Made by a program: the position numbers and the translations under genes. From an uncultured Gemmatimonadales bacterium (lineage in GTDB: Bacteria > Gemmatimonadota > Gemmatimonadetes > Gemmatimonadales > Gemmatimonadaceae), in assembly GCA_963850905.1 (NCBI GenBank), contig CAWKMU010000003.1, positions 1,715,156 to 1,779,155 of the forward strand: a stretch of 64,000 nucleotides of DNA. Reading direction: 5' to 3'. How positions within the stretch are numbered: the stretch's first letter is position 1; every line of letters starts with the position of its first letter. The notes beneath the pieces are model-generated. The model was not told where the DNA came from and did no database searches. It worked only from the letters and a program-made list of their open reading frames with translations. Shown one piece after another: positions 1-64,000 of this stretch.

Positions 1-25
1 TCGGCAGGCCCACGGTCGGACGTGC

Positions 26-1558
26 TCATCCGATGGCTCGACTCAACCGCTGGAAGACACCCATATATCGCCAGTGTGGGCCCGGCAGCCGCAGCACGGA
101 CGCCACACGTGTGAGGCGTGGCAGCAGCCAAGACCGCGAGTCGGCAGAAAACATGAATCGTGGTTGCGTGGCCGCGAACGCGCGCAGCCGGGTCAGTGTC
201 ATCGTGAGATCGAGCTCTGGCGAGAAATAAAACGTGGGCGTGAGCAGAGAGTCATCGGGTTTGACCACGCCTTCCTCGATCGCAATGCGGTGGAGCGTGG
301 TGCCGGGGTAGATCCTGAGTGCGACCGTCGCGTACACCGCGTCGCCTTCCGCCAATCGCTCGCCAGCGAATCCGAGTGTCTCCTGCAACGTGGCTGCGGT
401 CTCGCCGGGGCCGCCGATGAGGAGGATCCAGAGCGCACGGAGGCCGGCCCGCTTGACCCGGCGCGCGACTTCTCGCACGCGCGCTGCATCGAACCCCTTC
501 TCGAGCCGCGACAACACGGGGTCACTGGCGCTCTCGGCCGTGATGCCCAGCCCCGAAAAGCCCGCGGTCCGCATCGCAGCGAGCAGCTGGTCGGATGCGG
601 CGGCAGGCGTGAAGTTCATCGTCTCCAAGTGAAATCTCGTGCGCTCGCGCGTGATGGCCTCGCACACCGCCATCGCATGTCCCGGAGGCGAGTTGAATGT
701 CGAATCGACAAAGTCCACTCGGCGGACGCCGGTCGTCCTGGCGAGCTCGACCATTTCATCCACGACCGCCGCCGGGTCGCGCAGTCGGTATCCCCACCCC
801 TCGACGTTTCGATACGTGCAGTAGACGCACTTATAGACACAGCCCCGCTTGGTCTGGATAGGGACAACGGCTCCGTTTCGTTCATACCGCCGGACATCAA
901 GCCACCGATCGAGGCGCGGACGGGGCAGCGCATCCAAATCGGCGTCTTCGCCGGGGGGCGTGAAGACGATGCGGTTGTCCACTCGTTGGACCACGCCCGG
1001 GATCGAACCGATGGGACGTCCGCTGGCCAGGGCGCCGATCAGAGCAACGCTCGCGCGTTCGCCGTCGCCCGCGACCGCGTAGTCCACGCCCAACTCCCGG
1101 AACAGCCCGTCCGGGGCGACGCCAAAGGCCGCACCACCGGCGATCGTCGCAGCGTGCGGTGCTTCCTCGCGGAGCGCCGCCACGATCTCGAGCGCTTCGG
1201 GCGTATAGTGTCGGAGCGCGACCCGGTCGCTGTTGTCAATGTTCCGAACCGATATGGCCACGACATCCGGACGGACCCGCCGCGCGGCAGCGCGGGCGGC
1301 GCGGATTGGGTCGCGGGCGAAGCACAAATCGAGGACCTGCACGTCGTGGCGCGCGGCGTCCAGCGCCGAGGCAACGCACGCTAACCCGTTGGGAATAACG
1401 GGCTGCGGAGATCGTTCCCGGTTCGTGCTGACGAGAAGGACGCGCGGCGATCCGCCCCAGCGAGCGGCCCGTCCTCCAGAAGCTGTCGCCTCCGGCCAAC
1501 CTGGATCGGAGGCGTTCGGGGAGCGGCTCTTCCCGAGGTCAGCGGCGCCGGTCGTCAT
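26..1558 (-). CDS. B12-binding-domain radical SAM protein
   Basis: C-terminal 510 aa of the 26..2098 ORF. A B12-binding-like N-terminal region (VLLVSTNRE...GLACVASAL...VQVLDL) is followed by a CxxxCxxC cluster motif (CVYKCVYC). The ATG at 1556-1558 overlaps the upstream stop (ATGA at 1555-1558). The 180 aa upstream in the ORF are Arg/Gly-rich and look non-coding. Confidence 0.8.
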   Translation of the reverse strand: MTTGAADLGKSRSPNASDPGWPEATASGGRAARWGGSPRVLLVSTNRERSPQPVIPNGLACVASALDAARHDVQVLDLCFARDPIRAARAAARRVRPDVVAISVRNIDNSDRVALRHYTPEALEIVAALREEAPHAATIAGGAAFGVAPDGLFRELGVDYAVAGDGERASVALIGALASGRPIGSIPGVVQRVDNRIVFTPPGEDADLDALPRPRLDRWLDVRRYERNGAVVPIQTKRGCVYKCVYCTYRNVEGWGYRLRDPAAVVDEMVELARTTGVRRVDFVDSTFNSPPGHAMAVCEAITRERTRFHLETMNFTPAAASDQLLAAMRTAGFSGLGITAESASDPVLSRLEKGFDAARVREVARRVKRAGLRALWILLIGGPGETAATLQETLGFAGERLAEGDAVYATVALRIYPGTTLHRIAIEEGVVKPDDSLLTPTFYFSPELDLTMTLTRLRAFAATQPRFMFSADSRSWLLPRLTRVASVLRLPGPHWRYMGVFQRLSRAIG

Positions 1559-2391
1559 AACAGAGTCCGGTAGAGGATCATCGCGATGCAGGCGCCGGCG
1601 AGGGTGCTCAAGGCGTTGACTCCGTCGTTGTCCAGCCACGACAGGCCCCCGGCGGCGCGGGTGGCTGCACCGCAGCTGTGCACCACGCGCTCCGTCGGCA
1701 CCTTGCATCGTTCGCACCATTGGCGTCGCTGCAGAGTCGCGCCAAGGATTGAATCGAAGGCCATACCGACCACCCCGCCTCCCAATGCGGCCGCGGCGGC
1801 GGCCCGACGCCAGCCGAGTACCCACAGGACCCAGGCCATCGCTGCCGCACCGACGATGCCGGCAATCGTGCCGATCGCCGTGACGCCACCCGATGTGCCA
1901 GGGCGCACCGTTCGACCCGTCAGGATGGATCTCGGGGGGCCACCCCACAGCGTCCCCACTTCCGTCGCCCACGTATCGCCTGACGCGGCCGCCAGCGCCC
2001 CTCCAGCCACGGCGTGCCAGGCCTGGTCGGTCCATGCTGTCCCAATCCCCCAATCGCTGGCGTGAGGTTGAGCGCGCACGACAAACCCCAAGGCACACAG
2101 CGCGAACACACCGCCATTCGCCAGGACCTGTAGGGCATCCCGTTCACCGCCCTTGGATATCACATCCGCCGTGAGAGCTTCCTTGCGGGCGCGCCCGATG
2201 CGGGACCAGACCGATCCGCTCAAAAAGAAGGCGATGAGCGCCGTCGCCCAATCCCAGCCCGCCACGACGCACACGGTTCCGACTCCGGTCGCCGCTATCG
2301 CCCCCTCGTGCGACAGCATGCGGCTCTGGCGAGCGGCGAGTGCGATGGCGCTGGAAACGACAATCCCTAGCACGAGGCGTTGGAGTAGCAC
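1555..2391 (-). CDS. DUF92/TMEM19-family integral membrane protein
   Basis: Multi-pass hydrophobic protein with the DUF92-like stretch SGDTWATEVG...GTSGGVTAIGT. The start is placed at the GTG at 2389-2391 (VLLQRLVLGIVV...) because the region upstream (2411-2509) is a palindromic repeat. Start is uncertain. Confidence 0.6.
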   Translation of the reverse strand: MLLQRLVLGIVVSSAIALAARQSRMLSHEGAIAATGVGTVCVVAGWDWATALIAFFLSGSVWSRIGRARKEALTADVISKGGERDALQVLANGGVFALCALGFVVRAQPHASDWGIGTAWTDQAWHAVAGGALAAASGDTWATEVGTLWGGPPRSILTGRTVRPGTSGGVTAIGTIAGIVGAAAMAWVLWVLGWRRAAAAAALGGGVVGMAFDSILGATLQRRQWCERCKVPTERVVHSCGAATRAAGGLSWLDNDGVNALSTLAGACIAMILYRTLL

Positions 2392-2410
2392 GGGGGGGCG
2401 GGCGCTTGGC

Positions 2411-2509
2411 GCCCGAGAGGGTAGAAACACGAGAGCAGAGAGTTGAAAGTAGCCAACGGCGGTCGTTGACTGTCTACTGTCTACCTTCTGACGGTCTACT
2501 CTCTCGGGC
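2411..2509. repeat. Heptad-arm palindromic element, copy R1 (degenerate)
   Basis: The outer ends gcccgagagggtaga (2411-2425) and tctactctctcgggc (2495-2509) are complementary. The arms show a 7-nt period (GAGAGCA GAGAGTT GAAAGTA / TGTCTAC TGTCTAC). The central hairpin is CAACG-gcggt-CGTTG (2454-2468). Confidence 0.45.
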
Positions 2510-2590
2510 GCGCCAGCGCCCGTCCCTAACCCCTGACCTCCCGGTCTGTTAAATTGCCGCCTCCTTGCATCACCTGCCTTTCGCATTGCC

Positions 2591-3214
2591 ATGACTGCGT
2601 CACCTACGGTCGACGCTCTGCTTCCGCTTAGCCTGTTGGAAGCGGTCCGCGGCGTAGACTCTCCGCACGACGACCTCGACACGGAGTATGTCCCGGAGCT
2701 GCGCAACAAGCGGCTCGGACTCAGCGACACCGTGTACGCACAAATTCAGCGGTACACGGTTGCCGTGAAGAAAAGTCAGCGTGCGCCCCAGGAAGAAGCC
2801 GTCGCACTCGCTCGACTCATCGGCCGACGCGCCGACGCGCACCAGGTGTTCTCCGCAGCTGGCCGGATCCTCGCCCAACAATCCTTGGAAAGCGGCTCCG
2901 CGGTGACCCGCCAAGTAATCCTGGTGCTCCCGTCGCTGCTCGCCCGCCCGCTTGCGCTTCGCGAGGCTCGTCGGATCGCCTCCCGCTATCTCAACGGCAC
3001 GATCCGTCGAGTCGGGGGCTCGTTGCTGCTCGAGGTACCGCATTCGGTCACCGTCGACAGCGGCCCGAAGGAAAGTGGATGCGCCTACTACGAGTCGGTT
3101 CTCCGGGAGCTCGTGCACACGCTCGTCGGCGCGCCGGGTGCGGTCGAACACGTCAGGTGCGTGACGCGCGGAGAGCGAGTCTGCGAGTGGCGTGCGGAAT
3201 GGCGACGCGGTTAA
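2591..3214 (+). CDS. Hypothetical protein (possible V4R-like C-terminal Cys motif)
   Basis: 207-aa ORF with coding-like composition, divergent from the DUF92 gene. The C-terminus VEHVRCVTRGERVCEW is only weakly reminiscent of V4R domains. No confident family. Confidence 0.45.
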   Translation: MTASPTVDALLPLSLLEAVRGVDSPHDDLDTEYVPELRNKRLGLSDTVYAQIQRYTVAVKKSQRAPQEEAVALARLIGRRADAHQVFSAAGRILAQQSLESGSAVTRQVILVLPSLLARPLALREARRIASRYLNGTIRRVGGSLLLEVPHSVTVDSGPKESGCAYYESVLRELVHTLVGAPGAVEHVRCVTRGERVCEWRAEWRRG

Positions 3215-3235
3215 GTCACCAATAATCGGCGAACA

Positions 3236-4414
3236 ATGTTGACGCCCGAGACGCTTCCCCGAATCCAGACGGCATTGTCGGATGCGGGACTCGACGGATG
3301 GCTCCTGTACGATTTCCGCGGCGCCAATCCGGTCGCCGCTGGCATCCTCCAGCTCAAGGGCCTCCAGACGCGTCGTATCTACGCGTATGTGCCGGCTCGC
3401 GGCGTGCCGACGGCGATCACACACGCCATCGAGCAAGGACCGTGGGAACACTGGCCGCCGACATGGGGGCGCGTGGTGTACAGCGGGTGGCGAGAGCTCG
3501 AGGCGGCGATCGCAGGGCTCGTACGTCGGCAGCGGGTTGCGATGGAATACTCACCGGGCGACGCGGTCCCCTACGTGGATCGCGTACCAGCAGGCGTCAT
3601 CGAGCTCGTTCGTGCGGCCGGAGCAGATGTCGTCTCATCCGGCGAACTAATCAGTCGATTCTACGCGGTGTGGACGGAGGCAGAACTTGCAGCGCATCGT
3701 CGTGCGGCGGTGGCGATTGCGGCTATTGGCCAGGAGGGCTTGCGCCTCGCGGGCGCGGATGCGGCGCGCGGTGAGCCGCAGACCGAATACGGACTTCAGC
3801 GCTGGATCCTGGAGCGTCTTGCGCGGGCCGGGCTCGAGACGCACGACGCGCCGATCGTGGCGATCGGCCCGAATGCGGCCAATCCGCACTACGCGCCCAG
3901 CGAGCAACCCGCTACGGCGATTGCGCCTGGCGCCGTTCTCTTGATCGACCTCTGGGCGCGCGAGCCCGGGCAGCCATTCGCAGACCAGACGTGGATGGGT
4001 GTACTTGGAGCGCCGACGGCGCAGGTGATCCGTGTGTGGGAGGCGGTACGCGACGCGCGCGATGCGGCAATCCAGTTGCTGCGCGATCGCCTGCCGACGG
4101 GCAAGCCCCTCCGAGGCGCCGAAGTGGACGACGCCGCCCGGCGAGTCATCGAGTCCCGCGGGTTTGGTCGATTCTTTGTGCATCGCACAGGTCACTCGAT
4201 CGATGCACGCGACCTCCATGGCTCGGGGCCCCACATCGACAATCTCGAGACGCGCGAGGAGCGATTGTTGATCCCGGGCGTGGCGTTCTCGATCGAGCCC
4301 GGCGTCTATCAGCCCGGTGTCCTCGGGGTGCGGTCAGAAGTGAACGCGATTGTCGGCGATCGCAGCGTCGAGATCACGCCGATCGACTATCAGCGCGAGT
4401 TGATGCGAGTGTAG
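3236..4414 (+). CDS. M24-family metallopeptidase (Xaa-Pro aminopeptidase-like)
   Basis: Pita-bread fold signatures: LLIDLWA..., HRTGHSID, GVAFSIEPGVY and a creatinase-like N-terminal half. Confidence 0.85.
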   Translation: MLTPETLPRIQTALSDAGLDGWLLYDFRGANPVAAGILQLKGLQTRRIYAYVPARGVPTAITHAIEQGPWEHWPPTWGRVVYSGWRELEAAIAGLVRRQRVAMEYSPGDAVPYVDRVPAGVIELVRAAGADVVSSGELISRFYAVWTEAELAAHRRAAVAIAAIGQEGLRLAGADAARGEPQTEYGLQRWILERLARAGLETHDAPIVAIGPNAANPHYAPSEQPATAIAPGAVLLIDLWAREPGQPFADQTWMGVLGAPTAQVIRVWEAVRDARDAAIQLLRDRLPTGKPLRGAEVDDAARRVIESRGFGRFFVHRTGHSIDARDLHGSGPHIDNLETREERLLIPGVAFSIEPGVYQPGVLGVRSEVNAIVGDRSVEITPIDYQRELMRV

Positions 4415-4429
4415 CGGCCTTCGGCCGCT
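4413..4429 (+). terminator. Stem-loop immediately after the M24 peptidase stop
   Basis: AGCGGCC-ttc-GGCCGCT directly follows the TAG at 4412-4414. There is no clear U-tract. Confidence 0.35.
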
Positions 4430-4435
4430 CGAGAG

Positions 4436-4503
4436 TGGAACCGCAGTAGAAAGTAGACGACAGCACTGCGCTAGGCTGTCTACTTCGTGCTGCTACTTTC
4501 TGG
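4436..4503. repeat. Heptad-arm palindromic element, copy R2
   Basis: Left arm CAGTAGA AAGTAGA CGACAGC. Right arm GCTGTCTACTTCGTGCTGCTACTTTCT. AGTAGAC pairs with GTCTACT. It lies between convergent genes and overlaps the stop of the minus-strand gene. Confidence 0.45.
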
Positions 4504-5512
4504 CGCCCTCCAGCGCGCTCCAGGTTCCGGGATCCTCTAATCCTAAGCGCCACAGGGCAAAGCGTCGAACACCGAGCGATTCGGCTGACGCGACGAGTGC
4601 GCGAGTCTGTCGAGCGTCGGTGACCCACGCCTCGCCGGAGTCTGGACGGAGAAAATGAAGCGCGCCTGATGCGGAATCACGGGAGAGTGGGATCCCCAGC
4701 TGAGCCGTCTGCTGCTGCGCGTCAGCGTAGCTCAGCACCGCCGCCGCGGCGGGGCGCTTCCAGAGATAGCCGTAGGTCGGAAGCCCAGCCACAAGGCGCC
4801 CAGGGCCAACCTCCGCGACGCGAAGGGCAAGTGCCTGCCGAAACCATCCCGGAGACGCAATCGGTCCCGGTGGACCGTTTGCCCAGTGCTCGTCGTACAG
4901 CATTGCGAGCAACAGGTCGGCGGCCGCGAGGTGTCTGCCGGCGTACACGAGCGTGTCGGTCGGCACGATGGCCACGGTCACGGGCCGCACGTGCCGGCCA
5001 TGGGCCGAATCGACAAACGCTTTCACGACAACGGTCAGCGCCGCCGTGTCATCCCGCGTGAGAGCCTCGAAGTCGAGGACGAGTCCCTGGTAACCGTGGG
5101 TCTTCGCCCAGGCCGCAACCGCTCCGGCAGCTCGAGCGCGGAGGTCTGGGTCACTCGCCAAGCGCGTGATCGTCTCGCGATGGAAGCGGTCGCGCTGATA
5201 AGTGGTGACGAGTGCGAATCGGTGTGGCCCGGGCGGGACCTTGATCGTGTCTGGGTAGACGGCCACCGGCATTGCGGTCAGCGTGTCGAGTCGAAGCCAA
5301 CCAGAAATGAGAACACGAAGAGCGGGTGCGACGCACGCGACGCTGGCAGCGCTTCGGGGGTCCCACGGAGCGGTAAACGCCCACACCTCGACGCGAAGTC
5401 GACGAACGGCGCCCGGACAGGGCGCCGCTCGTGAGATCCCGCGCTCAGGGGATGTGGCGGGAGCCGCGAAAGCGAGCGAGGTGACGAGCGCGCCGACTCG
5501 GACACGCTGCAT
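4493..5512 (-). CDS. Secreted glycoside hydrolase family 18-like protein
   Basis: GH18-type catalytic strand YQGLVLDFE (DxE) and a signal-peptide-like N-terminus from M11 (MQRVRVGALVTSLAFAAPA). The ATG at 5542 would overlap the divergent start at 5541, so the internal ATG was chosen. Confidence 0.55.
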   Translation of the reverse strand: MQRVRVGALVTSLAFAAPATSPERGISRAAPCPGAVRRLRVEVWAFTAPWDPRSAASVACVAPALRVLISGWLRLDTLTAMPVAVYPDTIKVPPGPHRFALVTTYQRDRFHRETITRLASDPDLRARAAGAVAAWAKTHGYQGLVLDFEALTRDDTAALTVVVKAFVDSAHGRHVRPVTVAIVPTDTLVYAGRHLAAADLLLAMLYDEHWANGPPGPIASPGWFRQALALRVAEVGPGRLVAGLPTYGYLWKRPAAAAVLSYADAQQQTAQLGIPLSRDSASGALHFLRPDSGEAWVTDARQTRALVASAESLGVRRFALWRLGLEDPGTWSALEGARK

Positions 5513-5540
5513 ATATTTCGCGCGGCAATGATGCAGCGAC

Positions 5541-6404
5541 ATGCTTCCTAAGCTACAAGGCCACGGCCGACCGGCGCAGATCCGGCGGAGTGGCGGCGTC
5601 GCCGCTGCCGCTGTCCTCAGCGCCCTCTCGCTCGCATGCTCGCGGGCAAATTCTCAACGCGTCGCCGGGGATGGACCACACGCCCTCGCGACGACCGAGG
5701 CCCTGAAGGGCTTCACGATCGCGACGGCCGCGCGCTACCAGGTCGATCCGCCGCTGAGCGGTGGGCGCATTACAGGATCGATCGCGTTCGACGGGCCAGC
5801 GCCCGCGGATTCAATCGTCCATCCGACTGCCGACGCCGACGTCTGTGGCCAGACCCTGGTCGATCCGACCGTCGATCACCGCGGGCCCCTGCTGGCGAAC
5901 GCGGTGGTGTGGGTCGACGGGGTCACGGCGGGCAAGCCACTGCCTGTCGTCCGGCGCTACGACCTCACGAATGAGGGGTGCCGACTCGTTCCGCGCATCC
6001 AGGCGGCCGTCACGGGCGGCACGCTCGATGTCCGCAACGCGGATCAAGCCACGCACTTGACGCGATTCGTCCTCTCGACCAAACGGACCGTGCTCGCGAC
6101 GGTTTCTGAGACCGAGGCCGGAGCCGTCGTCCCGTCGCGCGCGGTCCTGGCAGCGCCCGGGGTCGTGGAGGTGACCTGCGACATGCACCCCTGGGCGAGG
6201 GCGTGGCTGCTCGTCTTCAACCAGCCGTATTTCACCACCACCAGCGCCAACGGTGCGTTTGTCATCGACTCGATCCCTCCGGGCCGCTATCGGATATCAG
6301 TCTGGCACGAGCGCTTCGGCACCCAGAGCGACAGCGTGACTGTCGTCGCGGGCCAGGATGCAGTCGTCAACATGACCTTTAAGAGCCACACCGTCGGCGG
6401 CTAG
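5541..6404 (+). CDS. Putative lipoprotein with C-terminal carboxypeptidase-regulatory-like beta-sandwich
   Basis: Lipobox-like LSLAC near the N-terminus. The C-terminus FVIDSIPPGRYRISVWHERFG...VVAGQDAVVNMTF is typical of CarboxypepD_reg-like domains. Confidence 0.5.
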   Translation: MLPKLQGHGRPAQIRRSGGVAAAAVLSALSLACSRANSQRVAGDGPHALATTEALKGFTIATAARYQVDPPLSGGRITGSIAFDGPAPADSIVHPTADADVCGQTLVDPTVDHRGPLLANAVVWVDGVTAGKPLPVVRRYDLTNEGCRLVPRIQAAVTGGTLDVRNADQATHLTRFVLSTKRTVLATVSETEAGAVVPSRAVLAAPGVVEVTCDMHPWARAWLLVFNQPYFTTTSANGAFVIDSIPPGRYRISVWHERFGTQSDSVTVVAGQDAVVNMTFKSHTVGG

Positions 6405-6441
6405 GGCAACGCATGCGTCGCCTCTACCGGCCATCTCTCGC

Positions 6442-8286
6442 TCATGCGCTCCGGGGGTCGGTGCGGAACTGGTTGCGATAGAGTCGGGAATACATGCCGG
6501 ACTGCGCGAGCAGGGCCCCATGCGTGCCTTGCTCCACGATCCGGCCACGGTCGAGGACGACCACCCGGTCGGCCCGGAGCACCGTGCTCAAGCGGTGGGC
6601 GATGATCAGCGTCGAGCGCCCTCGCAGGAGCTCTGTCATTGCGTGCTCGACTAAGCGCTCGCTCTCGCTGTCGAGACTCGACGTCGCTTCGTCGAGGATG
6701 ACGAACGCCGGGTCGCTGAGAAAAACCCGAGCCAACGCCAACCGCTGGCGCTGCCCACCGGACAGCTTGACCCCGCGTTCCCCGACGAGCGTCTCGAATC
6801 GCTCGGGTAGTCGGTCAATGAATTCGACGGCATGGGCGGCGTTCGCAGCGGCCCGGATCTCAGCGTCGGTCGCATCGGGTCGTGCGAATGCGATGTTGGC
6901 TCTGACCGTCCCGCTAAACAATGCGGGCTCCTGCGGCACGATGCCGATCGAACCGCGCAGATCGGCGAATGACAAGGCGCGTACATCGTGCCCGTCGAAC
7001 GTCACACAGCCACCCGTCACGTCCCAGAACCGAGGCAGCAGGGAGGCGACGGTCGTCTTGCCCGCCCCGGAAGGACCGACCAGCGCGACCACTTCCCCGG
7101 ACGCAATCGACAGAGACAGTTCATGCAAGACGTCCGGGAGCGTCGGGCCGTAGCGGAAGGTCACCCGTTCGAACGCTACCGCGCCGCGGACAGGCCGAAC
7201 GAGCGGCTCGGGCCTCGGCGGCTCCGCGACTGTCGGAGTGGTGGCCAACAACTCGAAGACGCGGCCCGCAGCACCGACGGCCTCCTGGTAGCTGCCGAAC
7301 AGCGATGCGAGCGAGCCGATCGCTCCTGCGACCATGATGGCCAGGATGAGGAATGAGAAGAACTGACCTGGCGTCAGCGAATGTTGTAGAACGAGTTGCC
7401 CGCCTTCCCACAGGACGACGACGATGCCACTGAACGCGATGAAGCCGACGATGCCGAAGAACTGCGCCCGCAGGACCGCGCGCCGAATCGCGGCGGTGAC
7501 GACCGTGCGCAGCTTCTCGGTGTAGCGGTTCGTCTCGAAGCCTTCACGGACGAATCCTTGTACGGTCCGTATCTGTCCGAATGCTTCGTTGGCCAGCCCC
7601 ATGGCCTCGGCGACGCGGTCCTGGACCCCTGTACTGGCTCGGCGCAGCGCTCGACCGAAGATGAATGCCGCGGCCACGAGAATGGGGGCGACCTCGAGGG
7701 TCGTGACCGCGAGTCGGGTATTTCGGATCGTGAGGAGCGTGACGCCGCCCACAACCAGGATCACCTGGCGCAGGAGCTCGGAGAGATATGTGTTGCCCAG
7801 TGACTGGAGAACTGCGAGGTCCGCAGACAGGCGGCTCGTCAGCTCGCCAGATGGGTTCTCGGTGAAAAAGGCAGGCGACAAGCGCACGAGGTGAGCGAAC
7901 AAGTTCTCACGCAACCTCGCGATGACCCGCTCGGTGGTAGAGGTCAACAGATAGACCTGCGTGAAGTTCAACAGGCCTTGCACCGCGAACAGCGCGATCA
8001 GTCCGAGTGCGATTTGATCGAGCCTATGGCGGCCGCCATGCTCGAACGCGGTGTCGAGCAAGGTGCCCACCACCAGCGGGAAGACCAGGGCGGTCGCCGC
8101 GGCCGCAACGAGACAGACCGCAGCCAAGACCATGCGCCCCGCGTACGGCCGGACGAAAGGCATCAGTCGAGCGAGCGGCCTCGGTGAGGGCAGCCGGCGC
8201 GACGCGGTGCCCGTGCTCACTTTCGGAGTGGACGGATCACTCTCTGCGGTCGCTGCCGTCGCGACGTCCGGTTCCTCGCCGACCAC
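6442..8286 (-). CDS. ABC transporter, fused permease/ATP-binding protein (ABCB/MsbA-like exporter)
   Basis: Six-TM ABC_membrane region, Walker A GPSGAGKTT, signature LSGGQRQR and Walker B FVILDEATS. The start is set at the GTG at 8284-8286, upstream of the typical LARLMPFVRPY segment. The ATG at 8163 would truncate that segment. Confidence 0.85.
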   Translation of the reverse strand: MVGEEPDVATAATAESDPSTPKVSTGTASRRLPSPRPLARLMPFVRPYAGRMVLAAVCLVAAAATALVFPLVVGTLLDTAFEHGGRHRLDQIALGLIALFAVQGLLNFTQVYLLTSTTERVIARLRENLFAHLVRLSPAFFTENPSGELTSRLSADLAVLQSLGNTYLSELLRQVILVVGGVTLLTIRNTRLAVTTLEVAPILVAAAFIFGRALRRASTGVQDRVAEAMGLANEAFGQIRTVQGFVREGFETNRYTEKLRTVVTAAIRRAVLRAQFFGIVGFIAFSGIVVVLWEGGQLVLQHSLTPGQFFSFLILAIMVAGAIGSLASLFGSYQEAVGAAGRVFELLATTPTVAEPPRPEPLVRPVRGAVAFERVTFRYGPTLPDVLHELSLSIASGEVVALVGPSGAGKTTVASLLPRFWDVTGGCVTFDGHDVRALSFADLRGSIGIVPQEPALFSGTVRANIAFARPDATDAEIRAAANAAHAVEFIDRLPERFETLVGERGVKLSGGQRQRLALARVFLSDPAFVILDEATSSLDSESERLVEHAMTELLRGRSTLIIAHRLSTVLRADRVVVLDRGRIVEQGTHGALLAQSGMYSRLYRNQFRTDPRSA

Positions 8287-8405
8287 GGACTCGTCCGCGG
8301 GTGGCTGCGCGGGCGGCGCGATCAGCGACGTTTCGTCGTCACCCCGGTCCGGGCGCGGCTGATCGACGACGGCCGCCGTCGCTGCCCGAGGATCGGAACG
8401 GGTAG

Positions 8406-9413
8406 CTATGCTGCCCCCGACACGAGATGGATCACCAGCGACGCGGTCCGCGCGAGGTGCCCGGCGAGTTGCCGGTCGACTACCATCGCGACAAATAGCA
8501 GGGCGAGATACATCAACGAGAACTTGTAGACGGACCACGCGGCGCCCGTCCACGGCGACGTCCGTCGCACACGAAGGATTCCGCCGATGAGCATGGCGTC
8601 CAGCACCAACGCCGCGGCCAAGTACAGCACACCGAAGGCTCCGAACGCGACGGGGAGTACCGTCAGCGCTGACAGCAGTACGGCGTACCACAGCATTTGA
8701 TCCATCGTGCGGCGCTCGCCCCACACCAACGGGGCCATCGGGACGCCCGCTCGGTCATAGTCGCGCTGCTTGAGGAGCGCCAGCGCCCAGAAGTGCGGCG
8801 GAGTCCAATAAAAAATGATCAAGAAAAGATAGACGGCCGTCAGATCGAGGCGGCCGGTCGCGGCAGCGTAGCCGACGAGCGGCGGAAAAGCCCCGGCGGC
8901 ACCGCCGATGACGATGTTGTGCGGCGTGGAGCGCTTGAGCCACCGCGTGTAGACCAGGACGTAGAAGTAGAAGCCCGACACCGCGAGCGCGGCCGTCAGC
9001 ACGTTGACAAAGTGCGCGAGTAGCCAGGTGGCGAGCCCTGCGAGCGCGACACCGAACGCCAGCACTGCGGGCGCGGCCAATCGGCCACTCGGTATCGGAC
9101 GGAGACGCGTCCGGGCCATGAACTCGTCGATGTCGCGGTCGAAGTACATGTTGACTGCGTTCGCGCCACCCGCCATGAGGTACCCGCCAAGCACCACCGC
9201 CAATACGTGCCGCCAACTCGGAACCCCGGCGAGGAACATCGGCGCGACAGTGGTGACGAGAAGCAGCGAGATGATCCGCGGTTTGGTCAGGGAAATCAGA
9301 TCGCGCGCGAGACGAGGCTGTGCCGTCAGGACAGCTGCCGCAGCGGGACCGCGCAGGCTGTGCGGGTCCGGCTGTGCTGGCGCGGCGACCGGACGACGGA
9401 TGCGAACTCTCAC
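8406..9413 (-). CDS. ctaB: Protoheme IX farnesyltransferase (heme O synthase)
   Basis: UbiA-family motif GGANAVNMYFDRDIDEFMARTRLRPIPSGR plus LTKPRIISLLLVTT. Overlaps ctaA by 4 nt. Confidence 0.9.
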   Translation of the reverse strand: MRVRIRRPVAAPAQPDPHSLRGPAAAAVLTAQPRLARDLISLTKPRIISLLLVTTVAPMFLAGVPSWRHVLAVVLGGYLMAGGANAVNMYFDRDIDEFMARTRLRPIPSGRLAAPAVLAFGVALAGLATWLLAHFVNVLTAALAVSGFYFYVLVYTRWLKRSTPHNIVIGGAAGAFPPLVGYAAATGRLDLTAVYLFLIIFYWTPPHFWALALLKQRDYDRAGVPMAPLVWGERRTMDQMLWYAVLLSALTVLPVAFGAFGVLYLAAALVLDAMLIGGILRVRRTSPWTGAAWSVYKFSLMYLALLFVAMVVDRQLAGHLARTASLVIHLVSGAA

Positions 9414-10438
9414 CGGGAATCCTGAGCCGCCCCTGCGGCCTGCAACGCCTCGATTGACACGTCAGCGGTCTCAACGACCGCCAAACCGGCGCGATCGCGC
9501 GCGGCGCCGACTGGCGCGACCGTCGCCGCCCGCGCGCTCCACGCTCGGTGCGCCAGGGCGGCAAAGGCGAAGACCGCGATCCAGAGGACAGTCCCCACTG
9601 CCTGATGCAGGGACTGCAGCACCGGCGGCAGGTGCAATTCCACCAGCAATGCGGCCACCACCAGCTGGAAGCCGACGACCGCAGCCGCGAACTGCGCGGC
9701 ACGCACGACTGGTTGGCTCTCACGCCGCCGCGTCACCAGGATCGCGGACACCCAGAGGTGCAGCAACAGAAGAATTGCCAACGCTCGATGAACGAGTTGG
9801 ATGCCCAGCGGGATGCCTTCGACCAAATAGCCTTCACGACACCACGGGAACCCGCGGCACGAGGCGGCCGCGCCCGGTACGTTCGCGGTGAGCGCTCCAA
9901 GGACCACGATGACGAATGCGAGTACCGTCGCCGCGCGCGCCCCGCGATAGGTGCGACCAGGCGACGTCCCAGCGCGAACCGCTCGCGCCCCGAGGCCTCC
10001 GGCCCGCTGAACCGCGACGACCAGCGCCGCCAGGGTGATCATCGCGATGGAATAGTGAACTGCGATGACATACGGATTCGAGAGCGACAACTTGACGACC
10101 ACCATCCCGACGAGGGCGGCGGTCACGATCAGCGCCAGAGCGAGGGTGACCGGCCGCAGCACGCCCCCCGATCCCGACACGCCGGGCGCGGCGCGGCGGC
10201 GGATGGCCGCCACGACCAGCGCGAGCGTCGCGCACAGTAGCAGAGTCGCGAGGTAGCGGTGCGAGACCTCGACCGCGACCGTGTAGCTCGTGACCGTCGG
10301 GACCACCGAGCCGTTGCAGTCCGGCCAGTGCTCGCCGCACCCCATCCCCGATCCTGAGATACGAACGATCGCGCCAAAGACGCTGTGAACGTACGCGAGC
10401 GCGAGGGCCGTCCAGGCCAACCGGCGGAGCGCGGTCAT
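9410..10438 (-). CDS. ctaA: Heme A synthase (COX15/CtaA family)
   Basis: N-terminus YVHSVFGAIVRISGSGMGCGEHWPDCNG, multiple TM helices with conserved His (VSHRYLA, LVHRALA), and a position directly upstream of ctaB. Confidence 0.8.
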   Translation of the reverse strand: MTALRRLAWTALALAYVHSVFGAIVRISGSGMGCGEHWPDCNGSVVPTVTSYTVAVEVSHRYLATLLLCATLALVVAAIRRRAAPGVSGSGGVLRPVTLALALIVTAALVGMVVVKLSLSNPYVIAVHYSIAMITLAALVVAVQRAGGLGARAVRAGTSPGRTYRGARAATVLAFVIVVLGALTANVPGAAASCRGFPWCREGYLVEGIPLGIQLVHRALAILLLLHLWVSAILVTRRRESQPVVRAAQFAAAVVGFQLVVAALLVELHLPPVLQSLHQAVGTVLWIAVFAFAALAHRAWSARAATVAPVGAARDRAGLAVVETADVSIEALQAAGAAQDSR

Positions 10439-10746
10439 GCGCCCGTGGTGGGGGAGAGGAGCGGCTGGCCCGCGGTCGGGGGAGGGGGGTGATCACTCGC
10501 ACGCACAGCGCGCCAGGTCCAGACCAGGACGAACGCGAGCGCGATCCCTGGCAGCAGTGCCCACGCCGCCTCGCTGACCCACCGAGCGCTCCGTCTTGGA
10601 CCTGGCCGGTCGGGTTCGCCGACAGCGGGCGAGCCGTGCATGGACTGACTCTCGCCACCGACCACGGCGCGGAGGATGGCTGCCTGGGCAACCGCGCAGG
10701 CGGCGGCCGCGATCCAAAAAAGTGACTCAGTTGCGAGGGGAGCCAT
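10435..10746 (-). CDS. Small two-TM membrane protein, hypothetical
   Basis: 103-aa ORF whose stop overlaps the ctaA start by 4 nt (10435-10438). Two hydrophobic segments (FWIAAAACAVAQAAIL, ALLPGIALAFVLVWTW). Confidence 0.4.
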   Translation of the reverse strand: MAPLATESLFWIAAAACAVAQAAILRAVVGGESQSMHGSPAVGEPDRPGPRRSARWVSEAAWALLPGIALAFVLVWTWRAVRASDHPPPPTAGQPLLSPTTGA

Positions 10747-10832
10747 CTAAAGAAAGATGTACCCCCGGCCGACATGGTGGTAGCCAGCGGAGGTGGTGTG
10801 CGACGGTTCCCAGCAGTACCATAGCAGTCACC

Positions 10833-12236
10833 ATGAGCGCATCGATATCTCCACCGACTACAACGCGCGAGCACGGCGCACCTCCAGCGGAGGGACGTCC
10901 GCCCGCCGCGACCCATCTGGTCCGGCGACTGGGACTGTGGAGCGCCACCGCCGTGCTCGTGGGTACAACGATCGGGTCGGGCATCTTCCGATCGCCGGCG
11001 GGGATCGCGAACCGGCTTCCGGGTCCGCTCCCGATGATGAGCGTCTGGGTGATCGGTGGTCTCTTCGCCCTGTGCGGCGCGTTGACGCTCGCCGAGGTCG
11101 CGGGGGCGTTGCCGGAGACGGGCGGCCTCTATGTGTTCATTCGCGAAGGATGGGGTCGACTACCCGCGTTTCTGTTCGGATGGGCCGAACTCAGCGTGAT
11201 TCGCGCCGCCGCGCTCGGGGCCGTGTCCACCACCTGCGCGGAATACGGATTCCGATTGTTTGGCTTGGATCCATCCGCGCCCGCGAACGTGGGGCCGGTG
11301 CATTACGTCGCGGCCGTGTGCATCGCCGTCGTGGCGCTATTCAACTGTCGCGGCCTGCGGTGGGGCGCTCTGCTCCAAAACCTGACCACTGTCGCGAAGT
11401 ACGGTGGTCTGGCGTTCATCGTGGTCGTTGCCCTCGGCATCGGTCTGCGGCAGACCGGAGGCCACTTCACCCCCGCGGCGCCGGCGGGCAGCTTCGGCTT
11501 TGCGGCCTTCGGACTCGCGCTCGTGAGCGCCTTGTGGGCATTCAATGGCTGGGCCGATCTCAGTTTCGTCGCTGGCGAAGTGGAGGATCCTCGGAGGAAC
11601 CTGCCACGCGCATTGATCGGCGGGACGCTGGCGGTCATTGTGATTTACCTGCTGGCAAACGTCGCCTATCTGGCGGTGCTGCCGATCGAGCAGATACGCG
11701 TTTCCAAGTTGGTCGCAGCCGACGTGGCGCAACGGGTCTTGGGGACGCCGGGCACCGTGTTTGTCGCTGCCACGGTTGTCTTATCGACGTTCGGCACGCT
11801 GAACGGCTCGCTGCTCACGAGTCCTCGGATCTTTTTTGCAATGGCGGCCGATGGCCTGCTGGTGCGTCGAGTGGCGCGCGTGCATCCGGAGTACGGCACG
11901 CCCTATGTCGCCATTCTGCTGTCAGCGGTGCTCGGCATCTGTTTCGTGCTCTTGCGCACGTTCGAGCAACTCGCAGACACATTTGTCACCGCGATCGTGC
12001 CCTTCTACGCACTCGGTGTGGCGTCGGTCTTTATGTTGCGGCGCAAAGCGAGTTACAACCCGTCATTCCGCGTCCCGCTGTATCCGTTCGTGCCTGCGTT
12101 GTTCGTCCTTGCGACCATCTACTTGCTCGCGAACGCGCTCATCGATCCGACGAGTCAATGGGCGACGGCGGCGGTGCTCGGCGTTGTCGTCTTGGGCATA
12201 CCGCTCTACTACGTCACTGGTCGCGCGCGGCGTTAG
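10833..12236 (+). CDS. APC-superfamily amino acid permease
   Basis: Starts at the ATG at 10833 (MSASISPP...). Signature LWSATAVLVGTTIGSGIFRSPAG. About 12 hydrophobic segments. Confidence 0.85.
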   Translation: MSASISPPTTTREHGAPPAEGRPPAATHLVRRLGLWSATAVLVGTTIGSGIFRSPAGIANRLPGPLPMMSVWVIGGLFALCGALTLAEVAGALPETGGLYVFIREGWGRLPAFLFGWAELSVIRAAALGAVSTTCAEYGFRLFGLDPSAPANVGPVHYVAAVCIAVVALFNCRGLRWGALLQNLTTVAKYGGLAFIVVVALGIGLRQTGGHFTPAAPAGSFGFAAFGLALVSALWAFNGWADLSFVAGEVEDPRRNLPRALIGGTLAVIVIYLLANVAYLAVLPIEQIRVSKLVAADVAQRVLGTPGTVFVAATVVLSTFGTLNGSLLTSPRIFFAMAADGLLVRRVARVHPEYGTPYVAILLSAVLGICFVLLRTFEQLADTFVTAIVPFYALGVASVFMLRRKASYNPSFRVPLYPFVPALFVLATIYLLANALIDPTSQWATAAVLGVVVLGIPLYYVTGRARR

Positions 12237-12323
12237 GAGCGACGTGGCCCGGGGACCTCGCGGCCCGCGTCACCTGGATCCACGACTTCGTTATCATTCG
12301 CGTCGTTCTTCACAGAGAGAGGC

Positions 12324-13355
12324 ATGCTCCAACTGATCCACGCCGTCCGCAGACTCGCGGCCCTCGGCGTGCTCGGACTCACTGCGCCAGTCGCCGGGCA
12401 GACGACCAGTGCGGTGCGTCCGGCCGGTGCTGATACCGGTCACGTCACAGCGGAAGCCGGCGACAGCGCCAGCTCCGTGCACAAACACGGACCGCACCAC
12501 GTGCATCGGGCACGGTTGCGTCCGCTGTTTACGGATGCGCAACTGGCGGCAATGTGGCCAGTCAAGGGGCCCGAGCCGTTGCCGGGGTCGATCCTGCCGC
12601 ATACCCGCATCGTCGCGTATTACGGGAACCCGCTGTCAAAGCGTATGGGCATTCTCGGTCAGATCCCGCCGGACTCGATGCTTGCCAGGCTGGCGAAGGA
12701 AGTCGAGAGTTATCAGGCGAGCGACAGCGCGACGCCGGTGATTCCGGCGCTCGACTTCATCGTGACCGTGGCGCAAGCCAGCTCGGGTGCGGACGGCAAG
12801 TATCGGCTCCGCATGCCGGACACGTTGATTCAACGCGTGGCTGCTTGGGCCGAGCGGGCGCATGCGTTGCTGTTCCTCGACGTGCAGATCGGCCGGAGCA
12901 CCGTCAGTGATGAAATCGCTCCCATCATGAAGTACCTGCAGCAGCCGACAGTACACCTGGCGCTCGATCCGGAATTCGCGCTCCCTCCTGGCAAGGTGCC
13001 CGGACGGGTGATTGGCACGATGGACGCAGCACAGGTCAATCGAGCCATCTCAGCCCTGGCCGAGCTGGTCGACACGTACCACCTACCTCCGAAGATCCTG
13101 ATCGTACACCGCTTCACGCGTCCAATGCTTCGACGCGCCGACGAGATCCACCTCGACCCGCGAGTTCAGGTGGTCATCGACATGGATGGCTTCGGCCCGG
13201 ATTGGATGAAGCGGGATTCGTATCGAGCGTACGTCGCGTCCGAGCCCGTTCAGTACACGGGATTCAAGCTGTTCTACAAGAACGACAAGCCGCTCATGAC
13301 GGCGCACGACGTGCTTGGTCTCTTTCCCTCGCCCGTCTTCGTCATGTTCCAGTAG
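12324..13355 (+). CDS. Secreted hypothetical protein
   Basis: Signal-peptide-like N-terminus (LAALGVLGLTAPVAGQ) and good coding composition. No family recognised with confidence. Confidence 0.55.
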   Translation: MLQLIHAVRRLAALGVLGLTAPVAGQTTSAVRPAGADTGHVTAEAGDSASSVHKHGPHHVHRARLRPLFTDAQLAAMWPVKGPEPLPGSILPHTRIVAYYGNPLSKRMGILGQIPPDSMLARLAKEVESYQASDSATPVIPALDFIVTVAQASSGADGKYRLRMPDTLIQRVAAWAERAHALLFLDVQIGRSTVSDEIAPIMKYLQQPTVHLALDPEFALPPGKVPGRVIGTMDAAQVNRAISALAELVDTYHLPPKILIVHRFTRPMLRRADEIHLDPRVQVVIDMDGFGPDWMKRDSYRAYVASEPVQYTGFKLFYKNDKPLMTAHDVLGLFPSPVFVMFQ

Positions 13356-13457
13356 GGCGGCTCGATCGCGCCGGATCGCCCGACCCGTTCTGGACACATG
13401 TTTCGAGTGTCATTACCGTTACACAGTCATTCACATTGCGGAGGAGACATCCCACAC

Positions 13458-13880
13458 ATGTTACGTCATCTGTCGGTGCCGTTGCTCGTCGGTGCAGTCG
13501 CGGTCGCCGCTTTCGCCTGTTCCAGCGCGACGGCGCCCGCCAACCTCACCGGCCCGTACGTCGGGACCTACACAATGGATAGCGTGACCGCATCAGCACT
13601 CGAGTCCGAGTTCAAACCGAACGGCACGCTCGACTCCGCCGACGGGGTGCACGGCACGCTCGTGCTCAAGAGCGATTCTTTCTATATCACGCTCACTGGC
13701 ACCTTCCCCGGGCGTGACAGCGGGGGGTTCAGCATCAGCAGCTCGAACCAGTGGACGCTCGACGGCACGTTGTTCAGCGGCACTGGGACCGGTGCGCTGG
13801 TCGGCAATCAACTGCAGATCACGTTGACGGGAGGAGCAGCGCTCGGGAATCTGTACGGGCTGTTTACGAAGCAGCAGTAG
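13458..13880 (+). CDS. Putative lipoprotein, hypothetical
   Basis: The ATG at 13458 gives MLRHLSVPLLVGAVAVAAFAC (lipobox-like AFAC). A GGAGGA Shine-Dalgarno lies a few nt upstream. It sits immediately upstream of the TonB-dependent receptor. Confidence 0.5.
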   Translation: MLRHLSVPLLVGAVAVAAFACSSATAPANLTGPYVGTYTMDSVTASALESEFKPNGTLDSADGVHGTLVLKSDSFYITLTGTFPGRDSGGFSISSSNQWTLDGTLFSGTGTGALVGNQLQITLTGGAALGNLYGLFTKQQ

Positions 13881-13883
13881 GGT

Positions 13884-16106
13884 ATGCGGGTCGGTCGTTG
13901 CTGTGGGTGGGCTCCCAGTCGATGGGCGAGGGAGGTGCGGCGCCTGCGCCGTGTGAGTGCGGTGCTCGGGGGAGTGGTCGCGTCGCTGGTCGCTCTCGAC
14001 CGGTCAAGACTCGACGCGCAGATCCCCTCGGGGACGGTCGAGGGCCGCGTAATCGACAGCGCGAGCGGCGCGCCGATCCCGGGCGCGAATGTGCTTGTTC
14101 CCGGGTCCTTCTGGCGGACGACCACCAACGACCGCGGTGTCTACCATCTCCGCGGTGTTGTTCCCGGCCACTACACCGTTCGCATCGCCGTCATCGGATT
14201 TGAAAGCGTCACGGTGCCCGTTGACGTTCATGCCGACAGCACGAGCCACGCCGATGTTGGGCTGCGGAAGGCGGTCGTCGAGCTCGCGGAAGTCGCGGTC
14301 ACGGCCGGGGCCGGAGCCGAGAAGCCGGGGGACACGCCCGCGAGCGAGGCCGTCATCTCGCGCAACGAGATCCTCAATCGCGACGTCCTGACGGTCGACC
14401 AGGCACTCGCCTACGTGCCTGGCGTCATCCTGAACAACACCGATATCGACATTCGGGGCTCGACGGGCATCGCCGGCGGGAACGGGAGCCGGGTGATGGT
14501 GATGCTCGATGGCCACCCGGTGCTGTCTGGCGACGGCGAATCCGTGGATTTCAGCGAGCTCCCGCTGCTCGACGTCGACCGCATCGAAGTGGTGAAGGGT
14601 GGCTATTCCGCGCTCTACGGGAGCAACGCCCTCGGCGGGGTCGTCAACGTGATGACCACGCCGCTGGATCAGTCCTCGACGGCGATTGGACTCCATTACG
14701 GAAACTACGACGTGCCAGGGCAATACCGCTTTACGGATCACTCCCTTGGCTACGAGGGCATCGAGCTCGAACGCTCACAACGTATCAGCGACAATGTCGG
14801 CGCGCGCCTGTTTCTCGATCGAGAGTCCAACGCCGGCTACGAGCAGGATAATGGATCGAATCGCTGGCTCACCTACACCAAATTGGTGTTCAATCCGGAT
14901 GGCCAGCACCCGGGCTCGTTCTACGGCATCTACAAGTGGGAAAACGACGGCAATTTCCTGGGCTGGGAGGATCCGAACCACCCGTATCAGGTGCCGCCGA
15001 GCGAGGCCAACGATCACTCGATCGCCGCGCGCGTAAGCCTGGGTGCGACGCTGACACCGCTCGCGCGAGGGACGCAGCACGTCGACGTGAATCCGTACTT
15101 TGACTACAACCTCGATCGCGACAGCTTCCCGAGCGACACGATCAATCCCAACAAGTATCACCGCTCCTCGCGGCTCGGGACGCGGCTGATCTGGTCGCTC
15201 CTCGCAGGATCGCGTCAGGCACTAACAGTCGGCACCAATGTCGCCGGGACGCTGGTCCAGAGCGATGAGCTGGCCAATCATACCCTCACCAATGCCGGCG
15301 TCTACGCGCAGGATCAGATAGCGATCGCGCCGCGCGTCTCCGGGATCGCCGGGGTGCGGTACGACTGGCATGATGTCGCCGGTGGCGAGTCCGAAGGGAG
15401 CGTAAGCCCCAAAGTCGGTGTCGTCTACAAGCCGACGTCCGACCTGAGCACTCGGATCTCCGTCGGCCACGGGTACCGGGCGCCCAGCATCATCGAGCAA
15501 TACACAACCGCCTACGAGGACGGCTTCAACGTCGTGGCCAACCCTTCCTTGCATGGCGAGTCGTCGTGGTCAGAGGAGATCGGGGCAACCGATCGCTTCA
15601 CGCGCTGGCTCTGGACGGACGTCGCGCTCTATCAGACCGACTACTGGGGACTGATCGGCCCTCAGTTGATCGGGAACAACGACGTCGACTTTCAAAACGT
15701 CACGCGAGCCCGCATTCGCGGCATCGACGCGTCGACTCGTGCGACGGCGATTCCCAACGTCATCGCGACGGAGATCAACTACACCTACCTGGACCCGCAG
15801 GACATCGTCAATCACCAGTGGCTGCCCTACCGATCCAGGCACAACCTGACCGGATCGCTGGATCTCGTGGGGGGACTCTGCGGGATCGACCTGCACTATC
15901 GCAGCCGCATCGAACAGGTGTTGATCTACGCCGGCGACCCCCGCAGTGACATCACCGTGTTCGATGTCCGCGCCGGCTATCGCGTCTTCGGCACGCTGCT
16001 CCAGCTCAAGGTCATCAACCTCTTTCAGGACCAGTACGTCAACGTCGAGGAGCGCATCCCCGGGCAACCGCGGACGGTGTTCTTCTCGGCGCTGAAGTGG
16101 TTCTAG
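13884..16106 (+). CDS. TonB-dependent receptor with N-terminal carboxypeptidase-regulatory-like domain
   Basis: CarboxypepD_reg segment GTVEGRVIDSASGAPIPGANV...GHYTVRIAVIGF. Plug motif DIRGSTGIAGGNGSRVMVMLDGHPV. Long beta-barrel ending in the aromatic residue ...FFSALKWF. Confidence 0.85.
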   Translation: MRVGRCCGWAPSRWAREVRRLRRVSAVLGGVVASLVALDRSRLDAQIPSGTVEGRVIDSASGAPIPGANVLVPGSFWRTTTNDRGVYHLRGVVPGHYTVRIAVIGFESVTVPVDVHADSTSHADVGLRKAVVELAEVAVTAGAGAEKPGDTPASEAVISRNEILNRDVLTVDQALAYVPGVILNNTDIDIRGSTGIAGGNGSRVMVMLDGHPVLSGDGESVDFSELPLLDVDRIEVVKGGYSALYGSNALGGVVNVMTTPLDQSSTAIGLHYGNYDVPGQYRFTDHSLGYEGIELERSQRISDNVGARLFLDRESNAGYEQDNGSNRWLTYTKLVFNPDGQHPGSFYGIYKWENDGNFLGWEDPNHPYQVPPSEANDHSIAARVSLGATLTPLARGTQHVDVNPYFDYNLDRDSFPSDTINPNKYHRSSRLGTRLIWSLLAGSRQALTVGTNVAGTLVQSDELANHTLTNAGVYAQDQIAIAPRVSGIAGVRYDWHDVAGGESEGSVSPKVGVVYKPTSDLSTRISVGHGYRAPSIIEQYTTAYEDGFNVVANPSLHGESSWSEEIGATDRFTRWLWTDVALYQTDYWGLIGPQLIGNNDVDFQNVTRARIRGIDASTRATAIPNVIATEINYTYLDPQDIVNHQWLPYRSRHNLTGSLDLVGGLCGIDLHYRSRIEQVLIYAGDPRSDITVFDVRAGYRVFGTLLQLKVINLFQDQYVNVEERIPGQPRTVFFSALKWF

Positions 16107-16228
16107 GGAACGACTGCGGGTTTGGGGTCTGGGGTCTGGGGTAGCACAACAACACAGAAGGCCAGTCGCGCTGCGCATTGACTGGCCCTCGCGGTTTGTT
16201 CACCCCAACCCCCCAACCCCGAACCCGC
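16107..16228. repeat. Heptad-arm palindromic element, copy R3 (G-rich heptads)
   Basis: Left arm GCGGGTTTGGGGTCTGGGGTCTGGGGTAG. Junction CACAACAAC. Central hairpin GGCCAGTC-12 nt-GACTGGCC (16160-16187). Junction GGTTTGTT. Right arm CACCCCAACCCCCCAACCCCGAACCCGC. Lies between convergent genes. Confidence 0.7.
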
Positions 16229-16238
16229 TCCTTTGTCC

Positions 16239-17117
16239 CTAAAACACATGCACATTCACATACTTGTTCGGATGCTTCCGCAGGTCCGCGGCGAGCGAGT
16301 CGAACTGGCTCAGCACGCGATGGAGGTCGAGGGCGAATGTGGAGTCGTTGAGCAGCTTGCCAATGCTGCCGCCACCGCTGTCGACCTTCACCAGGATCCC
16401 ATCGAGGTGATCGGTCGCCCGTTCGAGGTTGCTGCTCAGGGCGGACATGTTCGCGGTCGTCGCCTTGAGGTTCTTCACGGCCGAATCGACGGACGCGGAG
16501 TCGATGGCGCTCGTCGTCCGGTTCAGGGCGTGCATCGTCTGCGCCAGCTGGGTCGATTCGTCGGATGCGATCTTGGAGAGTTGGGTGACGAGCGAGTTGG
16601 CGCCTTCGAGCGTCTTGCGCAGATCGGCGATCCCTCCGCCCTGGACGAGCTCCACTTGCACGGCGCGGGCGACATCCTGCAGGTGGCCACTCGCCGAGTC
16701 CGCGCGCGCCATGAGCTCCTGGATACCGGGCGGCGCTTTTCCTGCCGGGACGGTGTCGCCGGGCGCGAAGTATGACAATGAAGGCCGCGCCCGGAGCGCG
16801 ACCTCGGCGTCGCCGAAGATGCCGTTCGGTTCCACGATCGCTGTCGTGCCCTCGGGCACCTTGAAGTGCTTCCCGACTCGCAACGTCACGATCAGCGTGC
16901 CGTCCTGCAGGAGATCGACATCGCCGACAAACCCGACGTTCGCGCCGGCCAGCAACACCGGTTGTCCCTGTCTGATCCCGGCACCCCACGGCAGACGGAC
17001 GTACAGCGGGTAGCCGGACTGGAGGCCGCCGCGCGCGAGGTAGATCGTTCCGACGAACAACGCGATGACGGCGAGGCTCAGCACGACGCCGACAAGCACA
17101 GTGTCGCGAGTTTTCAT
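16239..17117 (-). CDS. mlaD: MCE/MlaD-family protein
   Basis: Starts MKTRDTVLVGVVLSLAVIALF (single TM), then an MCE domain (YVRLPWGAGIRQGQPVLLAGANVGFVGDV). Its ATG overlaps the mlaE stop (ATGA at 17114-17117). Confidence 0.8.
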   Translation of the reverse strand: MKTRDTVLVGVVLSLAVIALFVGTIYLARGGLQSGYPLYVRLPWGAGIRQGQPVLLAGANVGFVGDVDLLQDGTLIVTLRVGKHFKVPEGTTAIVEPNGIFGDAEVALRARPSLSYFAPGDTVPAGKAPPGIQELMARADSASGHLQDVARAVQVELVQGGGIADLRKTLEGANSLVTQLSKIASDESTQLAQTMHALNRTTSAIDSASVDSAVKNLKATTANMSALSSNLERATDHLDGILVKVDSGGGSIGKLLNDSTFALDLHRVLSQFDSLAADLRKHPNKYVNVHVF

Positions 17118-17969
17118 GCCTGGAGGTAAGGGGCCAAGACGGCGGCCGTGAGCGCGTCGAGCACGAGGATCCAGATGGACGAGATCACGACGGCCTTCGC
17201 GGTCGATTGCCCGACCCCTTCGGCGCCAGCTCCCGTATAGTACCCCTCGTAGCTGCAGAGGAAGGAAATCGCTCCACCAAACATGATCGCTTTGAGCAGA
17301 CTGTAAAAGACCTGGAACGACTTGTAGCCCAGGCGCAGACCATCGCGGAACTCGAACGTGTGTACGCCTGTGGCGAACACCGACGTGAGGTAGGCGAAGC
17401 AGATCCCGATTCGCATCCGCGTAGATGGTCAGTACCGGTAACATGATCAGACCGGCGATGATCCGGGGAACGACGAGATACGCAACCGGGTCGTACGCGA
17501 GTGTCTCGAGAGCGTCGATCTGCTCGGTGACCCGCATGGTCCCGATTTCCGCTGTCATCTGCGCGCCGACGCGTCCGGCGAGGACCAGTCCGGTGAGCAG
17601 CGGCCCCAGCTCGAGGATCACCATCTGCCGCGCAATCAACCCGACGACTGAGAGCTGGATCCCAGCGAAGAGCTGGTACCGCGTCTGGAGCGCGATGACA
17701 CTGCCGATGAAGGCCGCGACGAGGGACGCCAACGGCAACGAGTCGACGCCGATCGCTCGCATCTGCTTGAGGGTTTCAGGCAGGTACGTCTTGGGCTCGG
17801 CCAGCGCCCGCAGGATCTCGCGCGCGAAGTACCCGCGGCTCCCGACGCCCTCGAAGACGCCGAGGATCGCGGTGGCCGCGCGCTCCCACGCGGTCGTCAG
17901 GATATTGGTTCGCTGTGGAGGATCGGTGGCGTCCCCGCGCGCGCCACCGGGCAGCGCTGATGAGGTCAC
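17114..17969 (-). pseudogene. mlaE: MlaE-family ABC permease, reading frame broken as sequenced
   Basis: The N-terminal 185 aa sit in the frame of ORF 16239..18197 (...QIDALETLAYDPVAYLVVPRIIAGLIMLPVLTIYAD). The C-terminal 100 aa sit in ORF 17114..17416 (IGICFAYLTSVF...GAEGVGQSTAKAVV). One extra base lies near 17410-17411. The GTG start overlaps the lptG stop (GTGA at 17966-17969). Confidence 0.75.
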
Positions 17970-19144
17970 GTGCGGACGCGAGTCAGCAGATACACGCCCG
18001 CAATCGTGAAGATCACGTTCGGAATCCAGGCCGCGAGATATGGCGGAATGAGTCCCTTGGCTCCGACGGCCTTGGTGAGCTGGATCATCATCAGGAACAG
18101 CACTGTGGTCGCCAGGCTGATCGCGATCCCGAAGGCTGCTCCGCCGCGTTGCGTGCTGGTGGCCAGCGGTGCACCGAACAGCGCAATGATGATGCACGTC
18201 ACCGGCACGGCGATCTTCTGCGCGAGCTCGACTTTGAGCTCGTCCGCGTTGCCGCCCGATCGCTCCAGGGCACCGATGAAGCGGCGCAACTCACCGAATC
18301 GCATGTCTTCCGGGTTCTTGGGTGCCGCCATCAGCTCCGGCGGGGCCTCACGCAGGTGGTTGTCGTGGGCGGAATCGAATTGTAGCGTCAAGTCGTCCAC
18401 GCTGTCCGGCACGACATGCAACACGCCCTGGACGAGCGTCCAGCCATGGCCGGCGTGCCAGTTGGCGTTCTGCGCCGACAGGATGTAGGTCGGATACGCG
18501 GGCCCAACGCCGTGGCGCTCGATCTCGACCGAATTCATCGAGCCGTGCCCCGCGTCCAGCCCTCCGACTTTGTAGACCCGCCCTTCCTCGGCGGCATACG
18601 CGAAGTTGTACCGCTGGTTCCCGCCGCGGAACTGTTGCTCCTCGAGAATCTCATCGTGCTTGGCGTTCGTCACCGGCGCCAACTCTCCGATGCCCAGACC
18701 CAAAACGGCGGCCAGACAGGCCGCGAAGAACACCGGCGCAGTCCATCGGTAGAAGCTGATGCCCGATGCTTTGGCGGCGGTGATCTCCGAGTGGCGAGTA
18801 AAGGCGCCGATGGAGAACACCGTTGCGAAGAGCACGGCGGCGGGGAGCACCAAAAACATGGAGCCCGGTACCCAGTACAGGTAACTCAGGGCGATCCGCG
18901 GCGCCGGGATGTTACGCTGGAGATACGTCTCGAGGTGGTCGGTCAGGTCGATCACGATGACCAGCACCGGAAACCCAATGGCGGTCGTGACGAAGATCTT
19001 GACCCACTCGAGGAATACGTAGGCGTCGAGCGGGCCCACGGTCATGCGCTTGCGGGCGCTCGTCGACCGTGTCCGGGCACGTTCGGCGCGCTCGGGTGCC
19101 GATGGCGGTACCGCCACGAGGGCGCGCTCCTCGATGGCCGTCAC
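17966..19144 (-). CDS. lptG: LPS export permease LptG-like (YjgP/YjgQ family)
   Basis: Sequence LDAYVFLEWVKIFVTTAIGFPVLVIVIDL...ITAAKASGISFYR and a C-terminal TM bundle. The GTG at 19142-19144 overlaps the lptF stop (GTGA). Confidence 0.75.
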   Translation of the reverse strand: MTAIEERALVAVPPSAPERAERARTRSTSARKRMTVGPLDAYVFLEWVKIFVTTAIGFPVLVIVIDLTDHLETYLQRNIPAPRIALSYLYWVPGSMFLVLPAAVLFATVFSIGAFTRHSEITAAKASGISFYRWTAPVFFAACLAAVLGLGIGELAPVTNAKHDEILEEQQFRGGNQRYNFAYAAEEGRVYKVGGLDAGHGSMNSVEIERHGVGPAYPTYILSAQNANWHAGHGWTLVQGVLHVVPDSVDDLTLQFDSAHDNHLREAPPELMAAPKNPEDMRFGELRRFIGALERSGGNADELKVELAQKIAVPVTCIIIALFGAPLATSTQRGGAAFGIAISLATTVLFLMMIQLTKAVGAKGLIPPYLAAWIPNVIFTIAGVYLLTRVRT

Positions 19145-20913
19145 GATGCGCGCTCCGCGGGTAGTGGACCCGGTCGCGCCCCGATCCGAACGTTCGACCA
19201 CCATGCTTTGATCGCGTCCTTCAGTTCGCCGAGCTCGCCGCCGCGCGACGTGGCTCCGGCGCGGCCGACCCGCGCGAGCAATGCCACTCCGGCGGCCAGG
19301 AAGATCACATTGGATGCCCACATCGCCCAGAAAGGCGAGACCGTGCCGTTCTGCGCCAGCGGCTCGCCGGCGATGAGCCCGACATAGTAGAGGCCGAACA
19401 CGGCGAAGCTCACGCCGATGACCAGGCCGACGCCGCCTCGGGGAAAGCGAAGCGCGACGGGCGCGCCGAGTAACACGAAGATCGCGCACGCCACCGAGAT
19501 GGCGAACTTCTTTTGGATTTCCACATCGTACGTGGCGTTGGTCCGACGATTGTCCTCGATCCGCGCGCGATCGGCATCGAAACTTGCGCTCAGCGTATTG
19601 AGCGTCGCGACGGCGCTGATCGGGATCACTTGCGAAATCGTCGTCGGTTTTGGTGGCGGACCGATCGCCGACGGGACGTTGGCTGGCAACAGCGGCTTAG
19701 CGGCAGCGCCAACCGCAGGCAGGCCAGCCGACGGCGCCCCAGATGATGGCAAGCCCGCGGAAGGCGGCAGGCCCGCGGAAGGCGGCAGGCCCGCGGAAGG
19801 CGGCAAACCGGCCGACGGCCCAGCTCCGGCGCCACCCGCGGGAGGTGGCCCGGGGTTCGCGAACGGTGCTACGGCGGCAGGGCCACCCAGGCTCGCGCCC
19901 CCCAGCGTGGTGTCGGCGCGACTCGCCCGAGTCACTCTGGCGAGGAGGTCGCAATACAAGCGTCCGACGCTCGGTTTGGGCCGGAAGGGGTTGGTCGGCG
20001 CGCCTGGTGGCGCCGGCGGCGTCGCGCTCGTACCCGTCGCCGCAATCCGCGCGGCGTTGACGAACTGAAAGCGAATCTGTTGGCGTGCCTCGGCGTCGGC
20101 ACGCTCGGCGTCGGCGACGACCTGCTGCATCTCGCACACCGACATCTCGCGCTCGCTCTTGTAGGTATCGTTGGTGGACCGGGTGAGCGTGTTGCCGACG
20201 CCCCGGACTCGTACGTGATTCACGATATAATAGATGCGCTGCAGCTCCGCGGGGTTCGCCTTCTGCACGTCCTGAATGACCCCGTGGAAGAGGTTGAGCT
20301 TCAGATCGCCGTCGGCCGTCAGCCCCATGGTGCCGCTGTCCGCGTAGATGGTCCGACGCCTCGACGCATCGCCCAGGTCGTAGATCACGACCTCCCGCAT
20401 GCGGTCGGTGGCCTCATCGAGTTGACCCGCACGCAGATAGAGCTTGCCCGGCGAGACTTCGTTGATCACCTGGGCATGGAGGGCGAATGTCGGCTTTTTG
20501 CGGGCGATGTCTTCCATGAGCGTCCGCAGCTGGTGATTCGACCGGGGCAACACCTGGTCGTTGAAGGCGATCATGAACAGCGACAGGCCGGCGGCCGCAA
20601 TGAGCGTCGGGATGAGGAGGCGGCTCAGCGAGACGCCGCTCGCCTTCATCGCGGTGATCTCGTTTTCCGCCGCAAGCCGGCTGAAGGCGTACAGAACGGC
20701 TACGAGCACGGCCATTGGCAACGTCATGGCGAACGTGAACGGCACCGACAGCCCGACGAACTCGCCGATCACGCTCCACGGCAACCCCTTCCCGACGAGG
20801 TTGCCGATGTTCTTTGCGATATAGTTCAGTAGCAGAAGCGACGTGAGCGCCGTCAGGGAAAAGAGCAGCGGGCCCAAGTGCTCTCGGAGCGCGTATTTGC
20901 TGAGTATCTTCAC
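19141..20913 (-). CDS. lptF: LPS export permease LptF-like (YjgP/YjgQ family) with a large Pro/Ala/Gly-rich insertion
   Basis: The GTG at 20911-20913 gives VKILSKYALREHLGPLLFSLTAL...ITAMKASGVSLSR. The periplasmic part carries a low-complexity insert of about 130 aa that includes (PSAGLP)n. Confidence 0.75.
   Translation of the reverse strand: MKILSKYALREHLGPLLFSLTALTSLLLLNYIAKNIGNLVGKGLPWSVIGEFVGLSVPFTFAMTLPMAVLVAVLYAFSRLAAENEITAMKASGVSLSRLLIPTLIAAAGLSLFMIAFNDQVLPRSNHQLRTLMEDIARKKPTFALHAQVINEVSPGKLYLRAGQLDEATDRMREVVIYDLGDASRRRTIYADSGTMGLTADGDLKLNLFHGVIQDVQKANPAELQRIYYIVNHVRVRGVGNTLTRSTNDTYKSEREMSVCEMQQVVADAERADAEARQQIRFQFVNAARIAATGTSATPPAPPGAPTNPFRPKPSVGRLYCDLLARVTRASRADTTLGGASLGGPAAVAPFANPGPPPAGGAGAGPSAGLPPSAGLPPSAGLPPSAGLPSSGAPSAGLPAVGAAAKPLLPANVPSAIGPPPKPTTISQVIPISAVATLNTLSASFDADRARIEDNRRTNATYDVEIQKKFAISVACAIFVLLGAPVALRFPRGGVGLVIGVSFAVFGLYYVGLIAGEPLAQNGTVSPFWAMWASNVIFLAAGVALLARVGRAGATSRGGELGELKDAIKAWWSNVRIGARPGPLPAERAS
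19748..19810. repeat. 18-bp tandem repeat (about 3.5 copies) inside lptF
   Basis: The plus strand reads ggcaagcccgcggaa ggcggcaggcccgcggaa ggcggcaggcccgcggaa ggcggcaaaccggcc. On the minus strand this encodes PSAGLP PSAGLP PSAGLP. Confidence 0.8.
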
Positions 20914-21051
20914 GGTTTGAAATTCCGCCCTGTCAATCGTCAAATTCAAGGCCGAAGGGCTCGCAGGGCGGGTAACAGAAGGGGCGCCATCGGCGTCCTC
21001 GACCGGACCGCCAGCGGCAACGGCAGACTGGTCGCACCCATTCACCCGCCT

Positions 21052-21954
21052 GTGAAATTGTCAGTTTTCGTCGCGTGCGCTGTCCTGTCCCTCTGGGGCT
21101 GTCAGCGTAGCATCCAACCCCGCACAGCGTTCGACGGCGAGGCCGCGATGGGCTACGCCAGGACGCTGCTCGCATTTGGGCCACGCGTCCCCGGAACGCC
21201 AGGGGCCCAGCACGGCGGCGACTGGATCAACGCCCAGATGCGACTGCGGGCCGACACGGTCATGGTTCAAAGCTGGAACTACACCACCACCAACGGGACG
21301 GTCCTGCCGCTCCGCAACATTCTTGCGCGCTTCCGGCCGACGGCGACCGATCGCGTGCTCTACGTGACGCATTGGGACACGCGTCCAATCTCGGACGAAG
21401 CCCGCGATTCGGCGCAACGGCAGATCCCCGTACCGGGTGCGAACGATGGCGCCTCGGGCGTGGCGCTGTTTATGGCGCTCGGGGACGTGCTCAAGAAGAC
21501 ACCGCCGACCGTCGGCGTCGATCTGCTGTTCGTGGACGGCGAGGATTACGGCGACTTCGCGACGATGCATGATGTGTTGCTCGGATCGACGTACTTCGCG
21601 ACGCACCTGCCCGAACCGGGCTACCGCCCACTGTATGGGATCCTGTGGGACATGATCGGCGACCGCGACCTGGACATCTATGAAGAGGTCAACTCCGTGC
21701 ATTTCGCCCCGGAGGTCGTGCAGCGGGTGTGGACACAGGCCGCCGACCTCGGGTACGGCCGGTACTTTCTGTCGCAGACGAAATACACGGTGACCGATGA
21801 CCATCTCCCGCTGCTCAAGGCGGGCCTCCGCGTGATCGACGTCATCGATCTCGACTACCCGCCCCACCACACGCCGGAAGACACGATCGACAAGATCTCC
21901 GCCCGGTCGCTCCAGGTCGTGGGCGACGTCGCCACCGCGCTCGTGACCATGTAG
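21052..21954 (+). CDS. M28-family peptidase / glutaminyl-cyclase-like lipoprotein
   Basis: The GTG at 21052 gives VKLSVFVACAVLSLWGC (lipobox-like). Zn-ligand regions are HWDTRP, GANDGASGVA and FVDGEDYG. Confidence 0.7.
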   Translation: MKLSVFVACAVLSLWGCQRSIQPRTAFDGEAAMGYARTLLAFGPRVPGTPGAQHGGDWINAQMRLRADTVMVQSWNYTTTNGTVLPLRNILARFRPTATDRVLYVTHWDTRPISDEARDSAQRQIPVPGANDGASGVALFMALGDVLKKTPPTVGVDLLFVDGEDYGDFATMHDVLLGSTYFATHLPEPGYRPLYGILWDMIGDRDLDIYEEVNSVHFAPEVVQRVWTQAADLGYGRYFLSQTKYTVTDDHLPLLKAGLRVIDVIDLDYPPHHTPEDTIDKISARSLQVVGDVATALVTM

Positions 21955-21991
21955 CTACCCGAAAGCGCCCCGAAGCACAGCGGGCCCAGCG

Positions 21992-23923
21992 GTGACGAAA
22001 CTTTCGCTGGGCGCGTCCTCCACACGTGCCGCCTTCCCCAGTGCCGACCGCCACTCCGCGGGCGGCTTGGATCATCCTGCGAGCCGTGCCGTGGCCCCAC
22101 CGCTGACAGCGACCCTGACGTTCGATCGCCTCGGAGATGCGCTGGTCCGGGACGGCCAGATCACGCGTGAGCAGCTTGCGACAGCCCAGCGCGAGCAGAA
22201 GCAGAACGGCGGCACCGTCAACTACCACCTCGTCAAGCTCGGCTACGTTCAGGAAGTCGAGATGACGAAGATGCTGGCCCGGCAATACCGAATGCCGGCG
22301 GTTGACCTGTCGAAGTTCGAGGTCGACGCGAAGATCCTCAAGCTGATCCCGACGGATCTCGCCACGAAGAGCCTCGTGCTGCCGCTCAAGCGCGACGGCC
22401 GGACGCTCACGGTCGCCATTGCGGACCCGACGAATCTGGGCGTCATCGAAGATCTCAAGTTCATCACGCGGTACGACATTTATCCCGTGCTCGCGGGTGA
22501 GTTCACGCTCCGCAACACGATCGAGCGCCACTATGAGGCGTCCGACAGCGCGATGCAAACGCTGCTCGACGAGATCGAAGAGGCTGAAGGCGATCTCGAA
22601 GTGCTGGAGGACAAGGACGATGAACCGACCGCCGCAGCACTTGCGGCGGCGGTCGATGACGCGCCCGTGGTCAAACTCATCAACGGCATCTTGAGTGACG
22701 CGGTACGCCGCGGCGCCTCCGACATCCACTTCGAGTGCTTCGAGCACGAGCTGCGGGTCCGGTACCGCGTGGACGGCGCCCTGCAGGAGGTCATGAAGCC
22801 GCCGCTCAAGATGAAGCCGGCGCTCATCTCCCGCTTCAAGATCATGTCTCAGCTCAACATCGCCGAACGTCGCGTCCCGCAGGATGGGCGCATCAAGCTG
22901 AAGATGGGGAGGCGCGTGATCGATTATCGCGTCTCCACCTTGCCGACGCTGTTCGGTGAGAAGGTGGTCCTCCGGATCCTGGACAAGGGGAACCTCACTC
23001 TCGATCTCGAGAAGTTCGGCATCGAGCCCCGCGCCGAACGGGAGCTCATGGAGGCGATTTCGAACCCATACGGGATGGTCCTCGTGACGGGTCCCACGGG
23101 ATCGGGCAAGACGACGACGCTGTATTCGGCGCTGTCGAAGATCAACAACATCGATGTGAACATCATGACGGCTGAGGATCCTGTCGAGTACAATCTCTTC
23201 GGGATCAACCAGGTGCTGGTCCGCAACGATATCGGCATGACGTTCGCGGCCGCCCTCAAGGCGTTCCTCCGTCAGGACCCGAACATCATCATGGTCGGCG
23301 AGATCCGCGATCTCGAGACCGGCGGCATCGCCATCAAGGCGGCGCTCACGGGGCACCTCGTGCTGTCGACGTTGCACACCAACTCGGCACCGGAGACTGT
23401 CACGCGGTTGCTCGACATGGGACTCGAGCCCTTCAACGTCGCGAGCGCCCTCAATCTCGTACTGGCGCAGCGACTGGTGCGCCGGGTCTGCAAGAACTGC
23501 AAGACGCAATACCAGCCGGACGACGCCGACTTCGCCGGCATGAAGGTCAAGGCGTCGACGACGCTCCGCGAGATGCGATTCACCGATGAGGCGCTGCAGG
23601 ATGCCAAAGGCCGCGCGACGCCGGAAGCCGCACCGTTTCTCGAGCGTCTCTCGCTCGACACGACCGTGGGCGAGCTCCCGTACTTCAAGGGCGGCGGATG
23701 CAACGAGTGCGCCGGCACTGGACTCAAGGGCCGCCAGGGCCTCTACGAAGTGATGTTCCTGACTCCCCACCTGCGCAAGCTGATTCTCCAGAACGTCGGC
23801 GCCGCCGAGATTCGCGACGCGGCGATCGAAGAGGGGATGCTGACGCTGCGCATGGACGGGTGGCTGAAGATCCTGAAAGGTATCACCACGATGGAGCAAG
23901 TCGTCCGCGAGACGAGCGTATGA
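21992..23923 (+). CDS. pilB: Type IV pilus assembly ATPase PilB (GspE family)
   Basis: T2SSE_N-like N-terminus (LVRDGQITREQLATAQ...MLARQYRMPAVDL), Walker A GPTGSGKTTTLYSAL, Asp/His boxes and a tetracysteine motif (CKNC...CNEC). The exact start is uncertain. Confidence 0.9.
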   Translation: MTKLSLGASSTRAAFPSADRHSAGGLDHPASRAVAPPLTATLTFDRLGDALVRDGQITREQLATAQREQKQNGGTVNYHLVKLGYVQEVEMTKMLARQYRMPAVDLSKFEVDAKILKLIPTDLATKSLVLPLKRDGRTLTVAIADPTNLGVIEDLKFITRYDIYPVLAGEFTLRNTIERHYEASDSAMQTLLDEIEEAEGDLEVLEDKDDEPTAAALAAAVDDAPVVKLINGILSDAVRRGASDIHFECFEHELRVRYRVDGALQEVMKPPLKMKPALISRFKIMSQLNIAERRVPQDGRIKLKMGRRVIDYRVSTLPTLFGEKVVLRILDKGNLTLDLEKFGIEPRAERELMEAISNPYGMVLVTGPTGSGKTTTLYSALSKINNIDVNIMTAEDPVEYNLFGINQVLVRNDIGMTFAAALKAFLRQDPNIIMVGEIRDLETGGIAIKAALTGHLVLSTLHTNSAPETVTRLLDMGLEPFNVASALNLVLAQRLVRRVCKNCKTQYQPDDADFAGMKVKASTTLREMRFTDEALQDAKGRATPEAAPFLERLSLDTTVGELPYFKGGGCNECAGTGLKGRQGLYEVMFLTPHLRKLILQNVGAAEIRDAAIEEGMLTLRMDGWLKILKGITTMEQVVRETSV

Positions 23924-23957
23924 CTCCAGAGCTGTCGTCCCCCACGAGCCGCCTGCC

Positions 23958-25145
23958 ATGACTGTCCCTGCCGCTGCGTCACCCGGGCCCGCGCCGGCCC
24001 CGGCGCAGCAAAGTGTCAACCTCCGCGCGCTGCTCGAGGAGATGATCGAGCGCGATGCGTCGGACCTCCACATCACGGCCGGCGAGCGGCCGAAGTTGCG
24101 GATCGATGGCGACATCACGAACTCGCAGATCGAGTACGTGATGACCCCCAAGGATACGCTCATGCTGGCGTATTCGGTCCTCACGGAAAATCAAAAGAAA
24201 CGCTTCGAGCTCGACGACGAGCTGGATTTCTCGTTCGGTATTCAGAACCTCGCGCGATTCCGTGGCAACTGCTTCAAGCAGCGTGGCTGCGTCTCGATGG
24301 TGATCCGACAGATCCCGTTCTCGGTGAAGACCTTTCAGGACCTCGGCTTGCCCGGGGTGATCGCCAAGCTCGCCGAGAAGCCGCGCGGATTGGTGTTGGT
24401 GACCGGACCGACCGGCTCGGGCAAGTCGACGACCCTCGCCGCCATGATCGACAAGATCAACCGGGAACGGAAAGGCCACATCATCACAGTGGAAGATCCG
24501 ATCGAGTTCATCCACCGGCATCAGGGCTGCATCGTCAATCAGCGCGAGGTCGGGACCGACACCAAGTCCTTCAGCAATGCCCTGAAGTACGCGCTCCGCG
24601 AGGATCCCGATGTCATTCTGATCGGCGAAATGCGCGACCTGGATACGATCCAGGCCGCGTTGACGATCGCGGAAACAGGGCACCTGGCCTTCGCGACGCT
24701 GCATACCAACTCGGCAGCCGAGGCCGTGAACCGCATCATCGACGTTTTCCCGTCGCACCAACAGTCGCAGGTCCGCGCCCAGCTGGCGTTCGTGCTCGAA
24801 GGGATCATCACCCAAACGCTTCTGGCGAAGGCCAAGGGGCGGGGGCGCTCGTTGGCGGCGGAGATCCTCGTTGTCACGCCCGCAATCCGCGCGCTCATCC
24901 GGGATGACAAGGTCCACCAGATCTATTCCCTGATGCAGTCCGGAAAGAAATACGGGATGCAGACGCTCAACGACGCCCTGTACAACCTGTACATGGGACG
25001 GGAGGTGGAGCTCGACGAGTGCCTCCGTGTCTCCAGCGACCCCAACGAGTTACTGCGCATGGTGGGGCATCTGGCGCCGGAGGACTCCGACGGCAAACCG
25101 ACGGGGCCTCCTCCGCAACGGGCGCCCGCCGGTGGCAAGCGGTGA
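23958..25145 (+). CDS. pilT: Twitching motility ATPase PilT
   Basis: Walker A GPTGSGKSTTLAAMI, TVEDPIEF, and a PilT-specific AIRALIRDDKVHQI motif. Confidence 0.9.
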   Translation: MTVPAAASPGPAPAPAQQSVNLRALLEEMIERDASDLHITAGERPKLRIDGDITNSQIEYVMTPKDTLMLAYSVLTENQKKRFELDDELDFSFGIQNLARFRGNCFKQRGCVSMVIRQIPFSVKTFQDLGLPGVIAKLAEKPRGLVLVTGPTGSGKSTTLAAMIDKINRERKGHIITVEDPIEFIHRHQGCIVNQREVGTDTKSFSNALKYALREDPDVILIGEMRDLDTIQAALTIAETGHLAFATLHTNSAAEAVNRIIDVFPSHQQSQVRAQLAFVLEGIITQTLLAKAKGRGRSLAAEILVVTPAIRALIRDDKVHQIYSLMQSGKKYGMQTLNDALYNLYMGREVELDECLRVSSDPNELLRMVGHLAPEDSDGKPTGPPPQRAPAGGKR

Positions 25146-25175
25146 GACGGGCAGGCGGGGACGGTCGTCAAGAGC

Positions 25176-25232
25176 CAGGGTTAGGGGTTAGAGGTCAGGG
25201 AACGACAACGGCCGGCTGCAACGGCCGGTTGC
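25176..25232. repeat. Heptad-arm element, half copy R4
   Basis: CAGGGTT AGGGGTT AGAGGTC AGGGAAC GACAACGGCCGG, followed by a small hairpin GCAAC-ggccg-GTTGC. No complementary C-rich arm follows. Confidence 0.5.
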
Positions 25233-25265
25233 GAGCCCGTGGCATATCACTCGGAAAACCATACT

Positions 25266-26465
25266 ATGCCTAGCTTCACCTACACTGCACGAGCCCTGAA
25301 CGGCGAGCTCAAAACGGCGACGATCGACGCGGCTACCCGCGAGGACGTCGTCGCCCAGCTGCGGCGCCAGCGGTTGACCGTCGTCAAGGTCGACGAGGAA
25401 GCGAAGCGCCGAAAGCCGAGCGGTGGCGGCATCAAGATGCGGGACATCGTCATCTTCACGCGGCAGTTCTCGACGATGATCAACTCGGGTCTCCCGCTGG
25501 TGCAGGCGCTCGACATTCTCGCCAAGCAGAGCCAGAACAAGGCGCTCCAGGATGTGACGCGCGCCGTGGTATTCGACGTCGAGTCGGGGCACACCGTGGC
25601 CGATGCGCTCCGGAAGCATCCGCGGGCCTTCAATGAGCTCTACGTCAACATGGTCGCGGCGGGCGAGGCCGGCGGTATTCTCGACACGATCCTGATGCGT
25701 CTCGCGACGTTCATGGAGAAGAACGACGCCCTCGTCCGCAAGGTGAAGGGCGCCATGATCTACCCCTGCGTCATCATGGCGGTCGCCGCGATCGCCTGCA
25801 GCGTGTTGCTGATCTTCGTCATCCCCGTGTTCGAGAACATGTTCGGGTCGGTCGGCCTCGCGCTGCCGCTGCCGACCCGCATCGTGATCGGAGTCTCAAA
25901 ATTCATCCGCGGATACGGCGGGCTCGCGGCGGTCGGTGGCGCGATTGGCGGCGGGTTCGCGGTCAAGAACTACTATGCGACGCCAGTCGGCAAGCTGCAG
26001 ATCGACCGCCTGCTGCTGAGCCTCCCGGTGCTGGGTGATGTGTTGCGCAAGTCGGCCGTCTCGCGCTTCACCCGCACACTGGGCACGCTCATCAGCTCCG
26101 GTGTCAGCATTCTCGATGGTCTCGAGATCACAGCCAAGACCTCCGGCAACCGGGTCATTCAGGACGCGATCATGCAGTCGCGAGCCAGCATCGCCGGCGG
26201 TGACACGATTGCCGCGCCGTTGGCCAAGTCCGCCGTGTTTCCGCCAATGGTGATCTCGATGATCGCCGTCGGTGAGTCCACCGGTGGTCTCGACGAAATG
26301 CTGGCGAAAATCGCCGACTTCTACGACGAAGAGGTCGACGCAGCGGTCTCCGCGCTCCTCTCCCTGCTCGAGCCGGTCATGATCGTGTTTCTCGGTGTGG
26401 TCGTCGGCGGCATGGTGGTCGCCATGTACCTGCCGATCTTCGACATGATCAATGCGGTGAAATAA
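25266..26465 (+). CDS. pilC: Type IV pilus platform protein PilC (GspF family)
   Basis: The ATG at 25266 gives MPSFTYTARALNGELKTATIDA. Two GspF repeats are present (FTRQFSTMINSGLPLVQAL / FTRTLGTLISSGVSILDGL). Confidence 0.9.
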   Translation: MPSFTYTARALNGELKTATIDAATREDVVAQLRRQRLTVVKVDEEAKRRKPSGGGIKMRDIVIFTRQFSTMINSGLPLVQALDILAKQSQNKALQDVTRAVVFDVESGHTVADALRKHPRAFNELYVNMVAAGEAGGILDTILMRLATFMEKNDALVRKVKGAMIYPCVIMAVAAIACSVLLIFVIPVFENMFGSVGLALPLPTRIVIGVSKFIRGYGGLAAVGGAIGGGFAVKNYYATPVGKLQIDRLLLSLPVLGDVLRKSAVSRFTRTLGTLISSGVSILDGLEITAKTSGNRVIQDAIMQSRASIAGGDTIAAPLAKSAVFPPMVISMIAVGESTGGLDEMLAKIADFYDEEVDAAVSALLSLLEPVMIVFLGVVVGGMVVAMYLPIFDMINAVK

Positions 26466-26468
26466 GGG

Positions 26469-26585
26469 CTGGACGTTAGACGTTGGACGTTGGAGACAAA
26501 CCTCGAGGGCCAGCCACGGTGCACCGTAGCTGGCCCTCGAGGTTTGTTAACGTCTAACGTCTAACGTCCAACGTCTACCGTCTAA
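26469..26585. repeat. Heptad-arm palindromic element, copy R5 (best-preserved, GACGTT heptads)
   Basis: Left arm GGACGTT AGACGTT GGACGTT GGAG. A perfect 19-bp inner stem ACAAACCTCGAGGGCCAGC / GCTGGCCCTCGAGGTTTGT surrounds the loop cacggtgcaccgta. Right arm TAACGTC TAACGTC TAACGTC CAACGTC TACCGTC. It overlaps the last codons of tonB. Confidence 0.8.
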
Positions 26586-27258
26586 GTTCGAACACAAACG
26601 CCTGCTCCACCAGTTGCCGCACGCGATGCCCATTCACCTCGGCCGGGTAGAACCGCATTCGCGGCAGCGCGGTCTTGACGGCGACGTCGAACAGATCGTT
26701 GTCCGTCTCCAGCACGTGCAGGCTTCCGGGCTCGACATGGCCGAGCGTATCCACAACGAACTGCTCGACGACCCGCCCAGAAATGCCGGACTCCTCGAGT
26801 ATCGGCGGGTAGACTGGCTGGGCTGAGCCAGGCGCGGCTGCGGCGGCCTTCTCCACTTGATTGACAAGGTAGGGCTGATTCGTCGGCGTGCCCGGCGCGC
26901 TGTCGCCCGACCCCGTGAGTCCGGTAGCCCGCCGTCTCCAGAAATCGGAGTCGACGACGGACTTCGTGAAGTCGATGTGCGGGAGAGACTCCGGCACCGT
27001 CAGGGGGAAATCGGGTCCCGGTCCCTTGACCGGCGGCGGCGGAGCGATCGGATTGGACGGGGGGACGGGCCGCGGTCGCTCGGGTTGGTAGGGCGTCAGC
27101 GGCTGAAAGACGTCAGTGATCGGAGGCGGCTTCGTATTCGCTCTCGCGGTCGCGTACACGGCGAACGAGATAATGACGGTGTGCGCCACGACGCTCAGCA
27201 CAGTGCCGGCACGGTGACGTGGTCGTGTCCCTCTCGACTCGACGAGTGTGGTAAACAC
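26575..27258 (-). CDS. TonB-family energy transducer
   Basis: N-terminal TM anchor (VLSVVAHTVIISFAVY), Pro-rich linker (PERPRPVPPSNPIAPPPPVKGPGP) and a TonB_C-like domain (PVYPPILEESGISGRVVEQFVVD). Confidence 0.8.
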   Translation of the reverse strand: MFTTLVESRGTRPRHRAGTVLSVVAHTVIISFAVYATARANTKPPPITDVFQPLTPYQPERPRPVPPSNPIAPPPPVKGPGPDFPLTVPESLPHIDFTKSVVDSDFWRRRATGLTGSGDSAPGTPTNQPYLVNQVEKAAAAAPGSAQPVYPPILEESGISGRVVEQFVVDTLGHVEPGSLHVLETDNDLFDVAVKTALPRMRFYPAEVNGHRVRQLVEQAFVFELRR

Positions 27259-27469
27259 TGGCTCCTCCGATTGTTCGGCGAACCGACGGGGCGGCTCATT
27301 GCCGTTGCCGCTACCGAAGCCAGTGTACGCAGGCCGGATGGCGCTGCTGTTACCGAAGGATTAGAAGAACGCTCCTCGTCGATTACGGTTTGTTTAAGGA
27401 GGGATTACGGTTGGGAAGGGAGCAGAAACATGACTGGCCGCGGGCGGTGATGGGGCACGCGCGTGTGGA

Positions 27470-27874
27470 TCAACGTCCACGCCACCGCTCCAGCGTCCGA
27501 CGATCCTTCTTGGTGGGACGGCCCTGCTCACGGCCCGACGGGAGCGATCGGAGCTGTAGTGCCAATGCCTCCCGGGCCGTGCGGCTGGCGGGCGTCTCTT
27601 CGTACAGTCGTGCCGCGTCGGCGGCCCGCCCCCGGTGTTCGCTCAACACCCGCACCAGCAGGTGTGTTTCAAATGGTGGGTGTCGCACGCTCACCCGATC
27701 GCCTACCTGTAGCAGCCGCGCGGGCTTGGCCCGCTCGCCATTTACATCGACCTTGCCGCCACCTACCGCGTCGGCCGCGATCGACCGTGTCTTGAACAAG
27801 CGCGCGGCCCAGAGCCATTTGTCCAGTCTGACCCTGCCGAGGTCGCTTTTGCTATCCATTTGTTTGTCCATCAT
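27470..27874 (-). CDS. hslR: S4-domain RNA-binding protein (Hsp15-like)
   Basis: The S4 motif VRLDKWLWAARLFKTRSIAADAVGGGKVDVNGERAKPA and a basic C-terminal tail. Confidence 0.8.
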   Translation of the reverse strand: MMDKQMDSKSDLGRVRLDKWLWAARLFKTRSIAADAVGGGKVDVNGERAKPARLLQVGDRVSVRHPPFETHLLVRVLSEHRGRAADAARLYEETPASRTAREALALQLRSLPSGREQGRPTKKDRRTLERWRGR

Positions 27875-28091
27875 GAACTTGCGTCACGCACCGAGCATGA
27901 CTGTGGCACTAAGAGATGGTGAACGAGGTACCAAAATGGGCACAAGTCCGTCACGTTGCAGTGGACCCCTGTCGCGGCATGGACTCTTGAGCACGTCGTC
28001 CGCTACGAAGCGAATAAACTACTAAACCCGGTACCGCGGCGAGGTCTGCCGACGACGTGCCAGGGCTGAGCCCTATTGATTTCTTGATGTC

Positions 28092-29358
28092 ATGATTGCC
28101 ACGGCTCCTATTGAGCAACGGCTCTTTCCCGCGGCGAACCCGTCCGCACCGTTCGATCTCGCTGACGCTGATCTGCCTCCCCACGTCCGGCCGCTGGCGG
28201 AGCTCGGCGTACTCGATATCACGAAGTGGTTTGGCGAGACGAGCGGCGGCGTCAAGACATATCTCCTCCAGAAGGCCCGATATGTCGAGCAGCGGTCGAC
28301 CCTGCGGCAGGTGCTCGTCATTCCCGGCGCCCGCGACTCCATCACGACCGGTGACGGCGTGCGGTGCTACCGCCTCCGCGGCCCGCGAATTCCGACGCAG
28401 CATCCCTACCGTTTCATGCTCGCGACGCGGTCGATCCAGCGTATTGTCGAGCACGAACGACCTGACATCATCGAGGTCGGAAGTCCATTCCTCGTGCCGT
28501 GGATCACCCGCCGCGCGGCCCGCCGCTTGGACGTGCCGCTAGTGATGTTCTTTCATAGCAACTTCCCGCGGACGATTTGCGCGTTCCCCGAGCGCGCGTC
28601 GCGCGTTCGCCAGCACGCCAGCAACGCGCTCTGGCGGTACGTGCGGCGACTCAACCAGGAGTTCGAGGCAACGATTGTCGCCTCGGACTTCATGGCGAAC
28701 GACCTCCGGGCCCATGGCGCCCAGCGCGTCGTCCAGATCCCGTTGGGCGTGGATCTCGCACACTTTCATCCGCGACGACGCGCGGACGCTGCGCAGACCC
28801 GTGAGCTCATCGGACTGCCGCCCAACGCACCTGTCGTCGGATTCGTCGGGCGATTCGCGCGTGAGAAGGAAGTCGACATCCTTGTCGAGGCGTGGGAGAT
28901 GATCGAGCAGCGGACCGACGCATACCTGGCGTTGGTCGGAGACGGTCCCGCCCGGCGTCGGCTCCGCGCGCACAGCCGAGGTTCGCGGGTCATCTCGGAT
29001 CCCCTATCAAAACGATCGCGAACAGCTCGCGAATGTGCTCGCGGCGCTCGACATCTTCGTTTCGCCCGGATCGATCGAGACGTTCGGGCTCTCGGCACTC
29101 GAGGCCGCCGCATCGGGGACGCCTGTCATCTCGGCGAACCGGGGCGGCGTGTCCGAGCAGATCCGTCAATCAGGCGGCGGGGCCCTTTTTGCCTCCGGCG
29201 ACGCCGGCGCGCTGGCTGAAGTCGCGGTCCGCATGCTGCAGACGCCGAGTGATTGGTCGCGGCTGGGTGCACTGGGACGCGCTTATGCGGAACGTGAGCA
29301 CTCCTGGAGCCGCGTCTTCGATCGGATCTTTGACGTCTACCGCCGCGTCGTCGCGTAG
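28092..29358 (+). pseudogene. GT4-family glycosyltransferase, reading frame broken as sequenced
   Basis: The N-terminal part is in ORF 28092..29219 (...VGFVGRFAREKEVDILVEAWE...LALVGDGP). The C-terminal part is in ORF 29035..29358 (YQNDREQLANVLAALDIFVSPGSIETFGLSALEAAASGTPVI, the E-x7-E region). The switch occurs at the C4 run at 29001-29004. Confidence 0.75.
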
Positions 29359-30130
29359 TCCGCGACCGGCCGGCGCGGGCGGGGCGCCCCGGCGCGCTCT
29401 GCTCGTTTCCATTCATGACGTCGCTCCACCGCTCGAACGCCGCGTACGCGAGCTCTGGGCGCTCTGCCAAGCTCGGGGGATCACCCCAGCGCTGCTCGTC
29501 GTACCCAACTGGCACGGGGATGCGCCGCTCGAGACGGCGCCCGCCTTCGTGCGCTGGGTAAGCGAGTGCGCCCACCGGGGCGCCGAGGTGTTTCTGCATG
29601 GCGAGCGCCATGACGAGTATGGACTCGCACGCGGGTGGCGCGATGCATGGCGCGCGTGGGGTCGCACGGCACGCGAAGGCGAGTTCCTGACGCTGGACGA
29701 ACCCCGGGCCACCGAGCGGATCGAGCGCGGTCTCGGGTGTCTGCGCAGCCTCGGCCTCGAGCCGATCGGGTTCGTGCCGCCGGCGTGGCTCGCGCACCCG
29801 GCCTGCTGGCGCGCTGTGGGACGCGCCGGGCTGCGATTCAGCGAGGATGCGCAATCCGTGCGCATCCACGCGGGCGATCACCTGACGGAGATCCGGTCGC
29901 CGGTCGTGCGCTGGAGCAGTCGGACCGCGCTCCGCACACACGGATCCGTGGCAGTGGCCGCGGCCCGTTGGCGAGCACAGCGTCGAGCCCCGTATGTGCG
30001 CATCGCGCTGCATCCCGGCGATCTCGCCGACCCGAGAACCGCGCGATCTGTGGCGATCGCGCTCGACCACTGGCTGAGTGACAGGCCCGCGGCGCCATAC
30101 GCCACCCTGCGCGCCGACGAGTGTGCGTGA
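29285..30130 (+). CDS. DUF2334-family (polysaccharide-deacetylase-like) protein
   Basis: The sequence LLVSIHDVAPPLERRV...ALLVVPNWHG...EVFLHGERHDE...GEFLTLD...IGFVPPAW matches the DUF2334 pattern as I recall it. The start (ATG 29285 or a later GTG) is uncertain. Confidence 0.65.
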   Translation: MRNVSTPGAASSIGSLTSTAASSRSPRPAGAGGAPRRALLVSIHDVAPPLERRVRELWALCQARGITPALLVVPNWHGDAPLETAPAFVRWVSECAHRGAEVFLHGERHDEYGLARGWRDAWRAWGRTAREGEFLTLDEPRATERIERGLGCLRSLGLEPIGFVPPAWLAHPACWRAVGRAGLRFSEDAQSVRIHAGDHLTEIRSPVVRWSSRTALRTHGSVAVAAARWRAQRRAPYVRIALHPGDLADPRTARSVAIALDHWLSDRPAAPYATLRADECA

Positions 30131-31028
30131 TATCCGCCTGAGCATCGTGGCCGCGCAGGCCATCTGCGCTGGATTGGTTGCAGTCGACCAACTGTCCAAG
30201 ACCTGGCGGGTGCAAGCGCTTGCCCGCGGCCTTGGCTATCGGACGGCGTTCGCCCGAGTGTTCGCCTTCAATGTGACAAGCGACGCCTCGGCGTCGTTGA
30301 CGCCACTCCGCGCCGGCGGCGAGCCCGTTCGGTTTGCGGGCATTCTCTACTGCGGGCTGTCCGTCCCGGACACGCTCGCGTTGATGGGCGTCGAAGGGAT
30401 GCTGGAGTACACGACCGTCCTCGCGATCGCTGCCTACATCAGCTCGGCCTACCTGGGAGTGTGGTGGGCGATCACGCGCGCCCGTCTCGTGCCGGCCATG
30501 CACCGCGCGCTGCCGTGGATCGCGGCGACCGTCGTGGGCGGTCTCGCGCTGTTGGCACTCATGCACCGCATGGCGCCGGAGCGCTTCAGGAGTGTCGGCG
30601 GGACATTTCGGACAACCCTCCGCAGCGCCCGGCGGATCAAGCCGTGGACGATTGCCGTGTCGCTCCCGCTCACGGCGCTTCACGTCGTCGCACGCCTCGC
30701 GGTGCTCCCGGTGCTCGTGCTGGCGTTACCAGCCGTACCGCACTTGGGCGCGGTGTGGTTCGGGTCGTTTGCTCTGCTGTATGGGCAAATGTTCGTACCC
30801 ACACCGGCCGGCGCCGGCGCGGTCGATGTCGGCTTCTTGAACGGCGCGTCGGGCTACGTCGGTGCGGATACCACGGAACTTCTCATCGTATGGCGGTTTT
30901 ACACGACAGTGACCGGCATCATCCTAGGCCTGGTATTCGGCGTGCCCTACTATGGCGATGCGGTGCGACGCTGGCTCTTACGACGCCGAACGGAGCGGGA
31001 CACATTGCAGCATGACCCACGGCGCTGA
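30123..31028 (+). CDS. Flippase-like membrane protein (LPG-synthase-TM / UPF0104 family)
   Basis: The GTG at 30123 overlaps the upstream stop. The sequence WRVQALARGLGY...FNVTSDASASLTPLRAGGEPVRF and about 8 hydrophobic segments are typical of UPF0104. Confidence 0.65.
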   Translation: MRDIRLSIVAAQAICAGLVAVDQLSKTWRVQALARGLGYRTAFARVFAFNVTSDASASLTPLRAGGEPVRFAGILYCGLSVPDTLALMGVEGMLEYTTVLAIAAYISSAYLGVWWAITRARLVPAMHRALPWIAATVVGGLALLALMHRMAPERFRSVGGTFRTTLRSARRIKPWTIAVSLPLTALHVVARLAVLPVLVLALPAVPHLGAVWFGSFALLYGQMFVPTPAGAGAVDVGFLNGASGYVGADTTELLIVWRFYTTVTGIILGLVFGVPYYGDAVRRWLLRRRTERDTLQHDPRR

Positions 31029-31063
31029 GGTGTCGGTGACGAGCGGACGATTCGGGTTGCGCT

Positions 31064-32365
31064 GTGTGGCACCCGGTTGGATGCCCGGGAACCCATAGTC
31101 GCGTGACGAGCAGAGGCGCGGCATCGCTGATCACGCGCGACGTGATCCCCGAAGGGATTGGCCACGGCGATGGAATCCGCCTGGCTGACGCCACTCCACT
31201 GCGGCTCGCGCTCTTCACAGATACGTATCCGCCGCAACTGAACGGCGTCTCTCGCACGCTCGAGCGGCTGGTGCGTGCGGTCAACGCGCGCGGTGGCACC
31301 GCACGGGTCTACACCACGACTGACCCGGGCATGCAGCCTGGCGAACGGGACGATGGGCTCTGGCGTCGGCCGAGCATTCCGTTCTGGGCGTATCCGCAAC
31401 TGAGAATCACGGCGCCGATTCTCGGCAGGGCGTACCGAGATCTGGGTCGCTGGCAGCCGACGCTGATCCACGCCGCCACGCCGTTCGGCATGGGCCTCGC
31501 CGGCCGGAGCTGTGCGCGCGCCCTTGGTGTGCCACTCGTGACCTCGTATCACACGAGCTTCAACGAGTACGCGAAGTTCTATCATCTCGGTGCGCTCAGC
31601 AAACCCGGCTGGGCCTTCATTCGATGGTTCCACAATGGCGGCGAGCGAACGTACGTGCCGACTCGCGCGGTGCTCGAGGAGTTGCGTTCGCTCGGCTTCG
31701 AGCGCTTGGCGCTCTGGGGCCGGGGAGTGGAACCGCATCGCTTCAATCCAGACTTTCGGTCGCTGGCCTGGCGGGCTCGCCTCGGTGCGGACGACGACAC
31801 CGTGGTCGTCGCGTATGTCGGACGGCTTGCGGCCGAGAAGGGTCTGGACACCGCGGTCGCCGCGATGCACCGAGTGTCGGCCGGCCCATTCGGCTCCGCC
31901 GTGCGGGGCGGGCGGCGCGTCGTGTTTGCCCTCGCTGGTGATGGCCCCTACGCCGCACATTGTCGGCGTGTCGCGCCGCCGCCTCCAACCACGCAATTCG
32001 TGGGGCGTCTCGAAGGGCGTGCGCTCAGCGAGTTCTACGCGTCGGCTGATCTCTTCGTGTTTCCGTCTGCCACCGACACCTTCGGCAACGTGCTCCTCGA
32101 AGCCATGGCGTCGGGTGTGCCGGTCATTGGCGCCGACGCCGGCCCCACGCGCGAGATCCTCGCGCACGGCGGTGGCATCACGGTGCCTCGCGGTGATCCA
32201 GAGGCGCTCGCCGCAGCCATCGAGACGCTCGCCGCCGATCCCGCAGGGCGCGTTGCGATCGGCGCTGCCGGCGTCGCATACGCCGCTTCACGCTCCTGGG
32301 ATCGGATATTTGATGATTTGCTGGCCGATTATCGGCGCGTGATCGGATCGCGGGTGAGCAGCTGA
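31064..32365 (+). CDS. GT4-family glycosyltransferase (SqdX/MgtA-like)
   Basis: The sequences LRLALFTDTYPPQLNGVSRTLERLV, VAYVGRLAAEKGLD and FVFPSATDTFGNVLLEAMASGVPVIG. The exact start is uncertain. Confidence 0.8.
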   Translation: MWHPVGCPGTHSRVTSRGAASLITRDVIPEGIGHGDGIRLADATPLRLALFTDTYPPQLNGVSRTLERLVRAVNARGGTARVYTTTDPGMQPGERDDGLWRRPSIPFWAYPQLRITAPILGRAYRDLGRWQPTLIHAATPFGMGLAGRSCARALGVPLVTSYHTSFNEYAKFYHLGALSKPGWAFIRWFHNGGERTYVPTRAVLEELRSLGFERLALWGRGVEPHRFNPDFRSLAWRARLGADDDTVVVAYVGRLAAEKGLDTAVAAMHRVSAGPFGSAVRGGRRVVFALAGDGPYAAHCRRVAPPPPTTQFVGRLEGRALSEFYASADLFVFPSATDTFGNVLLEAMASGVPVIGADAGPTREILAHGGGITVPRGDPEALAAAIETLAADPAGRVAIGAAGVAYAASRSWDRIFDDLLADYRRVIGSRVSS

Positions 32366-32375
32366 ACGGCGCGAC

Positions 32376-32802
32376 TCACTCCTCGGGCGCAGCGCGTCGC
32401 ATGCGCTTCTTCGCCGACAATCTCCGCTTTGCCTCGAATGCGCTGACGTTTCGACGCAGCGGTGGGGCGCGTCGGTCGGCGGCGCGCGCGCACGATGAGT
32501 GCGCGCGCCACGACTGAAGCGAGTCGGGCGGCTGCCGCGTCGCGGTTTTGACGTTGACTGCGCGAGTCGGCTGCGACCACGCGCAGATTCCCCTCACCAT
32601 CGACGCGGCCGCTCAACCGAGCCATCACGTGATCGCGCCGTTCCGGGTCGAGCGCGGTCGTGCGCGCGAGGTTCCAGACGATCTCGACGCGGGTCGCCGA
32701 CGTATTGACATGTTGACCACCAGGGCCGCCGGAGCGCGTTGCGCGCACGATGAGCTCGCGACCGGGAATCGTCAACGATGCGTTGACGGGCACGTCGTGC
32801 AT
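32376..32802 (-). pseudogene. arfB: Peptidyl-tRNA hydrolase ArfB (alternative ribosome rescue factor), C-terminal frame broken as sequenced
   Basis: GGQ motif SGGPGGQHVNTSATRVEI. The expected basic tail EAKRRLSAKKRMRRAAPEE-stop lies in the neighbouring frame (ORF 32376..32600). There is an extra base near 32436. The apparent extension to 32329 is frameshift read-through. Confidence 0.8.
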
Positions 32803-33768
32803 CTAGGCTGACACCGTCGCTGGCGGCTGATGCGGCGTGAGCCCGGTCCGTGACCGCGCGCGATGCACGCGGAGCGCCGCGACCCGGCGCCCGTCGACGG
32901 CGATCACCTCGAGCTCGCCCGACGGGAACGCCACGCGATCACCCACGCGAGGGGCGCGACCGAGCTTCGCGAACGCATATCCGCCGATCGTCGTCCAATC
33001 TCCCTCGGGGATGGAGAGATCGTGGTCGGATCGCACGTCGATGACTGACAATGTGCCCGCGAGCTCCAGCACGCCATCGGATTCGAGCAATGTGCGGGTC
33101 GCCGGGTCATACTCATCCGCGATGTCTCCAATCACCTGCTCGACCAGATCCTCCATCGTCACGATGCCGGCGGTCCCGCCGTACTCGTCGAGCACGATGG
33201 CCATCTGCGCTCGCGTGCGACGGAGGTCGTCGAGCACGAGCTCGGCGCGGCGAGTGGCCGGCACGTAGAGTGGCTCGCGAGTGTACCGTTGAATCGAGAA
33301 GGGCGTCCCCGGCTGATGGAGCAGCAGGTCCTTGGCGAGGAAAATTCCCACGACGTCGTCGAGGCCCTCACGATAGACCGGGTATCGGGAATACCGTTCG
33401 CTGCAGAGCGCGGCACGCACCTCGGTCTCAGTCGCATCGATTGGCAGGGCGACGATCTCGGTCCGCGGACGCATGACGTCGTGAGCGCGCTTGTCGTGGA
33501 ACTCAAAGACACCACTCAGCATAGAGGCTTCGCGGGCGTCGAGCGAGCCTCCGGCGCGGGCCTGCAGCACGAGAACCCGTAACTCGTCCAGGGTGAGCGA
33601 CCGGACCCATCGGGCCGCCAGGACCGTCCCGACCGGGTGTAACAGTCGACGGACCACGCGGCCCACCGTGCGACGCAGAGTGGTGACAGCGACGACGATC
33701 AGGGCAACAAACCGCGTCGTTGTCCGGCGCGCAATTGACTGAAGCGACTGCAGTTGGGACTTGCGCAT
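32803..33768 (-). CDS. corC: CorC/TlyC-like protein (CBS pair plus CorC_HlyC domain)
   Basis: The sequences VFEFHDKRAHDVMRPRTEIVAL, a second CBS (IVLDEYGGTAGIVTMEDLVEQVIGDI) and a C-terminal transporter-associated domain. The ATG at 33768 was chosen. Its stop abuts the arfB start. Confidence 0.75.
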   Translation of the reverse strand: MRKSQLQSLQSIARRTTTRFVALIVVAVTTLRRTVGRVVRRLLHPVGTVLAARWVRSLTLDELRVLVLQARAGGSLDAREASMLSGVFEFHDKRAHDVMRPRTEIVALPIDATETEVRAALCSERYSRYPVYREGLDDVVGIFLAKDLLLHQPGTPFSIQRYTREPLYVPATRRAELVLDDLRRTRAQMAIVLDEYGGTAGIVTMEDLVEQVIGDIADEYDPATRTLLESDGVLELAGTLSVIDVRSDHDLSIPEGDWTTIGGYAFAKLGRAPRVGDRVAFPSGELEVIAVDGRRVAALRVHRARSRTGLTPHQPPATVSA

Positions 33769-33823
33769 AGTGGTGGCGCGCGGAAACCGTTTCGCGCGCA
33801 ACTCGTCTGAATGATACACCATA

Positions 33824-35791
33824 ATGGCTGACGGCGCGCCCCTCTCGCTCCCTGACCGGCTCGATTCAGTACCGCCCCGTCCGCTAGCGGGGACCGCGGT
33901 GCTGCCCCCGGGTCGCCGACTGCAACAGGCGATGCTGGATCCGCGCCGGATCATTCGTTGGGTCTACGTCGGGCGCTTCTCTGTAGCGACGGCCATCTTC
34001 CTCGCCGCGCAACTGGTGTGGGCCAGCGCGCCCTCCACCGACACCCGGATTGCGTCGCTCATCTTCGCGGTGACAATGGTCGTGACCGTCATCTCGGCAG
34101 CATACACCGAGGTGTACGGTGCGCCACCCCGTCGAACCTTTCTCTACGGTCAGACCGTCTACGACCTCCTGCTCGTCACCGCGGTCGTGCACGTCACTGG
34201 CGGTGGTGCGTCGCAGTTCACGCTGTTCTACATCCTCGTCATTGCGACGGCCGCGCTCCTGCTGCCGATGGGCGGCGGGCTACTCATCGCGCTCCTGGGG
34301 ATCGTGTGTTACTTCGCCGAGGTCTTGTGGTTGAGTGACACCGCTCCCGATCTCGGCGTGTGGTTGCAACTGCTGGTGTTCGCGATGGTTGCGCTCGCCT
34401 GTGGCTACATCAGCGCGCGACTGCAGGAAGCCGAGGAAGGGACCGCCGCTGAGTTGGTATTCGTTCGACTCCAGGCCGAAGACATTCTCCGGAACATTCG
34501 CAGCGGCATCGTCACGATCGACGAAAACGGGGTGCTCCTGTACGCCAATCCGGCCGCGAGCGCTCTGCTCGGCATCCCCTTCTCCGATCTCATCGGGACG
34601 CCGATCCTGAATCGGGTGTTTGAAGTCGCACCCATCGTCGCCCGTGCGCTCCAGCGGGCCGTCACGGACCGACTACGCACGACACGGGCAGAGGACGTCG
34701 TGCAGTTCGGCGACCACGCGTTCCCGATCGGCGTCACGACCACGTTCGCTGATGGCGACACCGGCGGCCACGGTCGTACGGCTACCGCCATCTTCCAGGA
34801 CATCGCAGGCCAGAAGCGCCTGGAGAGTCTGCATCTCCGGGCGGGCCGCCTGGAAGCGATCGCGGAGCTCGGCGCCTCGCTCGCCCACGAGATCAAGAAC
34901 CCCCTCGCGTCGATTCGCAGCGCCGTCGAGCAACTCACGCGCATGATCGAGCCGACCACCGGTCCGCTCGCGGGGCGCGGCCGCGAGACGGGTGACGCGC
35001 CGGCCCGTGGCCGGTCGGCGGGCCTGAACCGCACACGCGGGATGGGTGTCGGGAGACACCAGTCATCGCTGTCGCGCCGACGTCGGGTGAGCGCTTCCGT
35101 CGCGGCGCGCGATCCAAAGGAGGAGGCGGCCGCATCGACGGGCGCCGACGACGACACGCGCACGCTTGGAGCGCTGATTGTACGCGAAACGGACCGGCTG
35201 TCGCGTCTGCTCAGCGAGTTCCTCGACTTCGCGCGTGTGCGCGTCACCCGGACGTCACCGGTCAACGTGTCGGCGCTGGCCCGCGGCGCGGCGAGCCTGG
35301 TCGCGGCCCATCCCAATGTCAAACAGGGCCTGCGGGTGAACTGTGTCACACCGGAGGGCCCAGTCGTCATCGACGGCGATGAGGACCTTCTTCACCGAGC
35401 AGTTTTCAATCTCGCGCTCAATGCGGTGCAGGCCGCGCCGCAGGGCGGAGAAGTGTGCATCGAAGTGCAGACCTTGACAGTGGATCAGGTACCGATGGGC
35501 GTCAACGACGCGGCGTTCGAGGCGGGCGCGATCGCTCTTCGCGTGTCCGATGACGGGCCGGGCATTCCCCTGGAGATTCGTGATCGGCTGTTCGAGCCAT
35601 TTGCCACCACGAAGCCGGGCGGGACCGGTCTGGGGTTGTCGGTCGTCTATCGCGCCATCGAAGCGCATCGCGGGTTGGTGCTGGTCGACTCCGGTGGCGA
35701 CTTCACGGGGACGCGCATCACTGTCCTGATCCCGCTCCGCCGGCCAGACGACACGACCGCGACGGCAGGCAGCGCGGAGGCCGCCGCATGA
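33824..35791 (+). CDS. pilS: Membrane sensor histidine kinase, PilS-like
   Basis: About 6 N-terminal TM helices, a PAS-like segment, H-box LAHEIKNPLASI, N-box FNLALNAVQA, G1 VSDDGPGIP and G2 GGTGLGLSVV. It overlaps the downstream NtrC-type regulator by 4 nt and lies in a pilus locus. The PilS identity is by context. Confidence 0.7.
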   Translation: MADGAPLSLPDRLDSVPPRPLAGTAVLPPGRRLQQAMLDPRRIIRWVYVGRFSVATAIFLAAQLVWASAPSTDTRIASLIFAVTMVVTVISAAYTEVYGAPPRRTFLYGQTVYDLLLVTAVVHVTGGGASQFTLFYILVIATAALLLPMGGGLLIALLGIVCYFAEVLWLSDTAPDLGVWLQLLVFAMVALACGYISARLQEAEEGTAAELVFVRLQAEDILRNIRSGIVTIDENGVLLYANPAASALLGIPFSDLIGTPILNRVFEVAPIVARALQRAVTDRLRTTRAEDVVQFGDHAFPIGVTTTFADGDTGGHGRTATAIFQDIAGQKRLESLHLRAGRLEAIAELGASLAHEIKNPLASIRSAVEQLTRMIEPTTGPLAGRGRETGDAPARGRSAGLNRTRGMGVGRHQSSLSRRRRVSASVAARDPKEEAAASTGADDDTRTLGALIVRETDRLSRLLSEFLDFARVRVTRTSPVNVSALARGAASLVAAHPNVKQGLRVNCVTPEGPVVIDGDEDLLHRAVFNLALNAVQAAPQGGEVCIEVQTLTVDQVPMGVNDAAFEAGAIALRVSDDGPGIPLEIRDRLFEPFATTKPGGTGLGLSVVYRAIEAHRGLVLVDSGGDFTGTRITVLIPLRRPDDTTATAGSAEAAA

Positions 35792-37161
35792 GCGCCAACG
35801 GCCAGCCGACCGTGCTTGTCATCGACGACGAGATGGGCATTCTCGAGTCGCTCCGGATCCTCCTCAAGAACGAGGGATTCAGTCCCACGATCGCCAACGG
35901 TGGGAAGCAGGGGCTCGAGCAGATCGAAGAGCTTCGGCCGGATATCATCTTGAGTGATGTCCGGATGCCTTCGGTGAGCGGCGTGCAGGTCCTGAGCGCC
36001 GCGCGAGCGCAAGATCCCGACGTGCCGGTCATCCTCATGACGGCGCAAGCGACCCTGCAGTCGGCAATGCAGGCGGTCAACGAAGGGGCGTTCTACTACA
36101 TCCAAAAGCCGTTCCGCAACGATGAGATGCTCGCCATTCTCCGACGGGCAGCCGAGCATCGAAAACTGCGTGTCGAGAACCGGTCCCTGCGACAGGAGAT
36201 CACTCGACGGGAACGGACATCGTCCAATCGGCCTGTCGGGAGCAGCAAGTCCTGGCTCGACATCGTCCAGCTCGCGGAGACGGTTGCGCCGACCGAGTCC
36301 ACCATCCTGATCCAGGGCGAGTCGGGCACCGGGAAAGAGGTCATTGCGAGGTACATCCACCAGTTGTCGCTGCGCACGGATGGTCCGTTTCTCTCCATCA
36401 ACTGCGGCGCGCTCCCTGAGAGCCTGCTCGAGTCCGAGCTCTTCGGCCACGTGAAGGGCTCGTTCACCGGCGCGGTCAGGGACAAGAGCGGATTGTTCAC
36501 CGCGGCGGCGGGCGGCACGTTCTTCCTGGACGAAATCGGCGAGACCACACCGGCGACCCAGGTGAAGCTGCTGCGCGTCCTCCAACACCGTGAGGTCATT
36601 CCGGTCGGGGCGACAGAAGCCATCCCGATCGACACGCGCCTCGTCGCGGCGACGAATCGTGATCTCGAGGAAGAGATCAAACGGGGCGCGTTCCGCAGCG
36701 ACCTGTTCTATCGACTCAACGTCATCGCGCTGCACCTGCCGCCGCTGCGCGAGCGACGCGATGACATCCCGCTGCTCGTCGATTTGTTCCTGCACCGGGC
36801 GTCGGAAGCTCGGGGCGAGCCGGCGAAGCAGGTCAGCACAGCGGCGCTCGATGTGCTACAGGGCTTCAACTGGCCAGGCAACGTGCGAGAGCTCGAGAAT
36901 GCCCTCGAGCGCGCGGTGATTCTGACCGCTGGCCCGATCATCGATGTCAACGTGCTACCGGAACGGATCACGGAGCGGCGCGCCGAGCCACTCGTCTCGG
37001 AGCGCATGCGGACGAATCCGACGCTCGAGGCAATCGAGCGGGCGTACATTCTGTGGGTTCTCCAGAGCGAGGGCGGGAACAAGACCCGGGCGGCCGACGT
37101 GCTGGGTATCGACCCATCGACGCTGTATCGGAAACTGTCGCGGTTTGGGGTCGAGGCGTGA
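35788..37161 (+). CDS. pilR: Sigma-54-dependent response regulator, PilR-like (NtrC family)
   Basis: Receiver domain (PDIILSDVRMP), AAA+ sigma54-activator motifs GESGTGKEVIARYIH, GAFRSDLFYRLNV and ESELFGH, and a C-terminal Fis-type HTH (NKTRAADVLGIDPSTLYRKL). Confidence 0.85.
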   Translation: MSANGQPTVLVIDDEMGILESLRILLKNEGFSPTIANGGKQGLEQIEELRPDIILSDVRMPSVSGVQVLSAARAQDPDVPVILMTAQATLQSAMQAVNEGAFYYIQKPFRNDEMLAILRRAAEHRKLRVENRSLRQEITRRERTSSNRPVGSSKSWLDIVQLAETVAPTESTILIQGESGTGKEVIARYIHQLSLRTDGPFLSINCGALPESLLESELFGHVKGSFTGAVRDKSGLFTAAAGGTFFLDEIGETTPATQVKLLRVLQHREVIPVGATEAIPIDTRLVAATNRDLEEEIKRGAFRSDLFYRLNVIALHLPPLRERRDDIPLLVDLFLHRASEARGEPAKQVSTAALDVLQGFNWPGNVRELENALERAVILTAGPIIDVNVLPERITERRAEPLVSERMRTNPTLEAIERAYILWVLQSEGGNKTRAADVLGIDPSTLYRKLSRFGVEA

Positions 37162-46208: not shown

Positions 46209-47261
46209 ATGGCGCTTCTCGGCCGTAAGAAGACGACGATCGGACTCGACATTGGCTCGGGTCTCGTCAAAGTAGCCGTGATTGACCACGGCCGGTCCGA
46301 ACCTGAATTGACCAAGGTCGCGATCGCGCCACTGCTCGCCGACGCGATCGTCGAGGGGGAAATCATGGACCCCGCGATCGTCGCGGACGCGGTCCGGAAT
46401 GCCTTCGAGCAGGCGGAAATCAAGCTCAAAGGGGTCAAGGGCGTCGTCACCGCCGTCGGTGGCCGTGACGTCATCATCAAGAAAATTCAGATCGAGCGCG
46501 TGAAAGAGCAGCAGGCGCGCGAGCTGATGCGCTGGGAAGCGGAGCAGCACGTGCCCTTCGACATGGAGTCGGTGGAGCTGGACTTCCAGATCCTCGACCC
46601 GGACGCCGAAGGGCTGGAAATGAGCGTGCTGCTCGTCGCTGCCAAGCGCGAGCTCGTCGAAGCCAAGCTGCGGCTCCTCACCGATGCCGGGATACAGACC
46701 AGCGTCGTCGACGTGGATGCCTTCGCGCTGCACAATGCGTTCGAGGTGAATCACCCGAATGCGATGTCGGGCGTCGTCGCGTTGGTGAACATCGGACACG
46801 AGGTCACCAACATCAACATCCTGGATGACGGCGTACCGATTCTCACGCGTGATGTCACGCTGGGCACGCGCCGGCTGCGCGAGGACCTGCAGCGCGATCG
46901 CGGGCTCGGTGCCGAGGAAGCCGATGGGCTGCTGCAAGGTTACGATCGGTCCCCACACCTCGACGCGGTGATCGAGACACGCGGCGAGGAGATCGCGGTG
47001 GGTATCGAGCGCGCGGCTGCCTTCATCGCATCCTCGTCGCGCTCAGCGGCGCAGTTGCGGGCGGTCTACACCTGCGGCGGCGGTGCGCGCATCCCGGGAC
47101 TCACCGAAGCGTTGTCAGCTCGGCTCCGGTTGACGGTTCAGCAAGCCAACCCGTTGGCCAACTTGAAGGTGCGTGACGGCGCCCTCGAGTCGCTCGTCAC
47201 GGACGAGGTCGCTCCGTTGCTCATGCTCCCGATCGGCCTCGCCTTGCGCAAGGTCGCCTAG
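46209..47261 (+). CDS. pilM: Type IV pilus assembly protein PilM
   Basis: The ATG at 46209 gives MALLGRKKTTIGLDIGSGLVKVAVI (actin-like ATPase fold). Confidence 0.9.
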   Translation: MALLGRKKTTIGLDIGSGLVKVAVIDHGRSEPELTKVAIAPLLADAIVEGEIMDPAIVADAVRNAFEQAEIKLKGVKGVVTAVGGRDVIIKKIQIERVKEQQARELMRWEAEQHVPFDMESVELDFQILDPDAEGLEMSVLLVAAKRELVEAKLRLLTDAGIQTSVVDVDAFALHNAFEVNHPNAMSGVVALVNIGHEVTNINILDDGVPILTRDVTLGTRRLREDLQRDRGLGAEEADGLLQGYDRSPHLDAVIETRGEEIAVGIERAAAFIASSSRSAAQLRAVYTCGGGARIPGLTEALSARLRLTVQQANPLANLKVRDGALESLVTDEVAPLLMLPIGLALRKVA

Positions 47262-47292
47262 CTCTCCCGCAAACCGTCGAGGCACGCCTGTC

Positions 47293-48021
47293 ATGATTGA
47301 AATCAACCTGCTGCCCGGTGCGGGAAAGAAATCCCGTGGCGCGGGCGCGGGCGTCAATGTCGGCGCGTCGTTCGCGACGGCCGCCAACCGGGTCAAGGAT
47401 CCGTTCATGCTCCTGGCGGCCGCGAGCATCATCGCGGCCGGCGCCGTCATTCCGATGTTGACGCTGCGGCAACAGGGTGTGTCGCAAGAGCTGGCGAGCC
47501 GCGAGCAGAAGCAGGTACAGGATTCGACCCGCTACGCAGCCGTACTGCGTGAGAAGAAGAAAGCCGAGACGCAGCGCGACTCGGTCATGCGACAGCTCAA
47601 CATCATCAAGACCATCGACAACGATCGATTCGTGTGGCCGCACGTCATGGACGAGATCAGTCGTGCGCTACCGCAATACACCTGGATCGTGTCCGTCAAG
47701 CAGACCAGCGCGCCCACAGCCGCGGGCGCCGAGGACGCGAGCAAGGACGCCAAGGACAAGAAGAAGAAGGCGAGTGAGCAGGAGGAGGCGCCGCAGCCGA
47801 TGAAGTTCACGGTGGTCGGCAACACCGTCGACATTCAGGCACTGACGCGCTTCATGAAGCTGCTCGCCGCATCGCCGTTCATTCAGAACGTGCAACTCGT
47901 GAACTCGCAGCTGGCGCAGGCGGATGGCAAGGAAGTGACCGAGTTCACGCTCGAAGCCCAATACCACCAACCGGATTCGACGGCGATCCGGACCGTTCCG
48001 CTCACGCTGTCGGTGAGGTAG
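47293..48021 (+). CDS. pilN: Type IV pilus assembly protein PilN
   Basis: The ATG at 47293 gives MIEINLLPG, then a single TM and a coiled-coil. Position is between pilM and pilO. Confidence 0.8.
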   Translation: MIEINLLPGAGKKSRGAGAGVNVGASFATAANRVKDPFMLLAAASIIAAGAVIPMLTLRQQGVSQELASREQKQVQDSTRYAAVLREKKKAETQRDSVMRQLNIIKTIDNDRFVWPHVMDEISRALPQYTWIVSVKQTSAPTAAGAEDASKDAKDKKKKASEQEEAPQPMKFTVVGNTVDIQALTRFMKLLAASPFIQNVQLVNSQLAQADGKEVTEFTLEAQYHQPDSTAIRTVPLTLSVR

Positions 48022-48027
48022 CCGACC

Positions 48028-48669
48028 ATGGCGCTCATACCGCATACTCAGCGCGACAAGCTGATGCTCGTCGTGATGCTGATCTCCCTCGTGTTGGTGG
48101 TCGCGTACTGGGAGTTCGTGTACGCGCCCAAGACCAACGAGCTGGCGCAGCTGCGCACGCACGTCGAGTCGCTCCAGAGCTCGAACCAGCGCGCGAAGGC
48201 GGAGCTCGCGAAGGGCAGCGTCAACGACCTGCGACAGCAGGCGCTTCGCTACCAACAGAACCTGCAGCTCATGCGGCAGCTCGTGCCAACCAGCAACGAG
48301 GTGCCCGCCTTGCTCGAGCAGATCTCCACGGCGGCGCGTCGCGTCGACCTCGACATCAACACCGTGACGCCCGAGCCGGTGATCGAAGGCGAGCAGTTCG
48401 ACACGTATCGCTACAAGCTGACGGTGATCGGTGGGTATCACCCGCTGGCGGAGTTCCTGACGAACGTCGGGTCACTCACGCGTATCGTCGCGCCGGTGAA
48501 CTTGGACCTCGAGCCAGCGAGTGGTCAGGAGGCGTCGAACTCGCGCACCAAGCACGGGCAGGCCGTGCTGACGTCGAAGTTCGAGATCCAGACGTATGTG
48601 GCCAAGCAGACCAGCGCGGACGAAGACGTGCCGCATTCGCGTCTGACGAAGCCGGGGGCGAAAACATGA
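48028..48669 (+). CDS. pilO: Type IV pilus assembly protein PilO
   Basis: N-terminal TM (LMLVVMLISLVLVVAYW), coiled-coil, and a C-terminal ferredoxin-like part (YRYKLTVIGGYHPLAEFL). Confidence 0.8.
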   Translation: MALIPHTQRDKLMLVVMLISLVLVVAYWEFVYAPKTNELAQLRTHVESLQSSNQRAKAELAKGSVNDLRQQALRYQQNLQLMRQLVPTSNEVPALLEQISTAARRVDLDINTVTPEPVIEGEQFDTYRYKLTVIGGYHPLAEFLTNVGSLTRIVAPVNLDLEPASGQEASNSRTKHGQAVLTSKFEIQTYVAKQTSADEDVPHSRLTKPGAKT

Positions 48670-49550
48670 CAACCATCCGTGAGAGTATCAGGACGTCTGT
48701 CGCGCGCACGGCGGGCCTCATCGCAGTGATCGGGCTCGCGTTCGCCGTTGGCGCGGTGACGCCTTCACCTGCGGCGGCGCAGTCGCAAATCCTCACCGGG
48801 CCGAAGCAGGCCGCGATGCGGGCAGCGGCTGCCGCCAATGCCCAAACAGCGGCGATGCAGAACACGGACGCCGTCTCCCCGGCCGTCCCGTCTTCCAAGT
48901 CGGCCCCGGCACCGCAGCCGTCGCGGCGGCCCGCGGCACCGATCGTCGCGAGCACACCAGCTCCGGCCACCGCCGCGAAGCCGCTCGGCGCCGCTCGACC
49001 GGTGCCCGGTGTAGCGGGGAAGGGCGCGGTTGCGACGGCAGGTGCCGCACCCGTCGCCAGCACGGCCAAGACGACCACCCCCGCAGGGGCCAGGGCGTCG
49101 GTTCCGGGGCTCGCGAAGGCCACACCCACGGCGCCGGCCGGCGCGAGCGCGACGGCGGCGACTGCCGGTGGGGACAGCGCTGGCTCCATCTCAGTGACCG
49201 AGCGTGGCGTCAAGGGTGAGGTCTCGCTGAATCGCGAGGTCTTCTCCTACGACGCCAGCGGGCGACGCGATCCGTTCATCTCGCTGATGCGCTCGGGCGA
49301 CCTGAGGCCCATGCTCTCCGATCTACGGCTCACGACGGTGCTGTACGACGCGACTGGGCAGAATTCGATCGCGGTGATGCGGGATCAGTCCACGAAGGAC
49401 CAATACCGCGTACGCGTCGGCATGACACTCGGACGGATGCGCGTCGCGCAAATCCAGCCGAAGCAGGTGGTGTTCACGATCGAGGAAGTCGGCTTCAGTC
49501 GCCAGGAGGCGCTGGCGCTGGGTGATACAACTAAAGCGAGGACGCCATGA
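48666..49550 (+). CDS. pilP: PilP-like pilus assembly protein with long Ala/Pro-rich linker
   Basis: 4-nt overlaps on both sides. C-terminal domain RRDPFISLM...YRVRVGMTLGRMRVAQIQPKQVVF. Confidence 0.7.
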   Translation: MTTIRESIRTSVARTAGLIAVIGLAFAVGAVTPSPAAAQSQILTGPKQAAMRAAAAANAQTAAMQNTDAVSPAVPSSKSAPAPQPSRRPAAPIVASTPAPATAAKPLGAARPVPGVAGKGAVATAGAAPVASTAKTTTPAGARASVPGLAKATPTAPAGASATAATAGGDSAGSISVTERGVKGEVSLNREVFSYDASGRRDPFISLMRSGDLRPMLSDLRLTTVLYDATGQNSIAVMRDQSTKDQYRVRVGMTLGRMRVAQIQPKQVVFTIEEVGFSRQEALALGDTTKARTP

Positions 49551-51559
49551 AGCATGTTTGGACGCTCGCCGCGGTCACGGCAGCCGCGCTAGTCGGGCGA
49601 ACCCCCGCAACTGCGTTCGCTTTGCCCGGCGACGCACTGCTGCGCGGCACGCCGACAACGACTGACCGAGGGCCGGCCACGTCCGATGAGACGCCGCCGC
49701 GCGCGGCGGCGTCTGTCACCGGCCTCAGTGTCGTCCCGGGCACCGGACGCGCCGAGGTCGTGATTGCAGTCGATAGCTCGGTGCAAGCGCAGGACTTCGT
49801 TCTCGAAGCCTCGCCGTATCGTATCGTCCTCGATCTGACCGGTGCCAGGTTGGACCTCGCGCCTCGCTTCTACGACCGGGTGACGCGGGGCAGTATCACC
49901 AACGTCCGCTACGCGCAGTACCGGGCCGGGGTGGTGCGGGTCGTCGTGGAGCTGGACGGTCCACACGAGTACACGATGGTGCGTGGGGCGCACGACCTGC
50001 GTCTCGCGATCGATGGCGGCAACGCCAGCTTCGCCGCGTGGGATGCCAGCCATGCGGGTCGGTCCACTGGCGCGCGCGCGGTCGCTGCTGCCGTCGCAGA
50101 GGATGCGATGCCGCAAGCCAGTGCGTCCGTTGCAACGCCGACCAGAACGTCCGACATCGTGGTGACGGCCGCGGGTTCCCTCTCCGATTCGCCGAGCGGG
50201 CGACACCGCACCTTCCTCCAGCGGGGGAATCAGTCGAGCCAGCCGCGCATCACGGTGACCTACCAGGACTCCGACATCCGCGACGTCCTCGCCGCGTTCG
50301 CCGCGTTCTCAGGCCGCACGATCGTCGTCGGCAAGGACGTGCAGGGGACAGTGACCGCCGAGGTCCGCGACCAACCCTGGGACGTCGCGCTGCAATCGAT
50401 TCTCGCGTCGCAGCAGCTCGCGGCGTCCGAGGACCAGTACGGAATCATCACCGTCGACAGCTACAAGAACATCCAGGCCAAGCAAGCCAGCGAGCCGCTC
50501 GTCACCCAGCTCGTCACGCTGAACTACGCGAACGCCTTCGGGCTGGTGAAGACGGTGCAGTCACTGCTCGCCCGCGATTGTGGTCCCGGCCAGGGCGGCG
50601 GCGCGGCCGGCGCCGCGCCTGCTCAGAGCCAGGCGTGCCAGCCGCGCGGCAACGTGGTCGCCGATACGGGGACCAACACGCTGCTGATCACCGAGTCGCA
50701 GTCGCACATGCAGGACGTCGTCAACTACATTCGCGACCTCGACATTCGCACGCCGCAGGTTTCGATCAAGGCCAAGATCATCTTCGTCAACCGCACGGTA
50801 CTCAACTCGCTTGGGCTGGCGTATGACATCGGTGACAATGGCACCTTCTTCAACACCCTGGTGCAGCGGATCGACCCGCAGACGGGCCAGCCATACCCCA
50901 GCAACGTCACGACGGTCAATGTCGGGGGCAACGCACTTGCCGCGGTCTCCAACGCCGCACGGCCGTACCAATTGGGAGCCGCCCTCAGTCTCCTTTATAC
51001 CGCTGCCGTCGGCAAGTTCTCGTTGACCTCGTTCATCGACGCGACGGCGTCCCTCCAGCTGTCGGACGTGCAGGCGGAGCCCAGCGTCGTCACGCTCGAC
51101 AATCGATTGGCGCAGATCCAGGTCGGTGAAGAGACGCCGATCCGCGTGATCGACGCGAGTGCCAGCGGGTCCGCCGGACCACCGGTTGCGACGGTCCAGT
51201 GGAAGGAATCGGGTATCATTCTGTCGGTCACGCCCCATATCACGAGAGACGGCCAGATCTTGATGCAGCTCCACGCGGAACAGTCGCAGCTGCAGCAGGT
51301 CGGTGGAGATCTCGGATACAACTTCTTCAAGCGCGCGGCGGACACGAAGCTGCTGGTCAGCGACGGTGAGACGGCCGTTATCGGCGGTCTGACTGAGACC
51401 ACGGTCACGAAGTCCAAGAACTCCATTCCGCTGCTGGGTGAGCTCCCGCTCGTCGGGTCGCTCTTCTCGCAGACGCAGACAACGGACGAGAAACAGGACC
51501 TGCTGATCCTGATCACGCCCCGCGTGATCGGCACCAACGACGCGGTGCGGATGCGGTAG
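49547..51559 (+). CDS. pilQ: Type IV pilus secretin PilQ
   Basis: AMIN domain (YRIVLDLTGARLDL...VRVVVELD), secretin N domains, and a secretin C-domain (GETAVIGGL...IPLLGELPLVGSLF). Confidence 0.9.
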   Translation: MKHVWTLAAVTAAALVGRTPATAFALPGDALLRGTPTTTDRGPATSDETPPRAAASVTGLSVVPGTGRAEVVIAVDSSVQAQDFVLEASPYRIVLDLTGARLDLAPRFYDRVTRGSITNVRYAQYRAGVVRVVVELDGPHEYTMVRGAHDLRLAIDGGNASFAAWDASHAGRSTGARAVAAAVAEDAMPQASASVATPTRTSDIVVTAAGSLSDSPSGRHRTFLQRGNQSSQPRITVTYQDSDIRDVLAAFAAFSGRTIVVGKDVQGTVTAEVRDQPWDVALQSILASQQLAASEDQYGIITVDSYKNIQAKQASEPLVTQLVTLNYANAFGLVKTVQSLLARDCGPGQGGGAAGAAPAQSQACQPRGNVVADTGTNTLLITESQSHMQDVVNYIRDLDIRTPQVSIKAKIIFVNRTVLNSLGLAYDIGDNGTFFNTLVQRIDPQTGQPYPSNVTTVNVGGNALAAVSNAARPYQLGAALSLLYTAAVGKFSLTSFIDATASLQLSDVQAEPSVVTLDNRLAQIQVGEETPIRVIDASASGSAGPPVATVQWKESGIILSVTPHITRDGQILMQLHAEQSQLQQVGGDLGYNFFKRAADTKLLVSDGETAVIGGLTETTVTKSKNSIPLLGELPLVGSLFSQTQTTDEKQDLLILITPRVIGTNDAVRMR

Positions 51560-51565
51560 GGCAAC

Positions 51566-51722
51566 GGCCGGGGTCCGGGGTCCGGGGCCCGGGAACGACA
51601 ACCGCAGGACGCTCGGGGCCAGTCGCAGGAGACCGCGACTGGCCCTATAGTTTTGTAGCGGGTTCCGTGTTCGCAGCTGCAGTTCCCGGACCCGACCTGT
51701 AACCCGGAACCCGGACCCCGGC
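51566..51722. repeat. Heptad-arm palindromic element, copy R7
   Basis: Left arm GGCCGGGGTCCGGGGTCCGGGGCCCGGGAACGACAAC. Central hairpin GGCCAGTCGC-aggagacc-GCGACTGGCC (51617-51644) followed by CTATAGTTTTGT. Right arm ...CCCGGACCCGACCTGTAACCCGGAACCCGGACCCCGGCC. It fills the pilQ-aroC gap almost completely. Confidence 0.7.
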
Positions 51723-51725
51723 CTT

Positions 51726-52992
51726 TTGCTCTCCTTCACCACCGCAGGCGAATCACACGGCCCCGCGCTCGTCAGCATCCTCGAAGGGATGCCCGCCGGC
51801 GTGCCGCTCCTGGCCGCCGACGTCGACGCCGAACTGGCGCGACGGCAGCAGGGCTACGGCCGCGGCCGGCGCATGCAGATCGAGCACGATACCGTGGAGT
51901 TCCTCGCCGGCGTCCGCGCCGGCGAGACGCTCGGGTCCCCGATCGCGATGTACATTCGAAACCGCGACTGGGCGAACTGGCAACACATCATGGATCCCGC
52001 GCCGCGCTCGGAAGACCAGGTGCTCGCCGAGGACACCTCGCAGGCGGACGGCCCACGCCCGGTGCAGACGGTCGGCGCGGCTCGTGCTCGGCGGGCGCCG
52101 CGCGCGCGCGCGGTGACTCGGCCGAGGCCGGGCCATGCCGATCTCGCAGGAGTACTCAAGTACGATCGCGACGACGCACGTGATATCCTCGAGCGGGCGT
52201 CCGCACGAGAGACGACGGCGCGCGTCGCGGCCGGCGCTGTGTGCCGGCGGCTGCTGCGCGAGTTCGACATCACGGTTGGCAGCCATCTCGGTGCACCTCG
52301 GTGGCATCGACGCGATGCGCCCCGATGTGCTGCCAGCGGACATCAACGCGGCGGCGGACGCATCGCCGCTGCGCACGTTGGACCGTGAAGCCGAGCAGCG
52401 GATGATCGAGCGCATCGATGCGGTGAAGCGCGAGGGCAACACGCTCGGCGGCATCTGCGAAGTAGTGTGTGAAGGACTGCCCGTGGGATTGGGATCACAT
52501 GTCGCGTGGCATCGGAAGCTGGACGGCAGGCTCGGGGCCGCGTTACTCTCGATACCGGCCGTGAAAGGCGTGGAGATGGGGATCGGTTTCGAAGCGGCGC
52601 GCCGGACGGGAGCCGAGGTGCATGACGAAATCGAGCTCGCGCGCGACCGTCCTAAGAGTGGCTTCGTCAGACGGCGCACCAACCGTGCAGGAGGACTCGA
52701 AGGCGGCATGACCACTGGCGAGCCGCTCGTGCTTCGTGTAGCCATGAAGCCGATCAGTACGCTCATGCGGCCCCTGGGCACCATCGATACAGCGACCCGC
52801 GCGTCGGCGACTGCCGTCGCCGAACGCAGTGACGTCACCGCGGTGCCTGCGATGGGCGTGATCGCGGAGGCGATGGTCGCGTTCGTGATGGCGCAGGCGT
52901 TTCTCGAGAAGTTCGGGGGCGACTCCCTGGGTGAGTTACGACGGAACTACGAGGGATACCTGGCCCAGGTGGCCGGGCGCATGGCCGACTAG
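51726..52992 (+). pseudogene. aroC: Chorismate synthase, reading frame broken as sequenced
   Basis: The TTG start gives [16 protein letters not shown]...RPGHADLAG...FDITVGSH. Conserved sequence continues in ORF 52135..52992 (VHLGGIDA...GNTLGGICEVV...RSDVTAVPAMGVIAEAM). The break is near 52287-52291. Confidence 0.85.
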
Positions 52993-53080
52993 GTCAGATG
53001 TACAGCGGCCGGGCAACGTGTCTCTGGGCGGGCAGGGTCCGGCCGACGCAGCGCTTCCGTCAGGCGCCGTGGCGAGTCAG

Positions 53081-53794
53081 GTGACTGACGCGTTGAGGCT
53101 GCGCACGCATATCGTGCTGATTGGCTTGCCCGGGGCCGGCAAGACCACCGTGGGGTCCGCTCTTGCCAGGCTACTCGATTGTCCCTTCATCGATCTCGAT
53201 GAGGACGTGGTTCGGCACGCCGGGAGACCGATCGCGACGATCTTTGCGACGGATGGTGAGGAACACTTTCGAGCCCTCGAGCGCGAGGCGACGCTCAGAG
53301 TTCAGCGCGCGCCCCCGTCCATCGTGGCGGCGGGCGGTGGGTGGGCTACCGTACCGGAGACCGTCGCGCTCTTGCGACCACCGGCCCGTCTCACCTATCT
53401 CAAGGTCGATCCAGCGTCCGCAGCGCGCCGTCTCCATCGCTCGGCGCATCTGCGGCCTCTGTTGCGGGACGGCGCGGAGGCGGCGCTCGAGCGATTATTG
53501 AATGGTCGGCAAAAGGCCTACGAAGGCGCCGATTGGGTGGTAGATACGCAAGTGCTTACTAGGCAAGCTGTTATGGACAGGCTGGTGGCTCTGATCAAGG
53601 ACGAAGTCGTGTCCATGAGGATGGTCCAGGGGTATGGAACGGCCGGAGGATTGCAGGCCTGCGCGGGTTACTCGAACCCCGGGCGCAGGGAACCTGCCGG
53701 GCTTGCTGCCGAGCTCAGCCGTGCCGAACCATCGTTGCAGTCGTCGGATATAAGGTATGGAAGGGAGGAGTTAGATAGAGTGTTGCCGCTATGA
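53081..53794 (+). CDS. aroK: Shikimate kinase with an atypical C-terminal extension
   Basis: P-loop IVLIGLPGAGKTTVG, DLD and GGG motifs. The GTG start at 53081 is tentative. The last roughly 65 codons use rare codons (ATA, AGG, TTA, AGA) and may not be genuinely coding. Confidence 0.7.
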   Translation: MTDALRLRTHIVLIGLPGAGKTTVGSALARLLDCPFIDLDEDVVRHAGRPIATIFATDGEEHFRALEREATLRVQRAPPSIVAAGGGWATVPETVALLRPPARLTYLKVDPASAARRLHRSAHLRPLLRDGAEAALERLLNGRQKAYEGADWVVDTQVLTRQAVMDRLVALIKDEVVSMRMVQGYGTAGGLQACAGYSNPGRREPAGLAAELSRAEPSLQSSDIRYGREELDRVLPL

Positions 53795-54024
53795 CGTTTC
53801 GCGTGTTGGGTCCCCACGAACGGGGCCGCTTTGCTCCTGAGGCGTGGGGACATCTGCTCTCGCTGAGCGGCTCGGGACTTCTCAATGCGGCAGAACTCGA
53901 GCAGTTGATCGACCGGGCAATGGCGCAGGTCGATGGGCGGATTGCGCTGGACGATTTGCGCTCGGTAATGGAAGGGGCGGGCTACGAGGACGGACCAGGG
54001 CCTGAACACCCGACAGTGCACTAG
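53791..54024 (+). CDS. Hypothetical small protein (weak)
   Basis: 77-aa ORF whose ATG overlaps the upstream stop (ATGA at 53791-53794). No recognisable family, and GC3 is lower than in its neighbours. Confidence 0.3.
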   Translation: MTFRVLGPHERGRFAPEAWGHLLSLSGSGLLNAAELEQLIDRAMAQVDGRIALDDLRSVMEGAGYEDGPGPEHPTVH

Positions 54025-54187
54025 TCTGGAGGGATGGGGGTGCGCGCTTGGGTCCGTCAGAGGCTGAGGCGGGTACACCGTTAACGCACGTTGTGCTACT
54101 ATCGTCTGCCCGAGGAGGGCGACGCGGACGCGCGAATGACGGTGTGACCTGAATGTGAAGGGCACGAACGAGTTGTATTCAAAGACT

Positions 54188-56696
54188 ATGGCATCAGCGA
54201 AGAAACCAGCAGGCAAACGCGCACAAGCTGCGCAGTCGTCGACGCCGAAACGCGCCGCGACTGGGCGCGCGCGTACATCCAAAACCGGACGGCCGCAGTC
54301 GGCGCGCGGCCGCGGCGGACGTCGCAGCGCCGAAGCGATTTTGCCGCCGCCCCCGCCGGGGACGACGGCGCTCGTCATCGTCGAATCGCCGGCCAAGGCG
54401 CAAGACGATCAGCAAGTACCTGGGTCGTGGTTATCGCGTGAAGGCGACCGTCGGACACGTCCGCGACCTGCCCCAGAAGAAGCTCGGCGTCGATGTCGAT
54501 CACGGGTTCAAGCCCGAGTACGTGACGATCGCCGGCAAGGAGAAGACGCTGGCGGAGCTGCGCGACGCCGCCAAGGACTCGCGCGAGATCTACCTCGCGA
54601 CCGACCCGGATCGCGAGGGCGAAGCCATCGCGTGGCACGTCGCGGGTCAGATCGCGCGGAAGTCGGGATCGGTTCCGATTCGGCGGGCGCTCTTCCACGA
54701 AGTGACGAAGGACGCTGTGCAGCGCGCGCTCGCGAACGCGGGCGAGATCGATGAGCGCAAGGTGAACGCGCAGCAGGCGCGGCGCGTGCTCGACCGACTG
54801 GTCGGATACAAGGCGAGTCCCGTGCTCTGGAAGACCGTGAAGAAGGGTCTGTCCGCGGGGCGCGTGCAGACGGTTGCGTTGCGGATGCTCGTGGAGCGCG
54901 AGCGGGAGATCCGTGCCTTCAAGGCGGTCGAGTACTGGACCGTCGGGGCCGAGCTCCAGAAGGAGGATCAGAAGTTCACCGCCCGGCTCCATCAAATCGT
55001 CGGCAAGAAGCCGGAGATTCACAACGAGCTCGAAGCCGCGCGTATCGTCGAGGCGGTGCGCGCGACCGCGGCCGAGCTCCGTGGCTCGATGAACGGCGCG
55101 GTCGAGGACGTGGCCGATGCGATCGGCGTGTTCCCGGTGACGGAAGTCAAGCGGCGCGCGCGGCGCAAGAATCCGCAAGCGCCCTTCACGACGAGCACGC
55201 TGCAGCAGGAAGCCGCGAAGAAGCTGGGGTTCGGTTCCAAGCGCACGATGCGGCTGGCGCAGGACCTGTATGAAGGCATTGATCTCGGCCCTGACGGAGC
55301 GGTCGGTCTCATCACGTACATGCGCACCGACTCGACCCGCGTGTCCGAGGCCGCCGCGACGCACGCCCGGGAGCATATCGAGACGATGTTCGGTGCGAGC
55401 TTTCTGGCCGAGGCGCCCCGACTGTTCAGCGACTCTGGAAAAAACGCGCAGGACGCGCACGAGGCGGTTCGGCCCACCGATGTCACGCGCCGCCCCGAGC
55501 TCGTGCAGCCGTACTTGTCGGACGACCAGCTCAAGCTCTATCAGCTCGTGTGGCAACGCTTCATGGCGTCCCAGATGGCACCCGCGGTCTTCGACACGAC
55601 GACGGTCGACTTCGACCTCGGCGACTATCAATTCCGCTCGACGGGAAGTGTGATCAAGTTCCGCGGCTTCCTCGCGGTGTATCGCGAGGGCCGGGAATCA
55701 CACGAAGGTCGGACCCTCGAGGACGAGCAGGCACTGCCCGAGATCCAGCAGGGCGAGCGCATCCCGGTGCGTGCGGTCACCCCCGTGCAACACTTCACCG
55801 AGCCCCCACCGCGCTACTCCGAGGCGAGTCTGGTCAAGGAGCTCGAGCGCCTGGGCATTGGCCGCCCGTCGACGTATGCGTCGATCATCTCGACCCTGGT
55901 GGACCGGCGCTACGCTCAGCTCGAGCAGCGGCGGTTCTTCCCGACCCCGTTGGGCGAGAGCGTCGAGAAGGTCATGGTGAAGCAGTTCCCCGACGTGTTC
56001 AACGTCAGCTTCACGTCCGAGATGGAAGGAGAGCTCGACAAGATCGAGGACGGGCAGCGCACGTGGCAGCGCGTGCTCAAAGACTTTTACGGTCCCTTCG
56101 CGATCTCGCTGGACAAGGTCGACGTCGGCCGCCTCATCGCGGCTGCGCATGACCTGTCAGCCGTGGCGAACGAGAAATGCCCGGACTGTGGCGGCAAGCT
56201 CGTGGCCAAGGGCGGCTTCTTCGGGCCGTTCCTCGCGTGCGAGAATCATCCCAAGAAGTGCAAGCACACGCGCCCGCTCGGGCGAGACCGCAAGCCTGCC
56301 GAGCCGACCAACTACATCTGCCACGAGTGCGGCGCACCCATGCTCAAACGTGGGGGTCGCACCGGCGATTTCCTTGGCTGCAGTCGGTTCCCGAAGTGCC
56401 GCGGCACGCGCTCCATGCCCACGGGCGTCATGTGCCCCAAGGATGGCGGAGAGCTCGCGGCGCGCCGATCCAAGAAGCGCGGCAAGATCTTCTACGGATG
56501 CGCCAACTACCCGAATTGCGATTTCGTGGCGTGGGACAAACCGGTGCGCGAGCATTGCCCTGAATGCGGATACGAAGGCGCGGAGGCCAAGTCCACCAAG
56601 TCGCGGGGTGAATACCGCAAGTGCCTGAAGTGCGCCAACGAATGGGATGTGGAGACGAAGCCGGAAACCGTGGAACCGGAGCGGGTGCCGGCCTGA
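54188..56696 (+). pseudogene. topA: DNA topoisomerase I, reading frame broken as sequenced
   Basis: A basic N-terminal tail leads into the Toprim start TALVIVESPAKA. An extra base lies at about 54401. The sequence then continues in ORF 54438..56696 as KTISKYLGRGYRVKATVGHVRDLP...DPDREGEAI...LITYMRTDS. Four C4 zinc ribbons sit at the C-terminus. Confidence 0.85.
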
Positions 56697-56703
56697 CGGC
56701 TGG

Positions 56704-57774
56704 TTATTTCTTGCCCGTCCCCAGGAACACCTCGGGATCCAGGTGCCCGCCCATCGACGGAAGGGGAGCCGGGTCGCTCTCATCCAAGCGCCCCAAATCG
56801 ATGCGGACGACGCCGGTCGGTGTCGGCTCCAGGAAGATGTTCGCGAACTTTCGACCCCAATCGACTTCCGCGGCCGTATAGGACCCGCGCGTCGTCACGG
56901 TCTGGAAAAAGGTCTCGTCGGTTCCTGACAGAAGTATCAGGAACTCCGCCTCCGATTTGAGCAACTCCTCGCGGGTCACTCCCCGGAGTGGGCTCGTCTC
57001 ATCGATGGGGTGTACGATCGTCCAGGACAGCGAGAAAAACACGACGCTGTTGCGCTCGAGCGGGAGCAGATTGAAGGTCCGCGTGCGTACGCCGTTGACG
57101 ATCTCGAAGCGAGCCAGCGTGACGCTCGCCTGGATGTTGGTGATCTCGTTGCGCCCCGCGTTCACGATTCGGAACATGAAGCCCGCGCCCCCACGGTACG
57201 GGGCGATCAGCGCCTGCCGACTGAAGCGGATGCGGGGAACGGGTCGGGAGAAGCGCGCGAAGATGATGCCGGTCGCGAGACCGATGCTCGCGAGCGCGGT
57301 GAACGACTCGAGGAGTACGAGGACGTTGGCGGTCCGCGAACCCGGGACGATCACCCCGAACCCGATCGTCGCGAACGTCTGGACGCTGAAGAAGAACGCT
57401 TGTGGAAAGCTGCCGTTCGGAAAGAGAGCGTCGCTCTCGTGCAGGGTAGCGGGTCCCGCGATGTAGTACGCCACGGCGAAGAGGAAGGCTATCGTGAGCC
57501 AGGCTGCGGCGAGAACGCCCAGGAACGGTAGCCACCGGATCGTGAGCAGAGAGTGATAGGGCGCCCCGAGCACGGCTGCGAGGCGGCTCCCGCGCCGGAC
57601 GTTGAACGACCCGTCGCGGTTCATCAGCCGAACACGACTCTCGGTTGCGACAACGTTACCAAAGCCGAGGTCCGTGGGCGCCTGTCCAGCGAGCGGGGAC
57701 GCCGGCATACCCGGAGGATCGGCAGGATCGGGAGAACCGACGGGGTGATGCGAGGTCTTCCGGTGGAACGCCAT
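56704..57774 (-). CDS. Inward-rectifier-type potassium channel (KirBac-like)
   Basis: The ATG at 57774. Two TM helices flank a pore helix with selectivity filter TIGFG ([18 protein letters not shown]). A cytoplasmic Ig-like IRK domain follows ([13 protein letters not shown]...[14 protein letters not shown]). Confidence 0.8.
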
Positions 57775-57801
57775 GCTCAGAACATATTCGTATCTTTCAG
57801 C

Positions 57802-59272
57802 ATGCGCTCGGACCGCGTTTACATCGTTGGGGGCGGCTTGGCCGGCTGTGAGGCCGCCTGGCAACTCGCCGAACGCCAGATCCCGGTCGTTCTCTTGGAG
57901 ATGCGGCCGGGTCAGCCGACACCTGCCCACCGAACAGATCGGCTCGCAGAGCTCGTTTGCTCCAACACGTTCAAGAGCACGGAGCTCACGAACGCGCACG
58001 GGTTGCTGAAAGCCGAGATGCGCGCGTTGGGCTCATTGGTGCTCGCCGCCGCCGATGCTGTGCGCGTCCCCGGTGGCACCGCGCTAGCGGTGGACCGTGA
58101 GGCGTTCGCAGCCCTGGTGACCGAACGGATCGCGACGCACCCGCAGATTCGCGTCGAACGGCGCGAGGTGGCGAGCCTCCCCACTCCCGGCATCGTCGCG
58201 ACGGGGCCGCTCACATCTCGATGCACTGGCCGCGGCGCTTCGGCAGCGACTCGGCGCGGAGGCGCTCGCGTTCTACGATGCGATCGCGCCGGTTGTCGAC
58301 GTCGACTCGCTGGACCGCGAGCGGGTGTTCAGGGCATCGCGCTATGGCAAGGAGACCATGAGCTGCGGGGTCGGAGGTCAGGGGTCAGGGGTTGGGGAAC
58401 GGCAACGGCCGACAGGCGACGACGGTTCGACGAGCCTCGAGTCGGACGGCGCCGCTGCGGGCGATCAGGAGCAAGGCGCGGGTGGGGCGTACATCAACTG
58501 CCCGTTCACCCGTGAGGAATACGACGCATTCATCGACGCGCTGAGCACCGCCGACCAGCATCAGGCTCACGAGTTCGATGCCGTGCCGTACTTCGAGGGG
58601 TGTCTGCCCGTCGAGGTGATGGCGCAGCGGGGTCGGGACGTGTTGCGTTTTGGTCCGCTCAAGCCTGTGGGGCTCGTCGACCCCCGGACCGGCCGGCGAC
58701 CGTATGCCGTCGTCCAGTTACGCCGCGAGGATCGTGCTGGCCGGATGTGGAATCTCGTAGGGTTTCAAACGCGGTTGCGCATCGGCGACCAGCAGCACGT
58801 ATTCCGAATGATCCCAGGGTTGAGAGAAGCGGAGTTTCTGCGTTACGGGTCGATCCATCGCAATTCCTACGTGAACACACCGGCGGTTCTGACCCCGTAC
58901 CTCTCGCTACGAGACGACCCGCACACGTTGCTCGCCGGGCAGATGACTGGAGTTGAGGGATATACCGAGAGCGCCGCCACGGGCCTCCTCGCGGGAATCA
59001 ATCTCGCCCGCCTGCTCGCCGGAGATGGGCCCATCCTCCCGCCACCTACCACGATGCTGGGCGCGTTGTACCGCTACCTGCGCGAGGCCGATCCGCGCCA
59101 TTTTCAGCCGATGAACGCGAACTTCGGGCTGCTCGATGAGCTGCCGGAAGTCGTGCGCGACAAGCGACGGAAGCGGGAATTGTTCGCGGAGCGTGCCTTG
59201 CGCGATCTGACATCCTGGCGCGATGCGGCGATGGCCAGCGGCGCACCGATCGCGGAATCATGCGCATCGTGA
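57802..59272 (+). pseudogene. trmFO: Folate-dependent tRNA (m5U54) methyltransferase TrmFO, frame broken as sequenced and carrying an in-frame repeat-derived insertion
   Basis: FAD motif [18 protein letters not shown]...ATGPLTS. An extra base lies at about 58219. The sequence then continues as [27 protein letters not shown]...RASRYGK, an insertion of about 45 aa, then [14 protein letters not shown]...GQMTGVEGYTESAATGLLAG. Confidence 0.85.
58365..58415. repeat. Heptad-arm element, half copy R8, inside the trmFO coding sequence
   Basis: GCGGGGTCGGAGGTCAGGGGTCAGGGGTTGGGGAACGGCAACGGCCGACAGG has the same terminal GCGGGGTC, the same GGGGTCA heptads and the same GGGAAC-G-CAACGGCCG junction as the intergenic copies. 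Here it is translated as [18 protein letters not shown]. Confidence 0.5.
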
Positions 59273-59294
59273 CGCCTCCGGACTCCGGCCGCTA

Positions 59295-60225
59295 ATGCCG
59301 CTTCCCGGCGCCTTCCTCGCCGATTTTCTCGCGCACCTGGAAAAAGAGCGAGATGTGTCGCCGCGCACGGTCACGGCATACGGACGCGACCTCGACGAGT
59401 TCGGCCGATTCCTGGCTGACTATTACGGCGGATCGAGTTGGACCTGGCAGGGCGTGGACCGCCTCGCCATCCGCAGCTACATGGGGCATCTCGACGCGGC
59501 GCGGCTTGGGCAAGCGCTCCGTTGCTCGTGCACTGTCGGCGGTCCGTAGCTTCTACCGATACCTTCACCTTTCGGACCTGGTCGACGTCAACCCGGCGCG
59601 CGGGGTCGGTTCACCGCGTCGCGACCGCCATCTGCCGACCTATCTCGATCGCGCGCAAGCCACGCGGCTGTTCGAGGCCGCGGAGTCGGCAGCGGCCACA
59701 GGCCGGTTCGCTGCGGTGCGGAATCTCGCGATGCTCGAGCTTTTCTATTCCACGGGCATGCGCCTGTCGGAGCTGTGTGGGCTCAGCCGACGCGATCTCG
59801 ACCTCGTCTCGCAGCAAGCCAAGGTGCGAGGGAAGGGTCGCAAGGAGCGCATTGTGCCCATCGGTGACCATGCGACTCGTGCACTGCGGGCGTACGACGC
59901 GCACCGCGAGACGCTCGTGACCTCGGTGGGCGCGCGGGCCGACCGCCTCGCCGTGTTCCTCAATCAGCGTGGACAGCGCATGAGCGCTCGAGGCGTGCAG
60001 GCCGCGATCACGCGCTGCCTCGCGGGCGTCGACGAAGCCGCTGGGCTGAGCGTCCACTCGCTTCGGCATACGGTTGCGACGCACCTCCTCGACGCGGGAG
60101 CTGATCTCCGCGCGGTGCAGGAGCTGCTCGGCCATGCCTCCGTGAGCACTACCCAGGTCTACACCCACACGAGCGTCGAGCGGCTCAAGCAGGTCTATCG
60201 CAAGGCGCATCCACGGGCGATGTGA
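59295..60225 (+). pseudogene. xerC: Tyrosine recombinase XerC/XerD (CodV-like), reading frame broken as sequenced
   Basis: N-terminal SAM-like domain FLAHLEKERDVSPRTVTAYGRDLDEF...IRSYMGHL. Conserved sequence continues in ORF 59353..60225 as RRGLGKRSVARALSAVRSFYRYL...MRLSELCGL...LRHTVATHLL...GHASVSTTQVYTH. The break is near 59490-59500. Confidence 0.85.
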
Positions 60226-60234
60226 GCGCGCGCC

Positions 60235-61446
60235 GTGGCTAGCCATTGGCGCGCGTCACTCCGCGCCGCCGAGCGTCGTACGAAGGCACTCATCATCAGG
60301 ATCCTGGGTAGCCTCGTGCGCCCCAGTGCGTCGCCGCCTCCGGACTGGAGCACGGGTCCGCACCGCGTGCTCTATCTTCGGTACGATCGGATCGGCGACA
60401 TGGTACTGGCGACCGGCATCATCAAGGCGATCGTTTCGGCGCAGCCGACCGTCACCGTCGACGTGCTTGCGTCGGTCGCGAACGCCGCAGTGCTGCGCGG
60501 CAATCCGCATGTCGGGACAGTGCTCACCATCGACCGCAAGCGACCCCTGAGCTATCTCGCGACGCTGGCTCGCGTGCGGCGCGCACGGTATGACGCGGTC
60601 GTCGACGCGATGGTGATGGCGCCGTCGCTGACGACCATGTTGCTCATGTGGGCGAGCGGCGCGCGCCACCGCATCGGTGTTGCGGAACGAGGGAATGACT
60701 TTGCGCTCACACTGCCGGTTGCCCGCGTCAGTGGCGCCGAGCACTACGTCGACCACTCCGCCGCGGTACTCGCGGCGTTCGGTGTCGATCCCGTGCGGGA
60801 GGCGCGACAGCGTGCCGTGAGTCCAGTGGGCACGTCGGGTGCGGATCCTGGATCCGGCGCCCGGATCTGTGCGTCCACCAACACGAGCTGGGGCATCTGG
60901 CAGCCGGAGCTCTTTCTGACGCCAGCGGAACTGGAGGAGGGGGAAGCGCGTTGGCACAAGGCGCGTGGCCAGGCGCCGACTGCGGCGGCCGGCGTCGGCC
61001 GACTCGTCGTGAACGTGTCAGCCGGTGCCGGGTGGCGATACTGGCCGGACGAGCGATTCATCGCGACGCTCGGCCGGATCCGGTCACGCTTTCCAGGGTG
61101 GTCGATTCTCCTGGTCGGTGCGCCGCAGGACTCGGAGCGCATGGCGCGGATCGGCGCCGCCTCGGGTGCGGCGGTGACGCACACGGCCCACTACCGCGAG
61201 ATGATGGCCGTCGTCGCGACCGCGGACGTGGCGCTCACCGCCGATACCTCCGTGACGCACATCGCGTCGGCATTTGGCCGGCCGGCCGTGGTGATGGCCG
61301 CACGGAACCGGGGCGGGCTCTATGGCCCCTATGGGACGGCCGGCCGGGCCGTCTCGACGACGAGCCTGTCGCTCGACTCGCTGGAGGTCGGGCCAGTGGC
61401 GGAGGCGTTGGAATCAGTCGTCGCCGCGGCGCGGCCGTCCCGCTGA
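60235..61446 (+). CDS. GT9-family glycosyltransferase (LPS heptosyltransferase-like)
   Basis: The sequences RVLYLRYDRIGDMVLATGIIKAI and TADTSVTHIASAFGRPAVVM are typical of GT9. The start is uncertain. Confidence 0.75.
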   Translation: MASHWRASLRAAERRTKALIIRILGSLVRPSASPPPDWSTGPHRVLYLRYDRIGDMVLATGIIKAIVSAQPTVTVDVLASVANAAVLRGNPHVGTVLTIDRKRPLSYLATLARVRRARYDAVVDAMVMAPSLTTMLLMWASGARHRIGVAERGNDFALTLPVARVSGAEHYVDHSAAVLAAFGVDPVREARQRAVSPVGTSGADPGSGARICASTNTSWGIWQPELFLTPAELEEGEARWHKARGQAPTAAAGVGRLVVNVSAGAGWRYWPDERFIATLGRIRSRFPGWSILLVGAPQDSERMARIGAASGAAVTHTAHYREMMAVVATADVALTADTSVTHIASAFGRPAVVMAARNRGGLYGPYGTAGRAVSTTSLSLDSLEVGPVAEALESVVAAARPSR

Positions 61447-61464
61447 CTGCGTTATTCTTCGACA

Positions 61465-62022
61465 ATGTCCACGCACCCACGATTCCCGACGATCTATGCC
61501 ACGACCATCCTGGCCGTACGTCGCGATGGCCAGCTCGCGCTAGGCGGTGATGGCCAGGTCACGGTCGGGGAAACGGTCATGAAGTCGAACGCGCAGAAGG
61601 TGCGCGCCCTCCGGGGAGGCAAGCTCCTGGCCGGCTTTGCAGGGGCAGCGGCCGACGCCTTTACGCTCTTCGAGAAGTTCGAGGAAAAGCTGGAGCGGTA
61701 CCCTGGCAACCTGCCGCGCGCGGCCGTCGAGCTTGCCAAAGATTGGCGGAGTGATCGGGTCCTTCGCCGGCTGGAGGCGCTGCTGGCAGTCGCCGACCGG
61801 CAACACGGGTTCATCATCTCGGGGACGGGCGATATCATCGAGCCCGACGACGGCATCCTCGCGATTGGCTCGGGTGGCTCGTACGCGCTCGCCGCGGCCC
61901 GCGCACTCAAGGACAACACCACGATGCCCCCAGTCGAGATCGTGCGTCGAGCGCTCGAGATCGCCGGCGAGATCTGTATCTACACGAACGACAACATCAC
62001 CGTGCTCGAACCCACGGGGTGA
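61465..62022 (+). CDS. hslV: ATP-dependent protease subunit HslV
   Basis: The sequence [22 protein letters not shown]...[20 protein letters not shown]...[14 protein letters not shown]. Confidence 0.9.
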
Positions 62023-62073
62023 GCGCGAGCACGGTGAGTTACTGTTAATTCACCACTTCATTAGGGGTCGGGG

Positions 62074-63662
62074 TTGTCCTCTAAACGCACTCAACAGGCG
62101 CTGGCCAAGCTGGCCGATCTCACACCACGGCAGATCGTGGCGGAGCTCAATCGCTACATCGTCGGCCAGGGTGAAGCGAAGAAAGCGGTGGCCATCGCGC
62201 TGCGGAACCGGTGGCGCCGTCAGCGCGCGCCCGAGACCATCCGGGAAGAGATCTCTCCCAACAACATCATCCTCATCGGCCCGACCGGGGTCGGGAAGAC
62301 GGAGATCGCGCGACGTCTGGCGAAGCTGGCAGGCGCCCCGTTCGTGAAGGTCGAGGCGTCGAAGTTCACGGAAGTCGGCTACGTCGGTCGTGATGTCGAA
62401 GGGATGGTTCGCGACCTGGTGGAGAGCGCGATCGATATGGTCAGGACGGAGCGCGAAGCGGAAGTCGAGGACCTCGCCAACGAACGCGTCGACGATCGAC
62501 TGCTCGATCTCCTGCTGCCCGTTCCGACGGATGCCAAGCCCAATGGGGCCGCACAAGCCGCGGTCCGTTCCGTCGTCCACTCCAGTCGGCGCCGCGACGG
62601 CGCACGCCGTGCCGGCAGGCCCGTCGTCGACCACCACCAGTGAGCGAGGAACGGTGTTCGTCGTATCGCCGCGCGGCGACGTCTCGGTCGGCGCCGGTGC
62701 GTCCAGTGCCAAATCCGCCGAATGAGCCGCCTGGTGACGGGGCGGGGGGCGACGAAGCTGCACAGGCCCGATATCAGCGCACGCGGGCGAAGCTACGCCA
62801 GCTGCTGCTCGACGGACAACTCGAGGGGCGCGAGGTGGAGGTCGAGGTGACGCACGCCGGCCCCCAGATGTGGGACGTCATGCTGCCGCAAGGCGCGCCT
62901 GAAGGGATGGAGAACTTCATGGAGATGCTCCAGGAGATGAGTCCGAAGCGGAAGAAACGCCGCACGGTCAAGGTCTCTGAAGCGCGCCGGATCCTCATAG
63001 AGCAGGAGTTGGACAAGCTCATCGATCACGAGGACGTGACCAGCGATGCGTTGGAGCGCGTCGAGAAGCTGGGCATCATCTTCCTCGACGAGATCGACAA
63101 GATCGCCGGCGAGCGAGGTCCGACAGGTGGTGGCGGGCCCGATGTTTCACGCGAAGGCGTGCAGCGGGATCTCCTGCCCATCGTCGAAGGCTCCAACGTC
63201 CAGACCAAGTACGGAATGGTGAAGACCGACCACGTCCTGTTCGTTGCGGCTGGCGCGTTCCACGTTTCCAAGCCCAGCGATCTGATCCCGGAGCTGCAAG
63301 GCCGGTTTCCGATCCGGGTCGAGCTCAAGCCGCTGACTGAGGAGGACTTCGTCCGGATCATGACCGAGCCGGAGAATGCGCTGACGAAGCAGTATGCGGC
63401 GCTCATCGAGGCTGAGGGCGCGACGCTCACCTTCACCGACGACGGCATCAGGGAGATCGCCAGCACGGCGGCACGCGTGAATCAGCGGATGGAGAATATC
63501 GGCGCCCGCCGGCTGCACACGGTGATGACGACGCTGCTCGAGGACGTCCTCTACGAGCTGCCCGATCGCGGTACGCAGCCCATCAACATCGATGCGGCGA
63601 GTGTGCGCGACCGGCTTCGCTCGATTGCCGACGACGAGGACTTGCGGAAGTACATACTTTAA
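62074..63662 (+). pseudogene. hslU: ATP-dependent protease ATPase subunit HslU, reading frame broken in the I-domain as sequenced
   Basis: N-terminal part [16 protein letters not shown]...[15 protein letters not shown]...[12 protein letters not shown] in the frame of 62074. The remainder ([23 protein letters not shown]...FLDEIDKI...[11 protein letters not shown]...ARRLHTVM) is in the frame of 62640. There is at least one indel between 62530 and 62725. The TTG start is tentative. Confidence 0.85.
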
Positions 63663-63741
63663 TCGACGGCGCACGCCGCCAGCCGGCCGCCGGGTCTCCC
63701 GGATCGGCCGTCCCGACTCGCTGCCCGACGCACCTCAACCC

Positions 63742-64000
63742 ATGCCTCGTCACTTTCTCGCAATCCCGGACTTCAGCCGGTCCGAGCTCGGCGCCCTGCT
63801 CGCTCTGGCGGAATGCATGCGCGCGGGCGAGTACCACCACACGCCGCTCGCGGGGAAATCGCTCGCGATGATCTTCATGAAATCGTCGACGCGCACCCGC
63901 GTGTCTTTCGAGGTCGGCACCTCGCAGCTCGGCGGGCACGCGTTGTTTCTCTCGCCGCGTGACTGTCAACTCGGCCGCGACGAGTCGATCGCCGACACGG
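63742..64000 (+). CDS. argF: Ornithine carbamoyltransferase (5' part, runs off the window)
   Basis: MPRHFLAIPDFSRSELGALL...LAMIFMKSSTRTRVSFEVG (the STRTR carbamoyl-phosphate motif). The ORF is open to the window end. Confidence 0.85.
   Translation, partial: MPRHFLAIPDFSRSELGALLALAECMRAGEYHHTPLAGKSLAMIFMKSSTRTRVSFEVGTSQLGGHALFLSPRDCQLGRDESIADT

Follow-up and report, generated by a model that had tools for sequence, protein, structure and literature searches.

Inverted heptamer arrays at gene ends in Gemmatimonadaceae: possible composite palindromes around terminator-like hairpins

The 64-kb stretch of DNA analyzed here (the window) comes from a soil-type bacterium of the phylum Gemmatimonadota, family Gemmatimonadaceae, and in it the short interval between the convergent PilC and TonB_C genes is filled by a long palindrome, the 26.5 kb element, in which tandem 7-nt units flank a central hairpin. 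All features are given on the plus strand, apart from the central hairpins at 26.5 and 16.1 kb, which are given without a strand. The 5′ arm (26470-26495) begins 5 nt past the PilC stop codon (26463-26465) and holds 3.6 copies of (T/A)GGACGT, and the 3′ arm (26548-26585) holds 5.4 copies of TAACGTC and overlaps the minus-strand TonB_C stop codon (26575-26577). Between them lies a perfect-dyad hairpin (26496-26547, ACAAACCTCGAGGGCCAGCC...GGTTTGT) with arms of 26 nt at 96%. The outer arms are complementary over 22 nt at 95%, and RNA folding against shuffles gave z scores of -12.7 and -12.3 for the element and -9.9 for the spacer. The position at which the units vary is mainly G in the 5′ arm and mainly T in the 3′ arm, and the variants are not mirrored. 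In its form the hairpin looks like a bidirectional intrinsic terminator that would serve both PilC and TonB_C, and it follows the pattern GGCCAG(C/T)C...G(G/A)CTGGCC with one inner pair mismatched. Arrays of GACGTTN are also found in L161, one of the related loci surveyed below, at a different locus.

A group with GGGGTCN units and a GGGAAC junction comprises the elements at 16.1, 25.2, 45.9, 51.6, and 58.4 kb and a remnant at 62063. At 16.1 kb, 3.6 copies of GGGGTCT (16117-16144) lie 12 nt past the stop codon of a TonB-dependent receptor gene, followed by a hairpin (16160-16187, GGCCAGTC...GACTGGCC) with ACAACAACAC upstream and GGTTTGTTC downstream, and by a 3′ arm of 3.3 copies of CCCCAAC as delimited by TRF (16203-16228). 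The two arms agree at only about five of seven positions per unit (GGGGTCT vs. GGGGTTG), and the fold z scores against shuffles are -6.0 and -5.9. The 51.6 kb element (51565-51723), in the interval between the co-directional PilQ and aroC genes, runs from 3.7 copies of CCGGGGT to three copies of AACCCGG; inside these follow in order the GGGAACGACAAC junction (51591), the hairpin GGCCAGTC...GACTGGCC (51617-51644), AGTTTTGT, and a second small hairpin. Its arms are complementary over 24 nt at 92%, with a fold z of -2.8 obtained on a shortened sequence. Between the pilin gene and PilM, the 45.9 kb element (45943-46057) has 4.4 copies of GGGGTCA and 4.6 copies of CCCGATC/CCCTGAC, complementary over 35 nt at 80% (fold z -6.2), around a 53-nt spacer in which no significant hairpin was found (spacer fold z -0.4). 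Just upstream stands the terminator hairpin of the pilin gene pilA (45886-45921; GGCCAGCC core, arms of 16 nt at 100%), a solitary structure that itself lacks heptamer arms.

The remaining members of this group are incomplete. In the PilT-PilC interval a half element (25178-25235) carries 3.3 copies of GGGTTAG/GGGTCAG, the GGGAACGACAAC junction at 25198-25209, and a GGCCGG hairpin, without a 3′ arm. The 58.4 kb copy, which the original prediction had placed at 58365-58415 as an intergenic half copy, turned out to sit inside a gene: it is a 72-nt in-frame indel (58359-58430) in a hypervariable loop of trmFO, with 3.7 copies of GGGGTC(G/A) and the junction GGGGAACGGCAACGGCCG. Arrays of GGGGTCA are present in this loop in several lineages, and since the loop is hypervariable as well, expansion in place is possible instead of insertion. 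In both half copies the RNA fold is not significant against shuffles. The copies of the junction GGGAACGACAAC at 25198 and 51591 are exact, and the one at 58395 departs from it by a single mismatch. Finally, two units (GGGGTCG/GGGGTTG, 62063-62076) lie as a remnant in the hslV-hslU interval, and they are missing at the orthologous site of L161.

The third kind of element is built on AGTAGAA-type units with GCGCCCGAGAG termini. The 2.4 kb element (2400-2520) has divergent genes on either side, termini GCGCCCGAGAG and CTCTCGGGCGC, a 3′ arm of five copies of ACTGTCT, and arms that are complementary over 17 nt at 94% (fold z -4.4). The copy at 4.4 kb (4418-4515; E 4e-22), between convergent genes for an M24 peptidase and a GH18-like protein, is degenerate and weak, and its structure is not significant (fold z -1.6). 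Elements of this type occupy non-orthologous sites in two species, namely the two sites in the window and the PilQ-aroC interval of L161 (3676-3800), and copies from the two species are 74% identical (nhmmer E 1e-22 to 1e-33). The orthologous PilQ-aroC site therefore holds an AGTAGAA-type element in L161 and one of the GGGGTCC type in the window.

Heptamers in the window were located with TRF and a period-7 autocorrelation scan, which yielded 10 period-7 runs where 100 dinucleotide shuffles gave 0.69 ± 0.82 (maximum 4). Runs were found at 2469-2504, 16117-16144/16203-16226, 25178-25200, 26470-26495/26546-26585, 45943-45977/46027-46057, 51565-51594/51695-51723, and 58367-58397, and the sole run outside the predicted loci is a TCTCTCC array within an ORF (37733-37757). 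The tandem heptamers of the original prediction are thus well borne out. Its view of eight intergenic loci with one architecture is overstated; by sequence the loci split into at least three families, namely the GGGGTCN group, the GACGTTR element at 26.5 kb, and the AGTAGAA-type elements at 2.4 and 4.4 kb. Self-complementary arms were likewise found in part, at 26.5, 51.6, 45.9, and 2.4 kb, the copy at 4.4 kb is weak, and at 16.1 kb the match of the arms is limited to about 5/7 per unit; folding was significant at five loci (z -2.8 to -12.7), and neither at 4.4 kb nor in the half copies. Long palindromes are strong in four copies (16.1, 26.5, 45.9, and 51.6 kb). As for a position between convergent genes, only the 4.4, 16.1, and 26.5 kb elements have it, and the genes are co-directional at 25.2, 45.9, and 51.6 kb and divergent at 2.4 kb. 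A scan of the whole window against Rfam 15 at gathering thresholds matched no family, and blastn-short searches of the window cores against all 163 surveyed sequences returned self matches only. Because the arms vary, TRF, regular expressions, and nhmmer were the more telling tools.

The central hairpins offer a more conserved element. The pattern GGCCAG(C/T)C...G(G/A)CTGGCC occurs at 16160, 45890, and 51617, none being expected by chance; the match at 45890 is the pilA terminator, as had been predicted, and the compensatory replacement of C-G by T-A within the hairpin is real. The GGCCAG(C/T)C hairpin is confined to three elements plus the pilA terminator, and was not found in the copies at 2.4, 4.4, 25.2, and 58.4 kb or in the center of the 45.9 kb element. 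Judged by sequence, a GC hairpin adjoining a stop codon, with an A-rich tract before it and a T-rich tract after it, is present at 16.1, 26.5, and 51.6 kb and in the pilA hairpin, and such central units look like bidirectional intrinsic terminators. This part of the original prediction gains from the comparison with relatives, as in about 20 other Gemmatimonadaceae a plain A-tract/GGCCAG(C/T)C hairpin/T-tract, without heptamers, lies just downstream of PilC. A simple terminator scanner passed over the 16.1 and 26.5 kb cores, since in these the A tract pairs with the T tract as part of the stem; its one hit was the hairpin at 25.2 kb, on the minus strand.

The survey was extended to 163 related Gemmatimonadaceae loci (1.68 Mb); searches of genome and metagenome collections found no relatives nearer than 90% PilC identity. 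Among arrays of at least 2.8 copies in 1.64 Mb of Gemmatimonadaceae DNA, period 7 was represented by 135 arrays, period 6 by 39, period 8 by 31, and period 5 by 8. A crude gene caller placed 105 of these 135 period-7 arrays between genes, in a fraction that makes up about 15% of the DNA, which is the enrichment known from such repeats, and period 7 alone was mainly intergenic, arrays of the other periods being mostly coding. A reverse-complement partner lies within 300 nt of 68 of the 135 arrays, compared to 3 and 9 in controls, and TRF delimited 30 inverted pairs. Genes in co-directional order have inverted pairs in their intervals just as frequently. Of 27 spacers, 14 fold significantly; a central hairpin is missing from some pairs, and others enclose an unstructured spacer of 100 nt. 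Compound head-to-tail arrays of differing units also exist (L162, 6838-6975). Stop codons fall inside arrays.

Strand and position follow a strong rule. In 25 of the 30 inverted pairs it is the 5′ arm that is G-rich (25 vs. 4 among the 29 skewed pairs); for 86 arrays the closest gene boundary is a 3′ end, at a median distance of 9 nt, and these are on the sense strand more often G-rich than C-rich (60 vs. 21), and the 39 arrays nearest a gene 5′ end are mostly C-rich on that strand (30 vs. 7). Such a rule would be expected if the units were functional motifs, either G-quadruplex tracts or arrayed sites for RNA- or DNA-binding proteins, located in the 3′ UTRs of the transcripts on either side, and the inverted symmetry would then arise since each convergent transcript needs the same motif, the arms not pairing at all. 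Transcripts ending at the core would contain the G-rich arm only, the GGGGTCN, GGGAATC, and GGGGCAT units have tracts of three to four G, the median array has 3.9 units, and G-quadruplexes form in vitro with the Xanthomonas and Nostoc units (PMC4692102). However, no G3 or C3 run is present in 102 of 170 arrays (60%), the 110 unit classes counted in the lineage, several per genome, exclude a single sequence-specific binder, and co-directional genes are equally rich in inverted pairs, where the second arm serves no transcript. As the unit varies freely and 60% of the arrays lack G-tracts, the data speak against explaining the arrays in general by G-quadruplexes or by one binding motif, and we regard motifs of this kind as distinctly unlikely. 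The GGGAATC unit was seen in L004, L086, and L087 only.

The prediction that structure and period are kept with the unit sequence left free agrees with the 110 unit classes and with orthologous elements in which both arms have changed alike, as in GATTGCG (L014) vs. GAATGCG (L025) and GGG(A/G)TCA (L022) vs. GGAGTCA (L025). Arms that differ together, a position at gene ends, and folding energies with z scores down to -12.7 are also what would be seen if an extended terminator or a stem protecting 3′ ends were selected as RNA structure and kept by compensatory substitution. Against it stand the unequal arms at 26.5 kb (3.6 vs. 5.4 units) and in L005 (4.4 vs. 10.3), the unmirrored unit variants at 26.5 kb, the half of the arrays that are unpaired, and the 3′ arm, which would be left untranscribed if the core terminates transcription. 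Moreover, sense and antisense RNA folds were compared for G-U asymmetry in 18 co-directional contexts, and the sense strand did not fold better (7 vs. 11, p = 0.13); with no folding advantage on the sense strand, there is no sign of selection at the RNA level. Selected RNA structure is therefore very unlikely in our estimate. Four other ideas were dropped: stop codons supplied in three frames by stop-containing heptamers, many units having no stop; Shine-Dalgarno-like units, which are not general; footprints of 7-bp target-site duplications, which would yield direct and not inverted flanks; and CRISPR or integron sites, whose architecture does not match.

Dispersal and turnover have to be weighed against mobility. 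The elements may be non-autonomous, MITE-, REPIN-, or foldback-like, their inverted ends being tandem heptamers and their families differing in the unit, and they would be moved by a transposase or a hairpin-recognizing enzyme encoded elsewhere. Sets with a common unit, junction, and core exist within genomes (three copies in L005, three in L039, two in L018, and the GGGGTCN group of the window), the AGTAGAA-type elements keep their GCGCCCGAGAG termini at non-orthologous sites of two species, and the window and L161 differ in the family present at the orthologous PilQ-aroC site. The identical 12-nt junction at 25198 and 51591 and the 72-nt in-frame copy in trmFO point the same way, as does an element of 81 nt in L011 in place of which L099 has 8 nt between flanks that are 94-95% identical. 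Yet in four filled/empty comparisons (L011/L099, L022/L014, L004/L087, and L039/L122) neither target-site duplications nor clean insertion boundaries were found, and what may be the seed or remnant of a single unit is present at the empty sites (L087 TAGGGAATTCCCC; L099 TAGCTCTCGG). A Pfam scan of the 40 ORFs of the 64-kb window detected no transposase, RAYT, or IS200 gene; the 110 unit classes would demand many specificities or a sequence-blind enzyme, half of the arrays are unpaired, and compound arrays join differing units (L162). MITEs are small dispersed palindromes, among them the Rickettsia palindromic elements, which insert in-frame in genes; our elements share with them the dispersed homologous copies and the in-frame copy, as seen in trmFO, but show neither target-site duplications nor a parent insertion sequence. 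Eukaryotic foldback (FB) transposons, which are of kilobase scale and have associated coding sequences, offer by analogy only the same inverted arms of short tandem repeats, with numbers varying between copies and arms. The MITE/REP-like character that had been proposed is thus matched by the AGTAGAA-type dispersal and the presence/absence differences and contradicted by the missing target-site duplications and the many unpaired arrays, and we hold a mobile family to be doubtful as the explanation of the whole.

We favor, at a probability of roughly one half, composite gene-end palindromes, that is, a terminator core flanked by inverted hypervariable heptamer arrays, which do not form one mobile family. 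The core, where present, would be an ordinary intrinsic terminator, often acting in both directions, with its hairpin made of an A-rich tract, a GC stem, and a T-rich tract. Replication slippage may then add, remove, and homogenize 7-nt units; a change in unit number is observed in a single case, that of L005 and L088, which are 99.7% identical and in which the length of one arm is unequal by exactly one unit. One array would next be copied to the other side, and kept like its partner, through intramolecular template switching across the hairpin dyad, which we infer because the arms of orthologues change together and irregular units are mirrored in some elements; the unit variants at 26.5 kb are unmirrored, so such copying between arms would be neither continuous nor universal. 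Modules of array plus junction may occasionally be copied elsewhere by template switching or ectopic conversion, with arrays as the homology, a route that would need no transposase for the dispersal that is observed. The recurrence of unit classes and of the junction at unrelated loci would also fit a true mobile element. In the product, a terminator stem of about 20 bp would have grown to 40-50 bp. Of the arrays, only the G-rich one would be part of transcripts that stop at the core. The long hairpin would arise in read-through RNA or in extruded DNA, where it could insulate neighboring genes or protect 3′ ends. Slippage alone fails to account for the strong preference for period 7 or for the G-rich 5′ arm.

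Tandem heptamers in bacterial intergenic DNA have a history of their own. The cyanobacterial STRR sequences were reportedly described by Mazel et al. in 1990. Heptanucleotides were later found to be the most abundant class of long repeats, for which polymerase slippage was suggested (Mrazek, 2007, via PMC4679880), and long heptanucleotide repeats are intergenic and typical for large, high-GC genomes of free-living species (Mrazek et al., 2007, via PMC4679880 and PMC4692102). Our arrays resemble this class of long SSR and STRR in having at least three head-to-tail 7-nt copies, non-coding enrichment, and unstable unit numbers; those descriptions deal with plain tandem arrays, their definition comprises neither a strand rule nor pairs inverted about a gene-end hairpin, and they are not known to cover Gemmatimonadota. 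The GGGAATC repeats of Xanthomonas and GGGGA(C/T)T repeats of Nostoc are tandem, strongly intergenic, and typically of about four copies (Rehm et al., 2015, PMC4692102). Convergent inverted pairs number 70-75 per genome and in Xanthomonas lie less than 50 bp from stop codons on the coding strand, the G-rich strand being the non-coding one before ORFs, and in both genera length and sequence differ among close relatives with the single or paired type kept, G-quadruplex formation being the proposed rationale (PMC4692102). Intergenic heptanucleotide repeats, inverted pairs included, had hence been described already, and the idea of an undescribed repeat family is not supported (PMC4692102). The arrays of Gemmatimonadaceae, from their sequence features, are of the same class as those of Xanthomonas and cyanobacteria, sharing tandem heptamers, intergenic position, convergent inverted pairs, and the G-rich strand rule at gene ends. 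Whereas one dominant unit per genome was reported there, several unrelated units occur here in one 64-kb window, and these (GGGGTCN, GACGTTR, and AGTAGAA) are unlike the GGGNATC unit with its four G-tracts. What is novel relative to the known class is the great variety of units, the terminator-hairpin core with its conserved junction, and the dispersal as composite modules, the latter two not being described by Rehm et al. (2015).

Two further systems are comparable in part. The TAACTGA direct repeats of Beggiatoaceae, Cyanobacteria, and Bacteroidetes are also short intergenic 7-nt arrays near ORF boundaries with a patchy phylogenetic distribution, but they consist of one fixed unit, are nearly all direct, with just one indirect repeat reported, and lie just upstream of start codons (MacGregor, 2015, PMC4679880). 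REP, BIME, and REPIN sequences likewise form numerous GC-rich palindromes between genes, close to gene ends and often in inverted pairs, and at times act in termination or mRNA stability (PMC3116915, PMC3733652). A REP unit is 20-40 nt long, fixed in sequence, headed by GTAG or CGTC, and linked to a RAYT gene (PMC3116915, PMC3733652), whereas our elements have heptamer arms of variable sequence, no conserved REP-type head was found at their stem ends, and unit and core sequences vary between copies. REP surveys mention neither Gemmatimonadota nor heptamers, and our literature search found no paper that connects heptamers or tandem repeats in intergenic DNA with this phylum.

The accumulation of heptanucleotides in intergenic DNA has been a puzzle since the cyanobacterial STRR sequences and the surveys of 2007 and 2015, and the same puzzle covers their frequent inverted pairing beside stop codons. 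The lineage studied here offers a natural experiment, in which period 7, inversion, proximity to stop codons, and the G-rich-5′ polarity are kept and the unit is left free in 110 classes, and the pattern suggests a mechanism or a constraint by which period and polarity are read. The link between arrays and terminator hairpins makes clear predictions for 3′-end mapping and strain comparisons. For genome annotation, such elements mislead gene callers, through stop codons within arrays and through the in-frame array in trmFO, and they are hotspots of assembly and length variation. It is also conceivable, though unlikely, that inverted arrays at gene ends are built, kept matched between their arms, and transferred from locus to locus by a process that is blind to sequence and specific for period 7. 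A dedicated enzyme could be responsible, or copy synthesis primed by the hairpins of terminators; the process would operate throughout the Gemmatimonadota and probably also in Xanthomonas and cyanobacteria, and the fixed G-rich-5′ polarity would be its footprint. In that case the elements would not be passive products of slippage; they would represent either a prokaryotic “foldback” repeat of a new, self-propagating kind or a new regulatory structure linked to terminators.

Alignment of the eight loci that the original prediction had treated as one architecture separated them into three groups: a GGGGTCN group with a GGGAAC junction (16.1, 25.2, 45.9, 51.6 and 58.4 kb, with a remnant at 62063), a GACGTTR element (26.5 kb), and an AGTAGAA-type element with the termini GCGCCCGAGAG / CTCTCGGGCGC (2.4 and 4.4 kb). 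The pattern itself is real and non-random, and the set merges at least three families and one intragenic locus. Each end of the AGTAGAA-type element also carries a small hairpin (GGGCGC-NNNN-GCGCCC) outside its GAGAG/CTCTC termini, a feature the prediction had not described (window 2400-2425 and 2495-2520; 3676-3700 and 3775-3800 in L161, the closest relative). Ten period-7 runs were found in the window (65.9% G+C), against 0.69 ± 0.82 in dinucleotide shuffles. Heptamers, expected at all eight loci, were recovered by TRF and period-7 autocorrelation except at 4.4 kb, where two degenerate units are visible by eye only and appear in neither output, and at 2.4 kb they form one arm only. The sole run outside these loci, TCTCTCC-like at 37733-37757, lies inside an ORF (37053-38798) with no Pfam match and is probably coding low-complexity sequence unrelated to the elements. 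An 18-nt tandem repeat at 19748-19805 (GGCAGGCCCGCGGAAGGC x3.2, 97% match) falls within an LptF/LptG-family gene (19141-21045, minus strand), where it would encode a six-residue unit repeated in frame.

The predicted complementarity of the arms was borne out by an inverted-repeat search at 26.5 kb (22 nt, 95%), 51.6 kb (24 nt, 92%), 45.9 kb (35 nt, 80%) and 2.4 kb (17 nt, 94%). Folding was strongest at 26.5 kb (z = -12.7 and -12.3), followed by 16.1 and 45.9 kb (both about -6), 2.4 kb (-4.4) and the 51.6 kb element, folded in truncated form (-2.8); it was not significant at 4.4 kb (z = -1.6) or at the half copies of 25.2 and 58.4 kb. The junction GGGAACGACAAC occurs exactly at 25198 and 51591 and with one mismatch at 58395. 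The central hairpin GGCCAG(C/T)C...G(G/A)CTGGCC, of which none is expected by chance, is found at 16160, 45890 and 51617, and its version at 26.5 kb has one inner pair mismatched. The compensatory change from C-G to T-A in this hairpin represents real covariation.

Flanking genes, assigned from Pfam and synteny with L161, are convergent at 4.4, 16.1 and 26.5 kb, as had been claimed for several copies, but co-directional at 25.2 kb (PilT to PilC), 45.9 kb (pilin to PilM) and 51.6 kb (PilQ to aroC), and divergent at 2.4 kb. Downstream of PilC, most species possess a plain A-tract / GC hairpin / T-tract terminator, and in about 20 Gemmatimonadaceae species its stem is GGCCAG(C/T/A)C...G(G/A/T)CTGGCC, with compensatory variation, flanks of A5-9 and T5-9 and no heptamers (e.g., L017 at 11218, L089 at 4216, L091 at 4217, L115 at 4228 and L121 at 4230, with about 15 others). 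Within the fetched loci of these species, this stem is almost confined to the post-PilC site. Since heptamer-free terminators of the same type follow PilC in other species, the 26.5 kb core appears to be an ordinary terminator of a kind frequent in the family, and we infer that its heptamer arms were an addition around it. Both their own sequence and the interspecies comparison lend good support to reading the cores as predicted terminators. If the core does terminate transcription, the 3′ arm would remain untranscribed, and the long hairpin would exist only in read-through RNA or in DNA.

The comparison was extended to 163 sequences totalling 1.68 Mb, namely the window, two trmFO loci and 160 PilC loci, every one of them of Gemmatimonadaceae or Gemmatimonadales origin. 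The window PilC (25239-26465) shares no more than 90% identity with proteins from Gemmatimonadaceae MAGs, which places the organism in Gemmatimonadota. When tandem arrays with 2.8 or more copies were counted, period 7 was the most numerous (135, versus 39, 31 and 8 at periods 6, 8 and 5). A crude GC-frame gene caller, which scored 85% of the DNA as coding, placed 105 of these 135 in intergenic DNA and put the arrays of every other period mostly in coding sequence. Half of the period-7 arrays (68/135) lie no further than 300 nt from an array that is their reverse complement, compared with 3 and 9 in two scrambled-orientation controls, and some 40 paired elements were catalogued as real. Arrays have a median length of 3.9 units and fall into 110 unit classes among 179 arrays, some units recurring across lineages (GGGGTCA in four, GGGAATC in three). 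In some genomes the arrays at PilC-flanking positions are very long or have another period: (AGAGAAACAAC)x9 at about 11195-11300 of L029, an array of ~12-nt units over about 150 nt in the PilT-PilC spacer of L104, and side-by-side arrays of up to 18 heptamer units at 2471-2782 of L073. In 14 of 27 paired elements whose spacer exceeds 12 nt, the spacer folds significantly; another three pairs are separated by a loop of just 3-8 nt, and certain spacers of about 100 nt are unstructured. The shared feature is thus the inverted heptamer arrays, neither the junction nor the core.

Arrays are also placed with a distinct polarity. Of the arrays whose closest gene boundary is a 3′ end (86, at a median distance of 9 nt), 60 are G-rich and 21 C-rich on the sense strand, whereas the 39 arrays closest to a 5′ end are C-rich on that strand in 30 cases and G-rich in 7; likewise, among 30 TRF-defined inverted pairs, G exceeds C in the 5′ arm of 25 and C exceeds G in that of 4. 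As the element reads the same on both strands, transcripts from either side would encounter the G-rich array first. In 18 co-directional contexts the sense RNA was not better folded than the antisense (7 vs. 11, Wilcoxon p = 0.13), giving no sign of RNA-level selection via G-U pairs.

Orthologous elements whose flanks are 85-93% identical carry different units, changed in concert in both arms, as with GATTGCG in L014 and GAATGCG in L025, GGG(A/G)TCA in L022 and GGAGTCA in L025, and likewise L018 and L120. Irregular outer and inner units are mirrored between the arms in L025; those of the window 26.5 kb element are not mirrored, the variable position being mostly G in the 5′ arm and mostly T in the 3′ arm. 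Two loci at 99.7% identity (L005 and L088) have elements whose lengths differ by a single unit, in just one of the arms. The proposal that structure or period rather than sequence is maintained is supported. Filled and empty sites were also observed between close relatives (81 nt in L011 vs. 8 nt in L099, flanks 94-95% identical; similarly L022 vs. L014 and L004 vs. L087), and the empty sites retain what may be a one-unit seed or remnant. A pair in L039 corresponds to a single array only in L122.

A mobile MITE/REP-like element, the other origin proposed, gains some support from these filled and empty sites and from arrays of AGTAGAA, GACGTT and GGGGTCA type recurring at different sites, the latter indicating that modules are copied between loci. 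L161, syntenic with window 47-64 kb, has between PilQ and aroC an AGTAGAA-type element where the window has a GGGGTCC element; the L161 element matches window 2400-2520 and 4418-4515 at 74% identity over 127 columns (nhmmer E 1e-22 to 1e-33). Another L161 locus carries (GACGTTC) x6.7 ... (GAACGTC) x5.3, and GGGGTCA arrays occupy four contexts in L162, a related locus that includes trmFO. On the other hand, no target-site duplication was seen in the four comparisons (L039 vs. L122 included), and no transposase or RAYT gene was identified by Pfam among the 40 window ORFs, whose sole recombinase gene is xerC-like and belongs to the conserved trmFO-xerC-hslVU cluster; mobility is therefore only partly supported. 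Just after the xerC-like gene of L162 (6838-6975), (CAGGGGT)x6, (TATTCGC)x5 and (GCTAACG)/(GCTAACA)x8 stand head to tail, with neither hairpin nor inverted partner.

The half copy at 58365-58415, thought to be intergenic, lies within trmFO. Compared with T. thermophilus TrmFO (3g5q), the window protein carries 42 inserted residues between RYGKE and AYINCP, and compared with L161 (81% identity) the gene has a clean 72-nt in-frame indel containing heptamers and the junction GGGGAACGGCAACGGCCG. Three heptamer units make 21 nt, or seven residues. By our own count, the Gly/Glu-rich RYGKET-GAYINCP loop varies from 14 to 61 residues in Gemmatimonadota (P0002-P0041; window 58355-58480), and its GVRGQGS-type peptides in several lineages are GGGGTCA arrays in frame; the L162 loop contains an in-frame (AGGGGTC) x4.3. 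P0001, a public 304-aa gene call for this genome, takes as its start an ATG that lies within the heptamer insertion. Window trmFO (57814-59272) shows an apparent one-base frameshift near 58218-58220, frame 1 reading ...ATGPLTS and then nonsense while frame 2 matches TrmFO. Similarly, aroC (51726-52992) appears split, with ORF 52135-52992 spanning Chorismate_synt profile positions 152-327 only, and hslU (62074-63662) appears as two ORFs (189 and 340 aa) versus a single 528-aa ORF in L161. Immediately upstream of the overlap between the two aroC ORFs are a (GC)11 run and a GC-rich palindrome (52072-52141). Three apparent frameshifts in 12 kb suggest indel errors in the assembly, or pseudogenes.

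Cyanobacterial STRR sequences are the same kind of repeat. Xanthomonas genomes carry about 186 GGGAATC repeats, of which 70-75 form convergent inverted pairs, with lengths that differ between Xcc and Xac and a preference for about four units; GGGGA(C/T)T repeats were reported in Nostoc, and the authors proposed G-quadruplexes and left function open (Rehm et al., 2015; PMC4692102). TAACTGA arrays have also been described (MacGregor, 2015; PMC4679880), and Mrazek et al. (2007), as summarized in these two papers, reported that no long repeat class is more abundant than heptanucleotides, for which they suggested slippage of the polymerase. The family was thus not new at the level of class, since intergenic heptamer repeats are known (PMC4692102), although we found no report of such repeats for Gemmatimonadota, a phylum that REP surveys do not cover. 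The Gemmatimonadaceae arrays resemble the Xanthomonas/Nostoc class in being tandem, intergenic, paired and subject to a strand rule, but differ in their units, which are not defined by a G-tract (60% of arrays lack any run of three G or three C).

In the best explanation, to which we assign a probability of about one half, slippage-prone heptamer arrays would accumulate on either side of gene-end hairpins, the arms would be homogenized across the dyad through template switching, and modules would now and then be copied between loci; this does not account for the preference for period 7 or the G-rich-5′ polarity. What these Gemmatimonadaceae elements add to the known class is the diversity of units within one genome, a predicted terminator core with a conserved junction, composite modules that have dispersed, and arrays lying in frame within trmFO.
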